Origin: Sulfolobus acidocaldarius DSM 639 | GTDB lineage: Archaea > Thermoproteota > Thermoprotei_A > Sulfolobales > Sulfolobaceae | Assembly (NCBI RefSeq): GCF_000012285.1 | Contig: NC_007181.1 | Span: forward strand, 1,170,001-1,202,000 | DNA: 32,000 nt | Reading direction: 5' to 3' | Made by a program: the position numbers and the translations under genes | Shown here: positions 1 through 32,000 of the stretch, piece after piece | Position numbering within the stretch: the first letter of the stretch is position 1 | Layout: the number at the start of each line of letters is the position of its first letter | The notes under the pieces: model-generated | Told to the model about the DNA's origin: nothing | The model's input: only the letters and a program-made list of their open reading frames with translations | The model's database searches: none

Positions 1-423
1 ACCCCTGCAACAGGAGTATTTAACGCTACGTTAAGAGCTGCAGAATTACTTGAGTTAGAAGGAGTAGAACGAAGATGGAAAAGGCATGAGGCTTGTACTA
101 AATATGTAAGAGATGCACTATCATACTTTGGTTTCAGTCTATTAGGTAACGAGAATAACTTTTCTAATACAGTTGTAGCAGCAATTCCGCCTATAAAGGA
201 TTATAGAGCTAAATTAAAGGAGTTTAATGTCGAAATAGCAGGAGGTATGGGAGAACTTAGAGATAAAGTTGTTAGAATAGGTCTTTTAGGTATAGTTGAT
301 GATAGAGCTGTTATGAAGCTAATAGGAATAACAGCAAGAATGTTTCACAGTCAATATGAAAAAGAGCCTCCATTAGAATGTAAACTTCCAGAAGAATTAA
401 GAGAAGAGATTGAATGGAGTTAA
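1..423 (+). CDS. class V (AGXT-family) PLP aminotransferase, C-terminal fragment (5' end outside window)
   Basis: Frame 1 is open from base 1 to TAA at 421-423. It is absent from the ORF track because there is no start codon in the window. My translation (...FSNTVVAAIPP...VEIAGGMGELRDKVVRIGLLG...) fits the C-terminal small domain pattern of serine-pyruvate/alanine-glyoxylate aminotransferases. Confidence 0.6.
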   Translation, partial: TPATGVFNATLRAAELLELEGVERRWKRHEACTKYVRDALSYFGFSLLGNENNFSNTVVAAIPPIKDYRAKLKEFNVEIAGGMGELRDKVVRIGLLGIVDDRAVMKLIGITARMFHSQYEKEPPLECKLPEELREEIEWS

Positions 424-455
424 TCTTTTTTCCTGAAGTTTAATATGTAGCATGT

Positions 456-725
456 ATGACAATAGACAAGATTAACGAAATATTTAAAGAAAATTGGAAA
501 AATAAATTAACAAAATATGAAATTGCAAGAATAATAAGTGCGCGCGCATTACAATTATCTATGGGAGCCTTACCACTGATAGATACTTCTAACCTAAAAT
601 CTGATGACGTAATAAGTATAGCTGAGGAGGAATTAAAAAGAGGAGTTCTTCCGATAACTATAAGGAGAATTTATCCCAACGGGCAGGTTGAACTTATAAG
701 TGTAAGAAAAATAGAGAACAGATAA
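456..725 (+). CDS. rpoK: DNA-directed RNA polymerase subunit K (Rpo6, RPB6/omega family)
   Basis: 89 aa. The core [21 protein letters not shown] is typical of archaeal RpoK. Confidence 0.85.
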
Positions 726-731
726 ATACAA

Positions 732-2738
732 ATGTCATGCAAAACTCCAAAAAACTACACACTTGTAATTGCTGAAAAAAGTAAGGCAGCAAGAAAAATC
801 GCAGAAGCGTTGTCAAATAACTATTCATATTGTAAAAAATTCTACGTCAACTTCTGGATTGTAAATTACTCCTCTAAATATTATATAATATCACCAGCTG
901 CAGGTCATTTGTTCAACTTATATGGCAATTCCTCATTTCCTGTCTATGAAACAGAATGGAAACCTTTATGGCAAATAGATCCTTCAGCTAGATATACAAA
1001 GAAATATTACGATTTAATTAAATCTCTATCTAAAGATGCACAGGAGTTTATCAATGCATGCGATTACGATATAGAAGGATCATTGATAGGTTATCTCATA
1101 ATAAATTTTTTAGGTGATATAAAAAGAGCTAAGAGAGCAAAATTTTCTGCTCTGACTAAAGAAGATATACTAAACTCTTTCAGAAACTTAAAACCTTTAG
1201 ACTATGACATGATTCATGCAGGTATAGCTAGACATAAAGTAGATTGGTTGTGGGGCATTAACGTAAGTAGAGCCCTTATGAAGAGCGTATATACACTTAC
1301 ACGAAAAAGAGTAATCCTAAGTGCTGGCAGAGTTCAGAGCCCGACATTAATACATGTAATAAACAATACAGTAAAGAGAGAATTATTTGTTCCTTTACCA
1401 TACTATTCAATTAATTTAACCATTAATTTAAAAAATAAAGAATTTAAGATAACAATACCAAAAACTTTCGAGAACAAGAATGAAGCAAAACAATACTTAG
1501 AGGAAATAAAAAAGGTAGGTGAAGTCACAGTAACTAACATAGAGTTAAAAGATGCTGTAATTTATAGACCGCCACCATTTAATTTAACAGATTTACAGCT
1601 AGAAGCTGGAAGACTATTTGGTTATTCACCATATTTAGTTGAAAGACTTGCGGAGAACCTGTACCTAAATGGGCTAATAAGTTATCCTAGAACTAATAGT
1701 CAAAAAATACCACCTTCTGTAAATATTTATCAAATAATTGACTCCCTCTCTAAGTCAAAAAGATACGGATCACTGATAAACACATTGTCTCAAATTACCA
1801 AAGGGAAGTATATAGTAAGGCAAGGAGAAAAAGATGATCCAGCACATCCTGCAATATATCCAACTGGAGAATTACCCTATAATTTGGATACCAAGGAATT
1901 GAAACTATATGAATTAATTTTGAGACGATTTTTAGCTTCAATGTCCACAGACGCTAGAGTTAGAAAACAAGAAATAACTTTAAGGATTCCTAAAGTTGAT
2001 ATTGAACTAAAACTGAACATACAGAGCCTGATATATAAAGGTTGGATAATCTTATACCCATACACTAAGTTCTCAGATGAGGAACTTCTGGATGTGAAAA
2101 AAGGAGATAAAGGGCGTATTGTAAGGGCTAACAGTACAATGAAAGTCACAAAGCCTGATACACAACGAGTATCAAAGATTCAATTACTTAAATGGATGGA
2201 GTCGAATAACTTAGGAACTGAAGCTACAAGAGGTAGAATTATAGAGACACTGTTCAAAAGAAAGTATTTAATGAGTAAGGGTAAGTACGCTTATCCCACG
2301 CCCATCGGAATCGTAGTAACTGATGTTTTATCATCTTATTTTAAGGACTTGACGGATGTGAGATTAACATCAGAGATGGAAAAAAAATTAAACGGAATTA
2401 TTAGCGGAAAATTTTCTGAGAACGAAGTAGTTGAGGAAACTAAGAAACTAATAGAGAAATACATTAATGAATTTGAAAATTCAAAGAACGATATTGGAAC
2501 TAAAATAGGAAAAATTCTAGGTCTATTAGAGTATAAAAAATGCAAATATTGTGAATTAGAAGTCTATAAAGATGATCTGTGTAAATATCACTTAAATGCA
2601 ATAAAACTTCTTAAAGATAACTTGAAAATATGGAAGGAGAGGACAGATCTAACAGAAGAATCAATTATTAAAAAACTTAAAAAGCTTAACACTGCAGGGA
2701 AATTTATAAGAGATGTATTGAATACATACTATAACTGA
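732..2738 (+). CDS. topA: type IA DNA topoisomerase (topoisomerase III-like)
   Basis: 668 aa. It has a Toprim N-terminus (VIAEKSKAARKIAEAL, acidic ACDYDIEGS motif), an active-site Tyr region ISYPRTNSQ and a C-terminal Cys/His motif CKYCELEVYKDDLCKYH. There is no helicase domain, so it is not reverse gyrase. Confidence 0.9.
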   Translation: MSCKTPKNYTLVIAEKSKAARKIAEALSNNYSYCKKFYVNFWIVNYSSKYYIISPAAGHLFNLYGNSSFPVYETEWKPLWQIDPSARYTKKYYDLIKSLSKDAQEFINACDYDIEGSLIGYLIINFLGDIKRAKRAKFSALTKEDILNSFRNLKPLDYDMIHAGIARHKVDWLWGINVSRALMKSVYTLTRKRVILSAGRVQSPTLIHVINNTVKRELFVPLPYYSINLTINLKNKEFKITIPKTFENKNEAKQYLEEIKKVGEVTVTNIELKDAVIYRPPPFNLTDLQLEAGRLFGYSPYLVERLAENLYLNGLISYPRTNSQKIPPSVNIYQIIDSLSKSKRYGSLINTLSQITKGKYIVRQGEKDDPAHPAIYPTGELPYNLDTKELKLYELILRRFLASMSTDARVRKQEITLRIPKVDIELKLNIQSLIYKGWIILYPYTKFSDEELLDVKKGDKGRIVRANSTMKVTKPDTQRVSKIQLLKWMESNNLGTEATRGRIIETLFKRKYLMSKGKYAYPTPIGIVVTDVLSSYFKDLTDVRLTSEMEKKLNGIISGKFSENEVVEETKKLIEKYINEFENSKNDIGTKIGKILGLLEYKKCKYCELEVYKDDLCKYHLNAIKLLKDNLKIWKERTDLTEESIIKKLKKLNTAGKFIRDVLNTYYN

Positions 2739-2793
2739 TGATGTGAGTCATGCCATCTTGATTGATGATATTAACCCTGGGGTAACTGATTTG

Positions 2794-3918
2794 TTATAGA
2801 GCCTTATACTTCTCGTGCCAAGCCTCATATACCTTGATTACTTCTGAATTTACACTGGGTTTCCTTATTTTAAGGATCTCCTTAAAGTCCTCCATATTAA
2901 CAGCTCTAGGTTGCTCTAATTTTTTGTCGAACATCTCCTTTACTACCCTTATATGGGCAGCTTGAACTATGTCTTTTATATCACTTGCAGTATACCCTTC
3001 TGTCATTTTAGCTAGTTCATCTATATTAACATTGTCCATTTTTATCTTTGAAGTATAGTGTAATAATAGTGACTTTCTCTGCTCAATATCTGGTAAGCGT
3101 ATGTATATTCTCTTCTGAAATCTTCTTAAGAACGGCTCGTCTAGTCTCCAAGGCTTATTGGTTGCACCTATAACATAGACCTTAAAATTCTCAGATTTAT
3201 CCTGCAAACCATCCATTTCCTTCAGGAATTGATTTCTGACCCTAACTTCCCCACCATTTTCACTATTATATGTACCAAGTAATGCATCTATCTCGTCTAT
3301 GAATATTATCACAGGTTTGCCATCCTTCTTGGACAATTCTCTAGCACTGTTGAATATTTTTGCTACATTTTTCTCAGCCTCGCCTAGCCACTTAGACATC
3401 ACTGATGCTGCGTCGACTTGAATAAAATATGAGTCGATCTCATTAGCTACAGCAGCTGCAATCATTGTTTTACCACAGCCTGGCGGTCCATAAACCAATA
3501 TACCTCTAGGCCATCCTAACGGAAATAGATCTGGTCTTCTTGTAGGATAGACAATAGCCTCTTTTAGAGCCTCCTTAACGTCTTCCAAACCCACGATGTC
3601 ATTAAAGTTTACTTTAGGTTTCTCCTTCATTACTAAATCGTCTACAGAGACTTGACTGTGTTTACCATTCCCATTCCCCGCACCATCAGCAGGAATTAAT
3701 TCCTTTAAAACCTCTATTCGTCTTTTATACTCATTAATCATTTGCTCATATATAGCAGCTGTCGATCCGTCCCTATATAGAGAAACCAGTTGTGCTAATA
3801 CCTCGATCGCTTTCTTGTAGTTGGTAATTGCCTCTTCAGCATTTCCCTCTTTGTCGGCTTTTACAGCATTTATAGCATATTTCCTTGCCATCTCTTCAAG
3901 CATTACTTGGGCAGACAT
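2794..3918 (-). CDS. cdvC: CdvC, Vps4-like AAA+ ATPase with N-terminal MIT domain
   Basis: 374 aa. It has an N-terminal three-helix MIT-like region, Walker A GPPGCGKT, Walker [11 protein letters not shown] and an SRH region [16 protein letters not shown]. It starts 2 nt downstream of the cdvB stop. Confidence 0.92.
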
Positions 3919-3920
3919 AC

Positions 3921-4706
3921 TTAACCCTCAAGAACAATTAGACCCTTTTCTTCGAGTCTCCTTAACACATTGAAAACTTCATCTTTACTAACATCAAAAT
4001 TCTTAGCTATGTAATCTACATCAATAAATCCACCAGTAGTCTTTATGTAATTTAGTATCATATCCTCTGATAAACTCTTCTTGTTGCTACTTTGAACTTG
4101 TTTAGCTACTCTCTTTGGTAACTCTGAAGGTGGATGGGGTAGTTCTGGCAACAATTCTCTAACTTTTACTTCAGCCATCTTCTGAGCTTCTTCCATTATC
4201 TGTTTCGCTTGTTCGTCAGCAACTGTTGGAACAAATGTCTTCTCGCTTAATGCACCAGTTTCAATGGCTATACTATTTACGCTACTCGTTATTGAATCTA
4301 AAGCGAGAGCCACTTCTGGTGCAATACCTCTAACTTGCTCCTTTAATTCTCCTAGTATACGCATTACTGGGAATAGCACCAGAGAAACTCCCTGTAGCTC
4401 CTGGACGGTATCTAGTTTTAATCTTACCTTTTCTATAGCTAAATATGCAGTATATATTATTTTAATCATTTTTCGTATGTCCGAGATCTCTTGTGCATAT
4501 ATCGTAGCTCTCGCTATATCTCCTTCAATTTGAGATCTAATGACTTTCTCAAAGAGATCTTTGTCTCTCTCCCTTAATCTCCTTATTGCTTCGTCTAATC
4601 TATCCTGCTGCTCTTTTAATTTTAAAGATATTTCAGTTATCGCTTTGGACAAATGCACCTTTCTCTTTCTATCACTATTAAAAATTATCGATAACTTATC
4701 AAACAT
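3921..4706 (-). CDS. cdvB: CdvB, ESCRT-III (Snf7-family) protein with C-terminal winged helix
   Basis: 261 aa. It has a long helical-hairpin core, a proline-rich [10 protein letters not shown] (MIM2-type Vps4-binding) motif and a C-terminal wH ([33 protein letters not shown]). Confidence 0.9.
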
Positions 4707-4723
4707 CCTATGTCACTAATTCT

Positions 4724-5440
4724 TCATAAAGTATTTATTACCCTTACTGGTATTGGAACAGACACTTCAGACTTATTACCCTCGTTCTTATTTGACTGTT
4801 CTGTTGACGTGTTTAATGAGGCAGAAGGCTTAAGTTCTATTACCTCCTTATCCAATCCGTCAAGTTTATCTAGAGTTTTCTTTATATCGTCTCTTTCCAA
4901 TGCATAACTATCCCTAGACAGTCTTAGAATTTCCATAGAATTTTTATATGCAAGTTCTGGTATTTCACCCGATATGTAATTTATCTTCAATGCAATCATA
5001 GCTCTATCAATTTGAGCAACTTGGTCCTCTATTGAGTTTAATCTATCTTTTAATCTTCCCTTTAATCTTGAATGCTCATCTCTTATCTTTAGCAACTCAC
5101 TGTCTAACTTCCTTTTCATATCCTCATATGTACTTTTAGGTATCTCTTGCCTAGAGTATAACTCCTCGAGCGCTCTTTGTCTCTTCCTTATCTTCTCCAT
5201 CTGTCCTAATACTTTCAAAGAGTCGGTTTTCCAATCAGGTAATATTACTACAGAATCTCCATCAACTTTTACGCTATTCGGAGAATATGTCTTGATTTCT
5301 TCACCTTTAAATAATTCAATACCTGTTATTGTACCATCAATTTCAGTATAAACATGAACTATTACTCCAGCATCACGACCATAAACGTCCTTTACCTTTT
5401 GCCCTATGAACTTTGTTAATACCTCAACCGGAATGCCCAT
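4724..5440 (-). CDS. cdvA: CdvA, PRC-barrel/coiled-coil cell division protein
   Basis: The ORF track starts at TTG 5455. I prefer ATG 5440 (MGIPVEVL..., 238 aa). It has an N-terminal PRC-barrel-like beta domain, a central coiled coil and a C-terminal [10 protein letters not shown] peptide of the kind that binds the CdvB winged helix. Confidence 0.9.
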
Positions 5441-5473
5441 GGTATTACTCCTCAAAGTTATCAGCTATGATGA

Positions 5474-5486
5474 TTATATTTATAAG
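5474..5486 (-). promoter_or_regulatory. cdvA TATA box region
   Basis: The minus-strand sequence CTTATAAATATAA ends 33 nt upstream of the ATG at 5440. This implies a TSS around 5450-5456 and a short 5' UTR. Confidence 0.6.
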
Positions 5487-5492
5487 AATTTA

Positions 5493-5551
5493 GGCTCTTC
5501 AGTAGGTAGAGGTTCATCATCAATAAGCGCTTTTAACCCTCATCATTAGCC
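5493..5551 (-). ncRNA. C/D box sRNA (2'-O-methylation guide)
   Basis: The minus strand reads GGCTA-ATGATGA(C)-GGGTTAAAAGCG(12 nt)-CTTA(D')-TTG-ATGATGA(C')-ACCTCTACCTA(11 nt)-CTGA(D)-AGAGCC. A terminal stem GGCU/AGCC is possible. A TATA box (GTTTATAA, plus-strand coordinates 5574-5581) lies 22 nt upstream of the 5' end. Confidence 0.75.
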
Positions 5552-5573
5552 CCATAATATTACGCTAATTAGC

Positions 5574-5581
5574 TTATAAAC
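5574..5581. promoter_or_regulatory. shared bidirectional TATA element (sRNA on minus strand, 82-aa membrane ORF on plus strand)
   Basis: The palindromic core TTATAA lies about 22-26 nt from the sRNA 5' end (5551) and about 25-30 nt from the ATG at 5606. Confidence 0.5.
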
Positions 5582-5605
5582 ATTTAAAGATGAACCTAAT
5601 AATTA

Positions 5606-5854
5606 ATGAGCCTGGAAACATTTCACTATATTGCTAATCAATTATCAGGTATATTTAACTTCAATGGAGAGCCTTTAGCTACAGCATTAATAATACTAGG
5701 ATTGGCAATACTTTCAATAATGATATTGGCTGGGTTAATTTATGGAGCAATAAAGGTAGTTAAAGCAGTTCCAAACATGCCTTTTAAACAGTTCATCATA
5801 GTAATGCTAATGATAGCAGTATTCTTAGTAATTGTTGGAGTACTAATACCCTAA
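5606..5854 (+). CDS. small membrane protein (two predicted TM helices)
   Basis: 82 aa. It has two long hydrophobic segments ([26 protein letters not shown] and [19 protein letters not shown]). I recognise no family. Confidence 0.5.
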
Positions 5855-7101
5855 AGGTAAAAATTTTTACCGTAAAACTCTAATCCATAATCCAACTCTA
5901 TTTCTATTAACCTGTTATACTTACTTGTTCTCTCTCCTCTTGAAGGTGCACCAGTTTTGATGAACTCACTTTGGGTACCTACTGCAAGATCAGCTATTAT
6001 AGAATCTTCGGTCTCTCCGCTCCTGTGGCTAACAATTGTCTTCACAGCATTTCTTCTAGCGAAATCTATATAATCTAAAGTTTCGGTTATGGTTCCAATT
6101 TGATTGGGCTTTACTATGGTACCTTTACTTGACATTCTTTCTATTCCCTTCTTCAAATATTCTATATTTGTCACATACAAATCGTCACCGGTTACAATAG
6201 TTTTTTTCAGCTTACTTTGCAACTGAGAAAATGAATCATAATCGTTCTCTTCAAAGGGATCTTCAATATACATTAAAGGATACATATCTGCTAATTGCTT
6301 GTAGTAATCTATCAATTCACCTGCAGTATACCTCTTACCATCTAGTTCATAGTGAGACTCATGAAAGAAATTAGAGGCTGCAGCGTCCATACCCATAAAA
6401 ATCTTGTCCTCATATCCTAGGCTTTTTATAGATGTATAAACGAGATCCAATGCGTCCATCGTCTTTTCAAGTGGAGGAGAAAATCCCCCTTCATCACCTA
6501 AGGCTGTATATATCTTTCCATACCTTTCTGTGATTAAGTCCTTTAGCCTTTTATATACTTCGATGGAGGCTTGAATGGCTTCTGTAAACTTATCAAAATT
6601 CTTGGGAATTATGATAAATTCCTGAATCTTTAGATTATTTCCTGCGTGAAGACCACCATTTAATATATTCAAAAGAGGCATTGGAATGTATTTGGCTCTG
6701 GGACCTCCTATATATTCAAAGTACTCCTGTCCTAAAGCTCTTGATGCAGTTTTCAAAACAGCTATAGAAGTTGCTATCATAGTATTACCACCAATTCTTG
6801 ATTTATTTTGTGTGCCATCAAGCCTTATTAGCGTTGTATCTATAACCCTTTGCCTTCTCACATCATAATCTTTTAGAGAATCACTCAATACAGTATTTAC
6901 TAGTTCTACGGCATCAATAACTCTCCCATTTTTATCCTTCAGCTCTACGGCTTCATTTGCACCTTTTGATGCTCCTGCAGGAGCATCGCCAAATCCTACT
7001 ATTCCGTCGTAAGTTTCCACTCTAACTCTGATTGTCCTATTAGCTCTAGAATCAATTATCTCATAACCCTTTAATTTCCTTATTCTAAACCTATCGTTCA
7101 T
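5851..7101 (-). CDS. eno: enolase (phosphopyruvate hydratase)
   Basis: The sequence is enolase-like throughout ([44 protein letters not shown]). The track start at 7167 adds 22 poorly enolase-like residues. I prefer ATG 7101 ([19 protein letters not shown]...). Confidence 0.9.
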
Positions 7102-7139
7102 TTTAAGTCTGTTTGTGTATATTTTGGATAAGATAATAA

Positions 7140-7451
7140 ATGTTAGTCTCGGAGGCTGTTCTTCCACTATTATTCTATGGAATATTAACGCCTGTATACC
7201 AAGTAATTTTAAGGGGGAAAATTAGTAATGTAAAAGGGTTTTATCTAGCCTGGATAACAGCACCGTTCCTGGTGGGATATTTCTTTTACTCAACTTTAGT
7301 TGAGGTTTTTCTGTTACTTATATTCAATATAATTGGCTATATCATTGTTCTTAAAAATAAATACAAGTACATATTTCCACTACTTCTTTTTTCAGCAGTG
7401 ATAATACAAATATTTTATATCTTAACAACACTACATACTATTCATGGTTAG
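7140..7451 (+). CDS. hypothetical integral membrane protein
   Basis: 103 aa, hydrophobic throughout. It overlaps the next gene by 8 nt. I recognise no family. Confidence 0.4.
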
Positions 7452-7761
7452 AAAGAAAGCAATTGAAGCAGACGTTTGTCCTAACTGTGGTAAAAAAGCT
7501 GAAAAACCAGTTAAGACATGGCAATTGGTATCTCCATTACCAGACGCCTACGGAAGAATAACAATTACAGTTATGGGATCATATGAATGCGGTAATTGTG
7601 GACATAAATGGAAAGCAGTAGTTTCTAAGATAAAAGCTGGTGGAAGCTCAGTAGAAATTGAAGGAAAGAAAGGAAAGAAAACTATAGGAGAGGAGAAAGA
7701 AGATAAAAGAGAGGGAGAAGTTATAGAATTGGATATAAGTGATTTAGATGAAGAAGAGTGA
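7444..7761 (+). CDS. zinc-ribbon protein with acidic C-terminal tail
   Basis: 105 aa. It has CPNCG...CGNCG (4-Cys ribbon) followed by a K/E-rich region and a DISDLDEEE tail. Confidence 0.55.
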   Translation: MVRKKAIEADVCPNCGKKAEKPVKTWQLVSPLPDAYGRITITVMGSYECGNCGHKWKAVVSKIKAGGSSVEIEGKKGKKTIGEEKEDKREGEVIELDISDLDEEE

Positions 7762-8161
7762 TGTAGCGATAGTACTTGTCGTGATACTAATTTACGTTGT
7801 ATTGTTCTCTGGAATTGTCCAGACAGCCAGTATTGAAGGAGTGTCAATGTATCCAGTTTTCCAAAACGGATTCCTTACTTTTTATGTATCACCGTCTGAT
7901 ATCTCAGTAGGAAACATAGTTATATATAAGTCAACTGTCGGTACTTATGTTATCCATCAGGTGATACATATCGATGGAAATTCTTACGTGACAAAAGGTG
8001 TTGATAACATAACAAATTACCTTCCAGATAATAAAATAGGTTTAGAGCCTCAATCTGGAATTCCAAAAACAGCAGTTATTGGAAAAGTAGCTGAGGTAAA
8101 TGGGTTTGTAATAAGTATACCCTACTTAGGTTATATTTCTATATTATTCTCTTCATTGTAG
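7748..8161 (+). CDS. archaeal type I signal peptidase (S26B/Sec11-like)
   Basis: 137 aa. It has an N-terminal TM anchor, a Ser box GVSMYPVF, a His box YVIHQVIH and a TKGVDNITN box resembling the TKGDNN motif. Confidence 0.6.
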   Translation: MKKSDVAIVLVVILIYVVLFSGIVQTASIEGVSMYPVFQNGFLTFYVSPSDISVGNIVIYKSTVGTYVIHQVIHIDGNSYVTKGVDNITNYLPDNKIGLEPQSGIPKTAVIGKVAEVNGFVISIPYLGYISILFSSL

Positions 8162-9670
8162 ATTTTTTACCTTACCCTCTTGTCTTAATCTATAAACTCT
8201 GTATGTAGGAGTTATTGTGCTTGGATGATTTGCAGTAACTTGGTCTATTCTACCTACAGCAGTATTGGTAGGAGATGAGATTACATTATTAGGATTGTTG
8301 TAAGCCTCTCTAGCTATCTCAGTTAGAGCCTCTGCAAAAGAGTCTAATACTTCCTTAGGCTCAGTCTCTGTTGGTTCAATCATAATAGATTCCTCTATAT
8401 TTGGAGGAAAATATATTGTTGGTGCATAGAAACCCCTATCAAGTAAGGCTTTAGCTATATCGAAAGCTGTAACACCCTTATCCCTCGCCAACTCCTTTGC
8501 TGAAAATACAACCTCATGTTTTCTTGGTCTATACGGAGCAATTAGATCTAAGCCTTTGACATTTCTAAGCTTAAAAATAATATAGTTGGTTGCTAAGGTA
8601 CTTAGTTTTCCTATCATGGATAATCCCTCAGCTCCAAGTCCTAGAATGTATACATATGATCTTACAACATTTCCTATGTTACCATAAAAAGATGCAATCT
8701 TTCCTATAGTGTGCTTTGGAATGTAATCTATGGCATATTTACCATTTTTCTTTTCTACTATTGGATAAGGTAGAAAATCTACCATATCTCCTTTAGCACA
8801 TATAGCACCTGCACCTGGTCCTCCTCCTCCATGTGGAACTGCAAACGTTTTATGAAGATTAAGATGAACTATATCAAAACCCATGTCTCCTGGTCTCACT
8901 ACACCCAATATTCCATTCATATTAGCTCCATCATAGTATAGCTTAGCATCTACGTTATGAAGCAACTTAGCTATTTCCACTATATTTTCTTCGAAAAGAC
9001 CTAAAGTATTTGGATTAGTGAGCATAAATCCAGCTGTTTTCTCTCCTACTACCTCTCTTAATAAATCAATATCCACTAACCCCTCTTTATTAGATCTAAT
9101 ATAGATTACCTTGTAACCAGCCATCGCAGCACTTGCTGGGTTAGTTCCATGTGCAGTATCTGCAACTAACATTTCATCTCTACTAAACCTCTCCTTTAAT
9201 TCATGATACTTCTTTATCATCAGAACGCCAGCTAACTCGCCTGCTGAACCAGCCGGTACTTGCAAACTACATATATCAGTCCCTGTTATTTCAGCTAACA
9301 TAAGTTGCATTTCATAAATGATCTCTAAGATTCCTTGAACAGTCTCAGAATCCTGCAAGGGATGTAAACCTGAAACAACGTCGCTTATCTTTTCTTCGAC
9401 TTTTGGATTATATTTCATTGTGCAGGAACCCAGCGGTACAAATCCTGTATCTACACCAAAACTCATTTGGGATAATCTTATGTAGTGTCTTACAGCCTCT
9501 AACTCACTAATGGAAGGTAGATTAGGCTCATTTCTCCTCTTTAGATTTTCAGGAATGTTTAAGGTTATTTCTTTTCTTAAACTATCGTCATGAGTAATTA
9601 AAGTTCCTACTCTGCCATTGCCCTTATATTCAGTTATTAATGGTTCATCCCACTTCGCTTGTCTCCACAC
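8153..9670 (-). CDS. gcvPB: glycine dehydrogenase (decarboxylating) subunit 2
   Basis: 505 aa with a GTG start. It has a PLP-lysine region (NLHKTF) and is GcvPB-like throughout. It starts 1 nt after the gcvPA stop. Confidence 0.9.
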   Translation of the reverse strand: MWRQAKWDEPLITEYKGNGRVGTLITHDDSLRKEITLNIPENLKRRNEPNLPSISELEAVRHYIRLSQMSFGVDTGFVPLGSCTMKYNPKVEEKISDVVSGLHPLQDSETVQGILEIIYEMQLMLAEITGTDICSLQVPAGSAGELAGVLMIKKYHELKERFSRDEMLVADTAHGTNPASAAMAGYKVIYIRSNKEGLVDIDLLREVVGEKTAGFMLTNPNTLGLFEENIVEIAKLLHNVDAKLYYDGANMNGILGVVRPGDMGFDIVHLNLHKTFAVPHGGGGPGAGAICAKGDMVDFLPYPIVEKKNGKYAIDYIPKHTIGKIASFYGNIGNVVRSYVYILGLGAEGLSMIGKLSTLATNYIIFKLRNVKGLDLIAPYRPRKHEVVFSAKELARDKGVTAFDIAKALLDRGFYAPTIYFPPNIEESIMIEPTETEPKEVLDSFAEALTEIAREAYNNPNNVISSPTNTAVGRIDQVTANHPSTITPTYRVYRLRQEGKVKNLQ

Positions 9671-9671
9671 A

Positions 9672-11015
9672 TCAAAGCACCTCCGCTATACTTTTGACTA
9701 GCTCATCAATCATAACCCTTGTATGGACCTCAGTAAAGCAAAATAACGCACAATAATCATTTAGCTGTAAACCCCCGTGTATTCGTTTATTTAAGAGACT
9801 TGAATGGATCAAATTATAATTCTTAGGAAATTGAATTACAAATTCTTCAAAGAACTCCCCTGAATATGGAGATTTAAAACCGAGTTCTTCAAATTTCTTT
9901 TTGGCGTAGTGACTTCTTACATATATTTCTTCTGCTAGATCCCTTAGACCATGTTTACCTAATAACGAAAGATAGACCGCTGAACCTATTGCCATAAGTG
10001 TTTCATTTGTAGTTATATTTGATGTGGCTTTCTCCCTTCTTGTAAACTGTTCTCTTGTTTGCAATATTAATGTGAAAGCCCTATTCCCTTTTTCATCTTT
10101 TGTTAAACCTACAATCCTACCAGGCATTTGTCTCACTAGTTGAGAATCCCACCTTACAGCAAAAATGCCCATAAGCGGACCTCCATAGTTTAGTGGTAAT
10201 CCAATTTCTTGCCCATCACCTACTGCTATGTCAATACCGTATTCCCCTGGGGGCTTAATTAAACCAAGAGATAATGGAGACACCCCCATAATAGTTATTA
10301 TATTTTTCTTCTTTGCAAAATCCACTATATATTCTATGTTTTCCTCAAAAATTCCGTAAAAATTAGGTTGCTGAATATAAATGGCAGATACGTCGTCTGT
10401 GTTAATTTGTTCTAATTTTTCGATATCTATTTGACCTGATGTAGAATCTGTAGGCAATTCGGTTATTCTGATACCTTTACCGTAAACCCATGTCTTTACT
10501 ACCTCTCTATGGTAAGGATTCATATTTGAAGGCAAAAGCACGCTCTTTCTCCGATTTATTCTATGTGCCATCAGAACAGCTTCCGCTATAGCACTAGCCC
10601 AATCGTACATTGATGCATTTACAAACTCCATTTCTAATAATTCAGCCATAAGGCTTTGATATTCATAAATTGCCTGCAGAAGACCTTGAGAGATTTCAGG
10701 TTGATACGGAGTATAAGCAGTATAAAACTCCGATCTAGACATAATGAACTTTACAGCCTCCGGTATATAGTGAGGGCATAGACCCCCTCCTATAAAAGGA
10801 GGGTATTTAAGTTCTAGATTTTTCTTCTTCAGTTCATTAAGCCTTTGAGAAATCTCGTACTCGGAAAGAGGTTTATCATAAGGTATGTTAAGTTTCCTTT
10901 TAAGTATCAAATCTTGAGGAACGTCAGAAAATAAATTCATAATGTCATTAACGCCTATTTCCTTGAGCATTTCCTCGGTATACTTTAAGTTAGGTAACCA
11001 AGGATGCATTTCCAT
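9672..11015 (-). CDS. gcvPA: glycine dehydrogenase (decarboxylating) subunit 1
   Basis: The sequence is GcvPA-like (HPWLPN..., TPYQPEISQG). The track start is 11033. In-frame ATGs at 11027, 11015 and 11009 are alternatives. I chose 11015 because of the TATA spacing, but the start is uncertain. Confidence 0.85.
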   Translation of the reverse strand: MEMHPWLPNLKYTEEMLKEIGVNDIMNLFSDVPQDLILKRKLNIPYDKPLSEYEISQRLNELKKKNLELKYPPFIGGGLCPHYIPEAVKFIMSRSEFYTAYTPYQPEISQGLLQAIYEYQSLMAELLEMEFVNASMYDWASAIAEAVLMAHRINRRKSVLLPSNMNPYHREVVKTWVYGKGIRITELPTDSTSGQIDIEKLEQINTDDVSAIYIQQPNFYGIFEENIEYIVDFAKKKNIITIMGVSPLSLGLIKPPGEYGIDIAVGDGQEIGLPLNYGGPLMGIFAVRWDSQLVRQMPGRIVGLTKDEKGNRAFTLILQTREQFTRREKATSNITTNETLMAIGSAVYLSLLGKHGLRDLAEEIYVRSHYAKKKFEELGFKSPYSGEFFEEFVIQFPKNYNLIHSSLLNKRIHGGLQLNDYCALFCFTEVHTRVMIDELVKSIAEVL

Positions 11016-11055
11016 ATTTAAGGTCATTCTCACATTATATACCAGATGGTTAATA

Positions 11056-12111
11056 ATGTTTAGTTCACCACTTTTGGATATTGAGACAAAACTAAATGCA
11101 GATATAGGAGAATTCGCAAACTGGAAAATGCCTATGAAATATACTAGTTATCAAGACGAACATCTTCTAGTAAGAACATCAGTAGCATTCTTTGATATAT
11201 CCCATATGGGTAGACTTAAAGTTTCAGGAAACCAAAATGAACTGGAATTCCTCGTCTCCAAAGAAATTTCTAAAAACAAACCAAATTCAATGATTGGACC
11301 CACAGCATTTCTTAATGACAAGGGAGGATTCGAAGATGATGTAATGATTTATAAGGTATCAGAAAATGAATTCTTAATCGTAACTAATGCTATAAATCGT
11401 GAGAAAATAATTAATTGGATAGGAAAAAATTCTGGATTGAATGTTGAAGATCTGACATTTAAATATGGGATGCTTGCAATTCAGGGAAGGAACGTCTGGA
11501 ATTTCATAGAAAAAGCTGAGGTTAAACCACTAGAGTTTATTTTAAATACCAAGTTTCTTGGGGAAAACGTATTTTTACTAAGTAGATCAGGTTGGACAGG
11601 AGAAGATGGCTTAGAAGTTTGGGCTGATGCAAATACGCTAACTTCGATAATTCAGAAATTACTGAAACTTGGTATAAAACCGGCAGGATTAATAGCTAGA
11701 GATAGTTTGAGGCAAGAAATGGGGTACGTATTATACGGAGAGGACATAGATTCCAACATTACACCAGTGGAAGCAAGATATTGGGTGTTCTCACTCGATA
11801 AGGATTTCATAGGTAAAGAAAAAATAATGGAACATGTAGAGAATGGTGTTAATAGAATAAGATTAGGATTCAAACTTAAGAAAGATGATAGACTTCTTCC
11901 TCGAAAAGATTATAAGATAAAGTCTCCCTTAGGCTCAAGGGATGTCGGATACGTAACAAGTAGCACATTCAGTCCCTATTTAAACAGGGTTATTGGAATG
12001 GGGTACATAAAACCTGAGTACGCTTACATAGGCTATGAGCTTGCAATAGATATTAGAGGGAAACAAGTAAAAGCAAAAATTTCCGATTTCCCTCTTATTA
12101 ATACGAGGTGA
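11056..12111 (+). CDS. gcvT: aminomethyltransferase (glycine cleavage T protein)
   Basis: The sequence is GcvT-like from [13 protein letters not shown]... onward ([16 protein letters not shown]). The track start at 10942 lies inside the antisense gcvPA and is rejected. Confidence 0.9.
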
Positions 12112-12118
12112 AACTTTA

Positions 12119-12535
12119 ATGAGTGTAGTAATCGACGGTAAATATCTAATTCTTAAAGATAGGCATTACACCGAGACCGATGAGTGGATATTAATCAACG
12201 GGAACATTGCAACAGTTGGAATAACAGATTACGCTCAGAAGAAACTTAAGGATATAGTAGGAATAGAACTACCACAAGTGGGTAGAGAAGTAACTATAGG
12301 AGAACAAGTTGCTGTCGTGGAATCTGTTAAGGCTGCTGCAGATATATTTTCCCCTCTCTCCGGTAGTGTACTAGAAGTAAATAAGGAATTACAGAGTTCC
12401 CCTGAGACAATTAATAAGGATCCTTATGGTAGGGGATGGATATTCAAACTAAAGATAAAAGATGAGAAAGAGGTATCTAAATTACTAAATTTCGAACAAT
12501 ACATTATTTCGATAAAACAAAGAGAGGGAATTTAA
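12119..12535 (+). CDS. gcvH: glycine cleavage system H protein (lipoyl carrier)
   Basis: 138 aa with the lipoyl-lysine motif [13 protein letters not shown]. Confidence 0.9.
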
Positions 12536-13281
12536 TGAGCAGTGTAGAAATATTAGAGGATTATATACCACAGTTAACAAGACCTTCTTACCTTATTGTC
12601 GGATTACCCGATGCTGGATTAGTAGGTACAATTGCCACCGAATTCCTTGTCAAAAAATTAGGATTAAGTGAATTTGCTACTATTTATGCACCTGATATTT
12701 TACCGCCGATAATGCATGTAAGAGACGGAATAGCTAAATCACCATTGAAGTTTTATCATAATGGTAAGAACATGATAGTATTTCACTCATATATAGCATT
12801 ACCTTTCTCAGTGATTAACCAGATAGCTAAAACTTTGATCGACTTCGCAAAGAAGTATGGGATAAATAACATAATTTCCATAACAGGCATACCAGTAGAG
12901 AACAGATTATCTGCGACTACACTAAATTCATTTGTAATAGGGAATAACCAACAAGTAACTGAAGAGATAGAAAAAATGGGATTGTCGAAAAAGTTTGGTG
13001 AAGGATATATAGCAGGTCCTTATGCCCCCATATTATCCTATTCCCAAAGGGAAAAGTTAAATAATATAATAATAGTCGTCGAATCTTTTATGGATTTGCC
13101 AGATCCAGAAGCTTCCGCAATAGCTTTATCCATCTTGTCAAAATACATTGGTTTCCCCTTGGATACAGAAGAACTACTTAAAGAGGCTGAGGAAGTTAGA
13201 GAGAGAATTAGGGGACTTATGTCTCAGACTAGAGAGGAATTACCAAAGTACGCAACAGGTAGACCGATGACATACGCGTGA
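12535..13281 (+). CDS. PAC2-family (proteasome assembly chaperone-like) protein
   Basis: 248 aa. The N-terminal LIVGLPDAGLVGTIATEFLVKKL pattern is typical of the archaeal PAC2/COG1938 family. Its ATG overlaps the gcvH stop (TAATG). Confidence 0.6.
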   Translation: MSSVEILEDYIPQLTRPSYLIVGLPDAGLVGTIATEFLVKKLGLSEFATIYAPDILPPIMHVRDGIAKSPLKFYHNGKNMIVFHSYIALPFSVINQIAKTLIDFAKKYGINNIISITGIPVENRLSATTLNSFVIGNNQQVTEEIEKMGLSKKFGEGYIAGPYAPILSYSQREKLNNIIIVVESFMDLPDPEASAIALSILSKYIGFPLDTEELLKEAEEVRERIRGLMSQTREELPKYATGRPMTYA

Positions 13282-13285
13282 GATT

Positions 13286-13660
13286 ATGCCAGTTTTTAAA
13301 GATTTAGAGGACTTAATTAATAACCTGATAAAGAAAGAAGAAGAGAGACTAAAGAAGATAAGGAAAGAGATCGAGAAAGAAATCAAAGAAGTAGAAGAAA
13401 GTATAGGGTTCTCCAGAGAGCCCTTGTATACAATGAGAGAATTAATGGACGAATATGAATATATAATTGATATACCAAAAGCAGACTTACAGAGTCTAAA
13501 AGTTGATGTAGTTAAAGATATAATGAGAGTAGAGTGTATGACCAAATCTGGTGGAAGATACTTTCTGAGGATAAGACTACCACCAGACATTGACCCGGGT
13601 ACAGCTAACATAAGGAGAGAAAAATGGCTTATTATAGTTACTTTGAAAAAGCATAGATAA
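13286..13660 (+). CDS. hypothetical protein (K/E-rich helix plus beta-rich C-terminal half, possibly Hsp20/CS-like fold)
   Basis: 124 aa. I chose it over the antisense 13240-13611 ORF, whose S/L/I-rich composition looks like a shadow of K/E codons. The fold assignment is a guess. Confidence 0.5.
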   Translation: MPVFKDLEDLINNLIKKEEERLKKIRKEIEKEIKEVEESIGFSREPLYTMRELMDEYEYIIDIPKADLQSLKVDVVKDIMRVECMTKSGGRYFLRIRLPPDIDPGTANIRREKWLIIVTLKKHR

Positions 13661-13733
13661 TTTTCATACTCTTAATAATACTTAGAAAGATTTTTATAAA
13701 CTGTGTTAAAATAGGATAAACAGTGAACTGGTT

Positions 13734-14735
13734 TTGAGTGAAGGAGCAGGAAGATTTTCTAAAGACGTAGAGACTAGAAAGGTACAAAGATTAGGTTCAT
13801 CTTCACTCTTTATAACTTTACCCAAGAAGTGGATCAATAAATGGGGAGTAAAACCTGGTGATAAAATTATTATAGAAATTTCCGAGGATGGAGGTCTTAG
13901 ACTCGTTGCGGAAAAAGTGAAAAATACCTACACTAAAAAGAGCATTAAAATTGACGTGGACAATTATAAACAAAGTATAGTAAACGCCATACCTTCTCTT
14001 TATATTTTAGGATATGATGAAATGTTATTTACGACCAAGAAAAACCTAGATCCAAAAGAGGTTGAAAATGTAATTACTTTGTCCAAGAATCTAGTAGGAA
14101 TTGAAGTCGCAGAGAACAATAATAACCTAATAAGATTAGATTGCCTACTTGATACTGAGAAGCTTGGTTCAGAGACATTACTTAGAAGAATATTAAATAT
14201 TATTTCTAAGAAAGTAGATGAAATAATTGAATATTTAAGAGGACAACAGAGCACAGAGGTTCAACAAACATTAGAAGATTTAAGAAGAGTATACCTCATG
14301 CTATTGAGAAGAAGTATAGGGAATAAATATATGGCAGAAAGGGATAAAGTAAGGAACTTCATAATAGCAATCAATTCTACGATAATGATGAGAGTCTACA
14401 GAATTATATCTAAATTGTATGATGAAATTAAACATAATCAAATTTCACTTCCACAAGAACAAGCAAAAACTTTAATTGATATGTTCAGGGAGACTAACGA
14501 CCTTTTTGACGAAATCATTATGAGCATACTTTTCCCCAGTATAAAGAGAATTTCGAACGGTTATACATTAATAAATCAGCTTAAACAAAAATATGAAAGA
14601 TTGGATATAAAAGATAATTTAATTAGAAATTATTTTGAAGATCTTATATTTAACCTTGAAGAAGCTTTAAATAACTCCTCCTGTTCCATATTCTTAGAGG
14701 ACGCTCCTTGGATAGAGAGAAATTTTAACTCATAA
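13734..14735 (+). CDS. AbrB/SpoVT-domain plus PhoU-like regulator
   Basis: 333 aa with a TTG start. It has an N-terminal swapped-hairpin motif (VQRLGSSSLFITLPKKWINKWGVKPGDKIIIE) followed by a helical PhoU-like region. A TATA box TTTTTATAAA lies upstream. Confidence 0.6.
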   Translation: MSEGAGRFSKDVETRKVQRLGSSSLFITLPKKWINKWGVKPGDKIIIEISEDGGLRLVAEKVKNTYTKKSIKIDVDNYKQSIVNAIPSLYILGYDEMLFTTKKNLDPKEVENVITLSKNLVGIEVAENNNNLIRLDCLLDTEKLGSETLLRRILNIISKKVDEIIEYLRGQQSTEVQQTLEDLRRVYLMLLRRSIGNKYMAERDKVRNFIIAINSTIMMRVYRIISKLYDEIKHNQISLPQEQAKTLIDMFRETNDLFDEIIMSILFPSIKRISNGYTLINQLKQKYERLDIKDNLIRNYFEDLIFNLEEALNNSSCSIFLEDAPWIERNFNS

Positions 14736-14761
14736 AACAAATATAAACAGGTGACAGAGAA

Positions 14762-15508
14762 ATGGTCATGTTAAAAATAGAGGACATCCATGTTGAAGTT
14801 GAAGGTAAAAAAATACTAAAAGGAATAGACATGGAAATAAAGTCAGGAGAAATACATGTATTAATGGGACCTAATGGAAGTGGAAAAACTTCACTTTCCT
14901 TAGCATTGATGGGTCATCCTAAATATAAAATAACTCAGGGCAAAATATTACTTGATAACGAGGATATAACTAGCCTAGAGACCTTTGAAAAAGCGCGAAA
15001 AGGTATATTTCTTGCCTTCCAGAACCCTATAGAAATTAGTGGAGTTAAACTATCAACTTTATTAATAGCAGAGTATTCCAGAATGCATAGTTCAACAGCA
15101 CAACCTCAGATGATTATCAAACAGATAAAAGAAGTCAGCAAATCAGTAGGAGTTAATGACTCTCTACTTAATAGAGGAATATTTGATGGCTTTAGCGGAG
15201 GAGAAAAGAAGAGAACAGAGATTCTACAGATGTTATTAATAAAACCGAAAATAGCCATACTTGATGAACCCGACTCTGGTGTAGATGTGGATGGGCTTAA
15301 AGCCATTTCAGATGCCATATTAAAATTAAAGTCTGAATCAAATACTGGCTTCTTAATAATAACTCATTACAGAAGAATATTAGAGCATCTAAATGCCGAT
15401 AAAGTACATATACTCTACAACGGTAAAATAGTAAGAAGCGGAGGTATGGAATTAGCAAAATTAGTCGATGAGAAAGGGTACGAAGGAGCTCTAAAACAGT
15501 TTTTATAA
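14762..15508 (+). CDS. sufC: Fe-S cluster assembly ATPase SufC
   Basis: 248 aa with Walker A GPNGSGKTS, signature FSGGEKKR and Walker B ILDEPDSGVD. Confidence 0.9.
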   Translation: MVMLKIEDIHVEVEGKKILKGIDMEIKSGEIHVLMGPNGSGKTSLSLALMGHPKYKITQGKILLDNEDITSLETFEKARKGIFLAFQNPIEISGVKLSTLLIAEYSRMHSSTAQPQMIIKQIKEVSKSVGVNDSLLNRGIFDGFSGGEKKRTEILQMLLIKPKIAILDEPDSGVDVDGLKAISDAILKLKSESNTGFLIITHYRRILEHLNADKVHILYNGKIVRSGGMELAKLVDEKGYEGALKQFL

Positions 15509-15578
15509 AACTATTCATAAAACATTGATGACTAAGTTTAAATGTTATCTTTAACAGAGTTTATATTGGGTAATTCAA

Positions 15579-17018
<1,440 letters not shown>

Positions 17019-18188
17019 ATGGGCTTAATTGATTTTTCTTCTGCACAAAATTACATTTCTAAATTAGAAAATAGAAGCGAAAGAGAAAGACTTCTTTCAC
17101 AATTTCTTACAATGCCATACCAGAGAATAAACGACTCTCCTTCTTTAAAACATTACACTGACTGGAATAGACTTGAAGCATTAAACTTAGAAATAAAAGA
17201 TATTAATGCTAAAGAACCTTCTAAACCTATTTTAGATCAGGAGTATAAAATTCTAACTATACCCCAACCCACAAAATTAGATGGATTTATAAAGATAGAA
17301 GATAAGCCGGAGAATGCTCTAATAAAAGCTGATGAGCATAAGTTAGTAAGTTTAGTCCTTGCATTGTCTAAAAAGACAATAATTGATCTATCTGCAATCA
17401 CACCTAGAAAATTATTAATTTACCATAATTCGTCCAGTAACTCATTAATACCAGCTAATATAGAGCTAAAGATCCCTGAAGGTGAAAATGTTGATGTAGT
17501 GTACTTTAGTGAAACCGATGATCAGAACTCGATGACTTCAAGTTTGATTTCGTTCGTAGTACCGCAAAACTCTACTCTTAACTTGTCCATAATTTCTCTT
17601 TCAGCCCATTCCTTCATTTATACAAAAGGATTAGTTAAGGGAACAATAAATGCGAATATATTTTCATCTAAAACTAAGCTAACTCACATAGATTATTATG
17701 TTGATTTAGATGAAAAAGCTCAGTCCACATTTTCATCAAGGGCAATAGGCATAGAGGATAATAATGTTGATATTAGAGTTGCTGTAAATCACTTAGGAGT
17801 ACAGAGTAGAAGTGAAGGAACCCTCAGAGGAATTTCTACAGATAGTTCGTTAGTTATAGTTAGAGGGAATGCAATAATAAGTGAAAGCGGAATTGACTCC
17901 TCCACATCAATAATTGGAAAAGCCTATACCATAGGGAAAGATTCAAAGGCAATAGTAGCACCTATGTTAGAAGTTAAGACTGGAAAAGTACAAATGGCTA
18001 AACATTCAGCATCTATATCTAAAGTTCCTGAAGATTTAATATTCTATTTGGAATCTAGAGGATTTAGCAGAAAGGAAGCTGAGTCTCTTATAATAAAAGG
18101 GTTTATGATTGACGAGAATGATCCTAAATTCCTTGTTGATCTTATTAACGAAATACTTACGGAGCGTAAGATATTAGTTTCAGTCTAG
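17019..18188 (+). CDS. sufD: Fe-S cluster assembly protein SufD
   Basis: 389 aa. It starts immediately after the sufB stop. The C-terminus is SufD-like (AKHSASISKVPEDLIFYLESRGFSRKEAESLIIKGF). Confidence 0.8.
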   Translation: MGLIDFSSAQNYISKLENRSERERLLSQFLTMPYQRINDSPSLKHYTDWNRLEALNLEIKDINAKEPSKPILDQEYKILTIPQPTKLDGFIKIEDKPENALIKADEHKLVSLVLALSKKTIIDLSAITPRKLLIYHNSSSNSLIPANIELKIPEGENVDVVYFSETDDQNSMTSSLISFVVPQNSTLNLSIISLSAHSFIYTKGLVKGTINANIFSSKTKLTHIDYYVDLDEKAQSTFSSRAIGIEDNNVDIRVAVNHLGVQSRSEGTLRGISTDSSLVIVRGNAIISESGIDSSTSIIGKAYTIGKDSKAIVAPMLEVKTGKVQMAKHSASISKVPEDLIFYLESRGFSRKEAESLIIKGFMIDENDPKFLVDLINEILTERKILVSV

Positions 18189-18257
18189 TCTCTCTATTTT
18201 CATTTGTGAACATATTTTTAATATATAACCATTTGAGATGGTAATACTCGATTTACG

Positions 18258-18388
18258 ATGAGAGTAATCACATTTAAAGTAGATGAGGATTTACTACAAG
18301 AGCTAGATCTTTACGCTATAAACTCTAAATCAAGTAGGAGCGAAATTATAAGAGAAGCACTAATAAGGTACTTAAAGGATAGGAAGTA

Positions 18389-18389
<1 letters not shown>
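18258..18389 (+). CDS. 43-aa ribbon-helix-helix (CopG/Arc/MetJ-type) DNA-binding protein, not in ORF track
   Basis: My translation is MRVITFKVDEDLLQELDLYAINSKSSRSEIIREALIRYLKDRK. It has the beta-strand, helix and SRSE-helix pattern of RHH proteins. A TATA-like TTTTTAATATATAA lies about 30 nt upstream. The stop TAA (18387-18389) overlaps the 3' terminal base of the antisense tRNA. Confidence 0.6.
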
Positions 18390-18479
<90 letters not shown>

Positions 18480-18631
18480 AAATAAAAATAGTCTTTAACG
18501 GATTTAAAGTTTTATTCCTTGATAACACCATATGAAAAGGATTGTATGAAGTAGAAATTATTTTCTATCTATTTTAAAATTAAAAGTTAATTACCAAAAG
18601 GTAACTTAATTCCTTTTTTACTAAAGCGTCA

Positions 18632-19630
18632 ATGATTATATTTGACATGAAAGCGTTATTCTTCGAAAAGAGTGGTTTAAACAACCTAAAATTTGGAGAT
18701 ATAAAAGAACCTGAGATAGGTGCACATGATGTATTAATAAGAGTTAAAATGGCAGGAGTAAACCCTATAGATTACTTTGTCGTGGAGGGAATACCGGTAA
18801 AGCCACTACCACATATTCCAGGAGCAGAAATTTACGGAGAAATTGTAAAAGTAGGAGAACATGTTAAATCAGTAAAGCCAGGAGACAAAGTAGTAGTGTA
18901 TAATAGAGTATTTGATGGAGAGTGTGACTTCTGCCTTGCCGGGATGGAAATGTTATGCAGAAATGGTGGAATAATTAGTGTTATAACAAATGGTGGATTC
19001 TCAGAGTATTTTGCTGTACCAGAAAAGAACGTATTTAAGGTTAACTTACCTGATGAAGTAGCTGCAAGTTTACCAGTTGCAGCTTTGACCTCTTATCATG
19101 CGTTAAAGGAAGCAAACGTTAAACCAACAGATGTTGTAGTAGTATTTGGAGCCTCAGGTAATACAGGACAATTTGCACTACAATTAGCTAGAAAGATGGG
19201 TGCCACAACAATAGCTGTAAGTAGAAAACAGTGGGTTAAGGATTTTGCTGATTATGTTGTTGACTATGAAAACGCTGAAAATAAGATTAAAGATCTAACA
19301 GGTGGGAAATTAGCTGATGTAGTAATTAATTCTGTTGGAACTTCAATATGGGACTTAAGCCTAAAAGTGCTAGGAGTGAATGGTAGACTAGTGTTCTTCG
19401 GTGGACTTACGGGATCTGATGGAAAAATAAATATCTCAGCATTATACGGAAAGCACCAAAAGCTAATTGGAACTACTGGAGGAAGTAGAAAAGAAATGGT
19501 AGAACTTATCTCGTTATGCAAAGACTGCAAAGTCAAGGTATCTAAGGTATATAATCTTGAAGACGGTAAAGAAGCCCTTGCAAGTATTATGAAAGATAGG
19601 GACGGAAGACCAATGATTAAAATCTCTTGA
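18632..19630 (+). CDS. zinc-type alcohol dehydrogenase / quinone oxidoreductase (MDR superfamily)
   Basis: 332 aa. It has a GroES-like N-terminal domain (PHIPGAEIYGEIVKVGEHV) and a Rossmann motif VFGASGNTGQ. An alternative start at 18647 (MKALFF...) is possible. Confidence 0.75.
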   Translation: MIIFDMKALFFEKSGLNNLKFGDIKEPEIGAHDVLIRVKMAGVNPIDYFVVEGIPVKPLPHIPGAEIYGEIVKVGEHVKSVKPGDKVVVYNRVFDGECDFCLAGMEMLCRNGGIISVITNGGFSEYFAVPEKNVFKVNLPDEVAASLPVAALTSYHALKEANVKPTDVVVVFGASGNTGQFALQLARKMGATTIAVSRKQWVKDFADYVVDYENAENKIKDLTGGKLADVVINSVGTSIWDLSLKVLGVNGRLVFFGGLTGSDGKINISALYGKHQKLIGTTGGSRKEMVELISLCKDCKVKVSKVYNLEDGKEALASIMKDRDGRPMIKIS

Positions 19631-19746
19631 ATAAAACCTAACATTTTTTACTGTTCTTCTTTCTGAACCATAAAAATCAAATTTTCGACAACTGTTATTT
19701 TATGAGCGGTCTAAGTACAAAGTTTATATAAAGTCTTGAGGATATG

Positions 19747-20013
<267 letters not shown>

Positions 20014-20365
20014 TTTCACGCTCCATATTATGGTTACCAATTCACGCTTATAGGCGTTGGTAACTCGTTAAAAGTTACGAGATTTTACCTAGAGTTGAAA
20101 GTTCGTGATAAAAAATCCTCATTAGTACTAACTAAAAAATATGGGCGCATTAATGGTTATAATTTTTATTGAATTAACCGGGGAGTAAAATCCCTTTGTA
20201 AAATACAAGAAATTTAACAACAACTTCTAACTTGATTATTTAAAAATTAACAGTAAGACAAACTTCTTCCTCTTCACAACTTATCTTGTTACACGAATCA
20301 AAAAGTATAATTTAACATCTCAGTTTCCGCAATGTCAGAAAAATATGGTTTTAATTCAAATTTCT

Positions 20366-22222
20366 TTACATCTTGCTTAGAGGCTTTATCCCTAATGCAT
20401 TAAGACCATTGTATAATACCCTCTCAATTCCCTTAACGATAAACAGTCTTGTAATCCTCTTCCTATAATCAGGCTCTTGTAGTACTCTTTCAAAATTATA
20501 CCATCTATTAAAGACATCAGCTGTTCTTCTTAGGAAGTCAATTAGATCTTCAGGTCTTAATTCGTCTATGGCTTTATTAAAAGTCTCTGGAAATCTTGCT
20601 ATTAGTAAGAGAAGACGTCTTTTATCTCCAATTAAATCCGACAAGTCTGCGTCAGTGAGTTTTATTTCGTCCTGATTTTTAGCTAATATATTGTAAGCTC
20701 TAGCATAGGTATATTGGAGATATGGACCGCTGTTCTGTTCAAAATCTACTATGTTATTAATATTAAATGTTACAGGCTTATTTGAAGCAACAGATAATAT
20801 TGCGTATCTTATTGCTGAATTAACTATATCTCTCAAATTAGTTATATCGCCAGACTTCTCCTCAATTTTCTTTTTTGCTACTTCGCTTACCTTTTCAATT
20901 ACATCGTCTAATGAAATAAATCTCCCTAATCTTCCGCTCATTCTCATTCCTTGAAGATTTACCATGCCATATGAGTAATGTACCAGATTTTGTGCTAATC
21001 TCTCATATCCTAAAAGATAAAGTGATGCTCGTAATTGCATTTGAGGAATTGATTGTTGTTCAGCTATCACGTTAATTACAGTATCTGCTTTGAAATCCGA
21101 GAATTTTTTCACAGTATATGCAATGTCCCTAGTTGTGTACAATGATGTTCCGTCTGATCTGGTTAAAACTAATGGTGGTAATTTCAAGCCTTTCGGTATG
21201 TTAAGAATTTCCTTTATTTTCTCGTTAATATCTTCAAGCTCAAGAGCCTTAGTTCCCTTATAGTCTTTAGCAATTTGGAATGCCTTACTCAAAATCTCGT
21301 CTACCATACCACTCCATAATAACTCACTTTCGTAATCATATACATCAAAACTGATTTCTAACTTATCGAGACTTTCCCTAAATCCGTCCAAATTTAAATT
21401 AACGATCTTTCTCACAATCTGCTTAATTTTCGGATCATCGCCTTTCTCATAACTCTTTATAATTTTTTGGATTTCACTTTCTACATCAGGAATTGAGTTT
21501 ATTGCATCTGCTAATTTATCAAAGAATTCAGGGTTTCTTTCTCTCAATGATTGAGCAGTAGCTACAAGCTCGTCAAGCCTGTTTATTTTATCTTTATAAG
21601 TATCAGGATCTAAATCTTTCTTAAGTTCCTCTTTTAGTTCCCTTATTTCTATTATAACATTCGTGATAGAGTAGATTAGCCCAAACCAATGGTCAACTTT
21701 GGGTGATGGCTCAGGTTCGCCTAAAAGAATATATCCTAATGTTAGTATTGCAACTTGTCTTCCTGCATCATTAACATAAAATCTCCTATTTACATCATGT
21801 CCTCTTATTTTAAGCATTCTTGATATCGTATCACCTAATATTGAATTTCTCAGATGACCTATATGTAAAGGATGTATAGGATTAGCACTAGTGTGTTCTA
21901 CTACAATTCTTTTTGGATTCTCAGTTTTTTCCACTCCGTAATCATCCTGCATTTCAGTGAAGAGTAATTTGAATAGTTCTTTCTCGTCGACAAAGGCATT
22001 TACATATATCCCTGTTTTTCTTACCTCTTTTATTAATTTTCCATGGGAAAACGTTACTTCGGTTCTAACATTTAGTTTTAATGAGGGTAAGGGTAATGAT
22101 ATATCTCCTAATTCCTCCCTAGGAGGATATTCTAGGGTTTTAAATATTACATCTTTGCTAATACCCAGTCCATTAGCAACAATTTCACAAAATTCCTCTT
22201 TTACACTTCTTATAGGATTCAC
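20366..22222 (-). CDS. argS: arginine--tRNA ligase
   Basis: 618 aa with a GTG start. It has the class I HIGH motif (HPLHIGHLRN) and is ArgRS-like throughout. Confidence 0.9.
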   Translation of the reverse strand: MNPIRSVKEEFCEIVANGLGISKDVIFKTLEYPPREELGDISLPLPSLKLNVRTEVTFSHGKLIKEVRKTGIYVNAFVDEKELFKLLFTEMQDDYGVEKTENPKRIVVEHTSANPIHPLHIGHLRNSILGDTISRMLKIRGHDVNRRFYVNDAGRQVAILTLGYILLGEPEPSPKVDHWFGLIYSITNVIIEIRELKEELKKDLDPDTYKDKINRLDELVATAQSLRERNPEFFDKLADAINSIPDVESEIQKIIKSYEKGDDPKIKQIVRKIVNLNLDGFRESLDKLEISFDVYDYESELLWSGMVDEILSKAFQIAKDYKGTKALELEDINEKIKEILNIPKGLKLPPLVLTRSDGTSLYTTRDIAYTVKKFSDFKADTVINVIAEQQSIPQMQLRASLYLLGYERLAQNLVHYSYGMVNLQGMRMSGRLGRFISLDDVIEKVSEVAKKKIEEKSGDITNLRDIVNSAIRYAILSVASNKPVTFNINNIVDFEQNSGPYLQYTYARAYNILAKNQDEIKLTDADLSDLIGDKRRLLLLIARFPETFNKAIDELRPEDLIDFLRRTADVFNRWYNFERVLQEPDYRKRITRLFIVKGIERVLYNGLNALGIKPLSKM

Positions 22223-22275
22223 AACTGTGCATAAGCCACTGTGTTTATATCTTTTTTTATTCTAACTTACTAATC

Positions 22276-22473
22276 ATGAAAAGGGCTGAAATATTAATAG
22301 TAAATAATATAATAAATAGTGCTAAAATCGATGAAAATGTGGTTAGAGAAATATTGGATAAAATAAATGATGTAGATAACATTGTCATAAATAGAATAAC
22401 CATTCCTAGCTATGAGGAAAATAATAACCTGTTAGGTGTTCATGTAATAGTGAGAGAGGTTGCAGAAACGTAA
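22276..22473 (+). CDS. hypothetical 65-aa protein
   Basis: The call rests only on the ORF and a TATA-like TTTATATC about 30 nt upstream. I recognise no family. Confidence 0.4.
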   Translation: MKRAEILIVNNIINSAKIDENVVREILDKINDVDNIVINRITIPSYEENNNLLGVHVIVREVAET

Positions 22474-22849
22474 TATATGCCCATACTACAAAAATGGCTA
22501 CTGTACATCACCCATTTTAGATTCTCCTACAGACTCTGTGACCAGTTCTAACAGGTGTATGGGTAATTTTAGATCATGTAGATATTATGTAGCAAGAGAC
22601 GAAGACAGTGAAGAAGGGCTAAACAAGTATGTGATAGAGGATAGTCAAATAGAACAAGAAATTTCGTTTTATAATAAGATAAACATATTGGATACTCCAT
22701 TAGATAGTGAGTGTAAATATTTTCAGTTGGTTAGAACAGAAAAGGGATTAGTTGCGCATTGTAAAGTTCTGGGAAGAGTCTTAACCAGATCACAAGCAGT
22801 TTTATGTAATAAAGAGTGGGAAGATTGTCCCTTTAGAAACTTAGCCTAA
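22460..22849 (+). CDS. Cys-rich protein with two 4-Cys modules
   Basis: 129 aa. TTG is the only start upstream of the first Cys. Module 1 is CPYY-x5-C-x17-C-x6-C. Module 2 is CKYF-x12-C-x14-C-x6-CPF. Confidence 0.5.
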   Translation: MQKRNICPYYKNGYCTSPILDSPTDSVTSSNRCMGNFRSCRYYVARDEDSEEGLNKYVIEDSQIEQEISFYNKINILDTPLDSECKYFQLVRTEKGLVAHCKVLGRVLTRSQAVLCNKEWEDCPFRNLA

Positions 22850-23155
22850 CTTAGCATACTTTCCGTCTTCCATTAGGGTAACCATATTTTTTTCCGCTAA
22901 ATCAGATAAGGCTTTCCTTATCTTATCTTCACTAGCAATTCCAGATAGAGCAGAATGAAGTTCCTTCAAGTTCATTGGCTTATCCTTAAGTAAATCTAAT
23001 ATTATTTCTTTTAACTCCTCTTCATTTGGGGCTGTCATTACAACAACTTCTTTGTCTGAATAAAGAACTTTTAGTTTCCGTTCTACATTAGTTAATATTT
23101 TGTCGTCTTCAGCCTTACTTGATGCTTTTTTACCCCTTCTACTCATAGACGACAT
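22841..23155 (-). CDS. small winged-helix DNA-binding protein with basic N-terminal tail
   Basis: 104 aa. It has an N-terminal SRRGKKASSK tail and a C-terminal wH-like region (MNLKELHSALSGIASEDKIRKALSDLAEKNMVTLMEDGKYAKL). Confidence 0.5.
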   Translation of the reverse strand: MSSMSRRGKKASSKAEDDKILTNVERKLKVLYSDKEVVVMTAPNEEELKEIILDLLKDKPMNLKELHSALSGIASEDKIRKALSDLAEKNMVTLMEDGKYAKLG

Positions 23156-23290
23156 GAACCTACACTCTCTTACTTTTTACAATATGAATTATAATCTATA
23201 TACCTTAAAAGTATTCATGAAGAGTGAAAAGACATTACTAATTACAACTTATATATGACAATATAAAATTACATATATTAGGCGACATAA

Positions 23291-23635
23291 TTGGGAGAGC
23301 CAGACTTCTTAAGGCATATAGTCACAAAAGTTTTAACACCTACTACACTGGATGTAAAAAGATTAGATGAGGCTAGAAAACTACTTGCTAAAGCAGAGGC
23401 TAAATACAATTTTTCATCTTATGGAGGGGAACCAGAAAGATTAGCCGATTATTTACTCAGTCCAGATTTTATCAACCTAGTTTTCATTATAGGTGTGAAT
23501 TTATCTAAAAAATTACTTCATATAGTAAATGAAAGCTATAATAATCAGAAAATAAAAGATGCAGTTAACAAAATACTTGAAGAATTAGACGGTTATTCTG
23601 GTGAAGAAACAAATCAACTTATGATGTATAAATGA
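23291..23635 (+). CDS. hypothetical helical protein
   Basis: 114 aa with a TTG start. I recognise no family. Confidence 0.4.
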   Translation: MGEPDFLRHIVTKVLTPTTLDVKRLDEARKLLAKAEAKYNFSSYGGEPERLADYLLSPDFINLVFIIGVNLSKKLLHIVNESYNNQKIKDAVNKILEELDGYSGEETNQLMMYK

Positions 23636-23672
23636 GAGAGAATGTAAAATAATAAAAAATAATATACTGTAT

Positions 23673-25358
23673 TCACTCTAATGAAGGTGCGCCAGGAGTT
23701 TCTGCTCCTGCTCCCTCTCCACCTTCTTTCTTACCTTTTTCAGTCTTCAGTGCAGATGCAGCTACTAAATCATCGATCTTCAATATTGCAGTAGCAGCCT
23801 CTACAGCACTCTTTAGTACCTGAGATTTTACTCTCACGGGTTCTATTACGTTAATCTTCATCATATCATCCGCAATCTTACCATTAACTGCATCAATACC
23901 GGAATTCACTAATCCTTTTGCATGTCTAGCTCTTAGATCCATTAAAGCCTGAATAGGTTCCATTCCTGCTGTTTCAGCTAATATCATAGGAATTTCTTCT
24001 AATGCTTCAGCAAATTTCTCTATGGCTAACTGCTCTTTGCCACCAACAGATCTTGCATACTCTCTTAACCTCAAGGCTAACTCTGACTCGACTGCACCGC
24101 CACCTGCAACTATCATTGGCTTCATTAGAACATTTCTTAATGAATGTAGGGCATCGTTAAGACTCCTTTCGGCTTCATCTAGAGCCATATCATTGGATCC
24201 CCTCAATAAGATATTCACAGCTCTTGGATTCTTTGCACCTTCAATAAATACCATCTTGTCATTTCCTATTCTTCTTTCTTCAACTAGTTCAGCATATCCT
24301 AAATCCTCTGGTGTAGCATCCTTAATACTACTAATAATTCTAGCTCCTAATGCTTTTTCTAATTTCTCTATGTCACTCCTCTTAACTCTTCTAACGGCTA
24401 ATATTCCCTTCTTTGCAAGGAAGTGCTGGGCTACATCATCAATTCCTTTCTGGCAGATTACTACATTTGCTCCAATTGAAGCTAGCTTGTCTACCATCTC
24501 CTTGAGATATCTAGCCTCTTCATCAAGGAAAGACTTTATCTGCTCAGGACTAGTTATGCTGATTTTTGCAGATATTTCTGGCTTTTCAACCTCTAAAGCT
24601 GCATCTAATACAGCAATTTTTGCCTTTTCTACTCTCCTTGGCATTCCTGCATGTACTACTTCTTTGTCTAGCACAAGACCGTGAACTAAAATACTATCCT
24701 CAATACTTCCTCCTTTCTTCTTATCAATCTTTATTAAGTCAAGAGGTACATTATATGTACCGTCTGGTCTCTTCTCTGCAACTATAGTGATTGCATCTAT
24801 CACAAGGTCAATTATTTTATCTATTTCCTCTGCTCCTCCAGCTATGAACTTGCTGGACATTGTAGTTGATACAATCTTCTTTAATTGAGCCTTTGCAGTG
24901 GGAGAACTTAAGTCATTTACGTCTATCTTTAGAGATAATTGGTCAATGATTTCCAAAGCCTTAGTCAAAGCTTTCTTATAACCATCTATAATTATGGTTG
25001 GATGAACATTCTGCTCTAAAAGTTCCTCTGCCTTGTCTAACAACAGACCTGCCAATACTACTGCAGATGTTGTACCATCTCCCACTTCAGCATCCTGAGC
25101 CTTTGCTGCCTCTACTAGTAATTTTGCTGCAGGATGCTGAATTTCCATTTCTTTGACTATAGTTGCACCATCATTAGTTATAGTCACATCTCCAAAACTG
25201 TCTATCAACATTTTGTCTAAGCCTCTAGGTCCTAAGCTACTCTTTAACATTTCGGCTAAAGTTACAGCAGCTAAAATGTTATTCCTTAAAGCATCTCTAC
25301 CGCTGCTTCTTGAAGTACCCTCCTTAAATAGGAGAACTGGACCAGCCATTTGAGACAC
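23673..25358 (-). CDS. thsA: thermosome (group II chaperonin) alpha subunit
   Basis: 561 aa. The N-terminus ([61 protein letters not shown]) is close to TF55-alpha as I recall it. It has the GDGTTS ATP motif. Confidence 0.92.
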
Positions 25359-25472
25359 CGTTTCTGGTTTGCATTAGAATCGGTTATATATAAATTTTTC
25401 TCTTAAGTAGTTTCAGGAATATATCGCTGTTTACACATAAATTTTTGACTTTCAAAATAGATAGGGCTTAGT

Positions 25473-26213
25473 ATGGATTTATGCCAGAGATGCGGAAAGA
25501 GGGAGTACTTCACAGTTATTGGTGGAAGAAAACTCTGTTCTATGTGCGGAAAGGACGAAATAGTAAAAAGAGTAAGGAAAGAGATGCATCAATCTAAACT
25601 CTTTAATTACAATGATCGTGTAGCTATAATAAGCCCAGAACCGCTCCAGCAAATATCTGATATAGTTGAATCAATAATAGGTAAAGCGTTTTATAGAGTA
25701 AACTTAAAGATAGAAAAGGTCGAAATTTCGATTTCGAATTATAATTATATAAATGAGTATATGTGGAATTTGCTTTTGGAAAGTAAAAAATTATCAGATT
25801 ATAAAATAAAGGTTCTTCCTTTTACATCTAACTTTTTCTTGGCATATATGTTAGAATCGATATCTATATCTGATTACTCTTACCTGAGCTTGTTCAACCC
25901 CTACAGTATAATTGATACGACAATCATATTCATACCACTATATTCGACTCCTATTCAAGAGATAGAATGTTTCTCCAAAATTGACTATAATAAAATCAAA
26001 TTTAAGGATGAACTTTTCAATACTATATTTGATTGGGTTAACCAGCAGTTGAGGGAAAATTATGAGCTTTTTCATACATACTTTAATACGATCAATCTGT
26101 TTAGGACTGATAATAAATGTAAGAACTGCGGGGCTTATATCAACTCTGGGCAGGAATATTGTGAGCGGTGTAAAACTTATTTAGCTTCTCCTTCTCATCT
26201 TTATTTAAAATAA
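25473..26213 (+). CDS. double zinc-ribbon protein, possibly a degenerate TtuA/NcsA-like (PP-loop family) paralogue
   Basis: 246 aa. It has an N-terminal CQRCG...CSMCG and a C-terminal CKNCG...CERC. The position where PP-loop ATPases carry SGGKDS reads VAIISPEPLQ. The family assignment is an inference from architecture only. Confidence 0.45.
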   Translation: MDLCQRCGKREYFTVIGGRKLCSMCGKDEIVKRVRKEMHQSKLFNYNDRVAIISPEPLQQISDIVESIIGKAFYRVNLKIEKVEISISNYNYINEYMWNLLLESKKLSDYKIKVLPFTSNFFLAYMLESISISDYSYLSLFNPYSIIDTTIIFIPLYSTPIQEIECFSKIDYNKIKFKDELFNTIFDWVNQQLRENYELFHTYFNTINLFRTDNKCKNCGAYINSGQEYCERCKTYLASPSHLYLK

Positions 26214-26961
26214 CCTCAAACACTAGAGATAAATCTGAACTTTTCGATTTACCTGGAGGAATCACCCCATCCCAGCTGTAATAGAAGTATCCCTTTGTAA
26301 GAATTTCCTTAAATCCCTCCTTATCAAATTCATAATAATCCTGGAGAACTGAAATTACTCCTATTATTTCCTTTAATTGTTTCATTGAGATTACTGATTT
26401 ACAAATATAACAAGACAGGTCTGGCATTATTGAATTAAATCCACATTTTGGACATTTAACCGGGGAGTTAATTCCATAAGTAGCCCAGGTTGACCTCAAA
26501 ATATCTTCTAAGTCTTTCCTGTTCAATTGGTTGCACTTCTCATATAGCCATGGTCCTAAATCCTTAATTGCAGATTTTATATTAAATACGACAAACTCCA
26601 ACTGATCATTAGTAAGCTTTTCAGGATTGACTACCCTAAGTAATTTGACTGCAAGGAATTCCATTAATGCTTCTTTATTCGCTAATAACCTATTGATTAT
26701 AGTCCTTGATTTAGGCTTACTTTTTACCTCTCCAACAGCTGCAGAAAATGGTTCCTTAATTAACTCTTTGAAACCTTCTCTATCTAGGTTAAGATAAGCT
26801 ATTCCTAATGAGTTTATTACCTCATCTAAATATTCATCTAATAGTTCTAAAGGATTTACGTACTTCTCCTTAGTGGATTTTTTCTTAGTAGATTTAGTTT
26901 TTTCCTCCTTTGTACTATTCTCCTTACTCTTCTCCTCTTCCTGTTTTTTACGTTTAGGCAA
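26140..26961 (-). CDS. hypothetical protein with K/E-rich N-terminal tail and internal zinc ribbon
   Basis: 273 aa. It has an N-terminal MPKRKKQEEEKSKENSTKEEKTKSTKKKSTKEK tail and a CPKCG...CYIC ribbon. I recognise no family. Confidence 0.5.
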   Translation of the reverse strand: MPKRKKQEEEKSKENSTKEEKTKSTKKKSTKEKYVNPLELLDEYLDEVINSLGIAYLNLDREGFKELIKEPFSAAVGEVKSKPKSRTIINRLLANKEALMEFLAVKLLRVVNPEKLTNDQLEFVVFNIKSAIKDLGPWLYEKCNQLNRKDLEDILRSTWATYGINSPVKCPKCGFNSIMPDLSCYICKSVISMKQLKEIIGVISVLQDYYEFDKEGFKEILTKGYFYYSWDGVIPPGKSKSSDLSLVFEVILNKDEKEKLNKFYTAHNIPAQS

Positions 26962-27001
26962 TTTATCCCCTATGTTATTCCTGATTATTTAAAAACATCT
27001 T

Positions 27002-27292
27002 TTAAACTGTATGTGATAAATCAAGATAATCCATCGGAAGCATTTTACCTTTTGATACTATATCGTTATATTTTTTCTCCAAATCTTCTATAAATACAGG
27101 ACAATTTTCAAATCTACCTTCTCTAGTGCACTTGGCACCACCTAGAGTTAGGAAGCAAATACTGGACTTCCTGTCATAATGTGGACATAATTTGTGGTAA
27201 GTTTTTGCACTTTTTATCATTTTTTCAATCCATTGTTTTTTGTGATCTTTCTTTTCAGCTTCTTTCTCAGCTTTTGCTAATACCTTATTCAT
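27002..27292 (-). CDS. small 4-Cys protein (single copy of the module seen at 22460-22849)
   Basis: From ATG 27292 the sequence is MNKVLAKAEKEAEKK...CPHY-x5-C-x8-C-x8-CPVF. An alternative leaderless GTG start at 27346 is suggested by an upstream TATA-like element. The track start at 27466 adds Ser-rich, low-information sequence, which I reject. Confidence 0.5.
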   Translation of the reverse strand: MNKVLAKAEKEAEKKDHKKQWIEKMIKSAKTYHKLCPHYDRKSSICFLTLGGAKCTREGRFENCPVFIEDLEKKYNDIVSKGKMLPMDYLDLSHTV

Positions 27293-27338
27293 CTCATCTT
27301 CAGATATTTTTGAGGATCTTGTTGAGCTTGTCAAACTT

Positions 27339-27414
27339 TCCACCACAATAGGATTAATTTTATGCAAACAGTAAAATAGATTACTACTACAACTACTAAA
27401 AGTATTTTGGTGGA
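27339..27414. repeat. inverted repeat pair TCCACCACAA / TTTTGGTGGA (9 of 10 match)
   Basis: Read directly from the sequence: 27339-27348 and 27405-27414. Confidence 0.7.
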
Positions 27415-27499
27415 TGGTATAAAAACTATTTCCAGAGTTTGTATAAAGTTTGAAGCTTATTAGCATAAAATAACGTTGTTTAAACTTGAGTTGTAGTAG
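27384..27499. repeat. perfect 11-bp inverted repeat CTACTACAACT / AGTTGTAGTAG flanking about 94 bp of AT-rich DNA
   Basis: Read directly from the sequence: 27384-27394 and 27489-27499. Confidence 0.8.
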
Positions 27500-27516
27500 A
27501 AGATATTATGATAGGA

Positions 27517-27540
27517 AAATGAGTGTTTTAACACTCATTT
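27517..27540. repeat. 24-nt palindrome AAATGAGTGTT-TT-AACACTCATTT overlapping the whiP stop codon
   Basis: Read directly from the sequence: 11-bp perfect arms with a 2-nt spacer. Confidence 0.8.
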
Positions 27541-28247
27541 AACTTATCTTTTAAGGACTGTGTAAAACCTATCCTGAGACCCAATTTAGGATCATGATAC
27601 AAATAGAGAATTCTTTTAGTTTGTAATTTTCTTAAAACTCTAAATAACCAACCACTATCAGCTCCATATTCCTCCTGAAGTTGATCTAAATATACATAAG
27701 TAGCTCCCCACTCTTTATATTTCTTCAATAGGAAAGAGACCAAATCTTTCTCATCTGCGTCTAACTTTTCTAGTACTTCTTCGATACAAACCTCAGGTTC
27801 CTTATTTTGTCGTTTATTTACATCTTGACTGGTTTGTTGGTCAATAAACAACAAAAATTCTTTTCTATCCTTGTTATCTTTTTTCTTTGTTTTGTCGTTT
27901 ATTGTCTGTTTAACCTTTTCATTGTATAATTCTTTCGCTATTGCAAGATATTCAGTAAATTTAGTATTGTTTTTACTCTCTAGGATCTCTTTAGCTAAAT
28001 CTTCCCCTACTCTTGATAAGTGCCATCTTCCCGCTTCCTGATATACAAGACCTTTTTTCCTCCAATAACTCAGATAGCTACTTACGTATTTGGTATCCAG
28101 GTTGAGATTTGTGGCTATCTCTGAGGTTCTGAGGGGTCTGGCGAGAAGGAGTATCATAACAGCCTCCATAAGTTTAGACCTTGGACCGCTCTTAAGGATC
28201 TTCTCTTCAATTGCTGTGATGTCAATCTCGCTATCTTCTTTGGGCAT
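27528..28247 (-). CDS. whiP: double winged-helix protein, probable WhiP (Cdt1-like replication initiator)
   Basis: 239 aa. It has an N-terminal wHTH ([39 protein letters not shown]), a K/D-rich linker and a second wH-like domain ([38 protein letters not shown]). It lies four genes from thsA, matching my recollection of the Sulfolobus whiP/oriC3 neighbourhood. Confidence 0.6.
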
Positions 28248-28276
28248 CAGTTACTATTATGCAAACTAAAATATAA

Positions 28277-28297
28277 TATACTCCAAATTATACTCCA
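28277..28297. repeat. tandem direct repeat TATACTCCA x2 (12-bp register) immediately upstream of the whiP TATA box
   Basis: Read directly from the sequence: 28277-28285 and 28289-28297. The whiP TATA box (minus-strand TTATATTT) is centred about 26 nt upstream of ATG 28247. Confidence 0.7.
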
Positions 28298-28320
28298 TGA
28301 GTATTTCCAAAATCTTCTAA

Positions 28321-29403
28321 TTAGGTAATATTACATATTTTAATAGGCTCAAATTCGTTATAACCAACTATTACTTTGTATATCCCTAAGAACTTCTTAT
28401 CTACTTCAGGATCCCCTGTATCTATCCTCAAACACTCAAATGTTTGTAATTTTCTTCTTGAAGAGATCACTATTATATCATCCTTATTTACTCTCTTTAA
28501 TACTCCTGGTCCTATCTCTTGATTTCCTCTACCCAGCAAAAATCCTTGGCCACCAATAGGTGTAACTATAAGTTTTAACTCCCCGGTTAAATTTAACAGA
28601 TCATTATAACTAACGCAACTTCCTATCAGTTTATTCCGAATTACTACGTCTGTACAAAGAAAATTTGTCTCGTAACCTAATCTCTTTATAATGTACTTAG
28701 TTGTAGAACCTGGACCTATTATGAAAACAGCATCTGGATGGTTTTGAAATACATTATCCAACAGGTAGTCTGTTATCTCATTTAATTCCTCCTGTTCTGA
28801 GTATATTTCTGTCTTACTAGGTGTTAAATACGTAGAAAAAGATATGGTTTTAGCATAACCGTATAACTTTACATCGTACTTTCCTTTTCGATATTGTTCT
28901 TCGTCTATATCTAATATCTCAGCATCAACTATTTCCACTCTTTTATTGATTAGCTCTCTAATTAAGTGTCCTGCATCTTCTGGTGTATTAGCGAAAATTC
29001 CACTATGCATCTTTACACCTGTAGGTATGCCAAGTAGTAACTTTTTGTCCTTTACAACACTGTATATGTCTCTAGCTGTACCGTCTCCACCGGCAAACAC
29101 AATTATTGTGCATTCTAGTTCTAAAAACGTCCTGGAAGCTTCGATAGTATTTTGTCTTGTCGTGGGATCGTCTATGTGGATATCTATCACACTAAATTTG
29201 AAGTCGTGTTTTTTAAGAAAGGCTTCACCCATAATTCCAGGAGGTACTATAAATTTAACCTGTTTGGGTACTGTAGAAAGGAATCTTTCCATTTTTGAGT
29301 GTATCTCTGGGTTATAAAACCTTAAATCGTCACTACCCTTATGTCCTATTCTACCTCCGCTTCCTGCTACAGGGTTCACTAGTAAACAAATTGTCTCGTT
29401 CAT
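28321..29403 (-). CDS. ATP-NAD kinase-like (NAD kinase/diacylglycerol kinase fold, COG3199-type) protein
   Basis: 360 aa. It has LLVNPVAGSGGRIG near the N-terminus and a GGDGT motif (FAGGDGTARD). Confidence 0.6.
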   Translation of the reverse strand: MNETICLLVNPVAGSGGRIGHKGSDDLRFYNPEIHSKMERFLSTVPKQVKFIVPPGIMGEAFLKKHDFKFSVIDIHIDDPTTRQNTIEASRTFLELECTIIVFAGGDGTARDIYSVVKDKKLLLGIPTGVKMHSGIFANTPEDAGHLIRELINKRVEIVDAEILDIDEEQYRKGKYDVKLYGYAKTISFSTYLTPSKTEIYSEQEELNEITDYLLDNVFQNHPDAVFIIGPGSTTKYIIKRLGYETNFLCTDVVIRNKLIGSCVSYNDLLNLTGELKLIVTPIGGQGFLLGRGNQEIGPGVLKRVNKDDIIVISSRRKLQTFECLRIDTGDPEVDKKFLGIYKVIVGYNEFEPIKICNIT

Positions 29404-30020
29404 AGGTGTATATTGAGTAGTGCAAAAATTATCTTATATGCTAAATGTATATCTTGGGGTTCAAAAAGAATAATTAATGAGTCACTGGGAATATTTGAAA
29501 ATTTCTCTATTAGTTCAGTTTTTAATCTCTTGATTTCTTCACTTTCGTCGAATGTTTTAGGTGGTAATTCAATTTGATTATCGTTTTTGACTGCAATTAA
29601 TATTTTAGATGCACCTAATTTAACTAAATTGTCTCTGAGGTCTAAAATTCCTATTTTGTTTAGTATGTTGATGCCATTTAGGATTACAACACCATTTACT
29701 TTCCACTGTATACTATATATCATAACATTTTCTAGTATAATAGTTCTTTCATGTAAATATTCTAATAGTTTTTTGCCCTTATCTGTGATAAATATCCCAG
29801 CAACTCTGTCAACCTCCACAAACTCAAGTTCTCTCAGTCTTCTTATCATGGTTCTTATGGATGCTTCTGACAGGGACAACATACGCGTTAATAATTGTCT
29901 TCCAATTGGCTGATGTTTATTTATGGTATCCAAAGCTATTAGCACGTGGGCTTCATCGAAGTTAGGTCTGTTTCCCTTCTTTGGTTCAATGACCTTCAAA
30001 AGCGATATTATTTCTTCCAC
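29400..30020 (-). CDS. winged-helix regulator-like protein (DUF4443-like)
   Basis: 206 aa with a GTG start. It has a wHTH ([48 protein letters not shown]). Its stop overlaps the start of the kinase-like gene by 4 nt. The family name is from memory. Confidence 0.5.
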
Positions 30021-30052
30021 GTTTTTATAGTAGCGTATTTAAAAATAAAAAT

Positions 30053-30973
30053 ATGTTAAAGGGTAAAAGCCTACTAACGTTGTTGGATTTCTCGAATTAT
30101 GAGATAGAAAGTATTATAAATCTATCATTCTCTATGAAGAGCTTTGTTAATTTAAACAGTGTTCCTAAAACTTTAGAAAATAAAAAGATAGCTCTAATTT
30201 TCGAGAAGCCTAGTACTAGGACCAGAATAAGTACCGAGTTAGCTGTAAAGCTTCTTGGGGGTACTAGTATAGTCTTGTCTAAATCAGATATTCAACTAGG
30301 AAGAGGAGAAACTGTAGAAGATACTGCTAGAGTTCTAGGAAGATATGTGGATGGCATAGGTGCACGAGTTCTAAATCATAATAGCCTTGAAATACTATCA
30401 AAGTATTCTCGGAAGCCTGTCATAAATCTGTTGAGTGATGTATCCCATCCCTTACAAGCGCTAACTGATTTTATGACTGTCAAAGAGAGATTTGGTACGT
30501 ACACGAATATGGCATTTATAGGAGATGGAACGGACAACGTGCTAACAAGCCTTATGGAGTTTGTGTCTAAGATGGGATTAGAATTAAGGGTAGCCAGTCC
30601 AAAGGAGTTCAGACCAAAGCAAGAGGTATGGCGTAGAATAGAAGAGGAGAGTGAAAAAAGTGGTGCGATCATAGAGTTTTATGAAGATCCTTATGAGGCT
30701 GTAAGGGGAGTGAAGGTTGTTTATACGGATGTATGGGTAAGTATGGGGCAGGAGAGTATAGCAGAAGAGAAGAAAAAGAAGTTGAAAGACTATAAAGTAA
30801 CCAGAGATTTAATGAGATATGCCAGTAAAGACGCAATTTTTATGCATTGCTTACCTGCAGTTAGAGGTGAGGAAGTCGAGGATGATGTAATAGACGGTCA
30901 TCAAAGTGCTGTGTGGGATCAGGCTGAGAACAGACTTTATACTGCTATGGCTGTGCTTTCTCTATTTATTTAA
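30053..30973 (+). CDS. argF: ornithine carbamoyltransferase
   Basis: 306 aa with the motifs [20 protein letters not shown] and HCLPA. Confidence 0.9.
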
Positions 30974-32000
30974 AAAGAAACTCATCTATTCTTCTTTGAC
31001 CAATTATTTTCTTTATACTCTTAAGACCCAATAAGTTGATTTTATCATTAGCTTCCAGGTTTGTATTTACGTACTTTAATGACTCTTCGATCGTATTGAA
31101 GGTTTTGGGTTTATTTTCTAATGCTCTTTTTACAGTCTCTCTTATGTGCCAATTACCTACTGGTGCAAAGTAGTCTTTAGTTATCTCCCTTATTATTATG
31201 ATACCAGCTTGTCTTCTTCTCTTATATAGTTTTTCTATTATTGAAAATCTAGCTGCAATATATCCACCATCTAGAGAGTCATATTCACCCCAATAATTCT
31301 CAGATAGTTCGCTTATTATTAATTCCGTAGTCCATAAAGATAATGGGTGCCATATTTCTATCCAAGTGGAGCTATGTGAAGAAGGATATAGAATTATATG
31401 AAAATGATTGCCTAAATAAGATCCATAATAGTACTCTACATTATCTATTGTGTCTAGAGTTCTGATATTATCTAAAAGATAATTGCCTACAATCTGATCT
31501 ACTGCTGTTATGCTCCACCTAGTCGGCACTAATTTCCTGTTTCTTTTAAGTCCTAGAAAACCAAGAGAGAAAGCACTTATAATCCTGTAGTAGTTTTCAT
31601 TGTCTAAGTAGAGCTTAATTACACTTTCCTCTGCTTTAAGGTCATCAAATATGAGTTTTTGAATTGTTCTGGGCACTTTAGGATTTTCACTGACTTTTAT
31701 TGACTGAACAGTGAGAGATGGTCCTCTGGGTATTAGAATACCATCAAATTTAAGTTTAGGAACTATTTTCCCAGAACTGTCTGTTTCTGAAACTACAGGT
31801 TTTTCAGATATTCCAGCCAAAGAGATTTCTTTTTCATATAATTTGTACGGGTCTCTAACATTTAGCCCGCCTAATATTGTTGAAATTAGGGAACTTCTTA
31901 TGGATATTATGTCATTAAGGCTCTTTCTTCCCCACCAGCCCTCTGGATTCTCGTAATCTTTTGCTTCTTCTCCTATAACTCCAGGTGGTATATTATAAAC
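30966..32000 (-). CDS. Nre-family (DUF650/DUF651-type) DNA repair protein, N-terminus outside window
   Basis: The track starts it at TTG 31820. However, the same frame stays open to base 32000 in my translation ([38 protein letters not shown]...). It has the conserved [10 protein letters not shown] motif and a C-terminal [12 protein letters not shown]-like box. The family call is from memory. Confidence 0.5.

What the first reader, a model, noticed from the sequence alone, without database searches (positions are those of the whole stretch)
2794..5486. cdvA-cdvB-cdvC: ESCRT-III/Vps4-type cell-division cluster with a PRC-barrel partner
Three co-oriented minus-strand genes are separated by 17-nt and 2-nt spacers. 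CdvA has a PRC barrel, a coiled coil and a C-terminal [10 protein letters not shown] peptide. CdvB has an Snf7/ESCRT-III helical core, a proline-rich [13 protein letters not shown]2-like motif and a C-terminal winged helix. CdvC has an MIT domain, Walker A GPPGCGKT, Walker B IIFIDEID and a Vps4-type AAA+ module. No FtsZ-type gene is present in the window. This is the architecture of the crenarchaeal Cdv division machinery, a eukaryote-like membrane-remodelling system used for cytokinesis. It is the most striking system in the window, but it has been established for Sulfolobus since 2008, so it is not novel. The domain calls are my reading of the translations. The function is literature knowledge.
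Basis: partly seen in the sequence, partly recalled or inferred. Interest (0 to 1): 0.8.

Follow-up and report, generated by a model that had tools for sequence, protein, structure and literature searches.

The report
Sulfolobus acidocaldarius cdvABC cell-division genes

Summary
Three co-oriented minus-strand genes lie at 2794-3918 (cdvC), 3921-4706 (cdvB) and 4724-5440 (cdvA), with 2-nt and 17-nt spacers. All three proteins score above NCBIfam's curated equivalog cut-offs for CdvA, CdvB and CdvC. They are also residue-for-residue identical to S. acidocaldarius CdvA, CdvB and CdvC (AAY80708, AAY80707, AAY80706). This is therefore the locus in which the Cdv system was first described.

Two domain calls, the PRC barrel and Snf7, fall below Pfam thresholds, but structure supports both.

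Corrections:
- cdvA starts at ATG 5440. The stretch 5441-5486 holds its TATA box, an SD-like GAGG and a published-type aCcr1 repressor box.
- A review reports two transcription units, cdvA and cdvB-cdvC. A recent preprint still calls it the cdvABC operon.
- No FtsZ or Cdv paralogue lies in the window.

The invariant guide of sR26, which has no predicted rRNA target, is complementary to the tRNA-Lys(UUU) anticodon loop. This is my inference and is unverified.

Verdict: correct, already known, low interest.

The parts
2794..3918 (-). cdvC (Vps4-type AAA+ ATPase, 374 aa). MIT domain aa 1-75 (nt 3694-3918). Walker A GPPGCGKT aa 144-151 (3466-3489). Pore-loop-like SKWLGE aa 175-180 (3379-3396). Walker B IIFIDEID aa 204-211 (3286-3309; E209 is the residue mutated in the published Vps4 E209Q). 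C-terminal Vps4_C helix aa 329-370.
   Evidence: NCBIfam CdvC equivalog 697.8 bits against a cut-off of 650. Pfam MIT 39.8, AAA 135.6, AAA_lid_3 40.1 and Vps4_C 26.1 bits. PDB 4lcb CdvC at E = 3e-183. MIT 100% identical to 2w2u_A. Exact match to AAY80706.1. Motif positions.
3921..4706 (-). cdvB (ESCRT-III homologue, 261 aa). N-terminal MFDKLSIIF segment, then the ESCRT-III core aa 1-193. C-terminal 'broken' winged helix about aa 212-260 (nt 3927-4073).
   Evidence: NCBIfam CdvB equivalog 448.5 bits against 370. Pfam Snf7 25.9 bits, just under its gathering score of 27.3. PDB 9s9j (S. islandicus CdvB, closed ESCRT-III fold) aligned over aa 1-193 at E = 5.7e-89, and 2xvc winged helix over aa 212-260 at E = 5.3e-7. 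Exact match to AAY80707.1.
4724..5440 (-). cdvA (238 aa). Beta-rich PRC-type domain about aa 10-67 (nt 5240-5413). Three-helix coiled coil aa 69-198 (nt 4847-5236). Disordered linker aa 200-228. E3B peptide [10 protein letters not shown] aa 229-238 (nt 4727-4756).
   Evidence: NCBIfam CdvA equivalog 417.6 bits against 350. Pfam CdvA coiled coil 150.3 bits. AlphaFold2 model with pLDDT 83: six strands, three long helices and a disordered tail. The model matches the S. islandicus CdvA crystal structure 9s9g at TM 0.93, then PRC domains 8onw, 1pm3, 5o64_H and 7cq1. Exact match to AAY80708.1.
5441..5486 (-). cdvA promoter and 5' leader. TATA box TTATAAAT at 5478-5485. SD-like GAGG at 5450-5453. aCcr1-box-type site AGTAATACC at 5441-5449, directly abutting the ATG.
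   Evidence: Sequence. TTTGAGGAGTA[A/T]TACC is identical in seven of eight aligned Sulfolobales loci (A4), although it is non-coding, and CTT[A/T]TAA is conserved. [quoted passage not shown] The 8-mer alone is not rare in the window: 3 found, 3.5 expected.
4732..4740 (-). Candidate TATA-like element TAATAAATA for a separate cdvB-cdvC transcript. It lies inside the last codons of cdvA, about 30 nt upstream of the cdvB ATG (4706).
   Evidence: Sequence. It is conserved in Aramenus and M. yellowstonensis, but it is coding sequence, so the conservation is ambiguous. It is consistent with the published statement that the locus has two transcription units (PMC5840170). Inference only; no transcription start data were seen here.

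Best explanation
This is the cdvA-cdvB-cdvC locus of Sulfolobus acidocaldarius (Saci_1374, Saci_1373, Saci_1372 by my recollection of the locus tags). It encodes the core of the ESCRT-III-based cytokinesis machine of Sulfolobales.

Mechanism, as published for these proteins or close orthologues, with the sequence features confirmed here:
1. cdvA is transcribed first in the division-phase wave. [quoted passage not shown] One such box lies at 5441-5449.
2. CdvA polymerises through its PRC domain and three-helix coiled coil into double-stranded filaments, forming a mid-cell ring.
3. The C-terminal E3B peptide of CdvA (aa 229-238) supplies the missing strand of CdvB's broken winged helix (aa ~212-260). 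This recruits CdvB, whose N-terminal amphipathic helix binds membrane.
4. The non-contractile CdvB ring templates CdvB1 and CdvB2, which are encoded outside this window.
5. The MIT domain of CdvC/Vps4 (aa 1-75) binds the CdvB MIM2 (aa 183-193). The AAA+ ring (Walker A aa 144-151, Walker B E209) extracts CdvB for proteasomal degradation.
6. CdvB1 and CdvB2 are then free to constrict the membrane and cut it.

Shown here: gene identity, domain content, motifs and conserved synteny. Taken from the literature: protein interactions, order of events, localisation and regulation.
For: - Exact sequence identity of all three proteins to S. acidocaldarius CdvA, CdvB and CdvC (CdvA also).
- NCBIfam equivalog scores above the curated cut-offs for all three.
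- Pfam CdvA, MIT, AAA, AAA_lid_3 and Vps4_C hits.
- PDB relatives: 4lcb CdvC; 9s9g CdvA; 9s9j CdvB; 2xvc winged helix; 2w2u MIT at 100% identity.
- The AlphaFold2 model of CdvA superposes on the 9s9g crystal structure (TM 0.93, rmsd 1.6 A). The next-best hits are PRC domains.
- The order cdvA-cdvB-cdvC is kept in eight related loci that extend far enough: L001-L003 and L005-L007, L130, and L128, whose CdvA is only 36% identical. L129, with a 30%-identical CdvA, runs off its contig just after the gene downstream of cdvA.
Against: Nothing contradicts the identification. Weak points:
- Snf7 and PRC fall below Pfam gathering scores.
- The genome-contig scan did not return the source genome; the best hit was 60% identical. 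The organism assignment therefore rests on exact protein look-ups and on coordinates published for the two flanking sRNAs.
- No expression, localisation or interaction data can be produced with these tools.
Confidence: 0.98

Rival explanations
1. The three genes form one tricistronic operon driven only by the promoter upstream of cdvA, as the 17-nt and 2-nt spacers suggest.
For: Tight spacing, with no room for a promoter in either spacer. A recent preprint calls it 'the cdvABC operon' and reports TFB2 enriched at promoters of division genes including it.
Against: A review states that the locus has two transcription units, cdvA alone and cdvB-cdvC, with cdvA induced about 30 min before the cdvB paralogues (PMC5840170 citing Samson 2011). 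A TATA-like TAATAAATA lies about 30 nt upstream of the cdvB ATG, inside cdvA. aCcr1 binding is reported at the promoter regions of cdvA, cdvB1 and gar1-tfb2.
Confidence: 0.2
2. The locus mainly serves other ESCRT-type membrane remodelling, such as vesicle budding or virus release, rather than cytokinesis.
For: [quoted passage not shown] Viral aCcr1 homologues target the cdvA promoter.
Against: The papers read here report cell-cycle-regulated expression, mid-cell rings, and division arrest with dominant-negative Vps4 E209Q, CdvA lacking E3B, or CdvB C-terminal fragments. Other roles are additional, not alternative.
Confidence: 0.02

Closest known systems
S. acidocaldarius DSM 639 cdvA/cdvB/cdvC (AAY80708/AAY80707/AAY80706; UniProt CDVA_SULAC, CDVB_SULAC, CDVC_SULAC)
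   Same: All three proteins are identical in sequence. The MIT domain is identical to PDB 2W2U. The flanking sRNA genes sit at the published genome coordinates, giving a window offset of 1,170,000.
   Different: Nothing detectable at the protein level. It is the same locus.
Saccharolobus islandicus / S. solfataricus Cdv proteins (PDB 9S9G CdvA, 9S9J CdvB, 2XVC CdvB winged helix with E3B, 2V6Y MIT)
   Same: Same three-gene order and domain layout. CdvA is about 66% identical and the model superposes at TM 0.93. The CdvB core aligns over aa 1-193. The same surrounding synteny is seen in S. shibatae.
   Different: Orthologues, not identical. According to the review, the S. islandicus paralogues interact with Vps4 differently from those of S. 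acidocaldarius.
Eukaryotic ESCRT-III (Snf7/CHMP family) with Vps4 in abscission
   Same: The ESCRT-III core fold is shown by the S. islandicus CdvB structure. Both use a proline-rich MIM2 bound by an MIT domain, and an AAA+ Vps4 with a C-terminal Vps4_C helix.
   Different: The recruiter is CdvA, an archaea-specific PRC plus coiled-coil protein, not ESCRT-I/II. It docks on a winged helix carried by CdvB itself. CdvB has a Vps2/24-type core but a MIM2 rather than a MIM1.
Stand-alone archaeal PRC-barrel proteins (PDB 8ONW A. fulgidus PRC1/PRC2; 1PM3 MTH1859) and the PRC barrel of the photosynthetic reaction-centre H subunit and of RimM
   Same: These are the best non-CdvA structural matches to the CdvA N-terminal domain (E = 1e-3 to 0.15, target TM 0.5-0.68, except the 249-residue H subunit at 0.20, a local match).
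   Different: Sequence similarity is below the Pfam threshold. Those proteins lack the CdvA coiled coil and the E3B peptide. From my own knowledge, not checked here: the 8ONW-type proteins act with FtsZ-based division.

Membership tests
Cdv system (CdvA-CdvB-CdvC) of Sulfolobales | CdvA orthologue (NCBIfam NF041007, cut-off 350 bits) | tested here: met
   417.6 bits over aa 8-241 of the TTG-start 243-aa ORF (aa 3-236 of the 238-aa protein). Exact match to AAY80708.1.
Cdv system (CdvA-CdvB-CdvC) of Sulfolobales | CdvB orthologue (NF041008, cut-off 370 bits) that carries a C-terminal winged helix, unlike CdvB1/B2/B3 | tested here: met
   448.5 bits, against 142 bits for the CdvB1/B2 model and 38 bits for CdvB3. 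aa 212-260 match the 2xvc winged helix at E = 5.3e-7.
Cdv system (CdvA-CdvB-CdvC) of Sulfolobales | CdvC orthologue (NF041006, cut-off 650 bits) | tested here: met
   697.8 bits over aa 1-373.
Cdv system (CdvA-CdvB-CdvC) of Sulfolobales | Adjacent, co-oriented gene order cdvA-cdvB-cdvC | tested here: met
   The same order is seen in L001-L003, L005-L007, L128 and L130.
Cdv system (CdvA-CdvB-CdvC) of Sulfolobales | CdvA C-terminal E3B peptide that binds the CdvB winged helix | not testable with these tools
   The peptide [10 protein letters not shown] is present, and P229/I230/V234/I235/N236/T237 are invariant or nearly so in 36 CdvA sequences. Binding is known only from the literature (Kd about 6 uM, PDB 2XVC).
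Cdv system (CdvA-CdvB-CdvC) of Sulfolobales | CdvB MIM2 bound by the CdvC MIT domain | not testable with these tools
   [11 protein letters not shown] is present at aa 183-193. The MIT domain is identical to the chain crystallised in 2W2U. The interaction itself comes from the literature (Kd about 30 uM).
Cdv system (CdvA-CdvB-CdvC) of Sulfolobales | Cell-cycle-regulated expression and mid-cell ring localisation | not testable with these tools
   Published for this organism. The only sequence-level support here is the conserved aCcr1-box-type site at 5441-5449.
ESCRT-III / Snf7 (Pfam PF03357) | Sequence match above the Pfam gathering score | tested here: inconclusive
   25.9 bits against 27.3, E = 9e-6, covering profile positions 2-167 of 171.
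ESCRT-III / Snf7 (Pfam PF03357) | Five-helix ESCRT-III core fold | tested here: met
   aa 1-193 align end to end at E = 5.7e-89 with 9s9j. That crystal structure is described as the canonical five-helix ESCRT-III fold (PMC12818579). This is by close homology; I did not model CdvB itself.
Vps4-type AAA+ ATPase | N-terminal MIT domain, one AAA+ module with Walker A and Walker B, a lid, and a C-terminal Vps4_C helix | tested here: met
   MIT 39.8 bits (cut-off 30), AAA 135.6, AAA_lid_3 40.1 (cut-off 27.2), Vps4_C 26.1 (cut-off 21.3). Motif positions. Structures 4lcb, 4d80 and 4lgm.
PRC barrel (Pfam PF05239) | Sequence match above the Pfam gathering score | tested here: not met
   10.6 bits against 21.2, E = 0.61. 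Only 12 of 36 CdvA sequences match at E <= 10, the best at 0.0077. CdvA should therefore not be filed in PF05239 on sequence grounds.
PRC barrel (Pfam PF05239) | PRC-barrel fold | tested here: met
   After CdvA itself, the best structural matches of the model are PRC domains: 8onw, 1pm3, reaction-centre H subunit 5o64_H and RimM C-terminal domain 7cq1. The 9S9G authors describe a PRC domain.

The most novel reading that the evidence does not exclude
The cdv locus is bracketed by two C/D-box sRNA genes whose ends touch its boundaries. The 3' end of Sac-sR26 lies 5 nt from the cdvA TATA box. Sac-sR128 ends on the cdvC stop codon, on the opposite strand. The most novel reading not excluded is that this arrangement is functional. 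For example, read-through or termination of sR26 could set basal cdvA transcription or insulate its promoter, and sR128 could define or mask the 3' end of the cdvC mRNA. Against this, the sR26-cdvA arrangement is kept only inside a syntenic block of roughly 10 kb. It is absent from the two loci with the most divergent CdvA (30-36% identical to the window's), where the flanking genes differ. Simple inherited synteny is therefore the likelier explanation.
Probability: 0.06. Interest if true: 0.4.

Novelty: already known. Interest (0 to 1): 0.1.

Why it matters
The Cdv system matters in general. It is the ESCRT-III/Vps4-based alternative to FtsZ for prokaryotic cytokinesis, and a window on the origin of eukaryotic membrane abscission. 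This particular locus is the one in which the system was first described. It already has crystal and cryo-EM structures, genetics, live imaging and a mapped transcriptional circuit. Re-finding it adds no knowledge. It shows only that the first-stage reader can recognise the system from raw sequence.

The one small loose end with some value is unrelated to division. Sac-sR26 has no predicted rRNA target, yet its guide may direct 2'-O-methylation of the wobble U34 of tRNA-Lys(UUU).

Tried and rejected
1. The genome-contig scan with CdvA returned only four loci at 56-60% identity and not the source genome. I established identity through exact protein look-ups instead.

3. I considered the small two-TM protein orf82 (5606-5854, plus strand), divergent from cdvA, as a possible membrane anchor for CdvA.
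- An 82-83-aa gene occupies that position in most Sulfolobales loci examined (a 50-aa one in L007).
- The whole gcvP-enolase-orf82-cdvABC-topoisomerase block of roughly 10 kb is syntenic in those loci.
- No small divergent gene lies upstream of cdvA in the two loci with the most divergent CdvA.
- No papers mention Saci_1375, which I assumed to be its locus tag.
There is no specific evidence for a link, so I dropped the idea.

4. I tested whether sR26 is functionally coupled to cdvA. It is absent upstream of cdvA in L128 and L129, where the flanking genes differ. This argues for plain inherited synteny.

5. The conserved block upstream of the cdvA TATA box first looked like a regulatory site or a micro-ORF (MMKVKSA). 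It turned out to be the C box and guide of the published Sac-sR26.

6. The aCcr1-type 8-mer is not enriched in the window, with 3 found against 3.5 expected. Its meaning rests on its position and conservation, not on its count.

7. Samson et al. 2011 (PMC3763469) is not held. The statement about two transcription units is second-hand, from a review.

8. The S. acidocaldarius tRNA-Lys(UUU) sequence and its modification status could not be obtained.

9. The four plus-strand antisense ORFs inside the cdv genes (50-89 aa) have no Pfam hit. I treat them as shadow ORFs.
Full report
**Observation**

The window holds three co-oriented minus-strand ORFs:
- 2794-3918, 374 aa
- 3921-4706, 261 aa
- 4724-5455, 243 aa from a TTG, or 4724-5440, 238 aa from the ATG

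The spacers are exactly 17 nt (4707-4723) and 2 nt (3919-3920). The start codons are ATG, ATG, ATG, and the stops are TGA, TAA, TAA.

- Cdv[11 protein letters not shown], aa 229-238
- Cdv[11 protein letters not shown], aa 188-197
- CdvC GPPGCGKT, aa 144-151
- CdvC IIFIDEID, aa 204-211

Three in-frame stops lie between 5441 and 5488. That stretch is the promoter and leader.

**Identity**

NCBIfam equivalog models score all three proteins above their curated cut-offs:
- CdvC 697.8 against 650
- CdvB 448.5 against 370
- CdvA 417.6 against 350

The CdvB1/B2 and CdvB3 models score far lower on the middle protein (142 and 38 bits). It is therefore CdvB proper, not a paralogue.

Pfam gives CdvA coiled coil 150 bits, MIT 39.8, AAA 135.6, AAA_lid_3 40.1 and Vps4_C 26.1, all above threshold.

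An exact-sequence look-up shows that the three proteins are residue-for-residue those deposited as S. acidocaldarius CdvA, CdvB and CdvC (AAY80708.1, AAY80707.1, AAY80706.1; UniProt CDVA/CDVB/CDVC_SULAC) (CdvA also). CdvC residues 1-75 are 100% identical to chain A of PDB 2W2U. The review describes that entry as the S. acidocaldarius CdvC MIT domain bound to the CdvB MIM2.

Two C/D-box sRNA genes flank the locus. Their published genome coordinates fix the window at about 1,170,001-1,202,000 of the S. acidocaldarius chromosome.

**Two domain calls that needed more than a profile search**

Snf7 scores 25.9 bits, just under the Pfam gathering score of 27.3. However, CdvB aa 1-193 align end to end with the S. 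islandicus CdvB crystal structure 9S9J at E = 5.7e-89. Its authors describe that structure as the canonical five-helix ESCRT-III fold (PMC12818579).

The PRC barrel is not significant by sequence. It scores 10.6 bits against 21.2, with E = 0.61. Only 12 of 36 CdvA homologues touch the model at E <= 10.

I therefore modelled CdvA from a 36-sequence alignment. The model has a mean pLDDT of 83. It shows six beta strands (aa 15-66), three long helices (aa 69-96, 102-156, 162-198) and a disordered tail (aa 200-238).

Foldseek against the PDB puts the model on the S. islandicus CdvA structure 9S9G (TM 0.93, rmsd 1.6 A, 66% identity). The next matches are PRC domains:
- A. fulgidus PRC1/PRC2, 8ONW (E = 1.2e-3)
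- MTH1859, 1PM3 (E = 3.4e-3)
- the reaction-centre H subunit, 5O64_H
- the RimM C-terminal domain, 7CQ1

So the PRC call is right at the level of fold, as the 9S9G authors also state. The C-terminal winged helix of CdvB matches PDB 2XVC at E = 5.3e-7 over aa 212-260.

**'No FtsZ in the window'**

Pfam scans of the three Cdv proteins and 35 further ORFs gave no tubulin/FtsZ hit. No GGGTG[ST]G signature occurs in any frame. A tblastn search of CdvA, CdvB and CdvC against the window finds only the genes themselves, so no CdvB paralogue lies here either. The four antisense ORFs inside the cdv genes have no family match.

**Surroundings and conservation**

The neighbours are rpoK, a type IA topoisomerase, [cdvC, cdvB, cdvA], a small two-TM ORF (5606-5854, plus strand), enolase, three small ORFs and the glycine-cleavage genes.

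The same block, in the same order, is found in these loci:
- Ca. Aramenus, two Metallosphaera species and a Sulfolobales MAG
- Saccharolobus shibatae, Sulfodiicoccus and two further MAGs

In L128, whose CdvA is only 36% identical, the flanks differ but cdvA-cdvB-cdvC stay together. L129, with a 30%-identical CdvA, also has different flanks, but its contig ends just after the gene downstream of cdvA.

**Regulatory sequence**

Upstream of cdvA the sequence reads CTTATAAATATA (TATA box, 5478-5485), then about 24 nt, then TTTGAGGAGTAATACC-ATG. The last 16 nt are identical in seven of the eight aligned Sulfolobales loci, apart from one A/T position, although the flanking non-coding DNA varies.

This block contains an SD-like GAGG and the 9-mer AGTAATACC (5441-5449). 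The 9-mer fits the published aCcr1-box A(T/G)G(A)TA(G)A(T/G)TACN and the AGTATTA/GTATTA seed. [quoted passage not shown] The 8-mer by itself is not rare in the window, with 3 found against 3.5 expected. Its weight comes from position and conservation.

A TTG at 5455 would lie at or upstream of the expected transcription start. The annotated protein is 238 aa, so ATG 5440 is the start.

The tight spacing suggests an operon. A review, however, reports two transcription units, cdvA and cdvB-cdvC, with cdvA induced about 30 min earlier (PMC5840170). A TATA-like TAATAAATA sits inside the last cdvA codons, about 30 nt before the cdvB ATG. That is compatible with the review, but it is only an inference.

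**Mechanism**

The interactions and the order of events come from the papers read here:
1. CdvA polymerises through its PRC domain and coiled coil into double-stranded filaments.
2. The E3B peptide of CdvA completes the broken winged helix of CdvB, with a Kd of about 6 uM.
3. CdvB binds membrane through a short N-terminal amphipathic helix and templates CdvB1 and CdvB2.
4. The MIT domain of CdvC/Vps4 binds the MIM2 [11 protein letters not shown], with a Kd of about 30 uM.
5. [quoted passage not shown]

The numbering of published mutants fits this sequence: Vps4 E209Q, CdvB 194-end and CdvA lacking E3B.

The conserved block upstream of the cdvA TATA box is a C/D-box sRNA gene on the minus strand. 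Its layout is:
- C box ATGATGA, 5540-5546
- 12-nt guide GGGTTAAAAGCG
- degenerate D' box CTTA
- C' box TGATGA
- 11-nt guide
- D box CTGA, 5499-5502
- a terminal GGGCU/AGCCU stem

Rfam's sR1 model scores it at 43.3 bits, under its gathering score of 45, so the default scan missed it. It is the published Sac-sR26, listed at genome position 1175549 on the negative strand with 5170 reads. No rRNA target is predicted for it (Dennis et al. 2015 supplement).

The ten-nucleotide core GGUUAAAAGC of its first guide is identical in all nine loci that keep the syntenic block. Its second guide varies.

The invariant guide is complementary to GCUUUUAACC(C). That is the anticodon loop (CUUUUAA) plus the flanking stem bases G31 and C39-41 of tRNA-Lys(UUU). 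By the box-D'+5 rule, the methylated base would be the wobble U34.

A metagenome scan for GCTTTTAACCC, a 10-12-nt gap, then GTTCAAATC returned 120 stretches. ARAGORN called 87 of them tRNA-Lys(ttt), and no other tRNA type was called. This only shows that such tRNAs exist, because the pattern imposed the match. I could not obtain the S. acidocaldarius tRNA itself. The pattern of one conserved tRNA guide paired with one orphan guide matches what a review describes for tRNA-targeting sRNAs (PMC7994747).

The second sRNA, Sac-sR128 (2733-2794, plus strand; published targets 23S C2715 and G2697), fills the whole convergent gap between the topoisomerase gene and cdvC. The topoisomerase stop codon TGA lies inside its C box. 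Its last base is the last base of the cdvC stop codon.

**Verdict**

The object is already known in full: it is the S. acidocaldarius cdv locus itself. Interest is low. The only mildly new thread is the possible tRNA-Lys target of Sac-sR26, and it is unrelated to cell division.

Noticed in passing
window 5491-5550 (-): A C/D-box sRNA gene lies 5 nt upstream of the cdvA TATA box. It is identical to the published Sac-sR26 (Dennis 2015 supplement), which has no predicted rRNA target. Rfam's sR1 model scores it at 43.3 bits, under its gathering score of 45, so the default Rfam scan misses it. It is present at the same place in nine Sulfolobales loci. It is absent from the two loci with the most divergent CdvA (L128, L129).
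   Followed up: yes
window 5528-5539 (-), D' guide of Sac-sR26: The guide GGGUUAAAAGCG (core GGUUAAAAGC identical in nine loci) is complementary to G31-C41 of tRNA-Lys(UUU), that is, the anticodon loop CUUUUAA plus flanking stem bases. The D'+5 rule points to the wobble base U34. This would explain an 'orphan' sRNA with a fixed guide. The S. acidocaldarius tRNA sequence and its modification state could not be checked.
   Followed up: partly
window 2733-2794 (+): The published C/D-box sRNA Sac-sR128 (predicted targets 23S C2715 and G2697) fills the entire 55-nt convergent gap between the topoisomerase gene and cdvC. The topoisomerase stop codon TGA is part of its C box. Its 3' end overlaps the cdvC stop codon on the other strand.
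   Followed up: partly
window 5573-5580 and 5606-5854 (+): A palindromic TATA element (CTTATAAA / TTTATAAG) sits about 26 nt from the 5' end of Sac-sR26 and about 29 nt from the ATG of a divergent 82-aa two-TM ORF. It may serve both directions. A small ORF occupies the same position in the Sulfolobales loci examined (82-83 aa in most; 39-48% identical in L001-L004), but not where the flanks of cdvA differ. It overlaps the enolase gene's 3' end by 4 nt. No family assignment.
   Followed up: partly
window 19747-20040 (-) and 19756-19831 (+): A 97-aa ORF matching the SSV1 ORF D-335 (integrase) N-terminal family (87 bits) overlaps a tRNA-Arg(TCG) gene. This looks like the leftover integrase fragment and attachment site of an SSV-type integration.
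   Followed up: no
window 18389-18479 (-): A 91-nt tRNA (Rfam 59.6 bits) that ARAGORN reports with a 4-nt anticodon. Read by eye, it looks like tRNA-Thr(UGU) with an intron of about 15 nt after the anticodon loop.
   Followed up: partly
window 13734-14735 (+): A 333-aa protein with an N-terminal SpoVT/AbrB-type (MazE_antitoxin) domain lies directly upstream of sufC-sufB-sufD-like genes (14762-18188).
   Followed up: no
L005-L007, L128, L130 (precomputed annotations): The precomputed annotations list a newer Pfam family, PF27303 CdvB_HTH, for the CdvB winged helix. It did not appear in my hmmscan of CdvB, where only weak MarR/HTH matches covered that region.
   Followed up: no

Follow-up and report, generated by a model that had tools for sequence, protein, structure and literature searches.

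The third chromosomal origin of Sulfolobus, oriC3, adjoins the whiP gene in both S. acidocaldarius and S. solfataricus, and neither the ORB nor the mini-ORB has been reported at this origin (Wu et al. 2014 review, PMC4010727). Samson et al. 2013 (PMC3607249) located the start of replication at oriC3 in the intergenic DNA that directly follows whiP. In the same study, firing in S. islandicus was shown to need WhiP and none of the Orc1/Cdc6 proteins, WhiP was the protein found at oriC3 in vivo, and the in vitro WhiP sites lay at the boundaries of this intergenic DNA. Additional WhiP-bound repeats lie within the whiP ORF, where conserved AT-rich repeats were footprinted by WhiP at nanomolar affinity (PMC3607249, including its Figure S1 legend), and the in vivo WhiP ChIP signal is found mostly within the ORF and is shallow over the spacer. 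The same authors likened WhiP to the Rep proteins of plasmids and viewed oriC3 as an extrachromosomal replicon that had been captured (PMC3607249). oriC3 of S. islandicus and S. solfataricus has also been described as a UCM between ORB-like sites (Jaubert et al. 2013, PMC3718332), and one of the two Aeropyrum pernix origins is stated to correspond to Sulfolobus oriC3 (PMC10769869). For S. acidocaldarius, PMC5809426 and PMC12361140 place oriC3 at ~1.2 Mb, citing the origin mapping of Lundgren 2004 and Duggin 2008.

[quoted passage not shown] 2025, PMC12141716). At oriC1, the nucleoid protein UBP binds ucm midway between ORB2 and ORB3 and appears to aid the departure of MCM (PMC12141716). The oligonucleotide table of that paper provided the reference S. 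acidocaldarius ucm used in our analysis, ATTATACAAAC; its other oligonucleotides include a ucm transversion control, CGGCGCACCCA, and the S. islandicus oriC1 ucm duplex, ATTATACAAAAG.

Location and limits of oriC3 in S. acidocaldarius

We analyzed a 32,000-nucleotide (32-kb) stretch of the S. acidocaldarius chromosome, hereafter referred to as the window. Its DNA shares 99.6-100% identity with two public draft contigs of this species. A sequence-only reading of this DNA had proposed that a noncoding region next to a double winged-helix gene is a candidate oriC3, with reference to literature in which the third origin lies beside whiP, near thsA, and depends on WhiP. Our data support the proposal through the adjacency of whiP, a box-ucm-box module, repeats within the whiP ORF, synteny, and the literature, and this placement agrees with published work (PMC3607249, PMC4010727) as well as with the conserved synteny from whiP to thsA. 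We consider it very probable that the 193-bp spacer located 3' of whiP is oriC3, the WhiP-dependent third chromosomal origin of S. acidocaldarius. This origin, its initiator, ucm, and the in-ORF repeats have all been published before, and the locus is thus already known. Firing and protein binding at S. acidocaldarius oriC3 are taken from published work on S. solfataricus, S. islandicus, and S. acidocaldarius, and the sites reported here are predicted from sequence.

The intergenic core of oriC3 (27335-27527, no strand assigned) extends from the whiP stop codon to the TTG start of a small gene, with limits derived from the ORF map, N-terminal conservation, the 110-aa call of NCBI, and the literature. 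According to the ORF map, this spacer is situated on the 3' side of whiP (27528-28247, minus strand). Its other neighbor, identified through synteny and an N-terminal alignment, encodes a small Cys4 protein of 110 aa (27002-27334, minus strand). The N-terminus of the small protein, (M/L)-x3-(R/K)-S-x-K-(I/M)-S-E-(D/E)-(E/D), is kept in 12 species, and a GGTG/GGAGG sequence occurs 5-9 nt upstream of the conserved start in all 12; in S. acidocaldarius, the predicted Shine-Dalgarno sequence is GGTGG (27340-27344, minus strand). Given the conserved N-terminus, the 110-aa NCBI call, and the upstream GGTGG, we assigned the start of the small gene to TTG 27334. The starts ATG 27292 and GTG 27346 were rejected on account of the conserved N-terminus, and the residue that aligns with the 27292 Met is Ile in 4 of the 12 species. 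The region is therefore noncoding, as had been proposed, and the two lengths given for it (235 bp, or 181 bp if counted from GTG 27346) are replaced by 193 bp. Similarly, the spacer holds as part of the origin, but its coordinates do not delimit the whole of it, as cis elements probably reach into whiP (27805-27904).

The genes around the spacer are arranged in the order Nre, OTCase (ornithine carbamoyltransferase), DUF4443, NAD kinase, whiP, spacer, the small gene (108-110 aa), a gene of ~270 aa, a gene of ~240 aa on the other strand, and thermosome alpha (thsA). This order from Nre to thsA is kept in Stygiolobus, Sulfurisphaera tokodaii, Saccharolobus, Metallosphaera, Sulfuracidifex, and Sulfolobus sp. 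A20.

Conserved boxes and a central ucm in the spacer

The spacer downstream of whiP was taken from 11 other genomes, and a metagenome pattern scan added further loci. The scan yielded 27 matches: 11 flanked by whiP and the small gene, 1 (L017, at a contig end) with the small gene only, and 15 others, where a loose pattern most likely hit AT-rich DNA by chance. In all 12 linked cases, the match has the same orientation and lies between these two genes or, at the contig end, next to the small gene. Collectively, 20 loci were tabulated (i.e., 12 genome loci and 8 distinct ones from among the 12 linked metagenome loci).

Read along the whiP-sense strand, all 20 whiP-linked loci show the same succession of three islands: tACTACWACt, ATTATACAAAC (with at most 1 mismatch), and GTWGTAGTAGTAAT, the latter followed directly by nTATWTWA. 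The first box and ucm are 45-62 nt apart in 15 loci and farther apart in 5 (~50 nt in most), and in every one of the 20 a further 43-58 nt separate ucm from the distal box. The elements, their order, their orientation, and their approximate spacing are therefore conserved in the Sulfolobales, whereas the DNA between the islands is not and does not align across loci.

In S. acidocaldarius, the conserved inverted boxes occupy both boundaries of the spacer. The whiP-proximal box, CTACTACAACT (consensus tACTACWACt; 27489-27499, minus strand), has a counterpart near the whiP end in each of the 20 loci and is presumably a WhiP initiator site at the whiP-side boundary. The distal inverted box, AGTTGTAGTAGTAAT (consensus GTWGTAGTAGTAAT; 27380-27394, minus strand), is the sole exact match in the 32-kb window and includes GTAGTAGTAAT, which is invariant in a 9-sequence alignment of the distal box region; we infer that it is an initiator site at the far boundary. 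The two boxes are the arms of a perfect 11-nt inverted repeat composed of CTACTACAACT (27384-27394) and AGTTGTAGTAG (27489-27499) with 94 nt between them, which had been noticed in the sequence-only reading and was confirmed at those positions. Considered alone, this repeat is only modestly unusual, since a perfect inverted repeat of at least 11 nt occurs in 1.9% of random 235-mers (Markov-1) and at ~6 places in the window; its significance derives from its conservation in the 20 orthologous loci.

Midway between the box arms, with gaps of 41 and 42 nt, is a putative ucm, TTTATACAAAC (27437-27447, minus strand), that matches the S. acidocaldarius ucm ATTATACAAAC at 10 of 11 positions. A ucm with at most 1 mismatch was found in all 20 loci, always on the whiP-sense strand, and the number expected by chance at this stringency is ~1.6 per 32 kb (both strands), or ~0.006 per 250-nt strand. 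The other species have exactly one ucm within ~1.5 kb of whiP. Even in the GC-rich Pyrodictium occultum, TTTATACAAAC occurs on the whiP-sense strand, 165 bp after the whiP stop codon.

What is new in these data is the base-level coordinates of the boxes, ucm, and in-ORF sites of S. acidocaldarius oriC3, together with the 20-locus consensus (tACTACWACt, ~50 nt, ATTATACAAAC, ~45-58 nt, GTWGTAGTAGTAAT-nTATWTWA). Both can help in designing origin mutants of S. acidocaldarius, which is genetically tractable, and in annotating oriC3 in new Sulfolobales genomes. These additions are modest refinements that leave the picture of archaeal replication unchanged, and the case illustrates that a non-ORB archaeal origin can be located by reading DNA alone.

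WhiP and the repeats within its gene

The whiP gene was assigned as the tandem winged-helix initiator gene of oriC3 from named homologues, the HTH_45 family, an AlphaFold model, and generic wHTH fold matches. Its product is 100% identical to the NCBI entry [quoted passage not shown] a 198-aa partial entry that covers 81% of the ORF. HTH_45 matched WhiP at the Pfam threshold, and the searches of Pfam, NCBIfam, and PDB sequences with WhiP gave weak generic wHTH matches only. The AlphaFold model (30 homologues, mean pLDDT of 74) predicts two winged helices, one N-terminal (residues 25-77) and one C-terminal (164-228), with a long helix and then a disordered linker (~115-147, pLDDT <50) between them; the two predicted domains are consistent with the earlier description of a double winged-helix gene beside the spacer. 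A Foldseek comparison of the model with the PDB revealed generic winged-helix proteins (MarR and Sso10a type), with neither Cdt1 nor Rep among the 50 matches listed. As Cdt1 is not among these, the Cdt1 link of WhiP comes from the literature only.

A repeat search uncovered three CAATAAACRACAAAA sites of 15 bp each inside whiP (27805-27904), all copies of a conserved AT-rich repeat. Site 1, CAATAAACGACAAAA (27890-27904, minus strand), is in the whiP-sense orientation, whereas site 2, CAATAAACAACAAAA (27842-27856, plus strand), is antisense and follows it by 48 nt. Site 3, AAATAAACGACAAAA (27805-27819, minus strand), returns to the whiP-sense orientation; it follows site 1 by 85 nt and falls in another reading frame. 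The sequence-only reading had overlooked both these repeats (27805-27904) and the ucm at 27437-27447.

The offsets 0/+48/+85 are identical in 8 cultured Sulfolobaceae, and the 85-bp spacing is present in S. acidocaldarius, Sulfurisphaera, Metallosphaera, Sulfuracidifex, Saccharolobus, and Stygiolobus. Since 85 is not a multiple of 3 and the direct copies are read in different frames, the constraint should be on the DNA and not on the protein. The sites coincide with codons ~115-148, which in the AlphaFold model would encode the disordered linker between the winged-helix domains. The three sites correspond to the published WhiP-bound in-ORF repeats; the fixed 0/+48/+85 geometry in the linker-coding segment across genera is not described in the literature that we found. 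In addition, the (TAC)n-type box sequence (TACTACWAC) and the in-ORF sequence AATAAACRACAAAA are not obviously the same motif, and a different protein may recognize one of the two types of site, boxes or in-ORF repeats.

The small gene and its predicted promoter

A BRE (AGTAAT) and a TATA box (CTATTTTA) at 27372-27385 (minus strand), ~50 nt upstream of the start of the small gene, match the Sulfolobus BRE/TATA consensus and are the predicted promoter of this gene. The invariant columns of the 9-sequence alignment read GTAGTAGTAAT-TAT-T-A, and AGTAAT with nTATWTWA is found in all 20 loci. As the distal box overlaps this predicted promoter, origin and promoter would share DNA, and the distal box could be conserved partly through a promoter role.

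This overlap speaks for an alternative explanation of the spacer in which its elements are purely transcriptional. The distal box and BRE/TATA would then be a promoter/operator of the small gene, the proximal box a second operator, and a palindrome at the whiP stop codon the whiP terminator, with the replicator confined to the repeats in whiP. Such an arrangement would agree with the fusion of the distal box to an invariant BRE/TATA-like element and with a WhiP ChIP-seq peak that lies within the ORF and is only shallow over the spacer (PMC3607249). However, it leaves unexplained why ucm, which oriC1 cannot do without and which has been reported at each of the three origins, should be positioned midway between the boxes, and why an inverted box ~100 nt upstream and the conserved spacing around the UBP site should follow the ORB3-ucm-ORB2 layout of oriC1. 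It is also at odds with the published initiation in the downstream spacer and the WhiP footprints at its boundaries (PMC3607249). Moreover, promoter and origin roles are not mutually exclusive. We therefore regard a purely transcriptional spacer as quite improbable and favor its assignment to oriC3.

The small Cys4 gene is always found directly after oriC3 in the Sulfolobales loci compared, and it is ~95% identical between S. acidocaldarius and Stygiolobus. All of its homologues are hypothetical proteins of Sulfolobales; no Pfam or NCBIfam family was found for the protein, and the PDB sequence search returned nothing. One may speculate that this gene is an unrecognized third component of the WhiP/oriC3 replicon, with its transcription mechanically coupled to occupancy of the origin by WhiP or MCM, or with its product acting at oriC3, but we deem this unlikely.

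Pairing of the arms, other repeats, and composition

Small RNAs are frequent in Sulfolobus intergenic regions, and the inverted arms could pair in principle, which would be in line with a spacer that encodes a small noncoding RNA or forms a hairpin or cruciform via the 11-nt arms. Against this, no Rfam family reached the threshold anywhere near, and the combined Rfam and tRNA scans revealed nothing close to the region. Nor is the 94-nt interior conserved. Although each species has the arms as inverted copies, the length of their perfect complementarity varies between 5 and 13 nt, and no covariation among species is seen at the variable W position of the two boxes, which argues for degenerate protein sites rather than a conserved hairpin or helix. 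Accordingly, we give an RNA or cruciform very little credence.

The idea that the repeats are chance features of ordinary AT-rich intergenic DNA, which could appeal to the ~2% of random 235-mers with an 11-nt inverted repeat, to the ~6 such places in the window, and to the second inverted pair, TTTCCA copies, and palindrome (all at or near chance and not conserved), is refuted by the presence of three elements separated by nonconserved DNA in all 20 orthologous loci, among them a ucm expected ~0.006 times per 250-nt strand yet found in every locus on the same strand, and has practically no probability left.

The orthologous whiP flanks likewise separate the repeats listed in the sequence-only reading: the 11-nt inverted boxes are kept, whereas the second inverted pair, TTTCCA, and the palindrome are not. 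The earlier account of the origin elements thus stands for the 11-nt repeat, and the others fall outside the conserved architecture. The second pair, TCCACCACAA (27339-27348) and TTTTGGTGGA (27405-27414), is present where it had been placed, but it is complementary at 9 of 10 positions and not perfectly (the repeat search gives 74% over 23 nt). A role in the origin is not borne out, as the pair is not conserved and its first arm, TCCACCACAA, contains the GGTGG Shine-Dalgarno sequence of the small gene.

TTTCCA does occur at 27337-27342 and 27429-27434, where it had been likened to ORB cores; with 38 copies in the 32-kb window (~1 per 840 bp), it is near its chance frequency, and orthologues do not retain it. 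An ORB core derived from S. islandicus ORB2 and ORB3 had no match within 3 mismatches in 27335-27527, in agreement with the earlier remark that a full ORB dyad is absent. Since no ORB or mini-ORB is reported at oriC3 in the literature and none was found here, reading TTTCCA as ORB half-sites is not meaningful.

The palindrome at the whiP stop codon (27517-27540, minus strand) was recovered by the repeat search as two 11-nt halves (27517-27527 and 27530-27540) followed by TTTT. Its RNA hairpin (-14.2 kcal/mol) is found in S. acidocaldarius only and is absent in 11 other species, so the 24-nt palindrome exists as described and, being species specific, is not part of the conserved origin. It is possibly a 3'-end element of the whiP transcript.

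With respect to composition, the GC content is 27.5% in the spacer, 26.6% in the inter-box segment, and 34.6% in the window. The inter-box segment is among the lowest 8% of 94-bp tiles for GC, and in duplex stability the spacer ranks among the 3% least stable 40-bp windows without being the minimum within the 32 kb. The description of the region as AT rich is accurate, then, but only in a modest sense, and since the spacer is not the stability minimum, composition does not reveal a distinctive unwinding element. GC and AT skews at the 200-bp and 2-kb scales track gene orientation and display no informative turning point.

Comparison with known origins and a proposed mechanism

The closest counterparts of this locus are oriC3 of Saccharolobus solfataricus and Sulfolobus islandicus, which share its position just 3' of whiP, the synteny to thsA, a ucm between boundary sites, AT-rich repeats in the ORF, and the lack of ORB and mini-ORB. 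The orthologous Saccharolobus locus (L010) keeps both the box-ucm-box module, at 51/47-nt spacing, and the in-ORF sites at 0/+48/+85, so that the comparison with Saccharolobus oriC3 proposed earlier came out in favor of the assignment.

Sulfolobus oriC1, an Orc1-1-dependent origin with the layout ORB3-DUE/ucm-ORB2, resembles oriC3 in having two inverted initiator sites ~90-100 bp apart with ucm midway. The inverted sites and central ucm of the S. acidocaldarius spacer point to a resemblance in how the origins work and not to membership of the ORB-type origins. Indeed, oriC1 is flanked by ORBs, whereas oriC3 is flanked by TACTAC-type boxes, and no ORB or mini-ORB dyad was detected in the spacer. 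The initiators differ as well: Orc1/Cdc6 acts at oriC1, as opposed to the tandem winged-helix WhiP, which lacks an AAA+ domain, at oriC3. The ORFs in 24000-31000 include no AAA+ Orc1/Cdc6, and the adjoining initiator is WhiP. Unlike oriC1, oriC3 has extra high-affinity sites within its initiator gene.

On the basis of the literature and the analogy with oriC1, we propose that WhiP, encoded next door, would bind tightly to the in-ORF sites and with lower affinity to the boundary boxes. By analogy with ORB3-ucm-ORB2, WhiP at the inverted boundary boxes may direct the MCM helicase onto the moderately AT-rich ~94-bp inter-box DNA, and UBP at the central ucm may help MCM to leave the origin, as suggested by its role at oriC1. 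Bidirectional replication would then begin in the spacer, once per cell cycle. More speculatively, occupancy of the origin and transcription of the small gene may affect each other through the shared distal box and promoter.

More distant systems share fewer of these features. The WhiP-linked origin of Desulfurococcales, as represented by Pyrodictium occultum, has a ucm downstream of a whiP homologue but differs in having no clear (TAC)n/GTAGTAGTAAT boxes and no adjoining small Cys4 gene. Iteron-type plasmid origins, which use winged-helix Rep proteins, have in common with oriC3 an initiator encoded beside the origin, tandem winged helices (as predicted for WhiP by its model), and repeated short sites. 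Their sites form tandem arrays, whereas oriC3 has two direct copies 85 bp apart plus one inverted copy in the gene and an inverted pair in the spacer; no tandem direct-repeat array was found at oriC3. A search of IMG/VR viral contigs revealed no WhiP homologue, no box-ucm-box module, and hence no extrachromosomal relative in that collection.

The differences between the S. acidocaldarius and Saccharolobus oriC3 are matters of species-level detail only. Position 1 of the S. acidocaldarius ucm is T rather than A, and its boxes have ACAAC in place of ACTAC, which generates a perfect 11-nt inverted repeat. S. acidocaldarius oriC3 also carries two extras relative to Saccharolobus, namely, the palindrome at the whiP stop codon and two near-ucm TTATGCAAAC copies, the latter found in S. 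acidocaldarius only among the species compared.

Repeated sites within and around whiP

We found three CAATAAACRACAAAA sites inside whiP, the tandem winged-helix initiator gene (27528-28247, minus strand), spanning window positions 27805-27904 in sense, antisense, and sense orientation, respectively. Their spacing (0/+48/+85) is the same in 8 cultured Sulfolobaceae, and the two direct copies lie in different reading frames. According to the AlphaFold model, the DNA that holds these sites encodes the linker joining the two winged-helix domains of WhiP (pLDDT <50).

Two near-copies of the 11-bp UBP-binding motif, ucm, were also identified on the plus strand, TTTATGCAAAC at 27358-27368 and ATTATGCAAAC at 28256-28266; the former is located just downstream of the TATA box of the small gene described below and the latter just upstream of the whiP start. 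Both are parts of a 32-nt direct repeat (27354-27385 and 28251-28282; 72%), and a search of equivalent positions in the other species found no such copies. In addition, two direct copies of TATACTCCA, 12 nt apart, lie in the short stretch preceding the whiP start (28277-28297). This repeat adjoins a TTTCCA at 28304-28309 and is possibly a promoter or operator element of whiP.

An 11+11-nt palindrome followed by TTTT spans the whiP stop codon (27517-27540), and as RNA it has a fold energy of -14.2 kcal/mol. It is missing from all 11 other species examined and may represent a species-specific 3'-end element.

The small Cys4 gene and the Pyrodictium locus

The first gene after oriC3 is always a small gene that encodes a 110-aa protein with four Cys (27002-27334, minus strand; start TTG at 27334), and its BRE/TATA, the inferred promoter, and the distal origin box are fused. 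This protein was found in Sulfolobales only, and no relatives were found in Pfam, NCBIfam, or PDB. It shares ~95% identity with its Stygiolobus homologues over the aligned 96 aa, whereas WhiP shares only 70-73%.

The genome of Pyrodictium occultum is GC-rich, and a locally AT-richer stretch of it holds a ucm-like TTTATACAAAC (L015 3945-3955), which is on the same strand as the whiP homologue and 165 bp downstream of it. Neither TACTAC boxes nor the small Cys4 gene were found near it at this locus.

Annotation observations

In both public S. acidocaldarius draft assemblies, L006 (~3975-4010) and L007 (3957-4012), the 5' part of whiP contains Nextera/Tn5 mosaic-end sequence (CTGTCTCTTATACACATCT and AGATGTGTATAAGAGACAG), which accounts for the 198-aa truncated "WhiP" annotation; whiP in the window is intact (239-aa).

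Elsewhere in the window, a 91-nt tRNA (18389-18479, minus strand) has an Rfam score of 59.6 bits. ARAGORN is unable to assign an anticodon to it, which makes an intron probable.
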